Shown here: one piece after another, positions 1-64,000 of the stretch | How the letters are laid out: each line of letters starts with the position of its first letter | Numbering within the stretch: the stretch's first letter is position 1 | NCBI GenBank assembly: GCA_963717145.1 | Contig: OY970325.1 | Location: 2,144,001 to 2,208,000, forward strand | DNA length: 64,000 nt | Direction: 5' to 3' | From: an uncultured Armatimonadetes bacterium | GTDB lineage: Bacteria > Armatimonadota > UBA5829 > DTJY01 | The notes under the pieces: model-generated | Seen by the model: only the letters and a program-made list of their open reading frames with translations | Databases searched by the model: none | What the model was told of the DNA's origin: nothing | Program-made: the position numbers and the translations under genes

Positions 1-785
1 TCGATCACCCTGGCGAAGACGGTCAAGACCGTACCCAGGGTGTCGGCGTTCGGCTGGAATATCGGGCCGGTGACGCTCGACTCCAGGCGCTGGATCATCA
101 CGTGCAGGCTGGTCTCATCGATCAACTGGCGGAAGAACTCCTGGTCCGAGACAACCTTCCGGAACGCGTCGGTGACGTCCTGGTGGACCTCGATCCGCGT
201 CATGAGTTCCATCATGCGGATGGTCTGGTCGATGGGGGTATCGGGCTGGAACCGGCGATTCATGTCGGCGCTGTCCGCGATCCTGATGAGTTGTGCGCCC
301 AGAGGGATGTCGTCGGCCGACTTGTGGTATGGGTATCCTGAGCCGTTCCACCACTCATGGTGGTCGGCCACAAATTCGGCGGAGAGTTCGAGCCCCGGGA
401 TGCCGAGGATGATCTCCTTGCCCCTCTGCGGATGTGAGACGACCTCGGGCTTGGAGGTCTGGCTGTAGAGCGTCGGATAGTTGATTATGTGAGAGAAGCT
501 GCCCATCCCTCCAACGTCGTGGAGCAGGGCCGCGAAGAATACATCGGAGGTCTGAGCGGGCACGATCTGCTCGGCCATCGAGGCGGCGACAGCGGCGACT
601 CGCCAGGCGTGGTACAGCCTGGGATCTTCCTGAACGTCGAGTACGAACGAGAGCGCGGCGATCAGATCGCCGAAAAGCCGCGCATTGTCGCCGTCGAACG
701 GAGATTGGCAGGCGATGGCCGCTTCCTTGGCAGAAGAAGCGGACGCATTCAGGCCGGCGTAACTGAGCCCGGACATCGAGATCAT
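1..785 (-). CDS. HD-GYP domain phosphodiesterase (truncated by window edge; absent from the ORF track)
   Basis: Manual translation from ATG 785: MISMSGLS...YHAWRVA...AALLHDVG...DHHEWWNGSGYP...IPLGAQLIRIAD; HD and GYP motifs; frame open to window start. Confidence 0.85.
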   Translation of the reverse strand, partial: MISMSGLSYAGLNASASSAKEAAIACQSPFDGDNARLFGDLIAALSFVLDVQEDPRLYHAWRVAAVAASMAEQIVPAQTSDVFFAALLHDVGGMGSFSHIINYPTLYSQTSKPEVVSHPQRGKEIILGIPGLELSAEFVADHHEWWNGSGYPYHKSADDIPLGAQLIRIADSADMNRRFQPDTPIDQTIRMMELMTRIEVHQDVTDAFRKVVSDQEFFRQLIDETSLHVMIQRLESSVTGPIFQPNADTLGTVLTVFARVI

Positions 786-1016
786 GTGTATGCCCCCAAA
801 CGTGCTGGATACGCATTTTCTATTATCGGCTTCTACATTGAATTGCAGTAGGGGATACCGAGACAAGGAGAAACGATCGCCGCCGAATAATACTATCCCG
901 GCGTCCACCCACATGACGGGATGAGCCGCCGAAACGGGTAAGAAGGGTACATACTACCATGCCGTGTGCTCGACAGAGCGTTCGGGCATATGCCTGGTTA
1001 CCATTGAGGAGCAAAT

Positions 1017-2057
1017 ATGAAAGCGGTGCGTTTCCCCGAGAACCCGCTGATAACCCCGGCGGATGTGCCACCGACCAGACCTGAGTTCGAGGTCGTCTGC
1101 GTGTTCAACGCGGGAGTGGCGAGATACAAAGATGAGATCATACTCCTGCTGAGGATTGCAGAATGGGCGAAGAGCGACGAACGGGTCGCCCGTGTCCCGG
1201 TGCTCGAGGCTGAAGGGATCTGCATCCGGGAGTTCGACAAGCGAGACCCCTCCTTCGACTTCCGAGACCCGAGAGCCATCACCACGCCCAAAGGCACTCT
1301 GCTCACTTCGATCTCGCACCTGAGGGTCGCCCGAAGCAAGGACGGCATCAACTTCACCGTCGATCCCAAGCCTGCACTGTGGCCGGACAGGGCCTCGGAA
1401 GCATACGGCCTCGAGGATCCGAGGGTCACTGAGATCGACGGAACATACTACATCGCCTACAAGAGCGTGGCCCCTAACGGAATCTGCGTCAGCCTGGCGA
1501 CGACCACGGACTGGCAGACCTTCGAGAAGAGAGGCATCATCTTCGCGCCTGAGAACCTCGACGTGGCCATCTTCCCCGAGAAGATCCGGGGCCGCTACGT
1601 GTCGCTCCATCGGCCCGTACCGCGCATGTTCGGCGCGCCGAACATGTGGGTCGCCTACTCGCCCGATCTCATGTGTTGGGGGGAACACGATTTCCTGATG
1701 GGCATCCGCGAGGATTCGTGGGACAGCGGCCGAATCGGGGCGAGCGCGGTGCCGATCAAGACCGAGCGAGGCTGGCTGGAGATCTACCACGGCTCGACGG
1801 CCGATAACCACTACCACCTCGGCGCACTCCTTCTCGCACCGGATGAGCCTCACGAGATCATCGCGCGAGGTCGAGAGCCGATCCTCAGCCCGGAACAACC
1901 GTACGAGAAGGTGGGTTTCGTGCCGAACGTCGTCTTCTCCTGTGGCGCATACAATGACGGTGACCGGCTGGTGATCTACTACGGCGGCGCGGATACGGTC
2001 ATGGCCGCATGCGAGATCAGCATCAGCGAGTTGCTCGACAGCCTCGTCATAGGTTAA
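1017..2057 (+). CDS. Glycoside hydrolase family 130 (beta-mannoside phosphorylase/glycosidase)
   Basis: VFNAG, YGLEDPR, HRP, WLEIYHG, GFVPNVVFSCG, YYGGAD motifs; GAGGAG RBS. Confidence 0.9.
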   Translation: MKAVRFPENPLITPADVPPTRPEFEVVCVFNAGVARYKDEIILLLRIAEWAKSDERVARVPVLEAEGICIREFDKRDPSFDFRDPRAITTPKGTLLTSISHLRVARSKDGINFTVDPKPALWPDRASEAYGLEDPRVTEIDGTYYIAYKSVAPNGICVSLATTTDWQTFEKRGIIFAPENLDVAIFPEKIRGRYVSLHRPVPRMFGAPNMWVAYSPDLMCWGEHDFLMGIREDSWDSGRIGASAVPIKTERGWLEIYHGSTADNHYHLGALLLAPDEPHEIIARGREPILSPEQPYEKVGFVPNVVFSCGAYNDGDRLVIYYGGADTVMAACEISISELLDSLVIG

Positions 2058-2072
2058 CATAGGGCAGAATGG

Positions 2073-2154
2073 ATGGGGAATGGTTGATGGTTCATGGTTG
2101 ATGGGGAGGCCAGTCTCCTTCCCCATTAGCCATCAACCATCAACCATTCCCCAT
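2073..2154. repeat. Heptamer-repeat hairpin (ATGGTTG)n...(CAACCAT)n, copy 1
   Basis: Tandem 7-mers arranged as inverted arms between genes. Confidence 0.85.
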
Positions 2155-2172
2155 TCCGCAAGGAGGAAGCAC

Positions 2173-3243
2173 ATGCCAGTCAAGATCGCAATCATCGGCG
2201 CCGGCAAGTTCGGAGAGGTACATCTCAAGACGTTCAAGCAGCTCGAGATGCTGGGAGTCGCCGAGCTTAAGGGCTTCAGCACTGTCAAGCAGAACGAGAT
2301 CGACCTCTACGAGCCGATGTACGGCGTCAAGGGGTACCTCGACTACAAGGAGATGCTGGCAAAGGAAGATATCGACGGCGTCACGGTCGTCACCCCGGAC
2401 TTCCTCCACCGCGAGATAGCCGTCTACGCCGCGAACCAGGGCAAGCATATCCTCTGCGAGAAACCGCTCGATGTCACCGTCGAGGGCTGCACCGAGATGA
2501 TCGAGGCAGCGAAGAGGAACAACGTCTTGCTCGAGGTCGACTTCCACAAGCGTTACGACCCCGATCACTTGGCGGTCGAAGCCGGAGTCCGCGCCGGGAA
2601 GATCGGCGACCCGCTCTACGGCCAGTGCTACATGGAGGACCGCATCGAGGTCCCTGTCGACTGGTTCGCTCACTGGGCGCCGCACGGATCGCCTGTGTGG
2701 TTCCTCGGCAGCCACTTCGTCGACCTCATCCGCTGGATCATCAAGTCGGACGGCGAGTCGGTCTACGCCACCGGGAGCAAGAAGAAGCTGCTCGGCGAGT
2801 TCGGCATCGACATGTACGACTCGGCGAGCGCCAAGGTCGTCTTCAAGAACGGCGCTTCGTTTTCGTTCGACGTCTCGTGGATCATCCCCCGCAAGTTCGA
2901 AGCGATCGTCAACCAGGGCATGCGGATCGTCGGCACGGACGGCCTCTGGGAGGTGGACAGCCAGGACCGCGGCGACCGATCGTGCTCCCAGGACGACGGG
3001 ATGCGCACCTGGAACAACAACTTCATGCGCGAGGAAAAAGACAAGCACGGTCGAACCATATACAGGGGCTACGGCGTCGAGAGCATCGCGGATTTTGCCT
3101 ACAACGTCGAGTTCCTGAAGGATGGCGGGACGCTCGGTGATCTCGCCGGCAAGTATCCCTCAGGCGAGGATGGCCGCGAGGTGACCCGCATCTGCGCGGG
3201 GATTCACAAGAGCATGGAGACCGGCGAGATCATCAGGCTATGA
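2173..3243 (+). CDS. Gfo/Idh/MocA family NAD(P)-dependent oxidoreductase
   Basis: IAIIGAGKFG Rossmann motif, HILCEKP, GSHFVD; AGGAGG RBS before ATG 2173. Confidence 0.9.
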   Translation: MPVKIAIIGAGKFGEVHLKTFKQLEMLGVAELKGFSTVKQNEIDLYEPMYGVKGYLDYKEMLAKEDIDGVTVVTPDFLHREIAVYAANQGKHILCEKPLDVTVEGCTEMIEAAKRNNVLLEVDFHKRYDPDHLAVEAGVRAGKIGDPLYGQCYMEDRIEVPVDWFAHWAPHGSPVWFLGSHFVDLIRWIIKSDGESVYATGSKKKLLGEFGIDMYDSASAKVVFKNGASFSFDVSWIIPRKFEAIVNQGMRIVGTDGLWEVDSQDRGDRSCSQDDGMRTWNNNFMREEKDKHGRTIYRGYGVESIADFAYNVEFLKDGGTLGDLAGKYPSGEDGREVTRICAGIHKSMETGEIIRL

Positions 3244-3248
3244 TTCTG

Positions 3249-3477
3249 AACTGGTCGCATTTTGCGACCAGTTGGGTGTCAGGTTATAAGTATAAATCAT
3301 GCCACGGGTTGGCTGGAGTACATCTTGAGATCACAGAATGTGATCTCAAGTGCCCGGCAGTCAATGCGTTTGAGGTTGCATTCTGCAACCTCAAACCGAA
3401 TCCACTATGGCCAGTTTTGTCCTCCCGTGGAGTCTTTGAGGTCGCATTCTGCGACCTCAAAGACTCCACGGGAGGAC
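3249..3477. repeat. Array of four perfect palindromes, consensus TTGAGGTCGCA-NNN-TGCGACCTCAA (3249-3273, 3324-3350, 3368-3396, 3419-3477)
   Basis: Arms of 11, 12, 13 and 28 bp, each perfectly complementary around a 3-nt loop; fifth copy inside the downstream gene at 3699-3731. Confidence 0.9.
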
Positions 3478-3495
3478 TTCGAACGGAGGCATCTA

Positions 3496-4068
3496 GTGAC
3501 AGAAGCAGAGCAGTCTCTTGTACCTGTTGAGGCAATTGCCGGATTGATCCTTGTGCTCCGTGGACAGAAGGTCATTCTCGACGCGGACTTGGCGCATCTG
3601 TATGGCGTCACCACCAGACGCCTCAATGAGCAGGCAAAGCGCAACCGCGAACGGTTTCCTGACGATTTCGTGTTTCAGCTCAACGATGAGGAGACACAGA
3701 ACTTGATGTCGCATTTTGCGACATCAAGTTCCTCAAGACACGGAGGCCGTCGGAAGAACCCTTGGGCCTTCACAGAACACGGCGCACTGATGGCAGCCAT
3801 GATCTTGAACTCGCCAACCGCAGTCGAAGCAAGCGTCTACGTCGTTCGGGCGTTCATCCGGCTGAGGGAACTGCTCTATACACATGCCGAACTGTCACAC
3901 AAGCTCGCCGAACTGGAATCCCGAGTGGACCACCATGATGACGATATCGCCATGCTGTTGGAGGCGATCCACCAGCTCCTGACCCCGCCCGAGCCGCCCC
4001 CACAGCGGAAGATCGGATACCGTGTAAGAGAACCCGGACGCCGTTACGTAGTGAGCCGCAAGAACTAG
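3496..4068 (+). CDS. ORF6N domain DNA-binding protein
   Basis: LRGQKVILDADLAHLYGVTTRRLNEQAKRNRERFPDDFVFQL...GGRR...AFTEHGALMAAMILNS...VVRAFIRLR; GGAGG RBS before GTG 3496 (frame open from 3262). Confidence 0.9.
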   Translation: MTEAEQSLVPVEAIAGLILVLRGQKVILDADLAHLYGVTTRRLNEQAKRNRERFPDDFVFQLNDEETQNLMSHFATSSSSRHGGRRKNPWAFTEHGALMAAMILNSPTAVEASVYVVRAFIRLRELLYTHAELSHKLAELESRVDHHDDDIAMLLEAIHQLLTPPEPPPQRKIGYRVREPGRRYVVSRKN

Positions 4069-4080
4069 AGGAGAGAGATC

Positions 4081-5400
4081 ATGCCTGTACCAAGTATCAA
4101 GACCGAGCTTCCCGGGCCGAATGCCCAGAGATTCATCGAAATGTCGCGGCAGTACGAGCCGAATTCGATGTCCGACCAGGTGCCCGCCGTCTGGCAGCGC
4201 GCCGAGGGCGTCGTCGTCGAGGACGTCGACGGCAACACGTTCATCGACTTCACGTCCGGCGTGCTGGTGACCAACATCGGTCACTGCCATCCCAAGCAGG
4301 TGGCGGCGATCCGGGAGCAGGCCGGCGAGGTCATGAACTCCTACGATTTCGTGAATCCCTGGCGGGCTCAGCTCGCGAAGAAGCTCGTCGAGATCACCGC
4401 CGACAACCTCGATAAGGCGTTCATCCTCTCCACAGGCGGCGAGGCGGTTGAAGCAGCGATCAAGGTCGCCCGACGTTACACCGGCAAGTACGAGGTCATC
4501 GCGTTCCACGGCGCGTTCCACGGGCGCACGTACATGGCGATGAGCGTCGGCGGCAAGCAGGGCATCAAACGCGATTTCGGGCCGATGGTGCCCGGCGTAC
4601 TCCATGCGCCGAATGCCTACTGCTATCGGTGCATATTCGACCAGAAGTTTCCCGACTGCAACTACACCTGCCTGCGATACCTCGACCGCCTGATCGAGAC
4701 CGAAAGCACCGGTAACGTCGGCACGCTGATCACCGAGTCGTATCAGGGCGGCGCGGGCTCGATCATCCCGCCGGGCGAGTATATGCAGCGCCTGAAGAAG
4801 TGGTGCGAGGACCGGGACATCCTCTTCATCCTCGACGAGGTTCAGTCGTCGTTCGGCCGCACGGGCAAGATGTTCGCATACGAGCACTGGGGCATCAAGC
4901 CGAACCTGCTGACGCTCGGGAAGGGAATCGGCAGCGGAGTCCCGATCTCGGCGCTCGTCGGCGAATCGAAGATCTTCGACGTCCTGGAGCCGGGCAGCAT
5001 GTCGAGCACCAGCGGCGGCAATCCGCTCTGCTCCCGGGCGGCGCTCACCTCGATTCAGGTCATCGAGGAGGAGAAGCTGGTCGAGAAGTCGAGGAAGTCC
5101 GGCGAGTTGATGCTCGATCGCCTCAACGAAATGATGCGCAAATACGAGATGATCGGAGATGTCCGGAGCATGGGCCTCGTCGCCGGCGTCGAGATCGTGA
5201 AGGACAAGGCGAGCAAGACGCCCGATGCCGCCGCGACGAAGCGGATCACCGAGGAGGCGTTCCGGCGCGGGCTGATCATGATCGCGCCGATCGGGTTCTA
5301 CGGCAACGTCCTGCGCATCGCCCCACCGCTTGTGATCTCAGAGGAGCACCTCAACAAGGGCCTCGACATCATGGAAGATGTGATCAGAAACCTGTCATAA
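4081..5400 (+). CDS. Class III PLP-dependent aminotransferase (GabT-like)
   Basis: IDFTSG, AFHGRT, FILDEVQSSFGRTG, TLGKGIGSG. Confidence 0.9.
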   Translation: MPVPSIKTELPGPNAQRFIEMSRQYEPNSMSDQVPAVWQRAEGVVVEDVDGNTFIDFTSGVLVTNIGHCHPKQVAAIREQAGEVMNSYDFVNPWRAQLAKKLVEITADNLDKAFILSTGGEAVEAAIKVARRYTGKYEVIAFHGAFHGRTYMAMSVGGKQGIKRDFGPMVPGVLHAPNAYCYRCIFDQKFPDCNYTCLRYLDRLIETESTGNVGTLITESYQGGAGSIIPPGEYMQRLKKWCEDRDILFILDEVQSSFGRTGKMFAYEHWGIKPNLLTLGKGIGSGVPISALVGESKIFDVLEPGSMSSTSGGNPLCSRAALTSIQVIEEEKLVEKSRKSGELMLDRLNEMMRKYEMIGDVRSMGLVAGVEIVKDKASKTPDAAATKRITEEAFRRGLIMIAPIGFYGNVLRIAPPLVISEEHLNKGLDIMEDVIRNLS

Positions 5401-5434
5401 CGCCTGCGGCCGGCGGCATGGAGGAGGCAGACAT

Positions 5435-5878
5435 ATGGCTGGGAGACCGCGGCTTGCGGAACTGTGGCCGAGCTTCGTGGGTTTCATAGGATCGGTGTTG
5501 GTACTGATAGGTCTCTGGAGAAGCTATTGGATATGCTTCGGTGTGGGCCTGATGATAGAACTGGTTTACGGCGTCTGGCTGCTTACTCGACATGAGAAAG
5601 AAGATCCCTTATCTCTATCAGAGAAGGCAAAGTCTGAGATAGGTCCGCTCGGCAAACCGGAGTTCAAGATCTCCCTGGTAGATCCGGGAGAGAGGAAGAG
5701 AGAGGTAATCAGATGTTTGCGCCATCTCTATGAGAGTGGAATAGAAACGACTTTGTCTCTGGTTCGGGATACGCCGAGCGTTCTGGGGATGGCGGTTTCA
5801 AAGGAAGAGGCTGATTTTGTGGCGAGCCGTCTCAGGGAATGTGGCGCACAGATTGATATTGAGAGAGTCCAGGAGTAA
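5435..5878 (+). CDS. Membrane protein with C-terminal ribosomal L7/L12-like domain
   Basis: Two N-terminal hydrophobic helices; C-terminal KREVIRCLR...TPSVL...SKEEADFVASRLRECGA resembles the L7/L12 CTD; GGAGG RBS. Confidence 0.6.
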   Translation: MAGRPRLAELWPSFVGFIGSVLVLIGLWRSYWICFGVGLMIELVYGVWLLTRHEKEDPLSLSEKAKSEIGPLGKPEFKISLVDPGERKREVIRCLRHLYESGIETTLSLVRDTPSVLGMAVSKEEADFVASRLRECGAQIDIERVQE

Positions 5879-5881
5879 CCC

Positions 5882-6925
5882 ATGCCTGTACCTGATCTGC
5901 ACGAACGACTCGAGACACTCGATGCATTGGTGGACCCGGCGCACGTGGCCGAGTCCGAGCGGCTGCTGGAGGATGCGCTCCTCTATCGCGAGGTTTCACG
6001 ACTCCCTATGATCGAAGCCAAAGGCGTGGAGGGATGGCCGACGTACCCCTACTCGGAGGCATTCCACGACATCGAGAAGATGCTCATCAACGAGTTGGCC
6101 AGCATCTACGTCGGCGCGAATCTGCGGGACGACCGAATGTACACCATCCGCGCGAACTACGGCGTCGGTGCGATGGCCTCGCTGTTCGGCTGCAAGACCT
6201 CGCTCACGATGAACAACATGCCCTGGTGCGAGGCGCTTTCCGAGCGGGAACTCCTCAGAGCGCTCGACCGGGGCGTCCCGGATGTGACGACCGCCGGTCT
6301 CGGTTCGCGGGTATTCCAGACCGAGCGTTTCTACCTGAGTACGCTGTCGGAGTACCCAAACCTGAGCAAGGCCGTCAAGATCTTCATGTGCGACACTCAG
6401 GGGCCCTTCGATACGGCGCATCTGGTCATGGGTCATCGAATCTACACGGAGATCTACGACAACCCCAACCTGGTGCATCGCCTGCTCGATCTCGTCACAG
6501 AGACCTCCAACCGGTTCACTCATGCGCAGAAGAAGCTCATCGGCGAGGGGAACGAGTGGAGCTTCCACTCCCAGACGAGGGTTCGCGGCGGCATCAGAAT
6601 CTGCGAGGACGCGCCGACGAACATCTCAGGCGACTCATACGTGGAGTTCTGCCGGCCATACAATGAGCGCGCGCTCGCGGAGTTCAGCGGCGGATGGATC
6701 CATTACTGCGGGAACGGCCGCCAGATCCTCCCGCACGTCCTGGATACACCGGGCGTGCTCGGCATCAACTTCGGCAACCCCGAGATGCAGGACCTGGATG
6801 CGCTCTACGAGGTGACCCGCGAGCGGGGAATCGGCATCATAAGCTGGAGCGGACCGTTCACACCGGAGCAGGGCGACCGCATGCGAACCGGCATCAGCCT
6901 GATCGGAAAGCGGGGGAATGGTTGA
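5882..6925 (+). CDS. Uroporphyrinogen decarboxylase-like (URO-D/methyltransferase superfamily) protein
   Basis: DTQGPFDTAHLV, YVEFCRPY, IHYCG motifs. Confidence 0.75.
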   Translation: MPVPDLHERLETLDALVDPAHVAESERLLEDALLYREVSRLPMIEAKGVEGWPTYPYSEAFHDIEKMLINELASIYVGANLRDDRMYTIRANYGVGAMASLFGCKTSLTMNNMPWCEALSERELLRALDRGVPDVTTAGLGSRVFQTERFYLSTLSEYPNLSKAVKIFMCDTQGPFDTAHLVMGHRIYTEIYDNPNLVHRLLDLVTETSNRFTHAQKKLIGEGNEWSFHSQTRVRGGIRICEDAPTNISGDSYVEFCRPYNERALAEFSGGWIHYCGNGRQILPHVLDTPGVLGINFGNPEMQDLDALYEVTRERGIGIISWSGPFTPEQGDRMRTGISLIGKRGNG

Positions 6926-7004
6926 TGGTTGATGGTTCATGGTTAATGCGGGACGGGAGCGGTCTCCCATTAACCATGAACCATCAGCCATCAACCATTC
7001 CCCC
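6912..7004. repeat. Heptamer-repeat hairpin, copy 2 (contains the stop codon of the upstream gene)
   Basis: GGGGGAATGGTTGATGGTTGATGGTTCATGGTTAATG...CATTAACCATGAACCATCAGCCATCAACCATTCCCCC. Confidence 0.85.
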
Positions 7005-7017
7005 TGAGGGAGCAACC

Positions 7018-7806
7018 GTGGACAACGTCGTCTCGATTCTCGACCGATACTTCTCGCTGTACCTGGGCACCGACCGCCGAACGATCCCTCCCGGCACGGT
7101 CAGGCTCGTCTCGTCGCCGATGCGCGAGATTGAGGACACGTTCTGGGAATACGTCCGCCTCGTCCTCTGCGGAACCGCATTCGACCGAGGCGTCATCTCG
7201 GTCCACCTCGCCCTGCTCGAGGAGGCTCAGAAGCTCGTGCCGCCGGACGCCAAGCCGTCCATCATCTTCGACCCGACGTTCCAGGAGAAGATGATCGCGC
7301 TCACCCGAGAGAAGCTGTCCTATCTGGGAGACATCCAGCCGTTCACCGGTTACGCTTTCTACTGCGCGCCGCAGACCCTCAAGTTCCACCCCAACTATGA
7401 GGTGCGCAGCATACAGCCCGACGACCGCCACAAGTTCATGCTCCTTGCCGGCGACGAGCGGATGCTCAAGTACATGTGGGACAACATCTACTGGTCGGTG
7501 TGCCAGGGGACGGCATACGGGATCCAGCGGCACGGATACTACGTCTCGTTTGCCGCCGAGTACCAGATTCCCTACATGCAGGACGAGGTCGCGGAGGTGC
7601 TGATACTCACCGGCGAGGAGTATCGGGGACGCGGATACGGGAAGTCGTGCGTGTCGGCGGTGACGAAAGCGGTCATGGATCAGTGCCGGGTGCCGCTCTA
7701 TCGCGTGGACGAGCATAACATCGCGTCGGTGCGAACGGCCAAGTCGCTGGGATACCAGGCTTACTCCGAATGGTTCTCATGCAGACTGGTATCAAAGAAT
7801 TCTTGA
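7018..7806 (+). CDS. GNAT family N-acetyltransferase (C-terminal GNAT domain)
   Basis: YRGRGYGKSCV acetyl-CoA motif A, NIASVRTAKSLGY; GAGGGAG RBS before GTG 7018. Confidence 0.8.
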   Translation: MDNVVSILDRYFSLYLGTDRRTIPPGTVRLVSSPMREIEDTFWEYVRLVLCGTAFDRGVISVHLALLEEAQKLVPPDAKPSIIFDPTFQEKMIALTREKLSYLGDIQPFTGYAFYCAPQTLKFHPNYEVRSIQPDDRHKFMLLAGDERMLKYMWDNIYWSVCQGTAYGIQRHGYYVSFAAEYQIPYMQDEVAEVLILTGEEYRGRGYGKSCVSAVTKAVMDQCRVPLYRVDEHNIASVRTAKSLGYQAYSEWFSCRLVSKNS

Positions 7807-7821
7807 GCGGAACGCCCCGAA

Positions 7822-7837
7822 TGGCACGCTTTTTGCA
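7822..7837 (+). promoter_or_regulatory. Sigma54 (-24/-12) promoter
   Basis: TGGCACGCTTTTTGCA matches TGGCAC-N5-TTGCA with exact GG/GC spacing. Confidence 0.75.
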
Positions 7838-7847
7838 CTATATGCTT

Positions 7848-7954
7848 ACATACTCTACTCCTTCCATCCTTGCGTGAGGAGTGCAACGCACTCTGATCCG
7901 AGGGCATCTCTAAACGCCCGCGGGTGATCACATCACCTGCGGGCCTTCTTTTTT
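7848..7954 (+). ncRNA. Candidate sigma54-dependent small RNA (~107 nt)
   Basis: Bounded by the sigma54 promoter and an intrinsic terminator; no convincing ORF. Confidence 0.5.
7916..7954 (+). terminator. Rho-independent terminator
   Basis: GCCCGCGGGTGAT-CAC-ATCACCTGCGGGC followed by CTTCTTTTTT. Confidence 0.85.
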
Positions 7955-8022
7955 GTTACAGCTCACGATTGTTGATCGCGCAAGCCACGGGCTGTCATTC
8001 TTCGCTCTGTTTCTAAGAAAGC

Positions 8023-8143
8023 ACCACCGTCAGTCCTGAGTTCGCCGGTGAATGACGGCGTGTAACGAAGGACGGCTCGGTGCAGCAAGGCCGTCCTTCG
8101 TTACACGCCGTCATTCACCGGCGAACTCAGGACTGACGGTGGT
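8023..8143. repeat. Long palindromic (REP/MITE-like) element family A, copy 1
   Basis: 54-bp perfect inverted arms, 13-nt loop; homologous to 22368-22482 and 63115-63229. Confidence 0.95.
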
Positions 8144-8211
8144 TTCTCACAGAAATAACTGAGCAGCGATGTGCTCAGAATGACATCCGATACCCTTTTT
8201 TCGGTAACCTG

Positions 8212-8240
8212 GGAACAATACTAGCTACCAAGCAGTCAGA
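8212..8240 (+). promoter_or_regulatory. Possible ECF (sigmaE-like) promoter
   Basis: GGAACAA-N16-GTCAGA versus consensus GGAACTT-N16-GTCAAA. Confidence 0.4.
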
Positions 8241-8365
8241 CAAACTGGCGTTTGGTGTCGTTCCATGCAGGTGGAGCGGATCAGAGGCCGATTGCATACA
8301 TATCGTTCTTCATCTGATGTGCACCGATCAATGGATGACCGGTGGTTTGCCATCCCCCATGAGGC

Positions 8366-8396
8366 AGCCCGTTCAAGCGAACGGGCTTCTTTTTTT
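8366..8396 (+). terminator. Rho-independent terminator (plus-strand U tract)
   Basis: AGCCCGTTC-AAGC-GAACGGGCT followed by TCTTTTTTT. Confidence 0.8.
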
Positions 8397-8409
8397 CGCT
8401 GGGAGAAGC

Positions 8410-10404
8410 CTACTGGGGAGTGGAGATGAGTTTGATATCCTTCAGTTCCGCCCCCCGACTCCGCACGATGATGGGGAGATCCGGTCCGCCGGCCTTGGTT
8501 CCAGCGGACAAGCGGCCCGGAGACGCTACGATCAGCACCTCGTAGTCGCCGACGGGGACACCTCGGATCCGATATACTCCGCGTTCATCGGTGACCCCGA
8601 GAACACCGCCCAGACGAGCGGCTCCATCGGGGGTGGTGATGGGCTTCGGGTCTCGCCCCGTTTCCACCGGGAGAAGGCACACCCGAACATCAGCCATCGG
8701 CTTTCCGTCGCAAAGCACGCGGCCTCGGACATCGGCCCTGGGAGTGGGGCCGGCCCCTTTCGCCTTCATGCTCTGCGCGTAGGCCAGGCGCTTCTCCCAC
8801 GGGCTTAGTGAAGCCGGGTTGGCGACCTTGTCCCGGATATCCCGTTCGATACTTGACTTCACAGTCCGGCACAGAGATATCGCGTCGTCCCACCGCCCGA
8901 GCACAGACGCGACACGGAACTCCTGTAGACCGCCCTGGCGCTTAGTATTCAGCTTTGGTTTCTCCGCACGGTACCGGTTCAGCACCTCATCGTAGTCAGC
9001 CACAAGCATGGCGTTGGTGCGGTCCAGGCCCATACCACGGAGTGGATAGCCATGGTGCGGATACCTCTGATCCAGCATCCGCCCAGTCGCGATGGCCTCC
9101 CCTGGACGCCAGTTGCGCGACTCGGCGAGGTACTTCAGGTAGATCGCGCCGGAACGAAACGCGCTGTCCGGGTATTCGCGGATCAGCCGATCGCACAGGC
9201 TGATCGTCTGACCGAACCTGCCGTCCTGAGACTTGCGGGTCACCCGGCCGTCCGAATGGATGTGGATGACGGAGTTCCCGGGATGAGTCGTCTTGTCCTC
9301 CGGAGGCATGTCTATGTGGATCCACCAGCATTGGCCCTCCAGCCTGGATGCCTTCACCAGCAACTGCCGACCGGCATCGTAGTGCCTCACGAAACCGTGC
9401 GCCCAAAGTGCGAGAAAGATCGTCGGCAGGGCGATAAGCGGCACTACCGATCTGACTCGATCGAGGCGATTCTCCGGCGCAGTACTCATCACGTGTGTCG
9501 CGCTCCCGAGCACCAGCCCGCCCACCAGGCCCGTGATGCACCATATCCAGAGGGAGGATACCACCACGTCACCCTCGCTCCAGGCGGCACGGTAGCTCTG
9601 AAGGAGGAGAACGCTGTGCGCCGCGAACATCACGCCGGAGCAGACGGCTCCGAGTGCAGCGCCGATCGGAGCGCGCCGTACCATTCGGCCGCGGATGTCG
9701 CCACCGGAGCTTGCGGTAAAGATAAGACCCGTGACGGCACCGAGGACGCCGCCGATGTAGAGGCTGTATTGCAGCCACCTTGCGAAGTCGATCTCGCCAA
9801 TACCGCCCAGTAGCGCTGCCATCGGCAGCGAGAACCCGCACATACTCGATACCCCGTACATCTCCCACGACCTTCGACCGGCGTCCTGGCTCACAAAGTA
9901 CGCAACTACGCCAATCAGAAGGAGAAGCGGTGTTCCAACCGTCAGGATCGGCCAGGCCTGTCTCTTGGACTCGGCTTTTTGCTCCGGGGTCCTCCGTTTG
10001 GCCAGGCGGCCCTGCCGGACTAGTTCCACGGTGCCTGCTATTATCAGGACCCCGAGGAGGGCGAAGATCGCGCCGACACCGAAATCAAGCTCGCCGACCG
10101 TCAGTGAATACGGGATGCCGATCCATATGGCGGCGTAGATGATCGGGTAGTGGGCTGCGGTGACGGTACGAAGCCCGGCCCATGCACTGCCCGTGGCCCA
10201 ACGCCCCGCGAGCCAGACGGAGAAGATGACGAGTGCGAAGGAGAGAGGGAAAAATGTCGAGGTGAACCACGGCAGGCCACTCTCGGCCTCGGGAAGAAGT
10301 AGCCGGGTCGGGAGGAACACCTGGGCCTCGACGACGCCGAACAGGAGTCCGGCGGATCCCAACAGACCGCAGAATACGAGCACTTTGGCCCAGAGTCTAT
10401 CCAT
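8410..10404 (-). CDS. Multi-pass membrane hypothetical protein with TPR-like region and C-terminal carboxypeptidase-regulatory-like beta domain
   Basis: Own GGAGG RBS and ATG at 10404 (MDRLWAK); about 10 hydrophobic segments; C-terminal VRGRV..DGKP...TDERGVYRIRGVPVGDY. Confidence 0.7.
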   Translation of the reverse strand: MDRLWAKVLVFCGLLGSAGLLFGVVEAQVFLPTRLLLPEAESGLPWFTSTFFPLSFALVIFSVWLAGRWATGSAWAGLRTVTAAHYPIIYAAIWIGIPYSLTVGELDFGVGAIFALLGVLIIAGTVELVRQGRLAKRRTPEQKAESKRQAWPILTVGTPLLLLIGVVAYFVSQDAGRRSWEMYGVSSMCGFSLPMAALLGGIGEIDFARWLQYSLYIGGVLGAVTGLIFTASSGGDIRGRMVRRAPIGAALGAVCSGVMFAAHSVLLLQSYRAAWSEGDVVVSSLWIWCITGLVGGLVLGSATHVMSTAPENRLDRVRSVVPLIALPTIFLALWAHGFVRHYDAGRQLLVKASRLEGQCWWIHIDMPPEDKTTHPGNSVIHIHSDGRVTRKSQDGRFGQTISLCDRLIREYPDSAFRSGAIYLKYLAESRNWRPGEAIATGRMLDQRYPHHGYPLRGMGLDRTNAMLVADYDEVLNRYRAEKPKLNTKRQGGLQEFRVASVLGRWDDAISLCRTVKSSIERDIRDKVANPASLSPWEKRLAYAQSMKAKGAGPTPRADVRGRVLCDGKPMADVRVCLLPVETGRDPKPITTPDGAARLGGVLGVTDERGVYRIRGVPVGDYEVLIVASPGRLSAGTKAGGPDLPIIVRSRGAELKDIKLISTPQ

Positions 10405-10466
10405 GTCCGGTCGCCACCTCCACGGTATTAGACATACTACAGCTCGCGGAGTTGCATCGGCGCACC

Positions 10467-11331
10467 TTAACCTTTGAGCGCACCCGCGGTGAGGCCGGCG
10501 GTGATCTGGCGCTGGAAGAACATGTAGACGATCAGCGTCGGGAGCATCACCATCACCAGGCCGGCGAAAAGCGTGCCCCAGTTTGTCTCGTAGTGCTGGA
10601 CCATCATCAGGTTCTGCGATCCCGAGCGGAAGCGTGCGCAGGTTGCTGTCGGCGATGATGACGAGGGCGAGCGGATACTCGTTCCAGATGCCGAAGAAGT
10701 TGAATATCCCCGCGGTGATGAGCCCCGGTTTCGCCAGGGGAAGCATGATCCGCCAGAACGCGGTGAAGTGCGAGCAGCCGTCGATCAGCCCGGCCTCCGC
10801 GAGTTCGCCGGGGAGCGTCTTGAAGAAGCCGGTCATGATGAAGACGGTGAACGAGAGCGAGTATGCCACGTAGGCGGTGATCAGGCCGAAGTAGTTGTTC
10901 CACATGCCCAGGCTTCGGAGCAGCAGGAACAACGGGACGATGCTCAGGAACACGGGGAACATCATGCCGCTGATGAACGCCGTGTGGATCGTGCTGCTGC
11001 CTGGGAAGACGAAACGCGCGAGCGCATAGGCCGCCATCGAGCCGATCAGCAGGATGAAGAACATCGAGACGGCGGTGACGAATACGCTGTTCGCGAAGTA
11101 TTGCCCGATCCCCGCCTCAGTCCACGCACGGGTGTAGTTCTGCCACTGCATCGACACGGGGAGCTTCCAGGGGCTCTGGAACAGCTCGATCGAGGTCTTG
11201 AATGATGCCGAGACGAGCCACACCATCGGGTAGATGACGATGACGGCGTAGGCGAGCAGCATCGCGTGGAGCAGCCCGCCCTTCACGATGCCGAATGCCG
11301 AGAGTCTGGTTCTTGCTGGTTGCTTTCCCAT
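10467..11331 (-). CDS. Carbohydrate ABC transporter permease (MalG-like), +1 frameshift near 10614
   Basis: ELAEAGLIDG EAA motif; shifted frame continues NLMMVQHYETNWGTLFAG...QRQITAGLTAGALKG-stop at 10467. Confidence 0.85.
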
Positions 11332-11351
11332 GTCAGCTCAATATGTAACCT

Positions 11352-11426
11352 GGAATGTAGTGGCCGTGCCTCTGTGCCGGCCTACAACGTCACATGGCCG
11401 GCACAGAGGCACGGCCACTACATTCC
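11352..11426. repeat. GTAG-type REP-like palindrome
   Basis: 31-bp perfect arms (GGAATGTAGTGGCCGTGCCTCTGTGCCGGCC), 13-nt loop, between the two permease genes. Confidence 0.9.
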
Positions 11427-11431
11427 CGCTC

Positions 11432-12319
11432 CTAGTACTCCACCACTTCCCGCCGCATGAGGCGGATGGAGGTGACCGAGATGATGAATATCAGTATGAA
11501 CGCCACCACGCCAAGCGCGGTCGCATATCCGAAGTTGCTCTCCTCGAACGCCAGCCGGTAAAGGTAGCTCAGCATGACCTCGGTGTGATTGTTCGGGCCG
11601 CCGTCGGTCATGATGAACACCAGGCCGAAGATGTTCAGCGTGTGTATGATCAGATACACGATCGCCATCTTGAGGATCTCCCACACCAGAGGCAGGGTCA
11701 CGTGCCGGAACGACTGCCAGTTGTTCGCGCCGTCGATCAAGGCGGCTTCATAGAAGGTCTCGGGGATGCTCTGGACTCCGGCCAGGAAGAGCACGATGTA
11801 GAACCCTATCGAGTACCAGATGGTCGTGGCGATGAGCGCGTTCAATGCCATGTTCGGTTCGCCGAGCCATCCGGTGGAAGCGTACTGATCGAGCCCGATC
11901 AGCTTCAGGAGCGCGTTCAGGATCCCCATGCGCGGGTGATAGACGAACGACCACAGTACCGCCACTGCGACGACGGAGATGATGTTGGGGAATAGAAAGA
12001 CCGCCCGATAGCTTGACGATCCCCTCACCTTCTTAGCCAGCGCCACTGCGATGAACAGCGCGACCGGGATGATGATGAGCAGGGCGGCGGCCGTAAACGT
12101 GAAGTTGTGCTTCAGCGCCATCCAGAAGACCGGATCGTCGAAGAGCAGCCGCCGGAAGTTGTCGAGCCCGACGAACTCCTTGCTCCTCGAGAAGCCCCTC
12201 CATCGGAACATGGCGATGTAGAACGCCTGCGCCATCGGGAACAGGAAGAAGACGGCGTACAGCAGTCCCGCGGGCGCGAGGAATGCGAATATGGTCAGAT
12301 ATCTGTCTCGTTTGAGCAC
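11432..12319 (-). CDS. Carbohydrate ABC transporter permease (MalF/UgpA-like)
   Basis: FVGLDNF, YEAALIDGA EAA motif, TDGGPNNHT, FGYATA. Confidence 0.9.
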   Translation of the reverse strand: MLKRDRYLTIFAFLAPAGLLYAVFFLFPMAQAFYIAMFRWRGFSRSKEFVGLDNFRRLLFDDPVFWMALKHNFTFTAAALLIIIPVALFIAVALAKKVRGSSSYRAVFLFPNIISVVAVAVLWSFVYHPRMGILNALLKLIGLDQYASTGWLGEPNMALNALIATTIWYSIGFYIVLFLAGVQSIPETFYEAALIDGANNWQSFRHVTLPLVWEILKMAIVYLIIHTLNIFGLVFIMTDGGPNNHTEVMLSYLYRLAFEESNFGYATALGVVAFILIFIISVTSIRLMRREVVEY

Positions 12320-12381
12320 GGGAGTAGGTTCTAGCTACCTGGCGGAGATTCCTCTCAGCGGCCGCCCGTCAGGGCATTCGA

Positions 12382-12422
12382 CCCTCACCCCCGACCCCTC
12401 TCCCTCAGAAGGGCGAGGGGAG
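12382..12422. repeat. Short CCCTCACCCC...GAGGGG palindromic repeat
   Basis: CCCTCACCCCCGACCCCTCTCCCTCAGAAGGGCGAGGGGAG hairpin in an intergenic region. Confidence 0.6.
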
Positions 12423-12447
12423 TAATCCGCAGTCTCCGGTGCACCGT

Positions 12448-13566
12448 TCATATTCCCAACTGCATCTTAGTGCGGACCAGGTTGACGATGCTCTCCTGGG
12501 TGACCACGCCCTCGAGCTTGCCGTCACACATGACCAGCATCCGGCCCGCGTGGTCCTCCGCCATATGCATCAACGCATCGAAGGCATCATCGGTGCACTT
12601 GATGACATGCTCATCGTCGAGATGCTTGACTACATCGCTCAGTCTGGTATCCTTCCACTTCTCACGAGGGATGCTCCTCGCGTCGTTGATGCTCACGACG
12701 CCGAGGAACCGCCCGTCGTCGCTGACGGGGAACGTGCTGTAGTCGTATCTCAGCAGATAATCGTGGACGAACTCGTCCAGCGTCAGGTTTGGATCGAGAT
12801 GCGGGAAGTCCGTGCTCATCACTCGATGCACATCGACGCCGGAGAGCGCCCTCCTGAGTTGGACCTGTTGATAGCTCTGTTGTGCGGCGTTGTTCAGGAA
12901 CCATCCGATGAATACCATCCAAAGACCGCTCAGGAATCCGCCGAACAACATGGACCAGAAACCGCCAACGATGAAGAGATACGCGAACCCCTGGCCGACA
13001 GACGAGGCGATCCGAGTAGCCTTGTCAAGATCGTTCAGGACGCCCCAGAGGATCGCTCGAAAGACTCGCCCGCCGTCGAGCGGGAATCCGGGTATCAGGT
13101 TGAAAATGCCCAGCACGAGGTTGATAACCGCGAGATACCCGATGATGACCACACCGAGCCGTCCGTACAACGCCGCCCCGCCAAGTTTGAGGAGTCCGTA
13201 GAAGATGCCCGCCAGCAGGATGCTCGTCAGCGGACCGGCGATCGCCATTCTGAACTCGTTGCCGGGGGTCTGAGGCTCGGACCGCATTTTCGATACGCCG
13301 CCAAAGATAAAGAGGTTGATCCCACTGATCTCGATCCCGCTCCGAAGGGCAACCATACTGTGCATCAACTCGTGGAGGAGCACGCTGCCGAACAACAAGA
13401 GCGCTGCGATTACGCCGCCAAGCCACCTCATCGGCACGCTCAGGCCCGGCGCCATCTGCGGGAAGTAGAACGTCGCCAGGGTGTATACGATCAGCGCGAA
13501 TATGACAAACCAACTCAGGTCTACGCTGATCGGGATGCCCGCGATCTTGCCCAGTTTGAAATTCAT
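12448..13566 (-). CDS. Site-2 protease (M50 zinc metalloprotease) with CBS pair
   Basis: HELMH, AIAGP, FNLIPGFPLDGG; C-terminal CBS domains. Confidence 0.92.
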   Translation of the reverse strand: MNFKLGKIAGIPISVDLSWFVIFALIVYTLATFYFPQMAPGLSVPMRWLGGVIAALLLFGSVLLHELMHSMVALRSGIEISGINLFIFGGVSKMRSEPQTPGNEFRMAIAGPLTSILLAGIFYGLLKLGGAALYGRLGVVIIGYLAVINLVLGIFNLIPGFPLDGGRVFRAILWGVLNDLDKATRIASSVGQGFAYLFIVGGFWSMLFGGFLSGLWMVFIGWFLNNAAQQSYQQVQLRRALSGVDVHRVMSTDFPHLDPNLTLDEFVHDYLLRYDYSTFPVSDDGRFLGVVSINDARSIPREKWKDTRLSDVVKHLDDEHVIKCTDDAFDALMHMAEDHAGRMLVMCDGKLEGVVTQESIVNLVRTKMQLGI

Positions 13567-13622
13567 ATGAGATCACCTTACCTTCCATCCCGGCTGCCGG
13601 GATCGAGTGCCTGCAGGGTTAC

Positions 13623-13649
13623 TTACCCGCGCACATCGTTCGGCAAAAC
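13623..13649 (-). promoter_or_regulatory. SigB/SigF-type promoter of the site-2 protease
   Basis: Minus strand GTTT-N17-GGGTAA. Confidence 0.6.
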
Positions 13650-13668
13650 CGGGTGCTTGGTTGTACTC

Positions 13669-13772
13669 TGTAGGAGGGATTCTCTGGGATGGCTTGTGCC
13701 CGGTAATCCCGACGGCTACCATCTGCGGTCGGGATTACCGGGCACAAGCCATCCCGTAAAATCCCTCCTACA
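13669..13772. repeat. GTAG-type long palindrome family B, copy 1
   Basis: TGTAGGAGGGATT...GGGATGGCTTGTGCCCGGTAATCCCGAC with an inverted arm; homologous to 36140-36233. Confidence 0.9.
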
Positions 13773-13805
13773 TCGCTCTCCGTAAGATGCATTCTCCCCC
13801 GGCGC

Positions 13806-13835
13806 TTGACCACTGCGGGCGGGATTTGGTACACT
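13806..13835 (+). promoter_or_regulatory. Sigma70-type promoter of porD
   Basis: TTGACC-N18-TACACT with extended -10 TG. Confidence 0.5.
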
Positions 13836-13904
13836 CTTGTTGTTTGATCGGAACGACGCGATTCGCACCGGGACACCCGGTTTCAAGAATACGAGGAGAA
13901 GACA

Positions 13905-14243
13905 GTGGCGACAGACACCAAGAACGACACGAAAGAGATTTCGAAAGAGGCCGGCTGGCGTGACCTCCCGATCGGGGGCATACTCAAGGAAGCCGGGAGT
14001 GCGGAGAAGTACCTCAGCGGAGACTGGCGCATCGAGCGGCCGATCTGGGATGCGCAGAAGTGCATCAGTTGCCTGGTGTGCTGGGCGTACTGCCCGGACA
14101 GCTCGATCATCACCAATGAAGAGGGCAAGATGACCGGGATCGACCTGGACCACTGCAAGGGTTGCGGCATCTGCGCCGAGGAGTGCCCGCCGAAGGTCAG
14201 AGCGATCGAGATGGTCGCGGAGTCGGAGTTCCGGAACAAGTAG
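13905..14243 (+). CDS. porD: Pyruvate/2-oxoacid:ferredoxin oxidoreductase delta subunit (2x[4Fe-4S])
   Basis: SGDWRIERP, CISCLVCWAYCP, CKGCGICAEECP; GAGGAG RBS. Confidence 0.85.
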   Translation: MATDTKNDTKEISKEAGWRDLPIGGILKEAGSAEKYLSGDWRIERPIWDAQKCISCLVCWAYCPDSSIITNEEGKMTGIDLDHCKGCGICAEECPPKVRAIEMVAESEFRNK

Positions 14244-14273
14244 GACCGGGAGTATCGGAGCACTAGAGTATTG

Positions 14274-14305
14274 GGGCCGAATGGGCGATCCATCCGGCCC
14301 TTTTT
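14274..14305 (+). terminator. Probable intrinsic terminator after porD
   Basis: GGGCCGAATGG...CCATCCGGCCC followed by TTTTT. Confidence 0.6.
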
Positions 14306-14347
14306 GCGTTCATGGGTCCTATGGCAGGGGGCACTGCACTCAAGATG

Positions 14348-14453
14348 TCCCCCTTACGAAGGGGGACCGGCCTCTGGGCCGAGGGGGTTTGCATCGCCGA
14401 CTGGAGTCGCCTCCCACAACAACCGCCCCCAGCACCCCTTCGTAAGGAGGGGA
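14348..14453. repeat. CCCCCTTACGAAGGGGG-type degenerate palindromic repeat
   Basis: TCCCCCTTACGAAGGGGGA...CCCCTTCGTAAGGAGGGGA inverted pair. Confidence 0.55.
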
Positions 14454-14493
14454 GTTCTCGGGCGGCATCGAAGCACTCCAGTGGAGGCGCTGA

Positions 14494-16191
14494 ATGAGAC
14501 GTTACCGCATATGCATGCTTGTCGCCGCAATCCTGGCAGCAGTCGTCTGCCATGCCGAGGAGGTACAGCAGTTGAAGAACACCGCTTTCACTGTGTGGGT
14601 CGCCGATCCGCTCATCAAGATCCTGCCGGATACTCCCGTGCCGCCCAGACCGGCCGCTCGCGTCAGTGTCGATGCCGTCCGGAATGAGTACGAATCGGCG
14701 CAGATTATCATCACAGCCGTGGAGAAGCTCGAAAGCGTCTCAGTGACTCCCAGCGCGCTCTCGGGCCCGTCGAAGATCGTGCCGCGCGTGGAGGCCCACT
14801 TCCTCGGCTTCGTGCCGGTGAAGAGAGGCACCACCGACACCCCGCCGGAGGATCTGGCGGTGAAGTCGCCGGCTGATGTGCCCGATCCACTGCTCGAGAC
14901 GGAATCGGTTCTGATCGAGGCCGGGAAGAGCCAACCGATCTGGCTCACCGTTTACGTCCCGAAGCGCACTCCGCCCGGCGACTACAAAGGGACCGTCGAG
15001 ATCGCTACCTCACGGGGCAGGTCATGTATGCCGCTGACGGTCTACGTCCACCCGGTCACATTGCCGGACGAACGGACGCTGTTCCTCACCAACTGGTTCT
15101 CGACCGGCAACATCGCGAGCGGGCACAAGTTGGAGAAGTGGAGTGAGCCGTACTGGACGATGCTGGGGGCCTACGCGCGTGTAATGGCCGACCACCGTCA
15201 GAACGTCGTCATCACACCGATTATGGAGTTGATCAAGGGGCGCGACGACGGCAAGGGCAACCTCACGTTCGATTTCACGCGGTTCGACCGCTGGGTCGAA
15301 TTGTTCAAGAAGGCCGGAGTGATCGGGACGATCGAGGGCGGCCACCTCGGGGGACGGAGCGACTGGGAAGCCAAAGACTTCAACGCGTCATGGCCGGAGA
15401 TCACCAACCCGGATGGCTCGATCAAGCCGAACCCGGCAGTCCTGACCGCCACCGATGAGGAAGAGCGCTTCCTGTCGCAGTTCCTGCCCGCGCTACAGAA
15501 CCACCTGGAGGACAATGGTCTGCTCGACAGCTACATTCAGCACCTTGCCGACGAGCCGATCCCGGCCAACGCAGAGAGCTACAAGAAGCTATCGTCGTTC
15601 GTGCGGAAGTACGCGCCGAAGTTGAGGATCATCGACGCGAGTATGTGCACCGAGATCGCCGGCGCGATCGACGTATGGGTGCCCCAGCCGCCGGAATACG
15701 AACAGAAGCTGCAGTTCTTCACGGAGCGGCAGAAGGCCGGCGACGAGATCTGGTTCTACACGTGCCTCGCACCGAAGGGCAAGTACATGAACCGCTTCAT
15801 CGACTACCAGCTCATCAAGACGCGGCTGCTGCACTGGGTCAACTTCAAGTATGGCCTCACGGGATATCTGCACTGGGGGTTCAACTACTGGCAGGCCGAC
15901 CCATTCGCCGATCTCGAACCGAATTGGGGCGGGGATACGCACCTTCCGCCGGGCGACTCGCACATCGTTTACCCTGGCAAGTACGGCCCGCTGAGTTCGA
16001 TACGCCTGGAGGCGCTCCGAGACGGCGTCGAAGACTTCGAGCTGCTCAAGCTCCTCGAGAAGAAAGACCCGAAGAAGGCGCGCGCGATCTGCGACTCGAT
16101 CGTGACATCACTGACCGACTACACTCGAGATCCCGGCGAGTTCAGGAGAGCAAGGGCTCGGCTCATCGAGAGCCTGGAGTCAGACGATTAG
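14494..16191 (+). CDS. Secreted DUF4091 / GH123-like glycoside hydrolase
   Basis: Signal peptide; RNEYESAQ, HLADEP, IWFYTC, GYLHWGFNYW, PGDSHIVYPG, SSIRLEALRDGVEDFE. Confidence 0.8.
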   Translation: MRRYRICMLVAAILAAVVCHAEEVQQLKNTAFTVWVADPLIKILPDTPVPPRPAARVSVDAVRNEYESAQIIITAVEKLESVSVTPSALSGPSKIVPRVEAHFLGFVPVKRGTTDTPPEDLAVKSPADVPDPLLETESVLIEAGKSQPIWLTVYVPKRTPPGDYKGTVEIATSRGRSCMPLTVYVHPVTLPDERTLFLTNWFSTGNIASGHKLEKWSEPYWTMLGAYARVMADHRQNVVITPIMELIKGRDDGKGNLTFDFTRFDRWVELFKKAGVIGTIEGGHLGGRSDWEAKDFNASWPEITNPDGSIKPNPAVLTATDEEERFLSQFLPALQNHLEDNGLLDSYIQHLADEPIPANAESYKKLSSFVRKYAPKLRIIDASMCTEIAGAIDVWVPQPPEYEQKLQFFTERQKAGDEIWFYTCLAPKGKYMNRFIDYQLIKTRLLHWVNFKYGLTGYLHWGFNYWQADPFADLEPNWGGDTHLPPGDSHIVYPGKYGPLSSIRLEALRDGVEDFELLKLLEKKDPKKARAICDSIVTSLTDYTRDPGEFRRARARLIESLESDD

Positions 16192-16548
16192 GCTGCACAA
16201 GTCTTCTACGCCGCTGAACGTGTAACCGGACGGAAGGGCCTCGATCGCCGACATAGCCGACGGGGATGCGTTCCGATCTCGCGCGTGCTGGATCACGGCC
16301 TCGCGTTGGGCCGGGAACGGCGCACCGATCAGAACTTGTATTACTTCGAGGTGGCATTGTACCCGAGCGTTTTCGCATACCTCTGAGATATTCTCGTACA
16401 TGCGCTGGTCATCGAGTTGGTCGAGGCTGACTATGACCGCCTCCGGAGCGTCCTTCCTCTCCGCGTACTCGATCAACTCGTGCCTGGTGGCCGGGAACGA
16501 GAGCCCGTCCAGAGCCTTGAAGACATCCCTGCTGCAATATAGCGCCAT
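16180..16548 (-). CDS. Tandem DUF2795-domain protein
   Basis: Two repeats: LDGLSFPATRHELIEYA / LIGAPFPAQREAVIQHA; GAGG RBS. Confidence 0.75.
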   Translation of the reverse strand: MALYCSRDVFKALDGLSFPATRHELIEYAERKDAPEAVIVSLDQLDDQRMYENISEVCENARVQCHLEVIQVLIGAPFPAQREAVIQHARDRNASPSAMSAIEALPSGYTFSGVEDLCSLIV

Positions 16549-16580
16549 AGCCCACACCTCTTTCCTGGTTTGCCTTAGGT

Positions 16581-16607
16581 ATTCCCGTGACCGGCGACTC
16601 TCCAAAC
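16581..16607 (-). promoter_or_regulatory. SigB/SigF-type promoter of the DUF2795 gene
   Basis: Minus strand GTTT-N17-GGGAAT. Confidence 0.6.
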
Positions 16608-18196
16608 TAGCGGGCTTTGACGATCAGAACGGCCATATCATCGGAGATCCGGTCATGACAGAAGGCACAGACGCTGGAGTGTATGCTGTCCACCAGTGTT
16701 TCCGGCTCCTCGTGGCGATGCTCCTGGGCCACCTGACAGAGCCTTTCGATCTCGAACATATCACCGTTCGACCTGGCCTCGATGAGTCCATCCGTGTACC
16801 CTATCAGCAGGTCACCGGGACGCAGCGCTAGTGACCGCTCAACGTATGTAATGTCGCCGAATATCCCGAGGGGCGGCTGCTGATCGGGACATGGAATGCA
16901 GGAGACCTCGCCGTCGGAACGAACCAGCACGCACGGAGGATGGCCGGCGCTAGCGTAGGTGACGGCACACGTCTCAGCGTCTATCACGGCGAAGAACATC
17001 GTTATGAACCCCCACTCTCGACTGGTTCTCGACAGTGCGGCATTGGCCCGTGTCAGAACATCCGCCGGTGATGGGTTCTCGGAGGCAAAGGCCCTTATTG
17101 TGTATTTGCCCATAGCGGTGTAGACGGCGGCCTCCAGGCCCTTGCCCGATACGTCGGCGATGAGGATGCCGATGCGGTTCTCGGACAACTGGATATAGTC
17201 GTAGAAATCGCCGCCCACCTCCGCGAAATCGAGCGCCGGATAGTACCCTGTGCTCAAGAGCAGCTTCCTGACCTCACGCGGGATCCAAGGCAGCAGGCCC
17301 TTCTGCAGCACCTCGGCTATGTTCTTCTCTCGCTCGAATAGCTGCGCATTCTCGATCGCAACCGCCGCAAGTTCCGCAAGGTTGCGGGTGGCCTCGATGC
17401 TCTCAGCGTTGAATGTGGAATACTCGCCCGGATTATCGATGACAGCCGCGCCCACGAAACGGCCTGCATGTGCGATCGGTATGATCAAAGCGTTTCTCAC
17501 CGCCGCCTCCGGAGGAAGGTTCTCGGCCGGCCAGGACTTCGTCTCGACATCCGTCACGACTATTGGCTTCAACTCCTTTACCACCTGGAGGAGTTCGCTG
17601 TCGAGATCCGCGAGGCTGAGGGTATAGGACTCCAAAACGTCCCGGTGCTGAATGCCCCATCCCGTCGTGCCGACGACGGAGTTGCCTTTACGGAGGAGGA
17701 TGATGCAGCGTTTGGCCCGAATCAGCTCAGCGAGTCCCCTGGCGATGACCTGCAGCTTGTCCGTCAGACTCACGGTCACCACAACGCCCTCCGCCATGCT
17801 GTATAGCGCCTCGACCTGCCGGCTCTGCCTTCTCTGCACGTCCAGCGCCGCCCGAAGCTCCGAGTCGTGGGATTCCAGAGCATCGGCCATTTCGTTGAAC
17901 CTGTCGCCGAGGAACTCGAGTTCGTCGCCGGTCCGGATCTGGGATCGCGCATCGAGCTTGCCCTCCCCGAAAGCGCGTACGGTTTCTGCGAGCACCAGAA
18001 CGGGACGGGACAGTCTGTTGCCGAGGTAGATCGCGAGGCCTACCACCAACAGCGTGAGTGCGGCCACGAAGAGCATCACCTCGCGGCGGTGCTCCCAGAA
18101 GCTTGTAGGACGTGCAACCAAGCTCCAGATGACGAGCGGGAGTAAGACGAGGAGGCTCGCGAGAATGAGCTTACTCCGAATGTGCCTGATGCGCAT
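16607..18196 (-). CDS. RsbU/SpoIIE-family PP2C phosphatase with TM, HAMP and GAF domains
   Basis: EVGGDFYD, IADVSGKG, ASAGHPP, YTDGLIEAR, DDMAVL; GGGAGG RBS. Confidence 0.92.
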   Translation of the reverse strand: MRIRHIRSKLILASLLVLLPLVIWSLVARPTSFWEHRREVMLFVAALTLLVVGLAIYLGNRLSRPVLVLAETVRAFGEGKLDARSQIRTGDELEFLGDRFNEMADALESHDSELRAALDVQRRQSRQVEALYSMAEGVVVTVSLTDKLQVIARGLAELIRAKRCIILLRKGNSVVGTTGWGIQHRDVLESYTLSLADLDSELLQVVKELKPIVVTDVETKSWPAENLPPEAAVRNALIIPIAHAGRFVGAAVIDNPGEYSTFNAESIEATRNLAELAAVAIENAQLFEREKNIAEVLQKGLLPWIPREVRKLLLSTGYYPALDFAEVGGDFYDYIQLSENRIGILIADVSGKGLEAAVYTAMGKYTIRAFASENPSPADVLTRANAALSRTSREWGFITMFFAVIDAETCAVTYASAGHPPCVLVRSDGEVSCIPCPDQQPPLGIFGDITYVERSLALRPGDLLIGYTDGLIEARSNGDMFEIERLCQVAQEHRHEEPETLVDSIHSSVCAFCHDRISDDMAVLIVKAR

Positions 18197-18360
18197 GTCG
18201 GCCTCCCTGCCGAACGGCAATCAAAGGCGCATCATACCTCCTGCGCGCTCCGCCTGGTCGCTTCTGCCGGAAACAAGCGCGCCAAGCGGCGTCTAATGCG
18301 GTGAAGCGTACCATATGTACCCAGGCGGCAAGAGACACTAATCGGTGTTCCGGCGGCGTT

Positions 18361-18390
18361 TTGACCGACGGTATGGGATGCCCGTATAAT
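18361..18390 (+). promoter_or_regulatory. Sigma70-type promoter of the MFS gene
   Basis: TTGACC-N18-TATAAT. Confidence 0.6.
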
Positions 18391-18411
18391 GCCTGTTGGG
18401 AGGACAGGGGA

Positions 18412-19608
18412 ATGCGTGGAGGAAACGGAAGGACATTCGGTCTGAGCCGCACGGTTGTCGTCCTCGGGGTAGTCAGCCTGCTGACCGACGTGTCGAGCGA
18501 AGGAATCTACCCGCTCATACCACTCTTCCTTGTTGAGGTGCTCAAAACTCAGGTCGTCGTAGTCGGCCTGATCGAGGGGATCGCGAACAGCACTGCGAGT
18601 ATCTTGCGCATCTTTTCCGGCTGGCTCAGCGACGTCCTGGGCAACCGAAAGTGGCTGACCACCACCGGCTACTCCCTCTCGACAATCGCCAAACCGCTCC
18701 TGGCGGTATCGTACTCGTGGCAGGCGGTATTCGGCATTCGGTTCGCTGACCGGCTCGGGAAGGGAATACGGGCAGCACCGCGCGATGCCTTGATTGCGGA
18801 CACCAGTCCGACGGACCGGAGAGGGATCTCATTCGGATTCCACCGCGCGATGGACACCGTGGGAGCAGTAACGGGGCCGCTGTTGGCATTCTGGCTTCTG
18901 CGCAGCTTGGCATACAGCTACCGTACGATATTCCTGTTGTCGGCGATACCTGCCGTGCTCGCGGTGCTGATATTGATTGCCTTCGTTCGAGAGCCGCGCC
19001 GAGAACGACCTGCACGCGCGGAGCGACCGTCCCTGGCGCTCAAGGGGTTCAGCCGGCAGTTCAAGCTGTTCCTCGTTGCGGCGACTCTGTTCTCGGTCGG
19101 AAACTCGTCGGATGTGTTCCTGATTCTTCGGGCGAACCACCTGGGAATCGGCACCGACGGCATACTTCTGCTGTACGTCCTGTTCAATGCCGTGGAAGCC
19201 TCTCTCTCGATGTCGGCCGGGGCGCTGTCCGACAGAATCGGACGAAGAAACGTGATTCTCGCGGGATACGTCATCTATGCGATCGTCTACGCGGGGTTCG
19301 GACTCGTGCGATCGACATCACTGGTGTGGGCGCTCTTCGCGCTCTACGGAGTACATAATGCGCTCACTCAGAGCGTACAGAGGGCTTTCGCGGCTGATCT
19401 GACGTGCGCCGACGCGAGAGGGACGGGACTCGGGGCGTACCACGCACTCACAGGAGTGGCGTTGCTTCCCGCCAGCCTGATCGCCGGCTACCTGTGGCAG
19501 GTCGTAAGCCCTTCGTCGCCATTCTACTTCGGCGCGGCCATGGCAGCCATCGCAGCGGTTCTACTTGCGGCCTGCTTCCGACGTGACGCTATTTGTACCG
19601 CCACGTGA
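18412..19608 (+). CDS. MFS transporter
   Basis: About 12 hydrophobic segments; [39 protein letters not shown]. Confidence 0.9.
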
Positions 19609-19807
19609 TTCGGCCACGCGAGAGATCGTACGGCGACAGTTCGACGGTGACCCTGTCACCGGGAAGTATTCTGATGAACCTCATGCGCATCTTGCCCGAG
19701 ATATGTGCGAGGACCTCATGGCCGTTCTCGAGCTTGACCTTGAAGACCGCATTCGGCTGGGCTTCCTCAACGACGCCATCGACGCGCATCGCTTCTTCCT
19801 TCGGCAT
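19589..19807 (-). CDS. infA: Translation initiation factor IF-1
   Basis: 72 aa; [49 protein letters not shown]. Confidence 0.97.
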
Positions 19808-19914
19808 ACTCTGTTTCACCTCCCCTTTGCGCGGCCTGACAATCAGCCGCACGATAGGTATTTCAACACCGGCATCCCCATCTCCTCCCAACTCTTACTC
19901 TCACACTCTTTCCC

Positions 19915-19994
19915 AGCGGATGTCATTCTGAACGTAGTGAAGAATCTGTTTACGCACAGCCAGATTCTTCACTACATTCAGAATGACATCCGCT
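19915..19994. repeat. TGTCATTCTG...CAGAATGACA palindromic repeat (family C)
   Basis: 34-bp arms with one mismatch; an interrupted relative lies at 7993-8188. Confidence 0.9.
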
Positions 19995-20094
19995 ATCCCT
20001 GATCGCGAGATCTTATCCAAAACCGGAGGGCGTGCCTGCCGAAGTTGCATGTGTTATAATGCTCGCGCGACATAGAAATTCGCGGAACGGGACT

Positions 20095-20724
20095 ATGGAC
20101 CCTTCGTCTTTACAACCTGAAGCACACGGATCTTCGAGAGCGATCCTCTCGGATCTTAGTGATGCGGAGCTGATCGAGGAATCGAAGCGCGGCAATACCG
20201 AAGCATTCGAGGTCCTCTTTCACAGGTACCAGAAGCGCATCTACAATATCGAGTACCGCATGGTCGGGAACGAGGCGGATGCGGCGGACCTCACCCAGGA
20301 GGTCTTCGTAAGAGTATACAACTCGCTCCATACGTTGCGGGCCGGAGAGGCGCTGTTTGGCTGGCTGCGAACCGTAGCCGTAAACATCGCCCGCGATCAT
20401 TTCCGCAAGTCGGGGCGGACGATTCGAGCCGACAGCCTGGACGCCAAGGTCCAGCTCGACGACGGCGAAGTCGATCGGGAGATTGTGGATTGGTCGAACA
20501 ACCCTGAACGAGCCCTCGATCGCAAGGACGTGCAGGAAGCGGTGCGGCGAGCGATGAGCTCGCTCTCGGACGAGCATCGCACGGTTGTGGCCTTGCACCA
20601 TATCGATGGCATGGACGTGAAGGATATGGCGAAGGTGCTCGAAGTGCCGGTGGGCACTGTGAAATCGAGGCTGGCTCGCGCAAGAGGGGAACTCAAGCGC
20701 AAGCTGGGACATTACGTGGATTGA
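20095..20724 (+). CDS. ECF RNA polymerase sigma factor (RpoE/SigW-like)
   Basis: DAADLTQEVFVRVY, WLRTVAVN, VPVGTVKSRLARAR. Confidence 0.92.
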   Translation: MDPSSLQPEAHGSSRAILSDLSDAELIEESKRGNTEAFEVLFHRYQKRIYNIEYRMVGNEADAADLTQEVFVRVYNSLHTLRAGEALFGWLRTVAVNIARDHFRKSGRTIRADSLDAKVQLDDGEVDREIVDWSNNPERALDRKDVQEAVRRAMSSLSDEHRTVVALHHIDGMDVKDMAKVLEVPVGTVKSRLARARGELKRKLGHYVD

Positions 20725-20731
20725 TTGGGAA

Positions 20732-20822
20732 AGACCTTAGACTTTTGACCTCAGACCTTAGACTGCGGACCTTGCCGAACAAAGTGCCTTCCACAGTCTG
20801 ATGTCTAATGTCCAAAGTCTGA
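20732..20822. repeat. Heptamer-repeat hairpin (AGACCTT/AAAGTCT type)
   Basis: AGACCTT AGACTTT TGACCTC AGACCTT AGAC...AGTCTG ATGTCTA ATGTCCA AAGTCT. Confidence 0.7.
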
Positions 20823-20835
20823 ATCGAGGACTGAA

Positions 20836-21324
20836 ATGGACTGCACAACGATTCTGAACTGCATGGCTGAATACGCCGTCGGGCTGATCACCGGACGAGC
20901 GAAGATCGAAGTCGAAACCCATCTGGCGGAATGCCCGTCATGCCGGGCCGAGTTCGAGAAGCAAGAGCGGGTCATGGCCATGGTCGAGCAGGTCGAGCCG
21001 GTCGAGCCGCCTGCGGGTCTCTGGAATGGCGTCTACAACCGGATCAGCGCGACGCCCGCTCGCCTTACCTTGTGGGAACGGCTGACGGCTGGGCGGCATC
21101 GAAAGACCTCGCGCTGGTCGCTGGGATTCGCTGCAGTCGGCTTGGCGGCGCTCGTCCTCTATACGGCTAACACTCCGCAGCCGGTGGCCGGCATCGAAGC
21201 CCTGGAATACGTCAGAGGCCACGCGATCTATGCCAGCCAGGATGTCCTTGCCGACCAGACGGCACTCTATTCTGAGGCTGTGTTGGCCGAGAGAACTCAC
21301 GCGCCGGAGGGCCGGACACTGTGA
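20836..21324 (+). CDS. Zinc-finger (ZAS, zf-HC2) anti-sigma factor
   Basis: HLAECPSC = HxxxCxxC; one TM helix; directly downstream of the ECF sigma. Confidence 0.88.
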   Translation: MDCTTILNCMAEYAVGLITGRAKIEVETHLAECPSCRAEFEKQERVMAMVEQVEPVEPPAGLWNGVYNRISATPARLTLWERLTAGRHRKTSRWSLGFAAVGLAALVLYTANTPQPVAGIEALEYVRGHAIYASQDVLADQTALYSEAVLAERTHAPEGRTL

Positions 21325-22346
21325 ACGCCCGATCTCTCTCGATCCTGATCGCGCTCCTCGTGATCATCACTGGAATTGCCATCGTCAAGCACGGCGAGAT
21401 CGGGACGGAGCGCGATGCATCATGGATCGTGCGCCGGGCACAGGAGCAGGCATCGCTTCAGAGCTACTCCTCGATGGCACAGACCCGCGTCTCGTGCCAG
21501 GGAGAAGTCGTAACGGGCAATGTGAAGATCATCCGCACTCAGCCGAACAGGGGCCGGATCGAGTATCTTTCTGAGCCGCTCAAAGGCGTTATCGTCGGGA
21601 ACGACGGCAACACGACGTGGCGCTACGACCCGAAGACAGAGCGGCTGGTCATCAGCGACAACACCAACTGCACCAGCGATGCAGACAAGCTCCGTTTGCT
21701 CCTCGAGAACCACAGAATCACGCTCGCCGGGACGGACACAGTTGCGGGAAGGCAAACGTACTCCCTGGTTGTAAGGCCGAAGGATTCCGGCGAGATCAGA
21801 AAGCGTCTCTGGATCGATAAGGCCACGTCCGTGGTCGTCCGCCAGGAGGACTACGGCACGAACGGCAAGCTGCAGTCCTCTACGCGCTTTACCAGCATTC
21901 AATTCGAAAAGAGGTTCCCGGACAAGCTGTTCGAGGCGCCTTCCGACGTGAAGACCAAGGTATCCAACCGGATGCTCGGCGCAACTATGTCGCCCGGTAA
22001 GCTCTCAGAAGCCGTGGAATTCACTGTCCGCGCGCCTAAGTACATCCCCAAGGGCTACAAGTTGGATGGCTACAGACTCTATGCCTGTCCCTGTGAGTGC
22101 CCGCACCAATCGGCCTACATCAGATACAGCAACGGGCTCAGCAGCGTCTCGGTCTTCGAGTCGAAGGTCGGAAGCGGCTGCCGTGCGGAGGCGGGCTGCG
22201 GCAAGTCCGAAGGGCCTATGGGGACCTGTGAGGTCAAGAGAGCGGACCGGGATGAGATCGCCAGGCTCGAGAAAGACGGCATCTCGTTCGTAGTCGTGGC
22301 GGACATGGACGGCCGCGAACTCAGGAAGATCGCTGAGTCGCTGTAG
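21321..22346 (+). CDS. RseB/MucB-like (LolA-fold) extracytoplasmic anti-sigma partner
   Basis: N-terminal TM/signal; RIEYL, DGNTTWRYDP, VAGRQTY, RLWIDKAT, PKYIPKGY, YSNGLSSVSVFE. Confidence 0.8.
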   Translation: MNARSLSILIALLVIITGIAIVKHGEIGTERDASWIVRRAQEQASLQSYSSMAQTRVSCQGEVVTGNVKIIRTQPNRGRIEYLSEPLKGVIVGNDGNTTWRYDPKTERLVISDNTNCTSDADKLRLLLENHRITLAGTDTVAGRQTYSLVVRPKDSGEIRKRLWIDKATSVVVRQEDYGTNGKLQSSTRFTSIQFEKRFPDKLFEAPSDVKTKVSNRMLGATMSPGKLSEAVEFTVRAPKYIPKGYKLDGYRLYACPCECPHQSAYIRYSNGLSSVSVFESKVGSGCRAEAGCGKSEGPMGTCEVKRADRDEIARLEKDGISFVVVADMDGRELRKIAESL

Positions 22347-22367
22347 TGATCCCCGGGGAGGAAGACG

Positions 22368-22482
22368 ACCGTCAGTCCTGAGTGCGCCGGTGAATGACGG
22401 CGTGTATCGAAGGACGGCCTTGCTGGACCGAGCCGTCCTTCGATACACGCCGTCATTCACCGGCGCACTCAGGACTGACGGT
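22368..22482. repeat. Long palindromic element family A, copy 2
   Basis: 51-bp perfect arms, 13-nt loop; overlaps the MFS stop codon. Confidence 0.95.
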
Positions 22483-23688
22483 GGGGGAGACACCTCGCGC
22501 GGAATGGACAGATGGGAACTCTGCCGTCCTCATCTTCAACACCACCAGCGCCGAGATCGCCACCACAGCCGCTCCGCCGTAGAATGTCACCGGATAGCCA
22601 AGCCTGGCCCACAGCAGTCCGCCGACCACCGGCACCGTTACCGCCGCCGCGTGGTTCACTGAGACACCCATCGTCAGGCTCGGCATCACGTCCGCCGGAT
22701 CCGCGATCTTGTGCAGGTAGGTCGTCAGCCCGATACTCCCGAGGAAGAGCAGATTGTCGGCGAAATACAGGCAGTAGAGGATCACCGGCGTCTTGATCGT
22801 CGCATATCCGATGAAGACGGGGATCAGCAGCGCGTAACAGATCGCCAGGACCTTCTTCTCGCCGACTCTGTCGATGAGCCTCCCGACCTTCGACGCCAGT
22901 AACAGGTTCGTGACGCTGTTGACGATCATCAGGAGCGCGATCACACGAAGCGACGCGTGGAATTGCCGCACGAGCACGAAGATTGCGAAGGTGATGAAGA
23001 CCTGCTTCCGGCAGCCTTCGAGGAACACCAGGATGTAGTACAGCGAGTACTTCCGTTTGAAGACGAAACGCGGTTTCTCCTCGTGGCCGATGTCCTTCGA
23101 TATCCTCGAGACCGCGATCGCTCCTACCCCGACCGCAAGGCCCGCCACTATGAAGATGCTCTGAAAAGGCAGCACCTTCGCCAGCACAAAGACCATCGCC
23201 ATGCCGCAGATAGTGCCGAATGCACCGATCGAGCCCATTTGCCCCAGACGGCGGCCCTGCTTTCCCTCGTGGGCGAGACTGAGAGCCATCGAGGGCGACA
23301 AGGGCATCCACGCGTGTATGCCGACGCTCCAGATCAGCGAGAAGATAATCAGCGTCGTTATACTGTCCACCTGACTGTACCCGCAGATGCCGAGCGCGAT
23401 GAACGACAGGGCGATCGAGCCCAGAATCGGTTCGGCGATCCTCATCGTCAGTGCCGCAACGAAGACCATCAGGAAGCCCGGCACCTCTCTGAGCGACTCC
23501 AGGACGCCGAGCTGATTGGCCTGCAGATCCAGGGTCTCGACGACGAAGTTGTTGAAGGTAGAGAAGTAGGCCCCCCAGCCGAACGATATGCAGAATACCG
23601 TGAACGCCAACAAGCGCAGGTCACGCGAGCCGCGCCTGGTCAATGACCTGATCCGATCGATGCCGTTGCTTCCGAGACTGATCGACAA
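22453..23688 (-). CDS. MFS transporter
   Basis: About 12 hydrophobic segments, LESLREVPG, GRLIDRVGEKK; start uncertain. Confidence 0.85.
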   Translation of the reverse strand: MSISLGSNGIDRIRSLTRRGSRDLRLLAFTVFCISFGWGAYFSTFNNFVVETLDLQANQLGVLESLREVPGFLMVFVAALTMRIAEPILGSIALSFIALGICGYSQVDSITTLIIFSLIWSVGIHAWMPLSPSMALSLAHEGKQGRRLGQMGSIGAFGTICGMAMVFVLAKVLPFQSIFIVAGLAVGVGAIAVSRISKDIGHEEKPRFVFKRKYSLYYILVFLEGCRKQVFITFAIFVLVRQFHASLRVIALLMIVNSVTNLLLASKVGRLIDRVGEKKVLAICYALLIPVFIGYATIKTPVILYCLYFADNLLFLGSIGLTTYLHKIADPADVMPSLTMGVSVNHAAAVTVPVVGGLLWARLGYPVTFYGGAAVVAISALVVLKMRTAEFPSVHSARGVSPTVSPECAGE

Positions 23689-23795
23689 CTACTGAAGCCC
23701 TTCCATGCCTGACAGATATGTGAACGATTCCGGTTCGCCTTCGATCAATCCTCCTGTGCAACAGGCAGTTTGAGTCCACCGCTCTTCATAAATGC

Positions 23796-23824
23796 TTGAC
23801 TTCCACCTTGAAACGGTCTATAAT
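23796..23824 (+). promoter_or_regulatory. Sigma70 promoter of rpoN
   Basis: TTGACT-N17-TATAAT. Confidence 0.75.
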
Positions 23825-24018
23825 ATCCCTGAAGAACGTTCGGGGCAACGGCATTCGGTCGGGCCCAGGCCACCCCGTTGTACCCCTCTGCGATATATCC
23901 AGCCGTGAGTTCTTTTTCTTCAGGATTTCCGGTACTTTTGCCGACAATGATAATGAGGCAAAGTCCCTGATTCCGGTAACCGCAGACGGATTTGCCATCG
24001 CTGAAGAGGTATCGGCTA

Positions 24019-25443
24019 GTGCTGATCCAGGATCAATCCCAACAACAGCAACAGCGAATAGACCCGAAGATCATAATGGCGAACTCCGTGCTCCAACTGT
24101 CGAGCATGGAGCTTCAGCAGGCCATCGAGCAGGAACTCGTCGAGAATCCGGCTCTCGAAGCGGAGGACGAAGACCCCTGCTCCGGCTGCGAACTGTCGCC
24201 GTTCGGGTGCCAGGACTGCAATGTGCAGCAGCAGAGGGAATTCACCGATTCAGATCTGAGTGTCCATGACCTGGAGGTATCGTTCGACTTCGCGTCCGAC
24301 CCGATGGACGACGAGGAAGACCCGATCGGGCGGATTCAGTCTGACGTTACTCTGATCGAGCACCTGCGCAACCAACTCCGCGACACAGCCTCCGGTCGCA
24401 TCCCTGAGATCGCCGACTACCTTGTGAACTACATCAACGAAAGCGGCTACCTGGAGTGCGACCTGCTGGAGATCACCCTCGAACTCGAGGCCACCGACGA
24501 GGAACTCCTGGAGGCGGTCGCGCTCATCCAGTCGCTCGATCCCCCCGGCGTCGGTGCTCGTGATCTGCGCGAGTGCATGACGATCCAGCTCAGGTATCTC
24601 ACAGATGAGGGCAAGGGAAACCCGATCGCCGAACGCATCATCCGAGACTGCTGGGACGAGATGATCGCCCAGAAAGTCAATCGGATCGCCAGACGCCTGA
24701 AGATCAAGCCCGAGCAGTCGCGTACTGCCTTGAGGTTCATCCGCGCCAAGCTGAACCCCTACCCCGCGGCGGGCTTTCGACCTCCCTGGGAGCAGAATGC
24801 GAGCGACTCGAAGAACGCCGTCCGACCCGATATCATCGTCCGCCGGACCGCAACGGGCTACGACATCGAGGTCGTCTCGAACGATCATCTGTCGCTCTCC
24901 GTCAACCCGTACTATCGCCGGATGCAGAGCGAGATGAAGAACGGCAAGGCCAAGCAGTACTCGGAGCAGGACAGGAAGCATATCACCGAGTACGTGGAGC
25001 GCGCCGATCTGTTCATCAAGAACATCAACCAGCGCCGAAAGACTCTTCGCACTATCGCGAAAAACGTCGTTGAGTACCAGCACGGCTTCCTGGATACCGG
25101 TTCGAAGCTCTTCCTCCGCCCGCTCACCCGGGTGAAGATCGCCGAAGCCGTCAATATGCACGAATCGACCGTCAGCCGGGCGACCGCGAACAAGTACGTT
25201 CAGCTTCCCAGCCAAGAGGTCGTTCCGCTCGATTTCTTCTTCAACCAGTCACACTCCCTCACGGACATGATCTCACAGCTCGTCGACCGGGAGGACCCCT
25301 CGCATCCTCTGAGCGACCAGGAACTCGCGGACATACTGACCGAGCGAGGCATCCCGGTCGCGCGCAGAACCATCGTGAAGTACCGGGAGGCCCAGAAGAT
25401 ACTCTCCTCCCGCCAGCGCCGTCGCACGGTGGCAAGCTTCTAG
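24019..25443 (+). CDS. rpoN: RNA polymerase sigma-54 factor
   Basis: Q-rich region I, ENPALE, DPPGVGARDLRECM, MHESTVSRA, PLSDQ, RpoN box ARRTIVKYRE; GAGGT RBS before GTG 24019. Confidence 0.96.
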   Translation: MLIQDQSQQQQQRIDPKIIMANSVLQLSSMELQQAIEQELVENPALEAEDEDPCSGCELSPFGCQDCNVQQQREFTDSDLSVHDLEVSFDFASDPMDDEEDPIGRIQSDVTLIEHLRNQLRDTASGRIPEIADYLVNYINESGYLECDLLEITLELEATDEELLEAVALIQSLDPPGVGARDLRECMTIQLRYLTDEGKGNPIAERIIRDCWDEMIAQKVNRIARRLKIKPEQSRTALRFIRAKLNPYPAAGFRPPWEQNASDSKNAVRPDIIVRRTATGYDIEVVSNDHLSLSVNPYYRRMQSEMKNGKAKQYSEQDRKHITEYVERADLFIKNINQRRKTLRTIAKNVVEYQHGFLDTGSKLFLRPLTRVKIAEAVNMHESTVSRATANKYVQLPSQEVVPLDFFFNQSHSLTDMISQLVDREDPSHPLSDQELADILTERGIPVARRTIVKYREAQKILSSRQRRRTVASF

Positions 25444-25564
25444 TTCCGTCGCACTCCAAAGCTCAGAGGTGTTCCCCCCTGGCGCGACCTGCCGAAACGC
25501 TGGTATTCTGAGGCGTTTTGTGCTACAATAGAGTCAGAATTCACAGTCGGGAGGGCTAGCGAGA

Positions 25565-26119
25565 ATGAAGTTCAAAGAGGGAGAATACGTAGCGATCGTT
25601 GAGCGGGAAGTGTCGGCAGCAGACGTGAAGAGCGGGCTGTACTACCAGCATTTCGCAGGTCTCGCGGGCACCGTAGACCGCATATACGACAGCGAAGTCT
25701 GCATCAACGTGGACACTGAATGCCTCCCGGATGACATCCTCAAGAGGCACTCCGATATCCAGGAATCGATCCGCCGCAAGTGGCTCAACGGGCTCTCCGG
25801 AGAGGCGCGGCACAGACTGACTCCGGAGGAACGTCAGTTCAACCTGGCATACACCATACTGGTACACTCCGATGACCTCGCCAAGTCCAAGAAAGCCGCT
25901 CCCAAGCCGGTCGCGATCAAGAGCGTGAAGCCGATCGTGCCGGCGGACGAGCCGATCGCGGAAGAGAGTGCAGTGGTGGACGAAGTCGAGGAGACTCAGC
26001 CGGCCATCGTCGCTGCCGAAGCGAAGGCAGAGGATTCCCCCGACGACACGGAGGGGCTGACTCTTGCCGAGTTGGAACACCTCAGAGAGCGCGAAAAAGC
26101 CCTCAAGGCCGAGAAGTAG
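25565..26119 (+). CDS. Hypothetical protein (SH3/KOW-like N-terminus, acidic tail)
   Basis: GGGAGG RBS, TGnTACAAT extended -10 upstream, host-like codon pattern. Confidence 0.7.
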   Translation: MKFKEGEYVAIVEREVSAADVKSGLYYQHFAGLAGTVDRIYDSEVCINVDTECLPDDILKRHSDIQESIRRKWLNGLSGEARHRLTPEERQFNLAYTILVHSDDLAKSKKAAPKPVAIKSVKPIVPADEPIAEESAVVDEVEETQPAIVAAEAKAEDSPDDTEGLTLAELEHLREREKALKAEK

Positions 26120-26127
26120 GCTGGGGC

Positions 26128-26799
26128 TCAGATCGACTGCTTTTCTGCCGCTTTGGCCTTTTCGAGGTAGCGAAGAACGTCCTCGTCGGTCAGATCGCTC
26201 CAGTGCCGGTAGAATTGGACAACGGCGAAGGGAATGCGTTCGCCGACGATCAGCGCGACAAAGCGATCGACCCGAGGTCGAACCAGCCGTGCCGCCCCGC
26301 TCGATGCCACCGGAACGGCTACCACCACCTCGGAGGGCTTGTGCTTCTCGATCGACCTGATCGCAGCCAGCATCGTGTAGCCGGACGCGAGCCCATCGTC
26401 AACCAGGATCACCGGTCTTCCCGCCACATCCGGGGATTCCATGCTCCCCTTGCGGTACATCTGCGTGCGCCTGATTATCTCCTCGCGCACCTCCTCAGCC
26501 GCAGCCTGGATCTGTTCATCCGACATCCCGAGTCCTCGAACCATGCTGTCGTTCAGCACCAGTGTCCCGTCGGCCGTGACCGCGCCGAAGCCGGCCTCGG
26601 GATTCCACGGAATCGGTATCTTCCGGAGGACGATGACATCGAGCAAGGCGTCGATGCTTTCGGCAAGCTCGAAGCCGACGGGGACGCCCCCGCGCGGGAT
26701 GGCGAGGACGATCGCTCCCCGACCCTTATAGTCGAGCAGGCGGTCCGCCAGACGTCGCCCGGCATCCTCTCTGTCACGGAACATCTCAGTGTCCATCAT
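26128..26799 (-). CDS. Phosphoribosyltransferase (Rv0571c-like family)
   Basis: FRDREDAG, VLAIPRGGVPV, VILVDDGLASG PRPP loop. Confidence 0.9.
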   Translation of the reverse strand: MMDTEMFRDREDAGRRLADRLLDYKGRGAIVLAIPRGGVPVGFELAESIDALLDVIVLRKIPIPWNPEAGFGAVTADGTLVLNDSMVRGLGMSDEQIQAAAEEVREEIIRRTQMYRKGSMESPDVAGRPVILVDDGLASGYTMLAAIRSIEKHKPSEVVVAVPVASSGAARLVRPRVDRFVALIVGERIPFAVVQFYRHWSDLTDEDVLRYLEKAKAAEKQSI

Positions 26800-26880
26800 G
26801 CTCCGCTTCCCGCCGCTCGCGATACGTAGTCCATCGGTGTATTCCCTTCAACATCGCCGGTACGGTGGCATATTGCCGAC

Positions 26881-27273
26881 CTACGAAGCCAGCAACTTGT
26901 GCATCTCGGTCGGCTTGATGATGCGGATGCCCTCGAACTCCTTGATGCGCAGAAGGTGCTCGTCGCTTGTCACGACGTACTGCGCGCGAGCATATAGAGC
27001 GCACTCCAGGAACTTATCGTCCTCGGGGTCATCCTTGACGACCGAAAGAAAGCCGGGAACCGTTATCTCCGTCCCCGAGGCCAGCGCCTTGTCGACACGC
27101 TTCTTGAACTCATCCTTTGCGCGGATGTTTCTCAGTATGAGGTGTACCTCTCGGCGAATCTGGTCCGAATAGTACAGGCTCAGACGCCCATCGACACAGG
27201 CGTTGAGAATGTTCGCCGAAGCGCTGCGCCTGTTCCAGTAGGCGGCGACGATCAGGTTGGTGTCAAGCACCAC
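26881..27273 (-). CDS. PIN-domain protein (putative toxin/ribonuclease); start may extend to ATC 27312
   Basis: VLDTN, DPEDDKFLECA, VTSDEHLL. Confidence 0.88.
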   Translation of the reverse strand: MVLDTNLIVAAYWNRRSASANILNACVDGRLSLYYSDQIRREVHLILRNIRAKDEFKKRVDKALASGTEITVPGFLSVVKDDPEDDKFLECALYARAQYVVTSDEHLLRIKEFEGIRIIKPTEMHKLLAS

Positions 27274-27314
27274 GCTCGGTTTGTCTTGCTCTTTGGTGTG
27301 TGTGTCTGCGATTG

Positions 27315-28187
27315 TTAGCTCCTCTTGGACTTTTCTTTGACTTGGGCCTCGAAAGTGCAGATCGCCTCGGGTCGCTTGATCCTGAGCACAAGCGATTCCA
27401 GCACTCGAAACGGGTGGTTCATCTTATCGGGACCGAGATAGGCGGTGATCAGGTCCTGAGCCACGGCCATATCGAAGTTTTCCGGGCCTGTGGAGACGAT
27501 CACCACGCCGTCGTCAGGCAGAACCGGCGTCTGAAATACGCCCGCGGTGACGAGTTCGCGCACCTGGTTGATCTCCAGGACGCCGGTATTGTTATAAACT
27601 CGCTGCATCTTCGAGAAAAGACTCGGGCTGACAGCCATCGCGAAGGGGCCATAGTAGCCGGAATCGATGAGCTTCTTGGTGGCATCGACGACGTTCTGGA
27701 AGGCAAGTCCGGATTCGTCCCAGTTCAGCATGGGAACGGTATTCCGCCACTTCGCATTCAGCAATCCTTCGAAGCCGAGCTTCTTGTGCCCATTCAGGAT
27801 GAGATCGTCTTCGGCCTGCGCAACGAAGTTCGCGGCGCCGGCGGCCGCGCTTATGTCGAGCGGCATGCCGAAGCTTCGCGCAGTCTCGATGTCTCGCCAG
27901 TAGATCCAGAAGTCCTTGTAGATCAGGGGCAGTTGCTTGAACTCGCGCAACTCGGTGTGTACAGGATGGATGTCCTCCTCGCCGAGCATGCTCACCGCGC
28001 CGCTGTCCGCACCTGCATAGGTGTCTTGGTATACCGACTGCAGTCCTGCACCGAGAGGACCGAATATCTGGATGAACCGTCGTCCGACGAGCCGATTTCT
28101 CGCCACACGAACGACGATCTCGTCGATGCTGTCCCACTCCTCGGGAGTAAGCGGCGCTTCCTCGCGCAGCAGATTCTCCTTAAGCAT
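27315..28187 (-). CDS. Family 1 encapsulin shell protein (Linocin M18-like)
   Basis: LLREEAPLTPEEW...LVGRRFIQIFGPLGAG...AEDDLILNG...FDMAVAQD...FRVLESLVLRIKRPEAIC; AAGGAGG RBS. Confidence 0.93.
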   Translation of the reverse strand: MLKENLLREEAPLTPEEWDSIDEIVVRVARNRLVGRRFIQIFGPLGAGLQSVYQDTYAGADSGAVSMLGEEDIHPVHTELREFKQLPLIYKDFWIYWRDIETARSFGMPLDISAAAGAANFVAQAEDDLILNGHKKLGFEGLLNAKWRNTVPMLNWDESGLAFQNVVDATKKLIDSGYYGPFAMAVSPSLFSKMQRVYNNTGVLEINQVRELVTAGVFQTPVLPDDGVVIVSTGPENFDMAVAQDLITAYLGPDKMNHPFRVLESLVLRIKRPEAICTFEAQVKEKSKRS

Positions 28188-28288
28188 GGCATCCTCCTTA
28201 TGGCTGACCCCCGTGGGGGATATGATGTTGATGCAGAGCAGCCATGCCAACCGCTTATAGCATGGGCAAGGCTGCATGCCTCAAGGTT

Positions 28289-28315
28289 ATTCCCCGGTTG
28301 CCCGCAATCTGAAAC
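28289..28315 (-). promoter_or_regulatory. SigB/SigF-type promoter of encapsulin
   Basis: Minus strand GTTT-N17-GGGAAT. Confidence 0.6.
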
Positions 28316-28320
28316 TGTGG

Positions 28321-28421
28321 GTTCACCTCTCGGAGTGCGGTGGCTCGACACCGCTCTGACACAGCGTCGAGCCGCCGAAGAGGCAAAGCGGTGTCGAGCC
28401 ACCGCACTCCGAGAGGTGAAC
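28321..28421. repeat. GGAGTGCGG-type REP-like palindrome
   Basis: 35-bp perfect arms GTTCACCTCTCGGAGTGCGGTGGCTCGACACCGCT. Confidence 0.9.
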
Positions 28422-29083
28422 TAGGCGTTCTCCGAGGCGGCATACGACCAGCTCTCAGCGGCCTCCAGCAGCGCCATCACCTGCTCGTCGGGAGTCTGAT
28501 CGAACTGGTAGTACCATGAGCCTACCGAGAAGAACGGCTCAGGAGTCTCGAGCACGACGAGATCGTCTACCTCGCGGCTGAGCCGGGAGACGGTCTCGGG
28601 CGGGGCGACAGGTACCGCCAGCACGAGCTTCCCGGGATGGTGGGCGCGGACTTCCCGTGCGGCGGCCGTGATGGTGGCTCCGGTGGCGATGCCGTCATCC
28701 ACCAGGATCACCGTCTTCCCTTCGAGTGATGGGAACGGCTTGTCGTCCCGATAGAGCTTCCGTCTGCGGGCGATCTCCTCCCGTTGGCGCAGGACCTCCG
28801 CATCGACGTAGGCGCTGGGAACGCCGAGGTAACCCATCGTCTTCTCGTCGAGCACGACGATGCTGTCACCCGCGACGGCGCCGATTGCGAGTTCCGGCTG
28901 ATTCGGCGCTCCGAGCTTGCGCGGAATGATGACATCAAGAGGCGCGCCAAGCGATGCCGCCACCTCGTAGGCGACGACCACCCCTCCACGCGGTACCGCG
29001 AGCACGACCGCATTCGCTCCACGGTGCTGCTGCAACCTCTCCACCAAACGGCGTCCAGCGTCAACCCTGTTGTCGAAAATCAT
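28421..29083 (-). CDS. Phosphoribosyltransferase (Rv0571c-like family), second paralog
   Basis: FDNRVDAG, VLAVPRGG, PRKLGAPNQPELAIGA, VILVDDGIATGAT. Confidence 0.9.
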   Translation of the reverse strand: MIFDNRVDAGRRLVERLQQHRGANAVVLAVPRGGVVVAYEVAASLGAPLDVIIPRKLGAPNQPELAIGAVAGDSIVVLDEKTMGYLGVPSAYVDAEVLRQREEIARRRKLYRDDKPFPSLEGKTVILVDDGIATGATITAAAREVRAHHPGKLVLAVPVAPPETVSRLSREVDDLVVLETPEPFFSVGSWYYQFDQTPDEQVMALLEAAESWSYAASENA

Positions 29084-29086
29084 TGT

Positions 29087-30139
29087 TCACTCCGCCCTCA
29101 GCACTATGCCCAAGTCCTCCCCACAGTGGGCGCATGTTCCCTGATTGGTTACTCCCTCGACACTCGTAGTATACCCAAATCGTGACACGGCAAGCGTGCG
29201 GCACACAGGGCAATACGTATTCTGGTCGTCCGCCGCGATGTTACCGAGGTAGACGAACTTCAGGCCCTCCTCGCGTCCGATCCTTTCCGCGAGTTCGAGC
29301 GTTTCCAGCGGAGTGGGAGGGACGTCGGTCAACTCCGCACACGGGAAGAAACGACTCACGTGCCACGGAGTCCGGTCGCCCAGGTTCTCCTTGATCCACC
29401 GAGCGATCGCCCGAAGGTTCTCCGGATCGTCGTTCCACGTCGGGATGACGTTGGTCACCGTCTCGACGTGCATGTGCCACTTGTCCTTCGCCATCTTCGC
29501 GACATCCCGAACTCCCCGCGCACTCGGGATGTTGATCAGCTTCCTGTAAAACTCGTCCGAGAAGCTCTTGATATCCACGCGATAGACATCGAGGTACGGT
29601 CCGATCAGGTCGAGATGCTCGGGAGTCGCATAGCCGTTCGTGACGTAGATGGTATGAAGCCCCTGCTCCTTCGCCAGTCGGGCGCAATCGAGCGTATACT
29701 CGATCCATATCCCCGGCTCATTGTAGGTCCAGGCTATGGTCGCGCACCCATGCTGTTTCGCCATCCGGACCACGTCCTGCGGGGAGAGATCGTGCCCCTC
29801 GACGGCTGGGATCTTCGTGCCGTCCACATAGGCGATCTGCCAGTTCTGGCAGAATACGCATCTGAAGTTGCACCCGAAGCTCCCGATCGAGAACGATTTC
29901 GTGCCGGGAAGATAGTGATAGACCGGCTTCTTTTCGATCGGATCGGCGTTCATCGACGAGACCACGCCGTAGATGGTGGAGTAGATGTCACCGCCCCGGT
30001 TGACGCGCGTGAGACAGACGCCCATTTTGTCCTCGGCGATGTTGCACCGTCGCTGGCAGACGTTGCACCTCGCGCGGTTGTCCTCGAGCTTGTCGTACAG
30101 TATGCCCTTGTGCAGCCTCGCTTGTTGTTGAGTTGCCAT
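29087..30139 (-). CDS. amrS: AmmeMemoRadiSam system radical SAM enzyme
   Basis: DPIEKKPVYH, GCNFRCVFCQNW, IAWTYNEP, VTNGY, PWHVSRFFP, C-terminal CxxC pairs. Confidence 0.9.
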   Translation of the reverse strand: MATQQQARLHKGILYDKLEDNRARCNVCQRRCNIAEDKMGVCLTRVNRGGDIYSTIYGVVSSMNADPIEKKPVYHYLPGTKSFSIGSFGCNFRCVFCQNWQIAYVDGTKIPAVEGHDLSPQDVVRMAKQHGCATIAWTYNEPGIWIEYTLDCARLAKEQGLHTIYVTNGYATPEHLDLIGPYLDVYRVDIKSFSDEFYRKLINIPSARGVRDVAKMAKDKWHMHVETVTNVIPTWNDDPENLRAIARWIKENLGDRTPWHVSRFFPCAELTDVPPTPLETLELAERIGREEGLKFVYLGNIAADDQNTYCPVCRTLAVSRFGYTTSVEGVTNQGTCAHCGEDLGIVLRAE

Positions 30140-30149
30140 TTTGGCAGCC

Positions 30150-30199
30150 TATGGTTGATGGTCTATGGCTAATGGCTCATGGGATTCCCATGACCCATT
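30150..30199. repeat. Heptamer-repeat element (ATGGTTG type), partial copy
   Basis: ATGGTTG ATGGTCT ATGGCTA ATGGCTC ATGGGA...TCCCAT GACCCAT. Confidence 0.7.
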
Positions 30200-30206
30200 C
30201 TCCGGG

Positions 30207-30232
30207 ATACCCCCGGCACACCGTATCCAAAC
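30207..30232 (-). promoter_or_regulatory. SigB/SigF-type promoter of amrS-PRTase
   Basis: Minus strand GTTT-N16-GGGTAT. Confidence 0.6.
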
Positions 30233-30321
30233 GGAGGCCGGAACCGTCTACTGTGAAGGAGTATACAACCGGCGAGTCAAAGCGTAAAGTACCAGCGTAC
30301 TACGGATTCGAGGAGATGACT

Positions 30322-32508
30322 ATGCGCAGGCTGATCGGCATAACGATACTCGCAGTCTTCATCGCGATCGTGGCGGTGATTCTTGTCGTCGCACGGAACA
30401 AGACCGCCGAGGCTCCTGATCCGAACTTCCGGCAAGTCTACCTGGCGTTCGATGGCAGGATCGGCATCGGGCCGGGAAACATCGTGGTGCTGGGGAACAC
30501 GGCCTACACGGTCAACCAGCGGAACTGCACGATCTCGGCTGTGGACCTAGATACGGGTCGCATACTACGTTGGGCCACCTTCCAAGTGCCCCCGGTCGGA
30601 CACTACCCCTACGGCAGCCCTTACGTCGTGTGCGAGCACGAGGTGCTGATGACCACCGACGGCGAGTGGCTCTATCTTGCCGTCACGAATCAAATCTATT
30701 GCTACAACCCCCAGAACCTCAGACGGGTCTCTGCCCGCAGGTATCCAACACATGGCGGTGTCATGGTCAACCTGCGTGGATTCGCCGCCCTGGTCAGACC
30801 AGTGAAGCTGATCTGGCTTCCAAATGAAGAGCGTCTCTGCGTACACCTTGCCGGCTCCTATGAAGGAGTTCATGATCTTGGATGGTCAGTGCTGTGCTAC
30901 TTCAAGCCGCGCAGCCTCAGGGTAGGGAGGGTGGTTCAACTCGACTCCGATAGTCTGAAGAGCAGCACCGGCCGAGGTAACCCCGCCGGCCCGTTTGTCT
31001 TCGCGGGAAGGTTCAATTCGTCAAGCAGGTTCATAGTAGACGTAAGTACCGGCGCCGCCGTGCCGATGACGCGTTCCGCCTTCATGTCTCGCGGATACGC
31101 TACTCTGGGAAATCCCGGGCGGCTGTTCGTATTCTATGGCGAACGACGCGTGAACGAGCAGTGGGAACAGACGCCGGCCCTGAGTATCATAGACCCGGCG
31201 ACGGGGATTTCGCAGGGGCCACTGATGCTCGAGCCTCTGCCCCAACCGCTCCTCTCAGTCAGGCGAGCGGAGATGACCCCCGATCCGTCCGGCCAGAGGA
31301 TGCTCATCACAGCACAGTGCAACTACCTGAACAGGGTAGGTGTGGCATTGGTGGACGGCAATGGGCGGCAACTCAGCCAGTGGTACGCGGTCCCCGGCCT
31401 CTGCCAACTCGGCGGCGTCAGTGTGGACTGGAAAGCAGAGAAGGCGTACATCTCCGATGGCCGCACCAATTCCATACACATCCTGAGCCTGAAACCGCTG
31501 AAACAGATCAGGCAGATCCCGGTCGGAGTGCAGATCGCCGGCATCTGGTTCGATGATCAGAGCGGCAAGCTGATGGCTCAGGGCTGGATGGCCGGGCAGT
31601 ACATCTGGACGGTAGATACTGAGCATGGCAGACTTGCTGAGGCCGTCAACCTGCATGAGGAGCAGTATGTCAAGTTTGAAGGCTTGGCAGGCAGCCATCT
31701 GACGTTGGACGCACAGCAGAGATTCGTCTACATCCTCAGAAGGGGCCTCTACCGCGATCTGCCGGGCTACCACCGAACGGCCACGCAGGAGTGGGGGCCG
31801 TCTGCCAGGACCTACTACCAGCGCTACGAGAAGTATGACCTGAGGAGCGGGAAGCTGGTCGCCGATCTCGACACAGGGCCAACGGAATACACCGGCTTCG
31901 GAGATGACCCAACGCTCATTCCACGCGGACCGATGGACCGCCTGTTCGACCCTGGCCGGAAGAGGCTCTATCGACCGCGCTCTCGATTTGCTCTCAAGGG
32001 ACGACCGCCGGCGGTAGAGGCATGGAATACTGAGAAACACGCCAAGGCCGTCGAGTTCACTTTGCCGCCAGACCAGGAGGCGAACCACGTTCTGCTCGAC
32101 AAGCGCCGCAACCGGTTGTACATCGTTACTGTCGGGCAGATGAGGACCGTCGACGCAGCAAGCATGAAGGAGATCGGCAGAGTCAGCCTCCCGGACAGAG
32201 TCTACCGATCCGCATGCGTCAACGAGGCGACCGGGCGGGTGTTTCTGCTGCCGGGCAGCATCCCTCAGCAGTCGGACCGAGCCAAAGAGTACACCTACCC
32301 GCCAAGCGTGCTGCGAATCTACGATCCCACATCCGACAAGATGGAGTCGGCACAGATGCCCTCGGACTCCCGGCCGCCGAATCCCAAGCTGTTCACTGCC
32401 ACTGAGTCCGGAACGATGGCTGCAGATGCGCGGAAGTCGGAGGTGTACATCCTGTCGACCTGGAACGCCGGACTGCTGATCTACGTTGACCGACAGAAGT
32501 CCAGGTAG
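30322..32508 (+). CDS. Membrane-anchored YVTN/YncE-like beta-propeller protein
   Basis: N-terminal TM; repeats such as TISAVDLDTGR, KAYISDGRTNSIHIL..KQIRQIPVG, DKRRNRLYI; GAGGAG RBS. Confidence 0.7.
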   Translation: MRRLIGITILAVFIAIVAVILVVARNKTAEAPDPNFRQVYLAFDGRIGIGPGNIVVLGNTAYTVNQRNCTISAVDLDTGRILRWATFQVPPVGHYPYGSPYVVCEHEVLMTTDGEWLYLAVTNQIYCYNPQNLRRVSARRYPTHGGVMVNLRGFAALVRPVKLIWLPNEERLCVHLAGSYEGVHDLGWSVLCYFKPRSLRVGRVVQLDSDSLKSSTGRGNPAGPFVFAGRFNSSSRFIVDVSTGAAVPMTRSAFMSRGYATLGNPGRLFVFYGERRVNEQWEQTPALSIIDPATGISQGPLMLEPLPQPLLSVRRAEMTPDPSGQRMLITAQCNYLNRVGVALVDGNGRQLSQWYAVPGLCQLGGVSVDWKAEKAYISDGRTNSIHILSLKPLKQIRQIPVGVQIAGIWFDDQSGKLMAQGWMAGQYIWTVDTEHGRLAEAVNLHEEQYVKFEGLAGSHLTLDAQQRFVYILRRGLYRDLPGYHRTATQEWGPSARTYYQRYEKYDLRSGKLVADLDTGPTEYTGFGDDPTLIPRGPMDRLFDPGRKRLYRPRSRFALKGRPPAVEAWNTEKHAKAVEFTLPPDQEANHVLLDKRRNRLYIVTVGQMRTVDAASMKEIGRVSLPDRVYRSACVNEATGRVFLLPGSIPQQSDRAKEYTYPPSVLRIYDPTSDKMESAQMPSDSRPPNPKLFTATESGTMAADARKSEVYILSTWNAGLLIYVDRQKSR

Positions 32509-32511
32509 CAG

Positions 32512-34305
32512 CTAGTCCTCGACGAGGGCCTCGGGGGCGATCTCCTGGAACTGCATGTCGTGGAGTCTCTTGTAGACACCTTCACGCGCCAGGAGTTCGT
32601 CATGCGTGCCCTGCTCGACGAGCCGGCCGCCGTCGATCACGAGGATCAAGTCGGCTTCGGTGATCGTCGAAAGCCGGTGCGCGATCACGAATGAGGTCCG
32701 GCCCTTGAGAAGCTTCCTGAGCGCGTCCTGGATGATGACCTCGGTCTGCGTGTCAACGCTCGATGTCGCCTCGTCGAGGATCAGTATCCGCGGATCGGCA
32801 AGCAGCGCGCGCGCGAAGGAGACCAACTGCTTCTGACCGGAGGAGAGCTTGGAGCCGCCCTCACGCACGTCGGTGTCATATCCCGCCGGCAACTCGCTGA
32901 TGAACTCGTCCAGACCGACCGTCGTGGCAGCGCTCACTACCTCCTGATCCGTCGCATCGAGCCGCCCGTACCTGATGTTCTCCTTGATGCTACCCGGGAA
33001 GAGGAACGCATCCTGCAGGACGACACCCATCTGGCTGCGGAGGGAGCGCATCGTCACGTCGCGGACGTCGTGCCCGTCGATGGTGATGCTGCCTGACCGG
33101 ATGTCGTATTGCCGGCCAAGCAGGCTGGCGATCGTCGTCTTTCCGGCGCCGGTCGGTCCGACGAGCGCGACAGTCTGCCCCGCCTCGACATGGAAGTTCA
33201 CGTCGCGGAGGATCGGCGTTTCGTCGTAGGCAAAATCGACGTCCTTGAACTCGACCTCACCGTCGATCTGAGGGAGGACTTCAGCGCCCTCCTTGTCCTT
33301 GATCGCCTGCTCGGTGTCGAGGATGTCGAAGATGCGTTCAGCGCCGGCCATCGCGCCCTGCATCGTCTGATAAAGCGTGCTCATGTCCCGGATCGGCGCG
33401 TAGAAGCTGTTCAGATATGCGGTGAACTCCACAAGGATGCCGAGGGTGAGCGCCCCGGCGAGGACTCTCAAGCCGCCATACCAATAAACCGCGCAGACAC
33501 CGCAGGCGGTCATCACCCCGATGAGCGGCACGAATATCGCCTCGATTCTCGTGGCGTACAACACTGCCTGCCGATTGTCGAGGTTGACCTCCTTGAACCG
33601 TCGGAGGTTCTCCCCCTCGCGAGAGAAAGACTTGACGACGCGGACGCCCGACACATTCTCCGCGACTGTGGCGGTGACCGTAGCGACCTTCCTGCGGACG
33701 TCCCTGTAGGCGAGTCTCATCTTTGCACGGAAGAACGAGGTCACGATGGCCATAACGGGAACCAACGCCACTGTGATGAGTGCGAGCTGGACATTCTCCC
33801 TCAGCAGAATGACGATGATGGCGAAGACCATCGCCACATCGGAAACGATGGAGAGCGTGCCCGACGTAAGCAGGTCGTTCACCGCATCGACGTCGCTCGT
33901 GAGGCGCGCGATTATGCGCCCGATCTCGCGCTTATCGAAGAAGCTGAGGGACAGGTTCTGGAGGTGTGAGAAGACCTTGTGCCGGATGTCATAGAGAACG
34001 CTCTGGCCGAGCCTCTGGACGACGATCGTCTGGCACACCTGCGCGACCCACCGAAGGAGGTAGACGATGATATAGGCGAGCGCGACTTTGGTCAGCACCC
34101 CGCCGTTCGACTTGGTGATGCCTTCGTCGATCGCGAACTTCCAGAGCTTCGGCGAGATCAGACCGATGCCGGACGTGGCAAGGACCGTGGCGATCGAGAG
34201 CGCCAAGAGCCGTTTGTACGGCTTGATGAAGACGATGGCCTTCTTCGTCAGCTCCGGGTCAAACGCTTTTCCCAGTAGTTCGTCGTCGTATACGTACTTG
34301 CGCAT
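32512..34305 (-). CDS. ABC exporter ATP-binding/permease protein (heterodimer partner 2)
   Basis: GPTGAGKT, LSSGQKQ, ILILDEATS, IAHRLST. Confidence 0.95.
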   Translation of the reverse strand: MRKYVYDDELLGKAFDPELTKKAIVFIKPYKRLLALSIATVLATSGIGLISPKLWKFAIDEGITKSNGGVLTKVALAYIIVYLLRWVAQVCQTIVVQRLGQSVLYDIRHKVFSHLQNLSLSFFDKREIGRIIARLTSDVDAVNDLLTSGTLSIVSDVAMVFAIIVILLRENVQLALITVALVPVMAIVTSFFRAKMRLAYRDVRRKVATVTATVAENVSGVRVVKSFSREGENLRRFKEVNLDNRQAVLYATRIEAIFVPLIGVMTACGVCAVYWYGGLRVLAGALTLGILVEFTAYLNSFYAPIRDMSTLYQTMQGAMAGAERIFDILDTEQAIKDKEGAEVLPQIDGEVEFKDVDFAYDETPILRDVNFHVEAGQTVALVGPTGAGKTTIASLLGRQYDIRSGSITIDGHDVRDVTMRSLRSQMGVVLQDAFLFPGSIKENIRYGRLDATDQEVVSAATTVGLDEFISELPAGYDTDVREGGSKLSSGQKQLVSFARALLADPRILILDEATSSVDTQTEVIIQDALRKLLKGRTSFVIAHRLSTITEADLILVIDGGRLVEQGTHDELLAREGVYKRLHDMQFQEIAPEALVED

Positions 34306-34316
34306 GAATGCTCCAG

Positions 34317-34391
34317 ATGGCTGATGGTCGATGGTTGATGGCTGATGCGGAGCCGGTCCCCATCAACCATTAACCATAAGCCATCAGCCAT
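34317..34391. repeat. Heptamer-repeat hairpin (ATGGTTG type), contains the stop of the ABC gene 34384-36117
   Basis: ATGGCTG ATGGTCG ATGGTTG ATGGCTG ATG...CATCAAC CATTAAC CATAAGC CATCAGC CAT. Confidence 0.85.
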
Positions 34392-36117
34392 TCTCTTCCC
34401 CTCCGAACTGGAGGCGGTAGATTTCCTTGTAGATCCCGCCCTTTGCGAGCAATTCTCTGTGCGTCCCCTCTTCGACGATGCGCCCCTTATCGAGCACGAT
34501 GATCTTGTCGGCGCGCTGGACCGTCGAGATCCTCTGGGCGATCACGAACGTCGTGCGGGACTCTGTCAGCGACACGAGCGCCTTCTGGATCAGCATCTCG
34601 GTCTCGGTATCGACGCTCGATGTAGAGTCGTCCAGGACGAGGATCGGCGGGTTCATCAGAAGCGCCCGGGCTATCGAGAACCTCTGCTTCTGGCCGCCGG
34701 AGAGGTTGACTCCCCTCTCGCCGATCGGAGTCTCGTATCCCTCAGGCAGGCCATCGATGAAATCGTGGATATTCGCCGATCTCGCTGCCTCGATGACCTC
34801 CTCCAGCTCGGCATCCGGCTTCCCGTAAGCGATGTTCTCCCGTGCCGAATCGCCAAAGAGGAATGTCTCCTGCGCGACGATCCCGATGTTCTTCCTGAGC
34901 GACTTCAGCCGATACTCCCTGATGTCCACGCCGTCGATCACGATCGCCCCGTCGGTCACGTCGTAGAACCTTGGGATTAGATTGATGATCGTGCTCTTGC
35001 CGGACCCCGTTGCGCCGACAAACGCGACCATTTCGCCCGGCTGAACCTGCAGGTTGATGTTGCTGAGCACCTTGCTTCCATCGTTATAGGCAAACGACAC
35101 ATTCTGAAACTCGACGCATCCCGTGCAGTTCGACAGCACCTTTGCGCCTTCTTTGACGTGAACCTCCGGATGGGTGTCGAGTATCTCGAAGATGCGATCC
35201 GCGGCGGCGACTGCGTTCTGCGTCATGTTGACGATCCAACCGGTCATGCGCACGGAACCGATCAGCCGTGCCAGGTACGAGTTGAACGCCAGCAGCGCGC
35301 CGAGGGTCAGTGCACCGCTGACCACCTGCATGCCGCCGTACCAGAGGATCAAGGTCGTCGCGCCCGCCGCCATGAAGTCCATGAAGGGCATGTACTTCGC
35401 TGAGACGACGGCGGTTTCCATATTGCGCTCGAGGAGGCCGTAGGACTGCTTGTCGAACTTCTCGATCTCGTGGTCCTCACGGGCAAATGCCTTGACGACG
35501 CGAATGCCCATCAGGTTCTGCTGGATGGCGGTCGTCATGTCGCCACGCTGATCCTGAGCAGCCGTATAGAGCGGACGAATCTTCGTGCCGAACCGTATCA
35601 CCGCATACAGGAGAAGCGGCGAGGTAGAGAGCGAGATGAGCGCCAGCTTCCAGTTCATCATCAGGCAGATGATGAGGACGCCGGTGAAGATCAGGGAGTC
35701 GGTCACCAGGTGCGTGATGCCGTGCCCGAGGAATCTGCTGAGCGCCTGCACATCGGAGGTTGCTCGCGAGATGAGCTGCCCGGTCTCGGCCTCGTCATGA
35801 TAGCTGAACGAGAGCCGCTGCACGTGATCGAAGAGCCTGTTCCTGATGTCATAGATCGTGCGCTGGGCCATGCACTGGGTGAAGTACTGCTGGCCGAAGC
35901 GGAAGAACCCGGCGACAATCGCGAGGCCGACGAGTCCCAGGCAGTAATAAGGGAGCTGGCGCGCGTTGCCGGCCTTCAGCCCGTCGTCGACGATGAGCCT
36001 GATGAGCTGTTGGGGCAGAAGATCGAGGGCGGCGACGGTGATCAGGCATACGGTTGTCAGAAGCAACCACTGCCAGTGTCTACTGGCAAAGGCAAGCAAT
36101 CTTCTGACGGTACGCAT
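34384..36117 (-). CDS. ABC exporter ATP-binding/permease protein (heterodimer partner 1, degenerate site)
   Basis: GATGSGKS, LSGGQKQR, degenerate Walker B LVLDDSTS and switch IAQR, typical of TM287/288-type heterodimers. Confidence 0.95.
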   Translation of the reverse strand: MRTVRRLLAFASRHWQWLLLTTVCLITVAALDLLPQQLIRLIVDDGLKAGNARQLPYYCLGLVGLAIVAGFFRFGQQYFTQCMAQRTIYDIRNRLFDHVQRLSFSYHDEAETGQLISRATSDVQALSRFLGHGITHLVTDSLIFTGVLIICLMMNWKLALISLSTSPLLLYAVIRFGTKIRPLYTAAQDQRGDMTTAIQQNLMGIRVVKAFAREDHEIEKFDKQSYGLLERNMETAVVSAKYMPFMDFMAAGATTLILWYGGMQVVSGALTLGALLAFNSYLARLIGSVRMTGWIVNMTQNAVAAADRIFEILDTHPEVHVKEGAKVLSNCTGCVEFQNVSFAYNDGSKVLSNINLQVQPGEMVAFVGATGSGKSTIINLIPRFYDVTDGAIVIDGVDIREYRLKSLRKNIGIVAQETFLFGDSARENIAYGKPDAELEEVIEAARSANIHDFIDGLPEGYETPIGERGVNLSGGQKQRFSIARALLMNPPILVLDDSTSSVDTETEMLIQKALVSLTESRTTFVIAQRISTVQRADKIIVLDKGRIVEEGTHRELLAKGGIYKEIYRLQFGGEENG

Positions 36118-36139
36118 GGCTGAACTCCGGTGTATCTAT

Positions 36140-36233
36140 GTAGGAGGGGTTTTCCGGGATGACTGTGCCCGGTAACCCCGAACAGCCGCGTTCGGGGTTA
36201 CCGGGCACAGTCATCCCGGAAAACCCCTCCTAC
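36140..36233. repeat. GTAG-type long palindrome family B, copy 2
   Basis: 44-bp perfect arms, 6-nt loop. Confidence 0.92.
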
Positions 36234-36332
36234 GACAGTCTGGCCTCAAAGTCTTCTCTCTACACCTGTTCAGCGCGCGGACGGAATCTCCCTCCCCTTT
36301 TTTCGCAACTAGTTATCCAATGGGAACTCCCT

Positions 36333-38348
36333 TCAGAGATCGCCGACCGCCTGATCCTGTCGGCCGGGGATGCCCATGTCGGGCAGGGAGAGCCCATCCT
36401 CGACGAGCGCGTCGATGAGCTTGCGAGCATCGTCCTTGAGGGTCACCTTCCACCTCAGCCCGTCGTCGATGAACTCCGGATCCACCAGCCGGTGCTCGAT
36501 GTACACGAGCCTGAGCCCCTCCGCCTTGCCCTTCTCAGTATCCCCCGCGATGAAAGCCGCCACCGCGAGGCCGAACTCCGCCGCAAGGTCGTGCTCCCTG
36601 CCGGACACGGCGAGAACCCTCTGCCAATCTTCCGCGGCCGCGTCGTGCCGGCCGATCTCCCAGTTGCAGATCGCACGCGCAAGGCAATAATCGCCTGTGC
36701 ATTCCGGGCAGTGCGCAAGGGCCTCATCGAAGTAGAGCTTCGACAGGTTGTAGGTCTTGTCCCAGAACATGTCCCATGCATATTCCTCAATGAGGTCGGT
36801 CGCAGCGTTGGCCTTTGCACCCTCAATCGACAGCGCAGCCTCTTCCTCGGCGCGCTGCTGGTTACCGAGTTTGGCATATGCCCTCGCCAGCAGTTCGTGC
36901 GCCTCAGGGAACGGACCTGCGAACTGCTTCAGCGCGGCCTTGAGATGGGTCACCGCTTCCTTGTCGAAGCCGTTGTGAACGAGCCTGTCTATGAGCCACT
37001 TTCGTCCATCCCAGTTGCCATCGTCCAGGGTGGCCTTCATCGCTCGGGCGACCAGGGACTTCTGCTTCTTCGACCTCTGCGGATCACCGGACCACACGTC
37101 CTCCTGCATCTGGATCGCGGTCGCATATGCGCGGGAATTGTTGGGGTCGATCGCCAGCGCCTCCTCGAAGGCCTGCTCCGACTTCCTGTCCTGGCTCGTT
37201 GCCATGTAATGCCACTGCAGCGTCGTCCAGGCGTAGACGTACTTCGGGTCGTGCGCGACAGCCTTCTCCCCCGCGTAGATGACCTTGCCGTAGAGGTCCG
37301 ATACCCTGCTCGCCTCCACCGCTGACTGCTCTTCCCAGTACCGGCCCTCCCTGATGTCGGACGCCTGGCTTTCGGAGGATTCGGCGACCAGCATCCAGGA
37401 GACAGCGGCTTTGGGATAGAGTCTCGCCATCTCCTCCGCGACTCTGAGTTGCCCGCCGAAATCCTCCTGCTTGTTCCGGAGTCTGTACCTGCTGAAGAGC
37501 AGGCGGAAGTTGCCCGGATACCGGTGGAGGCCCTCATCTATGACCGCGTCCGCCTCTTTCAGCTTGCCGGCGCTCGCGAGATACGATCCGAGCAGCAGAC
37601 GAGGGGTCACGAACTCGGGGTATCTCTCCCCGATTCCCTGAACAATCGTCACCGCCTTTTCCGCGCCGGCGAAATCGGCCTGCTGGACCGCGACCACGGG
37701 ATCAATGGACGACAGTTGCTTCAACTTCGCCACGGCGGACTTTGGGACCGCTCTGGCGGCCGAGGTCGAGGCCTCACCGAGGACAGTCAGCGTCCCCTTT
37801 GAGGGCAGCGTGATCGCTTCATAGGCCTTCCTCTGCGCCGGGGTGAGCGCGATGCCCAGTCGATCCACGATCTGGAAGAGCAGCGGCTTCATGCGCTGGG
37901 AAAGCTCGGCCTGGCTCCCGCTCGATACAATCGGCGCTCCGACGGCCTTGCCCGTCGAGGCATCCCAGACCTGGAGTGACAGGGTATGCCTGCCCGACAC
38001 GGTCTTCACGGTCCCGCAGAGAGCATGGTCGAGGCCGAGCACCCTCGCCACCTCGACAGCGGTTGGGCCGGTCATCGCCAAGCCGTTCTTCAGGTGACGG
38101 TCATTGATCGCGCGGGTCACATGCATGCCGGATAGGTTCGCGGGAAGCTGGGGCAATCCGGCGACATAGAAATAGATGTAGTCGCGATACCCGACCCAGA
38201 ACGGCTCTGGAGCCCCGGAACCGCTCACCGGAACGCTGATCAGCACGCCTGCGGCCTTCTTGATCTGCTTCGTCGCAATGTGCGCGCCGAGGTCAAAGGT
38301 AGCGAGCATCAGCGCGGTAAGTGTGAATGCAAAGAGCTTGGTTCTCAT
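36333..38348 (-). CDS. Exported TPR protein with N-terminal TolB-N/CsgG-like domain
   Basis: Signal peptide; VARVLGLDHALCGTV...LSLQVWDASTG; TPR motifs (AFEEALAIDPNN); GGAGG RBS. Confidence 0.7.
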   Translation of the reverse strand: MRTKLFAFTLTALMLATFDLGAHIATKQIKKAAGVLISVPVSGSGAPEPFWVGYRDYIYFYVAGLPQLPANLSGMHVTRAINDRHLKNGLAMTGPTAVEVARVLGLDHALCGTVKTVSGRHTLSLQVWDASTGKAVGAPIVSSGSQAELSQRMKPLLFQIVDRLGIALTPAQRKAYEAITLPSKGTLTVLGEASTSAARAVPKSAVAKLKQLSSIDPVVAVQQADFAGAEKAVTIVQGIGERYPEFVTPRLLLGSYLASAGKLKEADAVIDEGLHRYPGNFRLLFSRYRLRNKQEDFGGQLRVAEEMARLYPKAAVSWMLVAESSESQASDIREGRYWEEQSAVEASRVSDLYGKVIYAGEKAVAHDPKYVYAWTTLQWHYMATSQDRKSEQAFEEALAIDPNNSRAYATAIQMQEDVWSGDPQRSKKQKSLVARAMKATLDDGNWDGRKWLIDRLVHNGFDKEAVTHLKAALKQFAGPFPEAHELLARAYAKLGNQQRAEEEAALSIEGAKANAATDLIEEYAWDMFWDKTYNLSKLYFDEALAHCPECTGDYCLARAICNWEIGRHDAAAEDWQRVLAVSGREHDLAAEFGLAVAAFIAGDTEKGKAEGLRLVYIEHRLVDPEFIDDGLRWKVTLKDDARKLIDALVEDGLSLPDMGIPGRQDQAVGDL

Positions 38349-38812
38349 ACGTCCTCCTCCTGTTCTAGACTGCCCTCATCGCCATCGGGCCGGCGATCGC
38401 TGGTTTCGCGTGATATGTCTCGATGGGGACGATCCCAGGTCCCCTGTTCTGACTCGCGGCGCATCGTATGCCCTCTCCACAGACCAAGGGCCAAGACAGC
38501 GATCCAGTACAATACCACCTTCCAGGGAGCACTGAAGACGCGCTGCCAGAACGAGCCTGATAGCACATCACTCACGACAAGTAGCGCGATCATACCAAAT
38601 CCAAAGTACTTCAAGTTCCCACGCCCGCATGTCAAGACGACTCCAGCGTAGAGAAGCATCACCGACATTGAAGTGAAGGTGCTGTCGTCCACCGGGCCCA
38701 TCCGTTTCTTGGGCGCCATCACTGCAATGCCAGCCAGTGTCAGGAACACCACGACCTGAGTGATCCAGGTCAATGTGAAATAGCGCCGAATGCCACGTGA
38801 CCGATGATTCAT
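38345..38812 (-). CDS. Small hypothetical membrane protein (4 TM)
   Basis: Hydrophobic segments; GAGGAG RBS; 4-nt overlap with next gene. Confidence 0.6.
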   Translation of the reverse strand: MNHRSRGIRRYFTLTWITQVVVFLTLAGIAVMAPKKRMGPVDDSTFTSMSVMLLYAGVVLTCGRGNLKYFGFGMIALLVVSDVLSGSFWQRVFSAPWKVVLYWIAVLALGLWRGHTMRRESEQGTWDRPHRDISRETSDRRPDGDEGSLEQEEDV

Positions 38813-38827
38813 ATCTCTCCTCTACGC

Positions 38828-39007
38828 TCAACTTCCGGGTGGACGCATTTTATACAGTAACACAGATGATAGAACTAAGCCCGCCAATGCTGCTACCAGG
38901 ATCCTTAGCCATGGGTTGGCAATCTCCCCGCTGAGGCTGAAAAGTAAGGCAAACAGGATAGCGCCTGCAATAAGAACTATTCTGTGCTTTGTGCGCGGCT
39001 GATCCAT
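38828..39007 (-). CDS. Small hypothetical membrane protein (2 TM, 59 aa)
   Basis: MDQPRTKHRIVLIAGAILFALLF...; AGGAGTGGAG RBS. Confidence 0.55.
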   Translation of the reverse strand: MDQPRTKHRIVLIAGAILFALLFSLSGEIANPWLRILVAALAGLVLSSVLLYKMRPPGS

Positions 39008-39090
39008 CTTCTCCACTCCTTTGTTTGATACTAGTAGGAAGCAGGCATCACAGCCCGCGTCCCAGCACGCTTGCTGCGCTGGCTCTTTGA

Positions 39091-39525
39091 TCAACCAGCC
39101 AATGGCGGGAAGGGGTCGGATGGCTTGGCCCGATATCGCTTCTCCACCCAGAGCGCGACCAATCCCACGCCGAAGCCCCCCAATGCGAAGCACAACACAC
39201 TGAGCAGCGCACTTCTGTCGAAGTTGCGCCCTAGATCCTGGAAAAGACCCGGTGTCATTGGGATCAGGATCTCTTCCACGACCGTCGACAAGGGGAAGCC
39301 GATGAGAAGAACCCAATACCACCACTTCCGGTCGCGAGAGAAGATAAGCAGCGCCAGGCTAATACAAAACCCCATTGCCGCGAGGTTGACGCTCTGCAGA
39401 TTCACCCAGTGCAGGCGAGTACTCGCCTCAAAGCCAGAGGTCACCTGCCACAGCACTAGGAATGAAAGAGCCAGCGCTGCGGTCCCAACGGTGGACCAGA
39501 AGAGTTTTCTCGATGTGCAGACCAT
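39091..39525 (-). CDS. Small hypothetical membrane protein (4 TM)
   Basis: TAAGGAGG RBS; hydrophobic segments. Confidence 0.65.
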   Translation of the reverse strand: MVCTSRKLFWSTVGTAALALSFLVLWQVTSGFEASTRLHWVNLQSVNLAAMGFCISLALLIFSRDRKWWYWVLLIGFPLSTVVEEILIPMTPGLFQDLGRNFDRSALLSVLCFALGGFGVGLVALWVEKRYRAKPSDPFPPLAG

Positions 39526-39615
39526 AGTAAGGCCTCCTTAACTGCATCTGTGTGTGACGGTTCTGATGCCGCCCATTCCAACTCGACACATGCGGCGGCT
39601 GTTTAAGCATGAGGA

Positions 39616-40029
39616 CTACCTCGTATCGACCTGACACATGCCTTGGCGGGTCACCCAATCGCCAAGCATCGCAGACACCAGCTCCAATCCAATAACAAGC
39701 AGTCCCTCCATCGTCGGCGCGACCATCCGGAAGGAGTCGTTGCTTACCCACCACATGCCAATCTCCTGATCTGCAAAGCTCAGAATGACTATCAGGGCCA
39801 ATCCGGTCACGGCAGCAGCCACCACCGGCTTCGCTCCGAGCCTCGATACTGCGTAGCCTGCCCCGAAGAACAGACCCATGCGCAGGACTACGAACAGCCA
39901 GTGCTGCACAGTGAAGTTGCTGAACCCGGATAGGCCGCTCGCGAGAAACAGCAACCCAGGCCCGATGAGCGCGTATACCAGAACACTCATCAGCACGACC
40001 GCAGATACGGCTAACAGACTTCGTCTCAT
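39616..40029 (-). CDS. Small hypothetical membrane protein (4 TM)
   Basis: ATGA overlap with the ECF-TPR gene; hydrophobic segments. Confidence 0.65.
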   Translation of the reverse strand: MRRSLLAVSAVVLMSVLVYALIGPGLLFLASGLSGFSNFTVQHWLFVVLRMGLFFGAGYAVSRLGAKPVVAAAVTGLALIVILSFADQEIGMWWVSNDSFRMVAPTMEGLLVIGLELVSAMLGDWVTRQGMCQVDTR

Positions 40030-41849
40030 GTGTCTATCCTCAAATCCTCGAGCGCCTTGTTCGCCTCATCGTTCTCGGGATCAAGCTTCAGGGCCACCTC
40101 GATGTCCTTTCGGGCTTCGTCATCCCGGCCGAGCGCCCGAAGTATCTTCGCGCGCAGAACCCACGGGTCGCACTCCTCGGGCTCCAACTCGATCGCGATG
40201 GTGGCCTCGCTGAGCGCTTCATCGAGTTCGCCTGTCCGCAGAAGCACCTGTGCCAGTTTGCCGTGAAAGCAGATGTGGGTCGGCCCAAACTCCATGCCTT
40301 CACGGCAGATCCGCATAATGCGCTCCGGATCCCCTTCCTTTTTGAGCAGAGCCGATGACAGATTGCACCTCGCATGGATATGGTCGAATTGCAGCTCGAT
40401 CGCCAACTCCGCCTCCCTGATCGTGTCGTCGATCCTGCCATCCCCCAACGCCGCCGACGCCAGGTTCGAATGGATCAGCGCCTTCTCCCAGTCAGTTGCG
40501 GCGAGAACGAGCCCCTCATTCAATATCTCGACCGCCTCGTCATACCGCTTGAGACTCAGATAGATACAGCCCAGCAGGTTCAGTTTCCAGTGGGTCTTCC
40601 CAATGGCGATCGAGCGCTTCAGGTAATCGACCGCTTTCTCCGATCGCCCGGCAGAGTAGTGGACGTAGCCGGACTGATTGAGTATGTGCGCATCATCCTG
40701 TGAAGCCTCGGCCGCAGTACTGGCCGCATCAGCAGCCTCGTCCGGCATATTCTGCCTGAGGTAAGCCGTCGCCAGGGAGATCCTGGCCTTCGCGAGATCG
40801 GGGTTCAGACCGATCGCCTGTTGGAAGTGTGCGGCCGCATCTCGCCAACTCGGCTCGATGACCGGCAGGACCTTCAAGTTGCTCGCAGGCCCGAGCCTGA
40901 GCGCTTCCTGTATCTCCGCCTGGCGGGAGTACGCCCTTCCGGCGGCGTAATGAGCATCGGGGCTTGATGGCTCTAGCTCCACAGCCAATCGGGAGTGCGC
41001 GAGGCCCTCATCCAGATCGCCGATATCGAGGTAGAGCAGCCCGAGCTTTGCGTGGAGGTCACCGTCTCGCACCTGCGCCGCCGCCTGCTCCAGGGTCTCG
41101 ACCGCCCTGTCGGGTTTGCTCATCTTCACATACTGCTGAGCGGAGTCGAGATACGCATCCAGGAAAGTCGGAGCAGCCAACTGAGCCTTGCCCCATTCCT
41201 GCAAGGCGGCTTGTATCAAGCCTTTCCTCAGATACAGGGACCCGAGCCTGTGGTATATCTGCGCGGCCGCCTTGTCGGGCACGGGCAGGGAACCGAGAGG
41301 TACGTGCTCCACGGGCTCTCCCTGAATTGCGTGGCGGAGGTTCGCAAACGCGACCGCCGAATGAAGCTTTGCGAGCGCGGTCCGGAGCCTCTGTCGGACA
41401 GTCTCGACAGGCGCGTCGGTCACCTCGGCGATCTCCGGGAGTGTCAACTGGTCCGAGAACCTCAGTGTCAACACAACCAGTTGGTCCGGGGAGAGTGCGC
41501 GCAGAGCTTCCCGGAGGGTCTGCACCTGCTCCTCGTGCGCCAGGTAGTCGACCAGATCCTGCATCGGCGGGGAGCAGAGCATTACATCAACATCGGGCGA
41601 CTCCCGCTCGCTGCGCCTGGCCCGGCTTCGAGCGGCGTCTATGCAGACATTCGTCGCAATCCGATGCAGCCAGGTGTTGATGCTCGACTCGCCGCGAAAC
41701 CGGCTGAACGCGCCGTACGCACGAACGAACACCTCCTGAGTCAGGTCCAGAACATCCTCCGGGTTGTCCGCGTGGCGCGCTATGAGGCGCTGCACCTGCT
41801 TCAGATGCGCCTGGAACACCTCTTCGAAGCTGTTGCTCTCTGATCCCAT
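40026..41849 (-). CDS. ECF sigma factor fused to a long TPR array
   Basis: DLTQEVFVRAY..FRGESS..TWLHRIATNVCID (region 2), EIAEVTDAPVETVRQRL (region 4), then about 10 TPR motifs. Confidence 0.88.
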   Translation of the reverse strand: MGSESNSFEEVFQAHLKQVQRLIARHADNPEDVLDLTQEVFVRAYGAFSRFRGESSINTWLHRIATNVCIDAARSRARRSERESPDVDVMLCSPPMQDLVDYLAHEEQVQTLREALRALSPDQLVVLTLRFSDQLTLPEIAEVTDAPVETVRQRLRTALAKLHSAVAFANLRHAIQGEPVEHVPLGSLPVPDKAAAQIYHRLGSLYLRKGLIQAALQEWGKAQLAAPTFLDAYLDSAQQYVKMSKPDRAVETLEQAAAQVRDGDLHAKLGLLYLDIGDLDEGLAHSRLAVELEPSSPDAHYAAGRAYSRQAEIQEALRLGPASNLKVLPVIEPSWRDAAAHFQQAIGLNPDLAKARISLATAYLRQNMPDEAADAASTAAEASQDDAHILNQSGYVHYSAGRSEKAVDYLKRSIAIGKTHWKLNLLGCIYLSLKRYDEAVEILNEGLVLAATDWEKALIHSNLASAALGDGRIDDTIREAELAIELQFDHIHARCNLSSALLKKEGDPERIMRICREGMEFGPTHICFHGKLAQVLLRTGELDEALSEATIAIELEPEECDPWVLRAKILRALGRDDEARKDIEVALKLDPENDEANKALEDLRIDT

Positions 41850-42002
41850 CTTCCGCAGCCCCTTGCCGTCATCGTGCTTCCCGTTCCGCTAGGTTAGACG
41901 GCAGAGTGATTCTGAATGGGTGTAGGATTCTCCGGGGAAAGAGCTGCGACGGGATGGCAAGAGGGCCGCCCGAGTCGTGACGGCCCCTGTGACTTGGTCG
42001 CC

Positions 42003-43787
42003 CTATTTCGCGGTCGCCGGCGAGAGTTCGATCTTGTCGGCGGCGAGTTCGGCTGCTCTTTCGGTGGCGAGGGTTCGGCGCGCTGTCTCATCGAAGGGCT
42101 GCAATCGACCGCTCAGAGCCACATTCCGATGTGTGCCGTCCGGGAGCACGAGCGTGAACTTCAAGTTCGTCTCTGGATCGCCTGTTATCTCGAGCAGGAT
42201 CGTGCTCTTCAGCAGTCCCTCCTGCGTCTCCTTGATGCCCATGACTCCCGCCCAGTCTGCGAGCCGGCTGAACTGGTCCGCATCGAGCTTCGAGACAGGC
42301 AGGCCTTTCGGAGTCCGTGCTTCATCCTCCAGGATAGAGCCCAGCATCCGCACGAGCCTCGCCGTCCGCGGGAACAAACGGGCCTGCTGTGCCTGGGGGA
42401 TGAACCGGAACCCTCCCCAGAAGGTCTGCTGGTCCGGCAGGCACGCGATGTCGAGAAGGTCATCAAGCGTCAGCGCCCCGTTATCCGTGATGTGCTGCCA
42501 CAGAGACTCCTGGAACTTGGATGGCGGCTCATCCTGCAGCGGCTGGAGATACCACTTGTTGCACCTGAAGCGTAGGGTGCCCTTCTCCACCTGACAGGTG
42601 TAGCCCATCTTCAAGCAGAATTCCGGCACGAGCTTGTCGAGCCGTTCGTCTGTGCAGGCGGCCACCTCGGCCTCCTGGAAGTAGTAGTCGGCGACGACGT
42701 TGAGCTTCGCCTGCTCCGCTATCGCCGCGAGCGCGTCCTGGAGGAGGATCGCGCCGTAGTGGAGCACCTCGTGCTTCTTCTCGATGGTGATCTTGGCGTC
42801 CGGCACTGGATCGCCGATGACCTGTCCCGGAGGCGCCTCGGGCATGGTGAGCAGATCAGGCTCTCCTTCATCCCATGCCGGCCATCCGCACATCGCCCTC
42901 ATACCGCCGGTGCCGTCTTCTCTGGGGGGCACTGCCACCACGAGCATCACGTGCGGCGGAGTGAAGAGGGACATCCGCCACCGCTTTAGCTGCACGATCC
43001 CTGACTGCATCTGCTCGGCTGTCAACGGAGTGAACGTCGGGTCGCGATCGATATACTCGCAGTTGATGGCCTTGATGACGCCCGACCGCATCTCGGCGGA
43101 CATATCCTTGAAGTCCTGTGTCATCCCGGCATCGTTCAGGAAACCGCGGATTGTATCTCTGTCCATGAGCTTGATAAACTTCAGAAGCTCTGTCTTCCCG
43201 GGGCTCGCGCCCGTTCTGTAGAGTCGCTCATTGCTCTTACTCAGTCGTTCGAGCCCGGCATCGCTCTTGAGCGCCTCGGAGGCCTGGTCGATGCAGTCGA
43301 GAAGCGCTTCGACCTGCGCTGACTCCCTGGCATCCCGCACCTGATCCCTTCGCTTGGCGTGGACACGGTCCTCGAATAGCTCGTAAGTCCAAGCGTCCTT
43401 CCGCCCCTTGGTGAGCCAGTAATAGCCGAAGAGGCCCGATATCTCGACCATCACGTCGCGCAGGGGCTTGTCGTGGAAGAAGACGATCGGCCGCTCGCCG
43501 GAGAGCTCCTTCGCGACGACGACGCTCACTCCGGTCTGCTTGCGCACCTCGGCGAAGAGGTCCTTCATGTTCCTGCTCTTGACGGAGATGGTGACCTTCT
43601 TGTCCAGGCGCTTGTCCGAGAGGATTTCCGCCGGGATCTTCGGCTTCTTCTCATCGAACGGCGAGTAGATCTTAGGACTCGTCGACGCCGCTGCCTCATC
43701 CGCCGAGAGACACGCAATTGAGGTCACGAGAAACAGGCACAATGCGGCGGCGATGTACAGAGGGCTCGATGGTCCGCGAAAAGACAT
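42003..43787 (-). CDS. Exported hypothetical protein with STN/secretin-N-like domains
   Basis: Signal peptide; DKRLDKKVTI...DLFAEVRKQTGV...DKPLRDVM; second copy LQDALAAIAEQAKLNVVAD. Confidence 0.65.
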   Translation of the reverse strand: MSFRGPSSPLYIAAALCLFLVTSIACLSADEAAASTSPKIYSPFDEKKPKIPAEILSDKRLDKKVTISVKSRNMKDLFAEVRKQTGVSVVVAKELSGERPIVFFHDKPLRDVMVEISGLFGYYWLTKGRKDAWTYELFEDRVHAKRRDQVRDARESAQVEALLDCIDQASEALKSDAGLERLSKSNERLYRTGASPGKTELLKFIKLMDRDTIRGFLNDAGMTQDFKDMSAEMRSGVIKAINCEYIDRDPTFTPLTAEQMQSGIVQLKRWRMSLFTPPHVMLVVAVPPREDGTGGMRAMCGWPAWDEGEPDLLTMPEAPPGQVIGDPVPDAKITIEKKHEVLHYGAILLQDALAAIAEQAKLNVVADYYFQEAEVAACTDERLDKLVPEFCLKMGYTCQVEKGTLRFRCNKWYLQPLQDEPPSKFQESLWQHITDNGALTLDDLLDIACLPDQQTFWGGFRFIPQAQQARLFPRTARLVRMLGSILEDEARTPKGLPVSKLDADQFSRLADWAGVMGIKETQEGLLKSTILLEITGDPETNLKFTLVLPDGTHRNVALSGRLQPFDETARRTLATERAAELAADKIELSPATAK

Positions 43788-43919
43788 GGATGGTTACCCC
43801 TTTCCTACCCGACATCAAGGCTGACTTCGAGTGAACGCATGCTTACCCGCCCATTATACACCGATCGGCGCAAATGCGACATGCCCGTGCAGTCGTCTCT
43901 TGCGGGCGCATTCGAGTTC

Positions 43920-44052
43920 AGTGGGTCAGCCTCTCGTTATGCCACCAGAGTGGCTACTCGAGGAGAACGGTTGTGGGCCATGGACTCACGGCAGCCCACA
44001 ACCGTTCTCCTCGAGTAGCCACTCTGGTGGCATAACGAGAGGCTGACCCACT
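43920..44052. repeat. Perfect long palindrome (59-bp arms, 15-nt loop)
   Basis: AGTGGGTCAGCC...GTTGTGGGC and its exact reverse complement at 43994-44052. Confidence 0.95.
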
Positions 44053-44083
44053 CTGCGGAAATGCACCCTTTCTTGCGCATGCG

Positions 44084-44112
44084 TTGACATCAGGCGCTCG
44101 GTGTGGTACCAT
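44084..44112 (+). promoter_or_regulatory. Sigma70 promoter of tyrS
   Basis: TTGACA-N17-TACCAT with extended -10 TG. Confidence 0.7.
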
Positions 44113-44163
44113 TCCTTCCGGTCTTCCCAGGTTATCTCAGCTTTCTCAAGGATGTGCAATCCA

Positions 44164-45396
44164 TTGGCTTCTCAACTATCGATCGAACAACAGATTGAGC
44201 TTATCAGGCGCGGGACTCTCGAGATCGTGCCCGAGGATGAACTTCGCGCGAAACTGAAGAAATCGCAGGCGTCGGGCAAGCCCCTCAAGCTCAAGCTCGG
44301 CCTCGATCCCACAGCGCCGGACATCCATATCGGCCACTCGGTCGTCCTTCGCAAGATGCGGCAGTTCCAGGACCTCGGACATGAAGTGACGGTCATCATC
44401 GGCGACTTCACGGCGCTGATCGGCGATCCATCGGGCCGCTCGGCAACTCGACCCGTCCTGACGCAGGAGGAGATCGCCGTCAACGCGAAGACCTACGCCG
44501 AGCAGTACTGCATGATCCTCGACCCCGAGAAGACGACCGTGCGGTTCAACAGCGAGTGGCTCGGTCCGCTCACCTTCGCCGACGTCATACGGATAAGCTC
44601 GAAGGTCACGGTCGCCCGCATGCTCGAGCGCGATGACTTCGAGACGCGCCTGGCGGAGGGACGACCGATCGGCGTTCACGAGTTGCTCTACCCGGTCGCG
44701 CAGGCGTATGACTCGGTTGCGCTCGAAGCCGACGTGGAGCTTGGCGGGCTCGATCAGAAGTTCAACATCCTTCAGGGACGCGATCTCCAGCGCGAGTTCG
44801 GACAGGAGCCGCAGGTCGCAATCTTCATGCCGATACTCGTGGGCCTCGACGGCGTGCAGAAGATGAGCAAGTCGCTCGGGAACTACGTAGGCGTCACCGA
44901 GCCGCCGAACGAGATGTTCGGGAAGCTGATGTCGATCCCCGACGCGGTAATGATCGACTACTTCACGCTGGTGACCGACGTGCCGATGTCCGAGGTCAAA
45001 GAGATCGAGGAGGGACTGAAGGCCGGCACGCTTCATCCCATGGACGTGAAGAAGCGGCTGGGTCGCGAGATCGTGACGATCTACCACAACGCGGAGGCGG
45101 CGTCCCAGGCGCAGGCCGAGTTCGAGCACGTCTTCAGCGACCGGGAGATCCCGACGGACATCCCTGAGATCGATATCCCTGAGGACGCGATCAAGGACGG
45201 CAAGGTCTGGGTCGTCAAGCTGCTCAGCATCGCCGGATTCGCTCCGACCAACAGTGAGGCGAGGCGACTCGTCCAGCAGGGCGCGGTCACACTCGATGGC
45301 GAAAAGATCAGTGATGCGAGCGCGGAGCTAGCGCTAGAGGACGGCCAGATCCTCAAGGTCGGGAAGCTCAAGTTCGGGAAGATCGTCCTGCCATAA
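44164..45396 (+). CDS. tyrS: Tyrosine--tRNA ligase
   Basis: [28 protein letters not shown]-terminal S4 domain; start uncertain (TTG 44164 or ATG 44152). Confidence 0.97.
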
Positions 45397-45413
45397 CCGA
45401 CTTTGGAGCAGTT

Positions 45414-45431
45414 TTGTGAATTCTTGCACTA
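45414..45431. promoter_or_regulatory. Putative Rex operator
   Basis: TTGTGAA-TTCT-TGCACTA versus TTGTGAA-N4-TTCACAA, just upstream of the -35. Confidence 0.5.
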
Positions 45432-45436
45432 AAGAC

Positions 45437-45466
45437 TTGACGCCTTGTTTGGTCTTCCGATATAAT
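45437..45466 (+). promoter_or_regulatory. Sigma70 promoter of the nuoH-N operon
   Basis: TTGACG-N18-TATAAT. Confidence 0.7.
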
Positions 45467-45592
45467 GCATAGGTCAGCTCCGCTTACGGCGGGGCTGAAA
45501 ATTCGTGAAGCGCGGTCGGAAGATCGATGCTTCGGCAGCGGCACGTCGTTCTGCTACCGAAGCATCGGCCTTTCGGCTTTGGACTTTCGACT

Positions 45593-46648
45593 ATGACTTG
45601 GACTTTGACCAGCATCATCGAGAAAGTGTTCGAGTGGCTGCACATACCGCAGAGCCTCGTGCCGTTTGCGGTGATGCTCGTCGCATCTCTCGTGATCCTC
45701 GGCTTCATCCTTTTCACCGTCCTGTACCTCATCTATGGCCTGCGAAAGATCATGGGCTGGATCCAATCGCGGATCGGGCCGAACCGCGTGGGGCCATATG
45801 GACTCGCGCAGACGATCGCCGACGCGCTCAAGCTTCTCACCAAGCAGGACATCATCCCGGCATGCGTCGACAAGTGGGTGTTCGTCATCGCTCCGATAGT
45901 CGTGTTCGTCCCTGCCTACATGGTCTACCTCGTGATCCCATTCGGCAAGGGGGACGGCTGGATCGCGCAGGATCTGAACATCGGAGTCCTTTACATCGCG
46001 GCGGTCACCACGATCCCGATCCTCGGCATCATCATGGCGGGCTGGGCGTCGAACAACAAGTGGTCGCTGCTGGGCGCATATCGTGCGGCCGCTCAGGCGG
46101 TCAGTTACGAGGTGCCGCTCGTGCTGGCGATGGTCCCGCCGGTGATGCTGGCAGGATCGCTCAGCATGCAGGGAATCGTCGGCGCGCAGGCGGGGACGTT
46201 TTTCCACGTGATACCGAAGTGGTTCATCGTGAGCCAGATCGTCGGGTTCGCGGTATATATGGCGGCGGCATTGGCAGAGGCGAACCTCGTCCCGTTCGAT
46301 ATCATGGAAGCCGAGTCGGAACTCGTCGCGGGGTTCAACACTGAGTACAGCGGCATGAAGTTCGCGTTCTTCTTCCTGGCGGAGTTCGCCGGGACGTTCA
46401 CGATCGCGGCAATCGCGACAACGCTCTTCCTCGGCGGTTGGCTTCCGATCCATCCGGCGCTGTCGTTCATCCCGCCGGTGCTGTGGTTCTTCGGTAAGGC
46501 GGCGTTCCTCGTGTTCGTCCTGATGTGGATTCGATCGACACTGCCAAGAGTGCGCGTCGATCAGATGATGAGTTTCGGCTGGAAGGTGCTGATTCCAATC
46601 GCGCTGCTGAACATAGTCTGGACCGGCGCGGTTGTCTTGCTTTCCTAA
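45593..46648 (+). CDS. nuoH: NADH-quinone oxidoreductase subunit H
   Basis: RIGPNRVGPYG, ASNNKWSLLGA, SYEVP, PFDIMEAESELVAGFNTEYSG; start approximate. Confidence 0.95.
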   Translation: MTWTLTSIIEKVFEWLHIPQSLVPFAVMLVASLVILGFILFTVLYLIYGLRKIMGWIQSRIGPNRVGPYGLAQTIADALKLLTKQDIIPACVDKWVFVIAPIVVFVPAYMVYLVIPFGKGDGWIAQDLNIGVLYIAAVTTIPILGIIMAGWASNNKWSLLGAYRAAAQAVSYEVPLVLAMVPPVMLAGSLSMQGIVGAQAGTFFHVIPKWFIVSQIVGFAVYMAAALAEANLVPFDIMEAESELVAGFNTEYSGMKFAFFFLAEFAGTFTIAAIATTLFLGGWLPIHPALSFIPPVLWFFGKAAFLVFVLMWIRSTLPRVRVDQMMSFGWKVLIPIALLNIVWTGAVVLLS

Positions 46649-46662
46649 CTTCGAGTGTGAGT

Positions 46663-47181
46663 ATGAGCAATCCGAAAACGATACCTGAATACGTCAAAGA
46701 GGGCTGGTACACGATCACCAGCATCTGGAAGGGACATGTCGTCACCCTCATCAACCTCTTCCGCAAGAAGGTCACGCTCCAGTATCCCGAGGTCAAGTGG
46801 GACCTCCCCGAGGGGTACCGCGGGCTGATCACACTGCCTTTGGACTGCAAGACCGGGCAGGACAAGTGCATCGGCTGCATGGCGTGCGTCAAGGCCTGCC
46901 CGACTCAGGTGATCGACATCGAGACCCATCAGGGCGAGGACAAGAAGCGGGTCGTGGACAAGTGGAACGCGGATATCGGCAAGTGCATGTTCTGTAAGCT
47001 CTGCGTGGAGGCCTGCCCGACCAAGGCAATCGTCATGGGCAAGGAATTCGAGCTGGCTTCCTTCTCGAAGGACGATCTGATCTACGACCGAAAGAAGCTG
47101 AACAAACTCGGCGGATGCTTCCCCGAAGAGCCCGAGACGCCCGAGGAAGAGCCGGTCGCAGCCACGAAGGAGGGCGAATAG
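46663..47181 (+). CDS. nuoI: NADH-quinone oxidoreductase subunit I
   Basis: TLQYPE, CIGCMACVKACP, CMFCKLCVEACP. Confidence 0.95.
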   Translation: MSNPKTIPEYVKEGWYTITSIWKGHVVTLINLFRKKVTLQYPEVKWDLPEGYRGLITLPLDCKTGQDKCIGCMACVKACPTQVIDIETHQGEDKKRVVDKWNADIGKCMFCKLCVEACPTKAIVMGKEFELASFSKDDLIYDRKKLNKLGGCFPEEPETPEEEPVAATKEGE

Positions 47182-47697
47182 ATGCCCCCGACCATCGAAC
47201 AGATCGGATTCGGCATAATGGCGCTGATCGTCATCGGATCGGCGCTCGCGGTGGTCACCCTGCGCAACATCTTCCACTCGGCGCTTTTTCTCGCGCTGGC
47301 GTTCCTGGGGATCGCGGGGATCTACCTGTTTCTTGCAGCCGATTTCATCGCAGTCGCGCAGGTGCTGATCTACGTGGGCGCGATCATGATACTCATCATG
47401 TTCGCCCTGATGCTGACTCACCGCGTGATGACGACCGACCTCCGTCAGACACTGGGAAACTGGTTCATGGGGCTGGCGGTCTCCTCATGGATCCTGGTCA
47501 TTCTGTTCCGGCTGTTCGTTTTGCATCCCTGGGGCATGCAGACGCTCCCCAGCAAGGCGCCGACGACCGCCATCATCGGCATGGAGCTTCTCACGAAGTA
47601 TGTGCTGCCATTCGAGCTTGCGTCCATCGTGCTCCTGGTGGCGATGGTAGGCGCGATCATCCTGGCAAAGGAGGACAAGCCCGATGATTCCGCTTGA
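47182..47697 (+). CDS. nuoJ: NADH-quinone oxidoreductase subunit J
   Basis: QVLIYVGAI, YVLPFELASIVLLVAMVGAI. Confidence 0.95.
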   Translation: MPPTIEQIGFGIMALIVIGSALAVVTLRNIFHSALFLALAFLGIAGIYLFLAADFIAVAQVLIYVGAIMILIMFALMLTHRVMTTDLRQTLGNWFMGLAVSSWILVILFRLFVLHPWGMQTLPSKAPTTAIIGMELLTKYVLPFELASIVLLVAMVGAIILAKEDKPDDSA

Positions 47698-47992
47698 ATG
47701 GTATCTCGGACTCAGCGCAGTCCTCTTCTGCATCGGGCTGTACGGCGTCCTGAGCCGGAGGAACGCGATCAGCATCCTGATGGGCATCGAATTGATGCTG
47801 AACGCCTCGAACATCAACCTCGTGGCGTTCGGGCGATTCCTCCAGCCACAGGTGCTCTCGGGGCACATTTTCACAGTTTTCGTCATCACGATAGCCGCCG
47901 CTGAAGCAGCGGTCGGCCTTGCGATCGTGATCTCGGTCTACCGAAACTCGTCGCAGATCAACGTCGACGAGGTCAATACGATGAAGTGGTAG
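47684..47992 (+). CDS. nuoK: NADH-quinone oxidoreductase subunit K
   Basis: RRNAI..LMGIELMLNA, AAAEAAVGLAI. Confidence 0.95.
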   Translation: MIPLEWYLGLSAVLFCIGLYGVLSRRNAISILMGIELMLNASNINLVAFGRFLQPQVLSGHIFTVFVITIAAAEAAVGLAIVISVYRNSSQINVDEVNTMKW

Positions 47993-48002
47993 CGGGGAAA
48001 AC

Positions 48003-48062
48003 AGGTGATCGGTGATCGGTCCTGGGTTTCACTGATAACTGACTACTGATAACTGATTACTG
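48003..48062. repeat. Heptamer repeats (GGTGATC / ACTGATA type)
   Basis: GGTGATC GGTGATC...ACTGATA ACTGACT ACTGATA ACTGATT; related repeats at 50191-50226. Confidence 0.7.
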
Positions 48063-48072
48063 GATTGAACGC

Positions 48073-50070
48073 ATGGAAAGCATCCTTAACCTAACCTGGC
48101 TGATACCGATCCTGCCGCTCGCGGCGTTCGGGCTGATTCTGCTGACCGGCAGACGCGGCCCGGGCAAGGGCGCATACATCGCCATCGCGGGGATAGCGGC
48201 GTCGTTCGTCCTGGCGCTCATCATCTCGACGGTGACGGTCAAGCACGCGTTCCTCAGCCACGAATTCGAGCCGTTCACCAGGAGCGCGCTCTGGGTCACG
48301 CTCGGGGACTTGCCGATCAGGATGGGCTTCATGGTCGATCAACTCACCGCCATGATGCTCGTCGTCGTGACCCTCGTCGCGATGCTCGTGCAGATCTACT
48401 CGATCGGTTACATGCACGGCGACCAGCGATATCCGAGGTTCTTCGGCTACCTCTCGCTCTTCAGCGCGGCGATGCTCGGGCTCGTGATCGCGGACAACCT
48501 GCTGCTGTTCTTCGTCTGCTGGGAGTTGGTCGGCCTGACATCCTATCTGCTGATCGGATTCTGGTTCGAGCGGCCCTCCGCGATGCGAGCGGCGAAGAAG
48601 GCATTCATCGTCACCCGAGTCGGCGACGTCGGGCTGTTCCTTGGCATCATCCTGCTCTACAGCCGGACCGGGAGCATCAACTTCCACGACGTGTTCGCGC
48701 AGATACCGAACCTTCTGAACGCGACCTTGAGCATCGGCACACTCTCGATCCCGATTCTCCCGCTCGCGGGACTGCTCCTCTTCGCGGGCGCAGTCGGAAA
48801 GTCGGCGCAGTTCCCGCTCCACGTCTGGCTGCCGGACGCAATGGAAGGCCCCACCCCGGTCAGCGCATTGATCCATGCGGCGACGATGGTTGCGGCGGGC
48901 GTATATCTGGTCGGCAGGACCTATCCCGTCTTCGCCTACCAGGAGCATTCGGTTACGCTGATGGTCGTTGCGATCATCGGGGCGATCACGGCGCTGATGG
49001 CGGCGACAATTGCGACGGTCGTGAACGACATCAAGCGCGTGCTGGCCTACTCGACGATCAGCCAGCTCGGATACATGATTATGGCGCTCGGCCTCGGACC
49101 GATCGGCTACACCGCGGGCCTCTTCCACCTGATGACCCACGCGTTCTTCAAGGCGAATCTCTTCCTCGGCTCGGGGAGCGTGATCCATGGCACCGGAACG
49201 CAGGACATGCGCGAGATGGGCGGCCTGGCGAAGAAGATGCCGCGGACCTACTGGACGTTCCTGATCGGCACTGCCGCGCTCGCAGGCGTTCCCGGATTCG
49301 CGGGATTCTTCAGCAAGGACGAGATCCTGCTCGGGGCATGGCATGCCAACACGTGGCTCTTCGCCGTGGGACTCACCGCCGCGTTCCTGACGGCATTCTA
49401 CATGACCCGCTTGATGGCCCTGACGTTCTGGGGCGAGCCTCGGACCCACGAGATCCACGCGCACGAGAGCCCTCACGTGATGACCACGCCGCTGATCGTG
49501 CTGGCGTTCCTGTCCATCGTCGCCGGATGGGTCGGCTTCCCGGGACGCAATCTGTTCCATCACTTCATCCACTTCGGCGAGGTCGAGGCAGAGGGCATCA
49601 ACTGGCTGGTGATGTCGATGGCGACCGGATCGGCCTTCGCGGGCATCTTCCTGGGATGGCTGGTCTTCGTCAAGAAGGCCATTCCGTCGTCGATCTTCCG
49701 GCAGAAACTGGCATGGGCGCACACCCTGCTGTCGAACAAGTACTACTTCGATGAGATCTACTGGGCGATCCTGGTCGTGCCGATGTTCTTCGTATCCAAC
49801 ATGCTCTCTCTGTTCGACCAGAAGATCGTCGACGGCCTGGTGAACGGCGTCGGGTACGTGACGGTGGGGCTCTCGATCGTTTGGGCCTGGTTCGACAAGT
49901 GGGTCGTCGACGGCCTGGTGAACCTGATCGGCGGCGTGACGAAGCTGACGGGCCGCGTCCTGAGATACAGCCAGACCGGCATCGCGCAGAACTATGTCAT
50001 GGTCTCGGCGGTCGGCCTGTTCGGCATCCTGGTGGTTTTCCTGTTCTTGTACGACATGTTCGCCGGCTAG
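48073..50070 (+). CDS. nuoL: NADH-quinone oxidoreductase subunit L
   Basis: GKSAQFPLHVWLPDAMEGPTPVSALIHAATMV, HLMTHAFFKA. Confidence 0.97.
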   Translation: MESILNLTWLIPILPLAAFGLILLTGRRGPGKGAYIAIAGIAASFVLALIISTVTVKHAFLSHEFEPFTRSALWVTLGDLPIRMGFMVDQLTAMMLVVVTLVAMLVQIYSIGYMHGDQRYPRFFGYLSLFSAAMLGLVIADNLLLFFVCWELVGLTSYLLIGFWFERPSAMRAAKKAFIVTRVGDVGLFLGIILLYSRTGSINFHDVFAQIPNLLNATLSIGTLSIPILPLAGLLLFAGAVGKSAQFPLHVWLPDAMEGPTPVSALIHAATMVAAGVYLVGRTYPVFAYQEHSVTLMVVAIIGAITALMAATIATVVNDIKRVLAYSTISQLGYMIMALGLGPIGYTAGLFHLMTHAFFKANLFLGSGSVIHGTGTQDMREMGGLAKKMPRTYWTFLIGTAALAGVPGFAGFFSKDEILLGAWHANTWLFAVGLTAAFLTAFYMTRLMALTFWGEPRTHEIHAHESPHVMTTPLIVLAFLSIVAGWVGFPGRNLFHHFIHFGEVEAEGINWLVMSMATGSAFAGIFLGWLVFVKKAIPSSIFRQKLAWAHTLLSNKYYFDEIYWAILVVPMFFVSNMLSLFDQKIVDGLVNGVGYVTVGLSIVWAWFDKWVVDGLVNLIGGVTKLTGRVLRYSQTGIAQNYVMVSAVGLFGILVVFLFLYDMFAG

Positions 50071-50099
50071 ACCTTAGACTCTGGACTTTCGGCGCACCA

Positions 50100-50186
50100 G
50101 GTCACCGGAGTACAACTCCGGTGACAACACAGCGCGAGGTTGACAACAAAAAGTGGCGTTGTCACCGGAGTTGTACTCCAGTGACC
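50100..50186. repeat. Paired palindromic REP-like unit between nuoL and nuoM
   Basis: GGTCACCGGAGTACAACTCCGGTGACAAC...GTTGTCACCGGAGTTGTACTCCAGTGACC. Confidence 0.85.
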
Positions 50187-50215
50187 CGCCACTGATAACT
50201 GAGGACTGATGACTC

Positions 50216-51728
<1,513 letters not shown>

Positions 51729-51732
51729 TGTC

Positions 51733-53220
51733 GTGAACTTCGATCTCTTCAGCATATCCCCGGAGTTGATACTCGCGCTAGGCGGGATACTGGTCCTCGT
51801 AGTCGGGCTGTTCGGACGGAACCGCAGGCCGGGACCGGTCGGCATTTTCTCGCCTGAGACGATCAGCCTCGCGGTTCTGATCGCCGCGCTCGTGCCTTCG
51901 GTCATGCTGATGGTCAGAGTGCTCTCCGGCCAGCGTCCGGAAGCATACCAGTTCGGCGGGCTGTTCGCGGTCGACGGCCTGGCGCTCTTCTTCAAGCCGA
52001 TCGCCATCATCTCGACGGGGATCGTCATTCTGCTCGCGATCGACTATTTCAAGCGCATCGACTTCCATCGCGGGGAGTTCTACGCGCTCCTCGTTTTCGC
52101 GACCCTGGCGATCACGTCGCTCGCGGCCTCGACCGACCTGATCATGATCTACCTGTCGCTCGAGTTCCTGAGCCTGACGTCGTACATCCTGGTCGGATAC
52201 CTCAAGCGCGACCCGAAGTCGAGCGAGGCGGCGATCAAGTACTTCCTCTTTGGCGCGGTATCGGCGGCGGTGATGCTCTACGGCATGTCGATCCTCTACG
52301 GGCTGACGGGCGGCACGAGCATATCGGGCATCACGTCGGCATTCAGGGGAGCGCATGTGCCATATCCCCTGCTCTTCCTGGCGACGGCCTTCGTGATTGT
52401 GGGATTCGGCTTCAAGACCGCGATGGTCCCGTTCCATCAGTGGGCGCCGGACGCGTATGAGGGGGCGCCGACACCGATCACAGCGTTCCTCTCGGTCGGA
52501 TCGAAGGCCGCGGGATTCGCGGTGCTCCTCCGCATCCTCGCGACGGGGCTCGCGCCGGACATCATCAACTGGACGCCGATGATCATCGGCTTGTGCGCGA
52601 TCACAATGACGGTCGGCAACCTGATCGCCATTCCGCAAACGAACATCAAGAGGATGCTTGCATATTCGAGCATCGCACAGGCCGGCTACCTGCTCCTCGG
52701 TATCGCCGCGATGCCCTACAGCCCTCTGGCGGTGACCTCCGTGCTGCTCTATGTGCTGGCGTACCTGTTCATGAACCTGGGCGCATTCGCGGTGGTGACA
52801 ATGCTGTCGGCAAGACTGGGTTCAGACCAGATTGACGATTTTGCCGGGCTCATCAAGCGCGCGCCGGTCGCCGCGGTCTGCATGGCGGTGTTCATGCTCT
52901 CGCTGGCGGGGATTCCGCCGACCGCCGGATTCATCGGGAAGCTTTACCTGTTCCTGGCCCTGTTGCAGGCGAACAACACCGCTCTGCTCTGGCTGGCGGC
53001 GATCGCGGGCGTGAACACGATCATCGCGGTCTACTACTATTTCAACGTCGTGCGCGTGATGTTCTTCGTGAGGGCTGAGGATGAGACACCCCTGAGATCA
53101 TCCCCATCGATCAGCTTCGTGCTCGCACTGACGACGGCGGTGACATTCATCGTCCTTTTCTACCCCCAGCCCTTCATCAAGTTGGCGCAGCTGTCGGCCA
53201 GCATGCTGACCGGAATGTAG
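51733..53220 (+). CDS. nuoN: NADH-quinone oxidoreductase subunit N
   Basis: SEAAIKYF, PFHQWAPDAYEGAPT, KRMLAYSSIAQAGY, SLAGIPPTAGF. Confidence 0.96.
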   Translation: MNFDLFSISPELILALGGILVLVVGLFGRNRRPGPVGIFSPETISLAVLIAALVPSVMLMVRVLSGQRPEAYQFGGLFAVDGLALFFKPIAIISTGIVILLAIDYFKRIDFHRGEFYALLVFATLAITSLAASTDLIMIYLSLEFLSLTSYILVGYLKRDPKSSEAAIKYFLFGAVSAAVMLYGMSILYGLTGGTSISGITSAFRGAHVPYPLLFLATAFVIVGFGFKTAMVPFHQWAPDAYEGAPTPITAFLSVGSKAAGFAVLLRILATGLAPDIINWTPMIIGLCAITMTVGNLIAIPQTNIKRMLAYSSIAQAGYLLLGIAAMPYSPLAVTSVLLYVLAYLFMNLGAFAVVTMLSARLGSDQIDDFAGLIKRAPVAAVCMAVFMLSLAGIPPTAGFIGKLYLFLALLQANNTALLWLAAIAGVNTIIAVYYYFNVVRVMFFVRAEDETPLRSSPSISFVLALTTAVTFIVLFYPQPFIKLAQLSASMLTGM

Positions 53221-53225
53221 ATCGA

Positions 53226-53284
53226 GTATGGGGGTATGGGAGTGTGGGAGTACTCAGAACGTCCATACTCCCACACTCCCATAC
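53226..53284. repeat. Octamer-repeat hairpin (GTATGGGA type)
   Basis: 19-bp arms GTATGGGAGTGTGGGAGTA / TACTCCCACACTCCCATAC. Confidence 0.8.
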
Positions 53285-53300
53285 GGCTTGGACTTCCGTC

Positions 53301-54173
53301 ATGGTTCAGAGCCCGAAAGAGAAATACGTTCGCGAGATGTTCGCGTCGATCGCGCCGAGATATGACCTGCTGAACTCGCTGCTCAGCTTCAACCGGCATC
53401 GGTACTGGCGACGGTTCGCGGTCGAGAAGTGCGAGTTGCGTCCCGGGGATTCGGCGCTCGACGTGGGAGTCGGGACCGGCGATCTGGCAATCGAGTTGGC
53501 GAGGGCAGTCAGTTCCCCCACGATGTTGGGGAGGGAGTTGGACTCCCTCCCCGGTAACAGGCCTGGGGGAGGGAGTCCAACTCCCTCCCCAACATCGTGG
53601 GGGAAGAGCACCTCGGGTACGTTATGCGGTCGTGTCGTCGGGGTCGACTTCTGTCATCCGATGCTCGATCTCGCCGCGCAGAAGCTGAACCGGCGGGGAA
53701 TCGCGAACGTCATACTACTCGAGGGCAATGCGGAGGCGCTCCCTGTGCCGTCCAACTCGTTCCGGGCGGCAACTACGGGGTTCACTTTGCGCAATGTGGG
53801 GAACATCGAGATAGCGCTCGCCGAGATGACACGCGCCGTCGAGCCGGGCGGACGAGTGGTCGTCCTGGAACTCGCCGAGCCGACCGGTCCGGTCTTCCGG
53901 CGGATCTATCATACGTATTTTCGCCGTTTGCTGCCCCTCATCGGAGGGGTCATATCGGGAGGGCGAGGCTCCGTCCGAGCCACGGCACCCGGCTCGGACG
54001 GGGCCTCGCCCTCCCAAAACGGTGGGCCGTATGACTACCTCCCGGCGTCGGTCGCCTCTTTCGCTTCGAGAGAGGAACTGAAAGCCGTGATGGAGAAAGT
54101 GGGACTGGCCGACGTGAAGGTCTATGACCTGACCGCCGGCATTGTAGCAATACACGTAGGTATCAAGGAATGA
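53301..54173 (+). CDS. menG: Demethylmenaquinone methyltransferase (UbiE/MenG) with two in-frame palindromic insertions
   Basis: MFASIAPRYDLLNSLLS, LDVGVGTGD, GNAEALP, FTLRNV, YDYLPASV. Confidence 0.92.
   Translation: MVQSPKEKYVREMFASIAPRYDLLNSLLSFNRHRYWRRFAVEKCELRPGDSALDVGVGTGDLAIELARAVSSPTMLGRELDSLPGNRPGGGSPTPSPTSWGKSTSGTLCGRVVGVDFCHPMLDLAAQKLNRRGIANVILLEGNAEALPVPSNSFRAATTGFTLRNVGNIEIALAEMTRAVEPGGRVVVLELAEPTGPVFRRIYHTYFRRLLPLIGGVISGGRGSVRATAPGSDGASPSQNGGPYDYLPASVASFASREELKAVMEKVGLADVKVYDLTAGIVAIHVGIKE
53513..53605. repeat. Perfect palindrome inside menG (40-bp arms, 13-nt loop, 93 bp)
   Basis: TTCCCCCACGATGTTGGGGAGGGAGTTGGACTCCCTCCCC and its exact reverse complement. Confidence 0.93.
53957..54015. 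repeat. REP-like palindrome inside menG (25-bp arms)
   Basis: GGGAGGGCGAGGCTCCGTCCGAGCC...GGCTCGGACGGGGCCTCGCCCTCCC, one mismatch. Confidence 0.9.
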
Positions 54174-55180
54174 GCTTGACCGCACAAGATAGAAGCCATA
54201 GCGCACCGATGCCGGACTACCGGTCGCCGATCGCCGATGAACTCCGCCAGGTGGATGAGACCCTCGCCTCGGAACTGGAATCCGGCGTCGCAATGGTGTG
54301 CGCCGTCACGAGCCATATCGTCGAAGCCGGTGGGAAGCGCACTCGGCCGGCCCTTGTGATCCTCTCGGCCAGGAGCTGCTCCCCGGAGTCCGACGACCAC
54401 GTAGTCCGAGTCGCGGCGGCCGCCGAACTGATCCACATGGCGACCCTCATGCACGATGACGTGATCGACGACGCCGAGCGCCGCCGTGGACGCATCTCTG
54501 CGAACCGATCCTGGGGCAACCAGGTCTCCGTCCTCACCGGCGACTACATGCTCGCGCGGGCGTTTGCGATGCTCTCGCGCGACGGCGACGTTCCCGTGAT
54601 GCGCGCTATCTCGAAGGCGACGATCGCGATGGCTGAAGGTGAGATCCGCCAGATCGAGCTTCTCGGAGACATCGAGGGTCTGTCGCGCGAATACCTCGGG
54701 ATCATTGCCGGGAAGACTGCAGCGCTCATGTCGACTTGCTGCCGATCGGGCGCGATATGCTCAGGCGCACCGGCCGATGTCGAGAACGCGCTGGCGGAGT
54801 ACGGGTTCAACGTCGGCCTCGCGTTCCAGATCACCGACGACCTGCTCGATATGATCGGCGATCCGGCGCTCACCGGCAAACCGATCGGCGGCGACATCCG
54901 CGAGGGGAAGGTGACACTTCCGGTGATACTCGCGCTTCAGAGTGTCGCTCCGGACGACCGCACGCTGATTGAGCGGATTCTCTCATCGGGCGAGACAACG
55001 CCCGCCAACCTGGAGTTCGTGCGTAGGGCGGTCGAGGAAACCGGCTCGATCGAAGCCACCCGTGAGTCGGCATCCGAGTACATCGAACGCGCCCTCGAAA
55101 ACATCAGTCCCCTACCCCCGTCGCCCTACCGCGACTCGCTCGAGCTCCTGGCAGAGGGCATCCTCTCACGTAGGAAGTAG
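54170..55180 (+). CDS. Polyprenyl diphosphate synthase (IspB/HepT-like)
   Basis: GGKRTRP, HDDVIDD..RRG, GKTA, FQITDDLLD, GKPIGGDIREGK. Confidence 0.93.
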   Translation: MSLTAQDRSHSAPMPDYRSPIADELRQVDETLASELESGVAMVCAVTSHIVEAGGKRTRPALVILSARSCSPESDDHVVRVAAAAELIHMATLMHDDVIDDAERRRGRISANRSWGNQVSVLTGDYMLARAFAMLSRDGDVPVMRAISKATIAMAEGEIRQIELLGDIEGLSREYLGIIAGKTAALMSTCCRSGAICSGAPADVENALAEYGFNVGLAFQITDDLLDMIGDPALTGKPIGGDIREGKVTLPVILALQSVAPDDRTLIERILSSGETTPANLEFVRRAVEETGSIEATRESASEYIERALENISPLPPSPYRDSLELLAEGILSRRK

Positions 55181-55277
55181 ACGTGGGGCAACACGGCGGC
55201 TTTCACTCCGTGTGAGTGGTCTCTGGAAGGCGATCCCGGTTGTGGGAGACGCCTCCCACAACCGGAAGAAGATGGAA

Positions 55278-55940
55278 TCAGGACACGTGGGAGCGGACTC
55301 TGACGCGGTTGTGCAGATCCTGGACTCCGGGCACGGCTGATGCGCGCTCTGTGATGAGGTCGAACTCCCTGTCGGTTTCGACTTCGCCGGCGATTGTGAC
55401 CCGGCCATCCTCCGCCCTGACCTCCAGGTCGATGACCTCGATTTCCGTTTCGTCCGAGATCCGCTCTGCCACATCGTCCGCCAGCTTGAGGTCGTCGATC
55501 GGCTGACCCGCGGCGATCTCGAGGTTGCTGACGACCTGTCGGATGCCCGGCACTCCACTGACGACCTGGATCGCCCGATCCTCGACCGACATGCTCGGAA
55601 CCTTGCCTTCGAGGAATGCCGTGCCGGCGCTCACCCTGGCTCCGACCCCGGCGAGGTCGGGATAGGCGCTCAACTCGGTGTTGGCATCGTCGGCCATCTC
55701 GAGATCGGAGACTTCGCGGTTGGCGCTGACGGTCAGGCCGTTCTCAACGCCGATCACACCTGCAATCTCTGAGGTGATCCGCTCGGCCTCGTTCCGCTCC
55801 TCCAAAGTGCCCACTATGCCTGCGAGTCGCACCTGGCAGTCCTTGGTGCTAGCGACCACTTCAGTCGCGCGGACATTCGGGCTCGCCGCGAGGGCGGCGA
55901 TCACATCACCTGTTATCTGTTCGTCGGTCTTGGTAGTCAT
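55278..55940 (-). CDS. Triple BON-domain protein (OsmY-like)
   Basis: Three repeats ending IAGVIGVENGL / VPGIRQVVSNL / VPGVQDLHNRV. Confidence 0.85.
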   Translation of the reverse strand: MTTKTDEQITGDVIAALAASPNVRATEVVASTKDCQVRLAGIVGTLEERNEAERITSEIAGVIGVENGLTVSANREVSDLEMADDANTELSAYPDLAGVGARVSAGTAFLEGKVPSMSVEDRAIQVVSGVPGIRQVVSNLEIAAGQPIDDLKLADDVAERISDETEIEVIDLEVRAEDGRVTIAGEVETDREFDLITERASAVPGVQDLHNRVRVRSHVS

Positions 55941-55961
55941 TCTGCACATCCTTCCGCTTTG

Positions 55962-58387
55962 TCAGGCAGCTTTCTTCGCCCGTTTCTTCTCGGGTTCGAA
56001 CGCCAGCTTGAAGACCTCATCGACGCTTTCAACGAACTGGAACTTCATCTCTTTACGGACCTCATCCGGAACGTTCTCGTCAACATCCTTGCGGTTGTCC
56101 TGAGACAGGACAATGGTCTTGACGCCCGCTCGATGTGCTGCGAGCACCTTCTCCTTGATCCCGCCGACCGGGAGCACTCGTCCCGTGAGTGTAATCTCGC
56201 CGGTCATCGCCAGCTCTGGCTTGACGTGTTTGCCGGTCATCAGTGAAGCCAGAGCGGTCGCTATGGTGATCCCTGCCGACGGCCCATCCTTCGGAACCGC
56301 GCCCGCCGGCACGTGCAAATGAATATCGCTCTCGGCGAATGCGTTCTGGTCTATTCCCAGATCCACGGCGTGCGACCGAATGTATGAGAGAGCGGCCATC
56401 GCCGATTCCTTCATCACGTCGCCGAGCATGCCAGTGAGGATCAACTCCTTGCGGCCGGGCATCTTGGCGGCCTCGACGAACATCACCTCGCCACCAACCG
56501 GGGTCCATGCGAGTGCGGTTGCCACGCCCGGCACTCTGAGTCCGATGGCGGAGTTCCTCATGCTGGTATCTCGGCGCTCCCAGGTACTCCTGCAAACGCT
56601 CGGGCGTCACGTGCGCGGTCTGCGTCCGCCCTTCGGCAAACTGCCTGGTGACCTTCCTGCAGACGGCCGCGACCTCGCGTTCGAGATTGCGTACCCCGGC
56701 CTCACGCGTGTAACCGCGAGCCAGCGTCCGGATCGCCTCGTCGTCCCAGATGATGTTGTTCTCTGTGAGGCCGTGCTCCGTCATTTGCTTCGGGATCAGG
56801 TGCCGTTTGGCGATCGCTAGCTTTTCCTCTTCCGTGTAGCCGGCAATCTCGAGGACCTCCATGCGGTCCTTGAGCGGCGGAAGTATCGGGTCGAGGAGAT
56901 TGGCGGTCGTGATGAAGAGCACCGTGCCCAGATCGAACGGCACCTCCATGTAGTGGTCGCGAAACTGATCGTTCTGCTCCGGGTCGAGGATCTCCAGGAG
57001 CGCGGCCGACGGATCGCCTCGGAAGTCCGCCCCGACCTTGTCCACTTCGTCCATCATGAAGACCGGATTATTGGATCCTGCTCGTCTGATGCCCTGAACG
57101 ATCTGTCCCGGGAGCGCGCCGACGTAAGTCCTCCGATGTCCCCTCATCTCGGCCTCGTCGCGAATCCCTCCGAGCGACATTCGCACGAACTTCCGCCCGA
57201 GTGCGCGGGCGATGGACATGCCCGAGCGACGTCTTGCCAACGCCCGGCGGACCGACGAAGCAGAGGATCGGCTGGCGGACATCGCCGCTCTCCTTAAACT
57301 TCCGGACCGAAAGATATTCGAGGATGCGCTCCTTGACCTTATCGAGGCCGTAGTGGTCCTCGTCGAGTATGCGCTTGACGTGCGCTATGTCGAGATTATC
57401 GACCGTGGGTACGCACCATGGGAGGTTCACGAGCCAGTCGATGTAGGTCCGGGCGACAGAGTATTCGGGCATCGCGGCCGGCATCCTTTGCAGGCGGTCG
57501 AGTTCGCGAACCGCCGCCTTCTCGGCCTCCTCCGGCATCTTGGCCGCCTCGATCTGCTGCTTCAGCTCGTCCATCTCGGCCGTGCGCTCGTCGCCCTCGC
57601 CGAGTTCGCGCTGGATGGCCTTGAGCTGCTCCCGCAGGTAGTACTCGCGCTGGGTCTTCGACATCTCGGTCTGGATCTGCGACTGTATTCTACTGCCCAG
57701 CTCCAGGACCTCCACCTCGCGGGCGAGGATTGCCACCAGCCTGCGCAGGCGGTCACGCACGTCGGTGAGTTCCAGGAGTTCCTGTTTTTCAGGAATCGGA
57801 ATGGGCAGATTCGTGGCTATGGTATCGGTCAGCAGGGCGGGACGCGTGATGTTCTCGGGCAGGGCCTGAAGCTCGTCCGGGAGGTTCGGGGAGAGAGTGA
57901 CCACACGCTGGAATAGAGAGCCGACATTCCTGCGCAGCGCCTCGATCTCCGTCGTCTCCTCGGGCGTGAAATCGGTTCTCTCCGGGAGCACCTCGATTTT
58001 TGCCTTCAAATAAGGTTCGCCCTGAGTCTGTTCGACTATGCGGACTCTCTGAATCCCCTGAACTATCAACCTGATGTGATCCGGCAGACGCATCATCGTG
58101 TGAATGACGATGGCGATGCCGATGGGATAGACATCCTGCAGCGTCGGCTGCTCGATGCTCAGATCCTTCAGCGTGGCGACACCGATGATTCGATTGCCCG
58201 TCGTGACGGCGTCGTCGATGAGCTTGATCGAGGCCTCGCGGCTGACACTCAACGGACTCACGACGAGGGGAAATAAGACGGTATCTCTCAGCGGGAGAAG
58301 GCTCAGTTCCCCTGGGACTTCCAGCTTGGCCTCGTCGCCGCCGCCCTCCATTATGCTGTCTACCACTCCTGCGACTTGCTCGTCCAT
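55962..58387 (-). CDS. lon: ATP-dependent protease La, two +1 frameshifts (~57222 and ~56550)
   Basis: [49 protein letters not shown] across three frames. Confidence 0.95.
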
Positions 58388-58397
58388 AGGTGAACCT

Positions 58398-58868
58398 CTA
58401 CCTGACCCTTTCTATCTCCTCGATGGTAATCGACCGCGATGTCGGGTATTCGGAGGTCTTGGGCAGGGTCACCACCAGGAACCCGTCACGATAAGTCGCG
58501 CTCAGGCTGTCCCTGTCTACCGGCACATTGGGAGGGAGAAGCACATCTCGCTCGAACGAACCGAAATAGACCTCGAGCTGGTAATATCGGACTTTCTGTC
58601 GCTCGTCGATAAAGCGCTCGGACCGCGTGCCCTTGATGCTCAACACTCGGTCGTCCGCCGACAGCGAAACGTGAAACGATTCTTTGCGAACTCCCGCCAC
58701 CTCGACTCGGACGACAAGCGCGTCCGGGGTTTCATAGACATCGGTCTTGGGCAGCCAGAACTCGCGTACATCCGGGGGTAGCTCGAGCAACCGCCTCATG
58801 GCTTCCGCCGAGCAGCGTTGCATCTCGAACTCCATCTGCTTGATCAGGTCCTCATACTCCTTGAACAT
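58398..58868 (-). CDS. Hsp20/alpha-crystallin small heat shock protein
   Basis: PKTDVYET, VEVAGV, FGSFER, ATYRDGFLVVTLPK. Confidence 0.92.
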   Translation of the reverse strand: MFKEYEDLIKQMEFEMQRCSAEAMRRLLELPPDVREFWLPKTDVYETPDALVVRVEVAGVRKESFHVSLSADDRVLSIKGTRSERFIDERQKVRYYQLEVYFGSFERDVLLPPNVPVDRDSLSATYRDGFLVVTLPKTSEYPTSRSITIEEIERVR

Positions 58869-58906
58869 GGAAGCGCCTCTCAGGTCTCGGTTGAAACACC
58901 CTGTAT

Positions 58907-58931
58907 ATACCCGGACTCGATGCTCCTAAAC
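58907..58931 (-). promoter_or_regulatory. SigB/SigF-type promoter of hsp20-lon-BON
   Basis: Minus strand GTTT-N15-GGGTAT. Confidence 0.6.
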
Positions 58932-59013
58932 TCGGGAGCAGACGATTGCCTGCACTTTCGGTCATCGCTATGGAGTGTCGGGGGACGGGAAGACTCGTTG
59001 ACAGGGTGCGTTG

Positions 59014-59706
59014 TTACGCCGAACGCCTTGCAAGTCGCCTCACCGCTTCAGGCAGTTCACCCACTGAATGTACTTCGACATCAGGCAACTCATCCGGCGT
59101 TCTTGCCTCTTGAGTCGTATGCAGGCCGATCCTGACGCGGATGGTCCGCATCCCGACTGCCTTCGCGGGGATGATATCCTTGTCGATCCGGTCACCTGTC
59201 ATGATGCTGCGTTCGGCCGCTCGCCCGACTTTGGCGAGGATCTGCTCATAGTATCGCGGATCGGGCTTGGTGATAGTGAAGTCGTCCTGCGTGAGGTTGC
59301 TGCTCCGGTACCTGAGGAGATCGTGGTGCTGTAGAAGATCGAGCAGGCTGCGTCCGTACTGCCCGGCGATCACCAGGCTGAAGTCTGCGGAGAGATCGGC
59401 CAGAACGCGCTCGATGCCCGGCATCAGCGTGTGGCCGGGATTGCGTTCTGTCCAGAGCGTCAGGTACCTGGCCCAGAGAGCGTCGAAGGCGGTCACGTCG
59501 TGCCCGCACTGCTTCCAGATGACGTATCGGTAGACGCTTGGTGCGTGGCAACCGACCGCCTCGCGCACGTCCGCCCAGTAGCGCTCCGTGTCGTATCCGG
59601 GCACAATCGGCGCGAGCACCTCGACTGCGATCTCGGCTCTGACTCGCTCGAACTCCGACTCGTCGAGGATCACGCCGCCGGCATCGAGCAGGACCGTGTC
59701 GATCAT
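59014..59706 (-). CDS. HAD-superfamily hydrolase
   Basis: LLDAGGVI, KPDPRYY, MTGDRIDKDIIPAKAVGM. Confidence 0.88.
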   Translation of the reverse strand: MIDTVLLDAGGVILDESEFERVRAEIAVEVLAPIVPGYDTERYWADVREAVGCHAPSVYRYVIWKQCGHDVTAFDALWARYLTLWTERNPGHTLMPGIERVLADLSADFSLVIAGQYGRSLLDLLQHHDLLRYRSSNLTQDDFTITKPDPRYYEQILAKVGRAAERSIMTGDRIDKDIIPAKAVGMRTIRVRIGLHTTQEARTPDELPDVEVHSVGELPEAVRRLARRSA

Positions 59707-59707
59707 G

Positions 59708-61193
59708 TCACTTGCCCTCCGGTCGCTTGGCTGTCGGGTCGTACTGCGGATTCGGTTTCGGCAGCACGGCATTTGTGTCTCTGAGGAACCGGTCGATCAG
59801 TGCATCGAGCTCCTTGACCTTGTCAGGCATCTCGGCTGAGATATCCTTCGTCTCGCCGATATCGACTTTCAGGTTGTACAACTCGTACACATGAGCGCCG
59901 TCATCACCCTGATGGAACAGCCGGATCAGCTTCCAGTCGCCTCTGCGGACGTAGACCGACGGAACTGCCCCGGTCACGGGGATCTCGTGGGGGAAGTAGC
60001 AGAAGATCGCCTCCCTGCCGAGCTTGCCGGTCTGCTTCAGGGCGGGCACGACGCTGATGCCGTCGAACTTCTGGTCGGGCCTCGGCTTCAGTCTGAGCAT
60101 ATCGAGCACGGTCGGGTAGAAGTCGGTGCTCTGGACGATCTCGTCTGACTTCGAGCCGGGCTTGACGACGCCCGGCCAAACGACGATGCAGTCCTCGCGC
60201 GTGCCTCCCTCGTAGATCGTCGCCTTTCCGCCTCGAAGAGGGGCGTTGCTGGTGACGACATCACCGTTCTGGTCCTTGAAGGTCACGCCGCCGTTGTCCG
60301 AGAAGAAGACGATGATCGTATTGTCGGAGAGCTTCAGGTCGTCGAGCGTCTTGATCAAGCCGCCCCACATTCTCGTCGAGGCTTTGGACCATCGCAGCGT
60401 AGAGCGGGTTGTGCTGCGGGTTCTTCGGGTCGGCCTTCTTGCGATACTTCTCGATCAGTTCCGGCTTGGCGCTCCAGGGCGAATGCACGGAGAAGCACCA
60501 GTAGTTCAGGAAGAACGGATGATCCGCATTCCCCCTGATGAAGTCGATCGCTTCGTCCGCCATTCGGTCCTCGATGTGCTCACCCGGCTTGCCGGTGAAC
60601 TTGAGGGCTTCCGGGAACTTCCACGGAGCGACGTAGCTCCCCGCCGGACCGGGACCGGCCAGTGCGGCTTGTCCACGTCGAAGCCCTGGTGAAGCGGATC
60701 GTACGGTTCGTGGCCGAGATGCCACTTGCCAAAGTGACCGGTCCTGTAGCCGGCCTCCTTCAGGGCCTCCGCCAGGGTGAAGTACTCCTTCTTCAGTCGC
60801 GTGGCGCTGGTGCATGAAATGACCTTGTTCCACGGCTGCGCCTTCTCCGGGCAGCGACGCGCTGAACACCTCATCGGGGTGGTGGCACTGGGGCGCTGTG
60901 ATACCGATCCGCGCAGGGAACTGGCCGGTCATGATGCTTGCGCGAGTGGGGGAGCAGAGTGGATTCGCGGCATATGCCTGGGTGAACATCATGCCTCGCC
61001 TGGCCAACGAGTCGATATGCGGCGTCTCGTAGAACTTGCTGCCGTAGAGCGAGGTATCCATCCAGCCGAGGTCGTCTGCCAGGATGAAGACGACATTCGG
61101 ACGCTTCTCTCCTGCAAAGCCTGGAAAACCCAGGAGGCTTGCACATGCCGCGCCTCCGAGCATCCTGAGCACGCTGCGTCTCGAATGAGCCAT
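59708..61193 (-). CDS. Tat-exported formylglycine-dependent sulfatase, three indels (~60851, ~60658, ~60357)
   Basis: SRRSVL Tat motif, [48 protein letters not shown]. Confidence 0.9.
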
Positions 61194-61195
61194 AC

Positions 61196-63082
61196 CTACT
61201 CCTTGAACTCAATGGTGAACTCGCCGATCCCGATCTCCGAGAGCCAGATATGCGGCTGGCCGGGGCCGTTCGAGGTCGTCGCGCCATAGAGGGCGTGGAA
61301 CCTGCCCCCGCCAAGGTGCTCCATCCTGCCCGTGCCGTCGATCGTCGACATCCCGAGGAAGAAAACATCCCTGTTGTCCTTCTCGTCGGCGCTTCCGGCG
61401 AGGAGCAACGTCCCATCCTTTGTCTGGGCGGACTCCCAGTTCAGGCCGTCCCTCGATAGCTGGAGTGTCGGCACTCTCCTGCCCTCCGGGTTGCCGGTGA
61501 ACGTGATGCGGACGAACACTCGGCCGCCGGGCGCTTCCTCCGCATAGCCCGTCTGATTGCCAATCTGCGCCATGCCGTTGACCGGCTCGCGCTTCGTCCA
61601 ATCGAACGTCGTCGGGTCGCTCGACCTCATGCGGACATGTCCTGCGGGGCTGCCCTTCATGAAGTGGAACGTGTAGAGCCACCAAGGCTTGCCATCGGGA
61701 TCGTCGGGGACGTAGATCGCCTCGTGGTGGTCGAGATTGGTGACCGCCGGCTCGGTGATGTTGATGACGACTCCCTGATCGGTCTTCCGCGTCCAGTTGA
61801 TGCCGTCCTTGGAGGTCGAGAGCCCGATCCGGTCGCACTGGTTGATCGCCTTTTCGCCGGTGTCGGTTATGTGTCCGGGGTCGATCTCGACCTGCCAGAA
61901 CATGTAGTATGTCCCGCCGACCTTGAGGACTTCGGGTTCGAGGTAATTGTTCTCATACCAACTGTCAGGCATGCCCTCTTCGAAGCCTTTCAGGAACATC
62001 GGACCGTCGATCTTGCGGAACCACCTGTGCCCGTCCGGCGACCAGGCGTACATCGCATGATCGCCGTCCCAGCCGGGCATCGAGTTGCCGCTCTCATCGA
62101 GAGTGCGCCACCGCCCGCCGTGCCACATCTTGTACTTGTCGCCGTCCTTCACCAGATGGACCGAGTAGTCGTATGCCGGATCGCCGGATGCGAGCCGGAT
62201 CATCACCCGCCCGACGGACGGCATATACAGCCCGATGTCCGGCGTTCCGTCAGCGTCGATCTGCCCGGCAAGCGGGATCGCCTCCACCTGCTCCGGCCAG
62301 TCGAACTTCCCCATGAGATGCGTCGCACGGTGATCGGTTGCCTTCAACTCGGCCTCCGTCGGACCGAACATGCTGTCGCCGCGTCCGAACCAGAAGGTGA
62401 ACGCCTTGCCGTCGTAGATTGCGACGTCGCAGTAGTTGTCGCCGTTGAAGTCGGCAGCGACCAGGTATCCGCCGATCTCGCCGGGCTTCCACGGTGATGT
62501 TTTGGCCGCGCCGAATCCTCCTTCGGCCTTGGCATAGAGGATGCTGAGCGAACCTGACTTGTACGCGCAGATGTCAGCCCGGCCGTCGCCATCGAAGTCA
62601 CCCGCCGCCAGTTGTCCGCTGAGTCCCTTCGCAGGATACAGACTTACCGGACCCGGCCCACTGGCCCTGCCCTCAGAGATGTACAGATCCTTGCCCTTGA
62701 CCACCGACAGATCGGTTCGGCCGTCGCCGGTGAAGTCTGCGGCGAGCATGACGCCATCCGTGGTCATGCTCGCGCGTCCGGGGTGTGTCGTGTCGAAGCT
62801 GCTGTCACCCTTGCCGATGGCCCACGTGACTCGTCCGGTCTTCGGACTGTAGGCGACGAGATCCGCCAGCCCGTCGGCATTCATATCGGCCAGAACAACC
62901 TGCATGTCCTTCCAGCCGACGGATTGGGGCACAGGATCGGCGAAGGCCCTCCCGTAGTTGGTGAAGTCCCGGTTCTCGCCGGTCTGGTGGCCGAAGAATG
63001 TGCTCTCGACCGAGGCGACCTCGGGCACGGAAGCGGCTGATACAGACGCGAGCAGGCAGACGATGATGACATATCTCAGCAT
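61196..63082 (-). CDS. Secreted protein with FG-GAP/VCBS repeats and C-terminal GH43/GH32-like five-bladed propeller
   Basis: DMNADGLADL, DFTGDGRTDL, DFDGDGRADI, DFNGDNYCDV; EPEVLKVGGTYYMFW, STSKDGINWT. Confidence 0.75.
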   Translation of the reverse strand: MLRYVIIVCLLASVSAASVPEVASVESTFFGHQTGENRDFTNYGRAFADPVPQSVGWKDMQVVLADMNADGLADLVAYSPKTGRVTWAIGKGDSSFDTTHPGRASMTTDGVMLAADFTGDGRTDLSVVKGKDLYISEGRASGPGPVSLYPAKGLSGQLAAGDFDGDGRADICAYKSGSLSILYAKAEGGFGAAKTSPWKPGEIGGYLVAADFNGDNYCDVAIYDGKAFTFWFGRGDSMFGPTEAELKATDHRATHLMGKFDWPEQVEAIPLAGQIDADGTPDIGLYMPSVGRVMIRLASGDPAYDYSVHLVKDGDKYKMWHGGRWRTLDESGNSMPGWDGDHAMYAWSPDGHRWFRKIDGPMFLKGFEEGMPDSWYENNYLEPEVLKVGGTYYMFWQVEIDPGHITDTGEKAINQCDRIGLSTSKDGINWTRKTDQGVVINITEPAVTNLDHHEAIYVPDDPDGKPWWLYTFHFMKGSPAGHVRMRSSDPTTFDWTKREPVNGMAQIGNQTGYAEEAPGGRVFVRITFTGNPEGRRVPTLQLSRDGLNWESAQTKDGTLLLAGSADEKDNRDVFFLGMSTIDGTGRMEHLGGGRFHALYGATTSNGPGQPHIWLSEIGIGEFTIEFKE

Positions 63083-63114
63083 ATTGATCTCCTATTCCTT
63101 TCACAATGATCACT

Positions 63115-63229
63115 ACCGTCAGTCCTGAGTGCGCCGGTGAATGACGGCGTGTAACGAAGGACGGCCTTGCTGCACCGAGCCGTCCTTCGTTACACGCCGT
63201 CATTCACCGGCGCACTCAGGACTAGCGGT
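63115..63229. repeat. Long palindromic element family A, copy 3
   Basis: 51-bp arms (2 mismatches), 13-nt loop. Confidence 0.95.
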
Positions 63230-63238
63230 GGGATGCTT

Positions 63239-64000
63239 CTAGTCTAGGTAGAACGCGTAGAGGCGGACCTTTTCCGCGCCCCAGGTGGAGTCGACGGTGA
63301 TGCGGACGCCGGTCGCGGGAGTGCCGATGCTGATCCGCACGAACCGCTGGTGGTTGCCCCTGACCTTCTTCCAGAGCCGCCACCCGTCGGGCGTCTCGAT
63401 CTCGACGCGGAACTCCTTGACCAGTTCCGCGGGCGGATGGGTAAGCTGGCTGTCCTTCTGATGGTAGCTCATCTGGATGATCTTGGCGAGCGCGCTGTCG
63501 AAGATGAACGTCGCGCTCGATACCACCTGCGCTCCGTCCCACGCGTACTCGATGGTATCGCCGATCTTGCCGTCCCAGGCGTGCTGGTCGTCCTTGACCG
63601 GGCGGTTGATCCCGTCACGGAGCGGCTCGGGATCGCCGGAAGTCGCGGTGAGCCTCGCCTTGAGCGTCAGGTCCGAGAACTCCTGCTTCACCCAGGGCAG
63701 ATACGCGTCCTGGCGAAGGAGGGACTGCTGCATCTCGTGCACGCGCTTCTTCCCGACCTCGCGAGGCGTCAGGCCCTCCCTGACCGCAATCGCCGCCGCC
63801 GTCCCGACCGCATGGCCCATGGAGCATCCCGTGCCCTGGAGGCGAGTCGAACTCATGGCGGCATGGGAGGCGCTGATGCATCGGCCGGCGAACATCAGGT
63901 TCTCGATGTCCCTGGAGTACAAGCAGCGGTACGAGATCCCAAAGGGCGATGGGGCGGGGTGGAAGATCGTCGGTTTGCCCTTCCATCTGAACCCGCCGGG
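63239..64000 (-). CDS. FAD-dependent oxidoreductase (FAD_oxidored family), C-terminal part; 5' end outside window
   Basis: YRCLYSRDIENLMFAGRCISASHAAMSSTRLQGTG..MGHAVGTAAA. Confidence 0.85.
   Translation of the reverse strand, partial: PGGFRWKGKPTIFHPAPSPFGISYRCLYSRDIENLMFAGRCISASHAAMSSTRLQGTGCSMGHAVGTAAAIAVREGLTPREVGKKRVHEMQQSLLRQDAYLPWVKQEFSDLTLKARLTATSGDPEPLRDGINRPVKDDQHAWDGKIGDTIEYAWDGAQVVSSATFIFDSALAKIIQMSYHQKDSQLTHPPAELVKEFRVEIETPDGWRLWKKVRGNHQRFVRISIGTPATGVRITVDSTWGAEKVRLYAFYLD

Follow-up and report, generated by a model that had tools for sequence, protein, structure and literature searches.

A perfect palindrome within the codons of an ORF6N-domain gene, its upstream copies, and their possible role as cognate sites

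BstA is a prophage-borne phage-defence protein with a KilA-N-like DNA-binding domain, and its cognate self-immunity element, which acts at the level of DNA, overlaps its own gene (Owen et al. 2021, PMC8585504). This element, aba, is 63 bp long, lies where the gene begins, carries terminal direct repeats, and works as DNA rather than as RNA or peptide; each BstA variant is described as having its own cognate element (PMC8585504). The ORF6N gene considered here resembles BstA, as far as that account goes, in combining a phage-type N-terminal DNA-binding domain with a short cis DNA element in its own gene, and its role in defence is that of a candidate. However, its element is a perfect palindrome at codons 68-78 that is repeated upstream, while aba is described with direct repeats and not as a palindrome, and it resides in a chromosomal metabolic operon, syntenic in three genera, rather than in a prophage as described for BstA. 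By analogy with aba, the in-gene element, which looks cognate and co-varies with the recognition helix, may have a putative self-immunity function.

Operators within or beyond a regulated gene, such as lac O2 in lacZ and gal OI in galE, each bound by a dimeric regulator, cooperate with promoter operators. The likeness lies in symmetric sites at the promoter as well as several hundred bp into a coding sequence, with a spacing of 267-454 nt at the ORF6N locus. Unlike the ORF6N sites, those of lac and gal lie in a target gene rather than in the regulator's DNA-binding codons, are imperfect, and are not known to be conserved between phyla with co-varying arms. Binding sites inside the gene of their own binder are also known, as with parS within parB/spo0J and the lambda ori iterons within gene O, and here, too, the coding sequence of the putative binder contains the site. 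Those sites serve partition or replication of a replicon, however, and the ORF6N locus gives no sign of either role. REPs and REPINs are likewise short, perfect, hairpin-forming repeats that sometimes fall in frame in genes, but REPs form many dispersed, RAYT-dependent copies, whereas the ORF6N motif occupies a single locus in this genome and accompanies ORF6N genes across unrelated phyla. Quasipalindrome template switching makes imperfect inverted repeats perfect (PMC7202029). As described, it would give concerted change of two arms and arm extension like that of P4, with its 28-bp arms (Table 1), but it is a mutational process, which alone would explain neither a codon position shared across phyla nor a link to residue 42. 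Nematomorpha mitochondrial genes contain perfect coding inverted repeats of up to 284 bp, with both arms translated (PMC6649704), as are those of P5, the palindrome within the ORF6N gene. As reported, however, these are long, mitochondrial, and unconnected with the specificity of any DNA-binding protein that they encode. A search of the literature, without subscription journals and bioRxiv supplements, found no printed description of an ORF6N or PDC-S05 palindrome, in agreement with an earlier sequence-only reading of this DNA, which knew of none for such an architecture.

The window, a stretch of 64,000 nucleotides from an uncultured Armatimonadetes bacterium (contig OY970325.1, positions 2,144,001 to 2,208,000), carries the ORF6N gene within an unrelated metabolic cluster, as that reading held, and the flanking genes encode a GFO/IDH/MocA oxidoreductase and a class-III aminotransferase. 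Since the upstream stop codon occupies 3241-3243, the first palindrome begins 5 nt after it; the unit is co-oriented within the operon, 12 nt ahead of a start. Its GC content is 54.5%, versus 60-62% in the flanking genes; it is patchy in the phylum (40 of 401 genomes), and its closest relatives come from other phyla. Judged by its sequence, the unit is foreign and horizontally acquired. The same position is filled in G000, G085, and G373, which are syntenic across three genera, and these orthologous sites are consistent with a single insertion followed by vertical descent. Empty sites, which had been proposed as something to seek in relatives, do exist: in G020 the neighbours' stop and start overlap as ATGA, and G260/G206 have a 26-nt spacer instead of the unit. 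In G363, however, only the last 16 nt of the ORF6N gene remain, a remnant that marks the loss as an internal deletion rather than a clean excision. No target duplication was seen at the junctions of the unit, and among the neighbouring genes Pfam revealed no transposase or integrase, and no HUH/Y1 transposase of the IS200/IS605 kind; the ORF6N gene is present in a single copy in the genome. Elsewhere, related ORF6N genes lie between co-directional housekeeping genes, such as atpA and atpG in 6 loci.

Table 1. Positions of the unit, its gene and its palindromes in the window
Feature	Position	Strand	Remarks
Lineage-specific unit	3245..4080	+	836 nt, from the GFO/IDH/MocA oxidoreductase stop to the class-III aminotransferase start
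Palindrome P1	3249..3273 (arms 3249-3259/3263-3273, 11 nt)	strandless	arms AACTGGTCGCA, loop TTT, G-type core TCGCA
Palindrome P2	3324..3350 (arms 3324-3335/3339-3350, 12 nt)	strandless	arms CTTGAGATCACA, loop GAA, core TCACA
Palindrome P3	3368..3396 (arms 3368-3380/3384-3396, 13 nt)	strandless	arms GTTTGAGGTTGCA, loop TTC, core TTGCA
Palindrome P4	3419..3477 (arms 3419-3446/3450-3477, 28 nt)	strandless	family motif TTTGAGGTCGCA-TTC-TGCGACCTCAAA at 3435-3461
Likely ribosome-binding site GGAGG	3485..3489	+	6 nt before GTG 3496; read from sequence
ORF6N / PDC-S05 gene	3496..4068	+	GTG start, 190 aa; Pfam, PADLOC, PHROG
Predicted recognition-helix codons	3613..3642	+	residues 40-49, TRRLNEQAKR; after helix 29-36 in the model
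Arg42 codon; Glu45 codon	3619-3621; 3628-3630	+	both co-vary with base +-4
Internal palindrome P5	3699..3731 (arms 3699-3713/3717-3731, 15 nt)	strandless	arms GAACTTGATGTCGCA, loop TTT, G-type core

The gene product scores 108.1 bits with Pfam ORF6N (PF10543), for which the gathering cut-off is 27.8 (E 2.7e-31), over positions 3-85 of the 86 in the profile, which upholds the identity first given to it. Three models of the defence candidate PDC-S05, from a PADLOC library without a curated cut-off, match with E-values of 7.5e-48, 2.4e-47, and 7.6e-37, and a PHROG family labelled 'anti-repressor' matches at E 5.3e-24. PADLOC gave no BstA match at E <= 0.01 (PDC-S05 only), Pfam returned ORF6N alone and no KilA-N, and NCBIfam gave no family for the protein. 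One PDC-S05 representative cut the plating of T7 and T5 about 1000-fold (preprint 10.1101/2024.09.26.614923). The representative described there carried a RhuM domain, and thus, may not be an ORF6N protein. Of 8000 candidates scored, 7958 are relatives with E <= 0.001. Homologues are up to 81% identical over 89-100% of the 190 residues, and an alignment of 17 sequences has 49 invariant columns across the whole length, which takes in both the C-terminal helix and the PPE..IGF tail. By this full-length similarity, the gene belongs to a type that encodes a stand-alone ORF6N plus long-helix protein of about 175-200 aa.

The frame is indeed stop-free from 3262 to 4068, with three upstream palindromes in frame, as the earlier reader saw, and its palindromes read LRSQNVISS, LRLHSATSN, LRSHSATSK, and NLMSHFATSS. 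As a real start, however, 3262 is improbable. Judged from sequence and its homologues, the true start is most likely the GTG at 3496, behind the GGAGG, because most of the best 120 homologues are 174-198 aa long. Both the N-terminal extension from 3262 and a 234-aa database call from 3364 were rejected on homologue lengths and on the lack of a conserved open frame; the median stop-free stretch upstream is 14 codons across the family. Nor do the upstream copies fall in frame more often than by chance: 16 of 49 do so across the family, and in two orthologous arrays the counts are 0 of 3 and 1 of 3. For annotation, caution is warranted against long starts at 3262 or 3364, and against leaders mistaken for REPs or small RNAs.

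A repeat search recovered all five perfect palindromes that had been read from the sequence, one of them inside the gene. They span 3249-3731, each has a 3-nt spacer, and their arms are 11, 12, 13, 28, and 15 bp long. The outer arm of P1 is shortened, while P4 extends the family motif by 16 bp of symmetric flank and has its centre about 48 nt ahead of the start codon. P5 encodes NLMSHFATSS just before the GGRR motif. P2 has an A-type core, which is not the type expected for this ORF6N protein and counts against reading it as a cognate site. Perfect palindromes whose arms reach at least 10 around a 3-nt loop number 277 in the 5.37-Mb genome; of these, P1-P5 alone end in T[CT][GA]CA. A relaxed genome-wide scan, requiring at least 10 of 11 pairs around CA-N3-TG, gave 11 sites: P1-P5 and six unrelated GC-rich hairpins. 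Since P1-P5 are the only such palindromes in the genome, they do not represent a REP family, and a genome-wide REP/REPIN was rejected, there being five copies, all at the ORF6N locus. The objection that the earlier reader had raised against its own idea, that the motif might be a REP unlinked to ORF6N genes, falls away with these scans.

Across the family, 108 of 110 homologous loci, drawn from many phyla, have a palindrome at the codons that P5 occupies here, a conservation of which the earlier reader was unaware. Of 6 additional distant loci, which come from plasmids, phage records, and a viral contig, 5 likewise have a palindrome with the core TC[GA]CA-N3-TG[CT]GA before GGRR, and a pattern scan of viral contigs gave one relative only. 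Complementarity extends to a mean of 12.23 of 13 pairs, versus 5.59 under synonymous-codon shuffling, with p <= 0.001 in 92 of the 108 loci and p > 0.05 in none. Among 97 distinct sequences, pairing holds in 92.9% of cells, versus 73% in shuffles and 26-41% in slid controls. In the same set, cells changed on both sides number 235, versus 71.5 expected, a value reached in 0 of 500 shuffles, and such double-sided changes occur at 10 of the 13 pair positions. The synonymous-shuffle null and the slid and shuffled controls rule out a chance or coding by-product, and a chance origin of the palindrome set is excluded. Amino acids track the DNA: Arg AGG accompanies Thr ACC and Ser TCA, Arg CGG accompanies Thr ACC and Ala GCA, and Met ATG accompanies Thr ACA. 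In 12 of the 108 loci, the core GGTCGCA-A-TGCGACC is read one base out of frame, as VVANCDH. Arm mismatches comprise 23 A.C, 19 transversion-type, and 8 G.T in internal copies, and 17 G.T, 17 transversion-type, and 13 A.C in non-coding copies; G.T is not in excess, which speaks for DNA and not for sense RNA.

Beyond the gene itself, 38 of the 110 loci carry further motif copies, which lie for the most part 20-125 nt ahead of the start; by comparison, 236 kb of farther flank gave 5 matches. Thus, the self-referential unit of gene and palindromes that was proposed for this one locus generalises. By contrast, 72 of the 110 lack any extra copy at the threshold used, which means that upstream operators are not a universal feature. 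A few loci (L005, L011, and L032) have a copy just past the gene's stop. Of 62 unique extragenic sites, 26 are perfect over 11 pairs. The syntenic loci have retained four upstream palindromes in G000, four in G085, and three in G373, forming orthologous arrays in two sister genera whose cores change from G-type to A-type or the reverse in the two arms at once. The P1 orthologue is TCACA in G085, the P2 orthologues are TCGCA (G085) and TTGCA (G373), and the P3 orthologues are TCGCA in both, each altered in both arms. The 16-bp extension of P4 is missing from the orthologous P4 of G085 and G373, which suggests that it arose by fold-back copying of the flank. By type, the upstream copies of Arg42 proteins are G (16), A (11), and C (3), and those of non-Arg42 proteins are A (16), G (11), C (3), and T (1). 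Upstream copies are thus often of the 'wrong' type for their protein, an observation that counts against the cognate-site reading. Four metagenome contig sets at the locus consisted of short, low-depth pieces of relatives, left 3264-3395 uncovered, and so showed no exchange between copies. Among listed sequencing runs, no RNA run contained the locus, and the best DNA run shared 0.27 of its words.

The internal palindrome co-varies with the protein itself. Residues 42 and 45 vary together with base +-4, and Arg42 is accompanied by G at this position in 64 of 64 loci, while all 37 loci with a non-Arg residue (37 of 37) have A, C, or T there. Residue 42 thereby predicts the base in 101 of 101 loci, a rule limited by the linkage of residue and site within one gene. 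On the tree, residue and base traits each change 16 times, and the independent pairs on supported branches go in the same direction in 5 of 5 cases (sign test, p 0.0625). In the two tandem ORF6N pairs that were seen, the paralogues belong to different classes. A-type relatives have the set Ala/Gln/Ala where this protein has Arg42/Glu45/Gln46. A distant viral-contig homologue breaks the rule, having Arg42 with Gln45/Ala46 and a TCACA site. The AlphaFold2 model (pLDDT 76.7) predicts a helix-turn-helix-type N-domain (residues ~10-105) followed by a long helix (107-162), and in it the P5 segment spans the junction where helix 64-73 gives way to a low-confidence loop (residues 75-85). From the long helix in the model, the protein probably dimerises. 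Foldseek against the PDB gave nothing at E <= 0.001, and a sequence search of solved structures gave only coiled-coil noise. As candidates for a winged-helix or MerR-like DNA-binding fold of the N-domain, a structural search returned the baculovirus Orf22 N-domain (Z 6.5), Dachshund (5.9), DNA-bound pSK1 Par (5.4), and RacA (5.0), all below the reliable level; the weak matches to pSK1 Par and RacA do not establish kinship with the DNA-binding domains of partition proteins.

On balance, it seems probable that the palindromes are putative cognate sites of an ORF6N dimer, serving as autoregulatory operators and perhaps as a self-marker, with their symmetry partly due to template switching. Of the three roles that the sequence-only reading offered, protein-bound operators are the best supported, indirectly, through the agreement of residue 42 with the +-4 base. 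We infer binding, dimerisation, repression, and a role in phage defence for this protein. Each recognition helix would read one half-site of P5, with Arg42 reading the G at +-4, and the 250-nt leader would provide four more such sites, P1-P4. The protein would bind these leader sites and repress its own expression, with P4 as the proximal site; the sole promoter-like match, at 3215-3244, is a weak match to the consensus. P5 might cooperate by looping or as a roadblock, or it might mark the carrier DNA as 'self', as aba does for BstA. Because P5 lies in codons of a structurally permissive loop, the protein sequence would yield to DNA symmetry. A dimer bound to duplex DNA does not in itself require complementarity at the variable positions 7-8. 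Since these positions do pair in most cases, the reading needs the addition of a hairpin, a cruciform, or a mutational drive. Probably, fold-back (quasipalindrome) template switching and selection together would keep every copy perfectly symmetric.

It is also conceivable, though unlikely, that structured DNA itself does the work: hairpins or cruciforms, at forks or in incoming phage or plasmid DNA, would be recognised by ORF6N or a host factor, and pairing would be selected as such. Symmetry that holds even where copies of one locus or orthologous copies differ is consistent with this, as is the symmetry of non-coding copies, which are free of coding constraint. G.T and A.C mismatches are about equal, as expected if both strands count, and structured DNA is also compatible with the Arg42 rule, because the G at position 4 would still be presented by a hairpin stem. 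Most rows have A/T-rich centres, CA-WWW-TG, and such centres favour extrusion of a palindrome, but stable cruciforms in vivo would ordinarily call for arms longer than 11-15 bp. Moreover, fold-back template switching yields the same symmetry without selection for pairing, and the P4 extension looks like one such event. Hairpins in the operon transcript, affecting the stability, processing, or translation of the ORF6N or aminotransferase message, are considerably less probable. The position and co-orientation of the unit in the operon would suit them, and the leader (3240-3520) folds as four strong hairpins at -152 kcal/mol (z -12.6 versus shuffles), but such a fold follows from any DNA palindrome. 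Sense G.U is not favoured over A.C (8 versus 23 in coding copies and 17 versus 13 in non-coding ones), and the correlation of Arg42 with G is left unexplained. In the region 3000-4300, there are 0 terminator-like sites and no T run of the terminator kind, and Rfam gave no family, only microRNA-hairpin models far below the gathering score.

That a small mobile element uses the palindromes as its termini or as substrates for recombination, so that the 0.8-kb unit moves or is captured, is an even slimmer prospect. The foreign GC and patchy distribution of the unit fit this idea, together with its opening on a palindrome so close to the neighbour's stop, the copies just after the gene's stop in three loci, and the insertion of relatives between housekeeping genes. 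On the other hand, the gene is single, the motif has no copy elsewhere in the genome, neither an adjacent transposase or integrase nor a target duplication is seen, G363 lost its unit by deletion, the filled sites fit vertical descent after one insertion, and 72 of 110 loci carry the internal copy only. The earlier suggestion of mobilisation hairpins finds no support, on the same points. Least probable, and hardly to be credited, is the other earlier suggestion, in which the upstream palindromes would be silent cassettes from which the gene's variable segment is exchanged. Three copies in the window are in frame and would encode motif-like peptides, and P2 of G085 shares an 11-nt arm and the loop with the internal copy of G000. 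However, the frame is at chance and lost in orthologous arrays, the N-terminal extension is not conserved, most loci lack an upstream copy, and the segment so encoded is a low-confidence loop.

A more elaborate form of the cognate-site reading must be regarded as doubtful when all of its parts are taken jointly. In it, a hairpin-forming site of 25-27 bp would be matched at its bases +-4/5 by residues 42/45/46, defining ORF6N/PDC-S05 specificity classes that span phyla, and the in-gene site might be a self-marker or titrator, by analogy with aba for BstA. Upstream arrays of mixed class would sense or neutralise ORF6N-domain proteins of another class, such as phage anti-repressors, and the protein would read the hairpin or cruciform form of the site on replicating DNA. 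If the cognate-site reading itself holds, one of the commonest small 'hypothetical DNA-binding' genes of bacteria would carry its own binding site in its codons, its specificity classes would be legible from sequence (Arg42 with G), and a little-understood defence candidate would become directly testable. The family would then also offer a clean natural example of protein sequence, and even reading frame, giving way in a conserved domain to selection on DNA symmetry.

All five palindromes that the sequence-only reading had placed at this locus exist, and an inverted-repeat search finds each of them to be perfect. Four (P1 to P4) lie upstream of a gene, and one (P5) lies within it. The gene product matches the ORF6N family (Pfam PF10543, E = 2.7e-31 in a profile search). 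Translation also recovers the stop-free frame from 3262, reading LRSQNVISS, LRLHSATSN, and LRSHSATSK. However, the 120 best homologues are mostly 174 to 198 residues long, and a GGAGG is located 6 nt ahead of the GTG at 3496. Thus, 3262 was set aside as the start in favor of this GTG.

Coordinates of the features discussed (positions in the window unless another locus is named)
Feature	Position	Structure	Remarks
Palindrome P1	3249-3273	arms 11 bp, 3-nt spacer	inverted-repeat search
Palindrome P2	3324-3350	arms 12 bp, 3-nt spacer	inverted-repeat search
Palindrome P3	3368-3396	arms 13 bp, 3-nt spacer	inverted-repeat search
Palindrome P4	3419-3477	arms 28 bp, 3-nt spacer	inverted-repeat search
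Palindrome P5	3699-3731	arms 15 bp, 3-nt spacer	within ORF6N gene
ORF6N gene	3496-4068	190 aa	start taken as GTG
ORF6N unit	3245-4080	836 nt	between neighbors' stop and start
GFO/IDH/MocA oxidoreductase gene	2080-3243		upstream neighbor, same strand as ORF6N gene
Class-III aminotransferase gene	4081-5400		downstream neighbor, same strand as ORF6N gene
Unrelated quasi-palindromes	2073-2154 and 6912-7004	~85-93 nt, arms 35 and 43 nt	91-93% complementary
Tandem second ORF6N gene, locus L037	17-622		paralogue with Ala42 and TCACA; its neighbor with Arg42 and TCGCA
Tandem second ORF6N gene, locus L074	2201-2719		paralogue with Asn42 and TTCCA; its neighbor with Arg42 and TCGCA in second reading frame
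Site without unit, genome G363 (L113)	G363:C2 ~120232-120262		last 16 nt of ORF6N reading frame and following ribosome-binding site remain

Across the homologous loci compared, the internal palindrome architecture is a family-wide feature, and no published description of it was found in the literature searched. Among 110 oriented loci (30 from the phylum sample and 80 from the species-level genome collection), the palindrome occupies the same codons in 108, the exceptions being L006 and the frameshifted L011. Of the 80 perfect palindromes with arms of at least 9 in the bin from +200 to +299, 78 contain the core motif. Five of six further, distant loci also keep it (on plasmids of Bacteroides, Sulfuricurvum, and Segatella, in the record of a gut phage, and on one viral contig); it is absent from the other, Haliovirga. 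At L006, the internal copy is lost (peptide SMADAAPPKRGG) and three upstream copies are kept at -230, -128, and -21. Two or three motif copies are present in the coding sequences of P0112, L071, L109, L123, and L125, where LRSQ..TS segments are duplicated in tandem or a copy lies in an N-terminal extension. In-frame stops or a frameshift interrupt the aligned ORF6N region at L011, L012, L014, L051, L052, L066, L075, and L080, several of which may be pseudogenes; the palindrome is recognizable in all of these save L011.

The arms co-vary. Of 13 pairs, 12.23 are complementary, compared with 5.59 in synonymous-codon shuffles that keep each protein; under this null, p is ≤0.001 at 92 of the 108 loci and above 0.05 at none. 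Over 97 distinct sequences, the share of paired cells is 92.9%, as against 73% for shuffles and 26-41% for slid controls, and double-sided changes, seen at 10 of the 13 pairs, account for 235 cells versus 71.5 expected. The protein sequence at the internal palindrome yields to the DNA, and amino acids are tied to arm bases: Thr ACC is found together with Ser TCA where Arg is AGG and with Ala GCA where it is CGG; Leu CTA is matched by Ile ATA plus Ala GCA, and Met ATG by Thr ACA. Twelve of the 108 loci have the core GGTCGCA-A-TGCGACC one base out of register, and VVANCDH replaces RSQIAT. In an AlphaFold2 model (pLDDT 76.7), P5 encodes the end of a helix (residues 64-73) and a low-confidence loop (residues 75-85), a location predicted to be structurally permissive.

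Within the window's genome (5.37 Mb, 60.6% GC, one contig, a single ORF6N gene), 277 perfect palindromes have arms of at least 10 and a 3-nt loop, and only P1-P5 end in T[CT][GA]CA. A relaxed scan gives 11 sites: P1-P5 and six unrelated GC-rich hairpins. This confinement of the motif to the ORF6N locus rules out chance or a REP origin. Separately, arm length is exactly 11 nt in 167 of the 277 palindromes, a sign of at least one dispersed repeat family. The unrelated quasi-palindromes, at two intergenic spots in the same gene cluster, are made of GGTTGATGG-like units, are 78-93% alike, and yield spurious ORFs reading '...HQPSTIP...'.

If the palindromes acted as sense RNA, a strong fold of the leader would be in keeping, and one is predicted (-152 kcal/mol, z -12.6), but such a fold is a property of any palindrome. 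Arm mismatches show no excess of G.T, either at 80 unique internal sites (8 G.T, 23 A.C, 19 transversion-type) or at 62 unique non-coding sites (17, 13, and 17, respectively), and neither a terminator-like T run nor a matching Rfam family was found at the locus. The lack of a G.T excess argues that the palindrome works as DNA.

The AlphaFold2 model contains a helix-turn-helix (helices 29-36 and 40-49). Among 101 intact homologues, all 64 with Arg42 have G at positions ±4 of their site (TCGCA), and all 37 with another residue at 42 have A, C, or T; Glu45/Gln46 follow the same split. On a tree built without columns 42, 45, and 46, residue and base each change 16 times, and five independent pairs on well-supported branches all run in one direction (sign test p = 0.0625, the strongest result attainable at n = 5). 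Both tandem ORF6N pairs seen have paralogues of different classes. A distant viral-contig homologue breaks the rule (Arg42, Gln45/Ala46, TCACA). Recognition helices classically read G through an Arg-guanine contact, and because the Arg42-G link matches this contact, it seems reasonably probable that the palindromes are cognate sites of the ORF6N protein itself.

At 38 of the 110 loci there are extragenic copies (at least 10 of 11 pairs), most of which precede the start by 20-125 nt; farther flanks give 5 matches in 236 kb. Few loci have an array of at least three (L002, which is the window's own, L003, L004, L006, L032, L047, and L077). The window has the largest upstream array of the sample except L032 (six extragenic copies, four upstream). 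Orthologous arrays are present in relatives G085, with four copies, and G373, with three, and this three-genus series captures concerted arm changes in non-coding copies: at orthologous positions, the core alternates among TCGCA, TCACA, and TTGCA, in both arms each time. Position 4 is G in P1, P3, and P4, and A in P2. The class of upstream copies is often mismatched to the protein (Arg42 proteins: 16 G, 11 A, 3 C; non-Arg42: 16 A, 11 G, 3 C, 1 T).

Thus, the original observation held, and its interpretation did so in part. Of the three roles offered, operators bound by the protein fit best, given the sequence-level Arg42-G link. Silent donor cassettes are disfavored, since upstream copies are in frame with the internal one at chance level (16 of 49) and the arrangement is not kept in the orthologous arrays (0 of 3 and 1 of 3). 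Mobilization hairpins found no support, as the G363 site is a deletion remnant rather than an empty target.

Beyond the demonstrated anatomy, conservation, co-variation, residue-base link, and foreign origin, we infer that the ORF6N protein dimerizes via a long helix (107-162) and binds the palindromes, and that the leader sites repress expression of its own gene. The intragenic site might either assist repression (through looping or as a roadblock) or act as a self-marker. A duplex-bound dimer needs no complementarity at variable positions 7-8, yet these are mostly complementary among the 97 distinct sequences. Perfect symmetry may mean that a structured form (hairpin or cruciform) matters and/or that fold-back template switching, described as perfecting quasipalindromes (PMC7202029), homogenizes the arms; the two are compatible. 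The 16-bp symmetric extension of P4, missing in both orthologues, looks like a fold-back copying event. The self-marker role would resemble that of aba, described as a DNA-level element overlapping the BstA gene that suppresses the cognate protein (PMC8585504). If the sites are cognate, this chromosomal setting makes autoregulation likelier than a role like that of aba. The protein also matches the PADLOC defense candidate PDC-S05 (E = 7.5e-48), one representative of which is described as lowering T7 and T5 plating ~1000-fold (preprint 10.1101/2024.09.26.614923); the link to ORF6N is loose because that representative is said to carry a RhuM domain.

The ORF6N unit has 54.5% GC, versus 60-62% in its flanks. 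Across 11 genomes of the family, a single site is seen filled, empty, and as a deletion remnant. The unit is at the identical position in the three genera (G000, the window's genome, G085, and G373); neighboring genes overlap as ATGA in G020 and lie 26 nt apart in G260 and G206. What G363 retains indicates that the unit was lost when an internal stretch was deleted, with short TGA repeats as possible endpoints. The GC contrast and the comparison of these sites together support a foreign unit and one old insertion. Homologues occur in 40 of 401 genomes of the phylum sample, and the best matches in the species-level collection (45-64% identity) are in Desulfobacterales, Planctomycetes, Verrucomicrobia, Burkholderiales, Acidobacteria, Bacteroidota, and others, which points to horizontal spread. 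Flanking genes (150 of 215 extracted ORFs surveyed) belong mostly to housekeeping operons, with type I restriction-modification parts at a few loci. In several Verrucomicrobiota genomes, the gene is co-oriented inside the atp operon, flanked by the alpha and gamma genes of ATP synthase (L036, L046, L055, L058, L060, L071; one side only in L035 and L073). A DsbA-like gene adjoins ORF6N in eight same-phylum genomes of one genus (L016, L020, L023, L025, L026, L028, L030, L031), probably another vertically inherited insertion.
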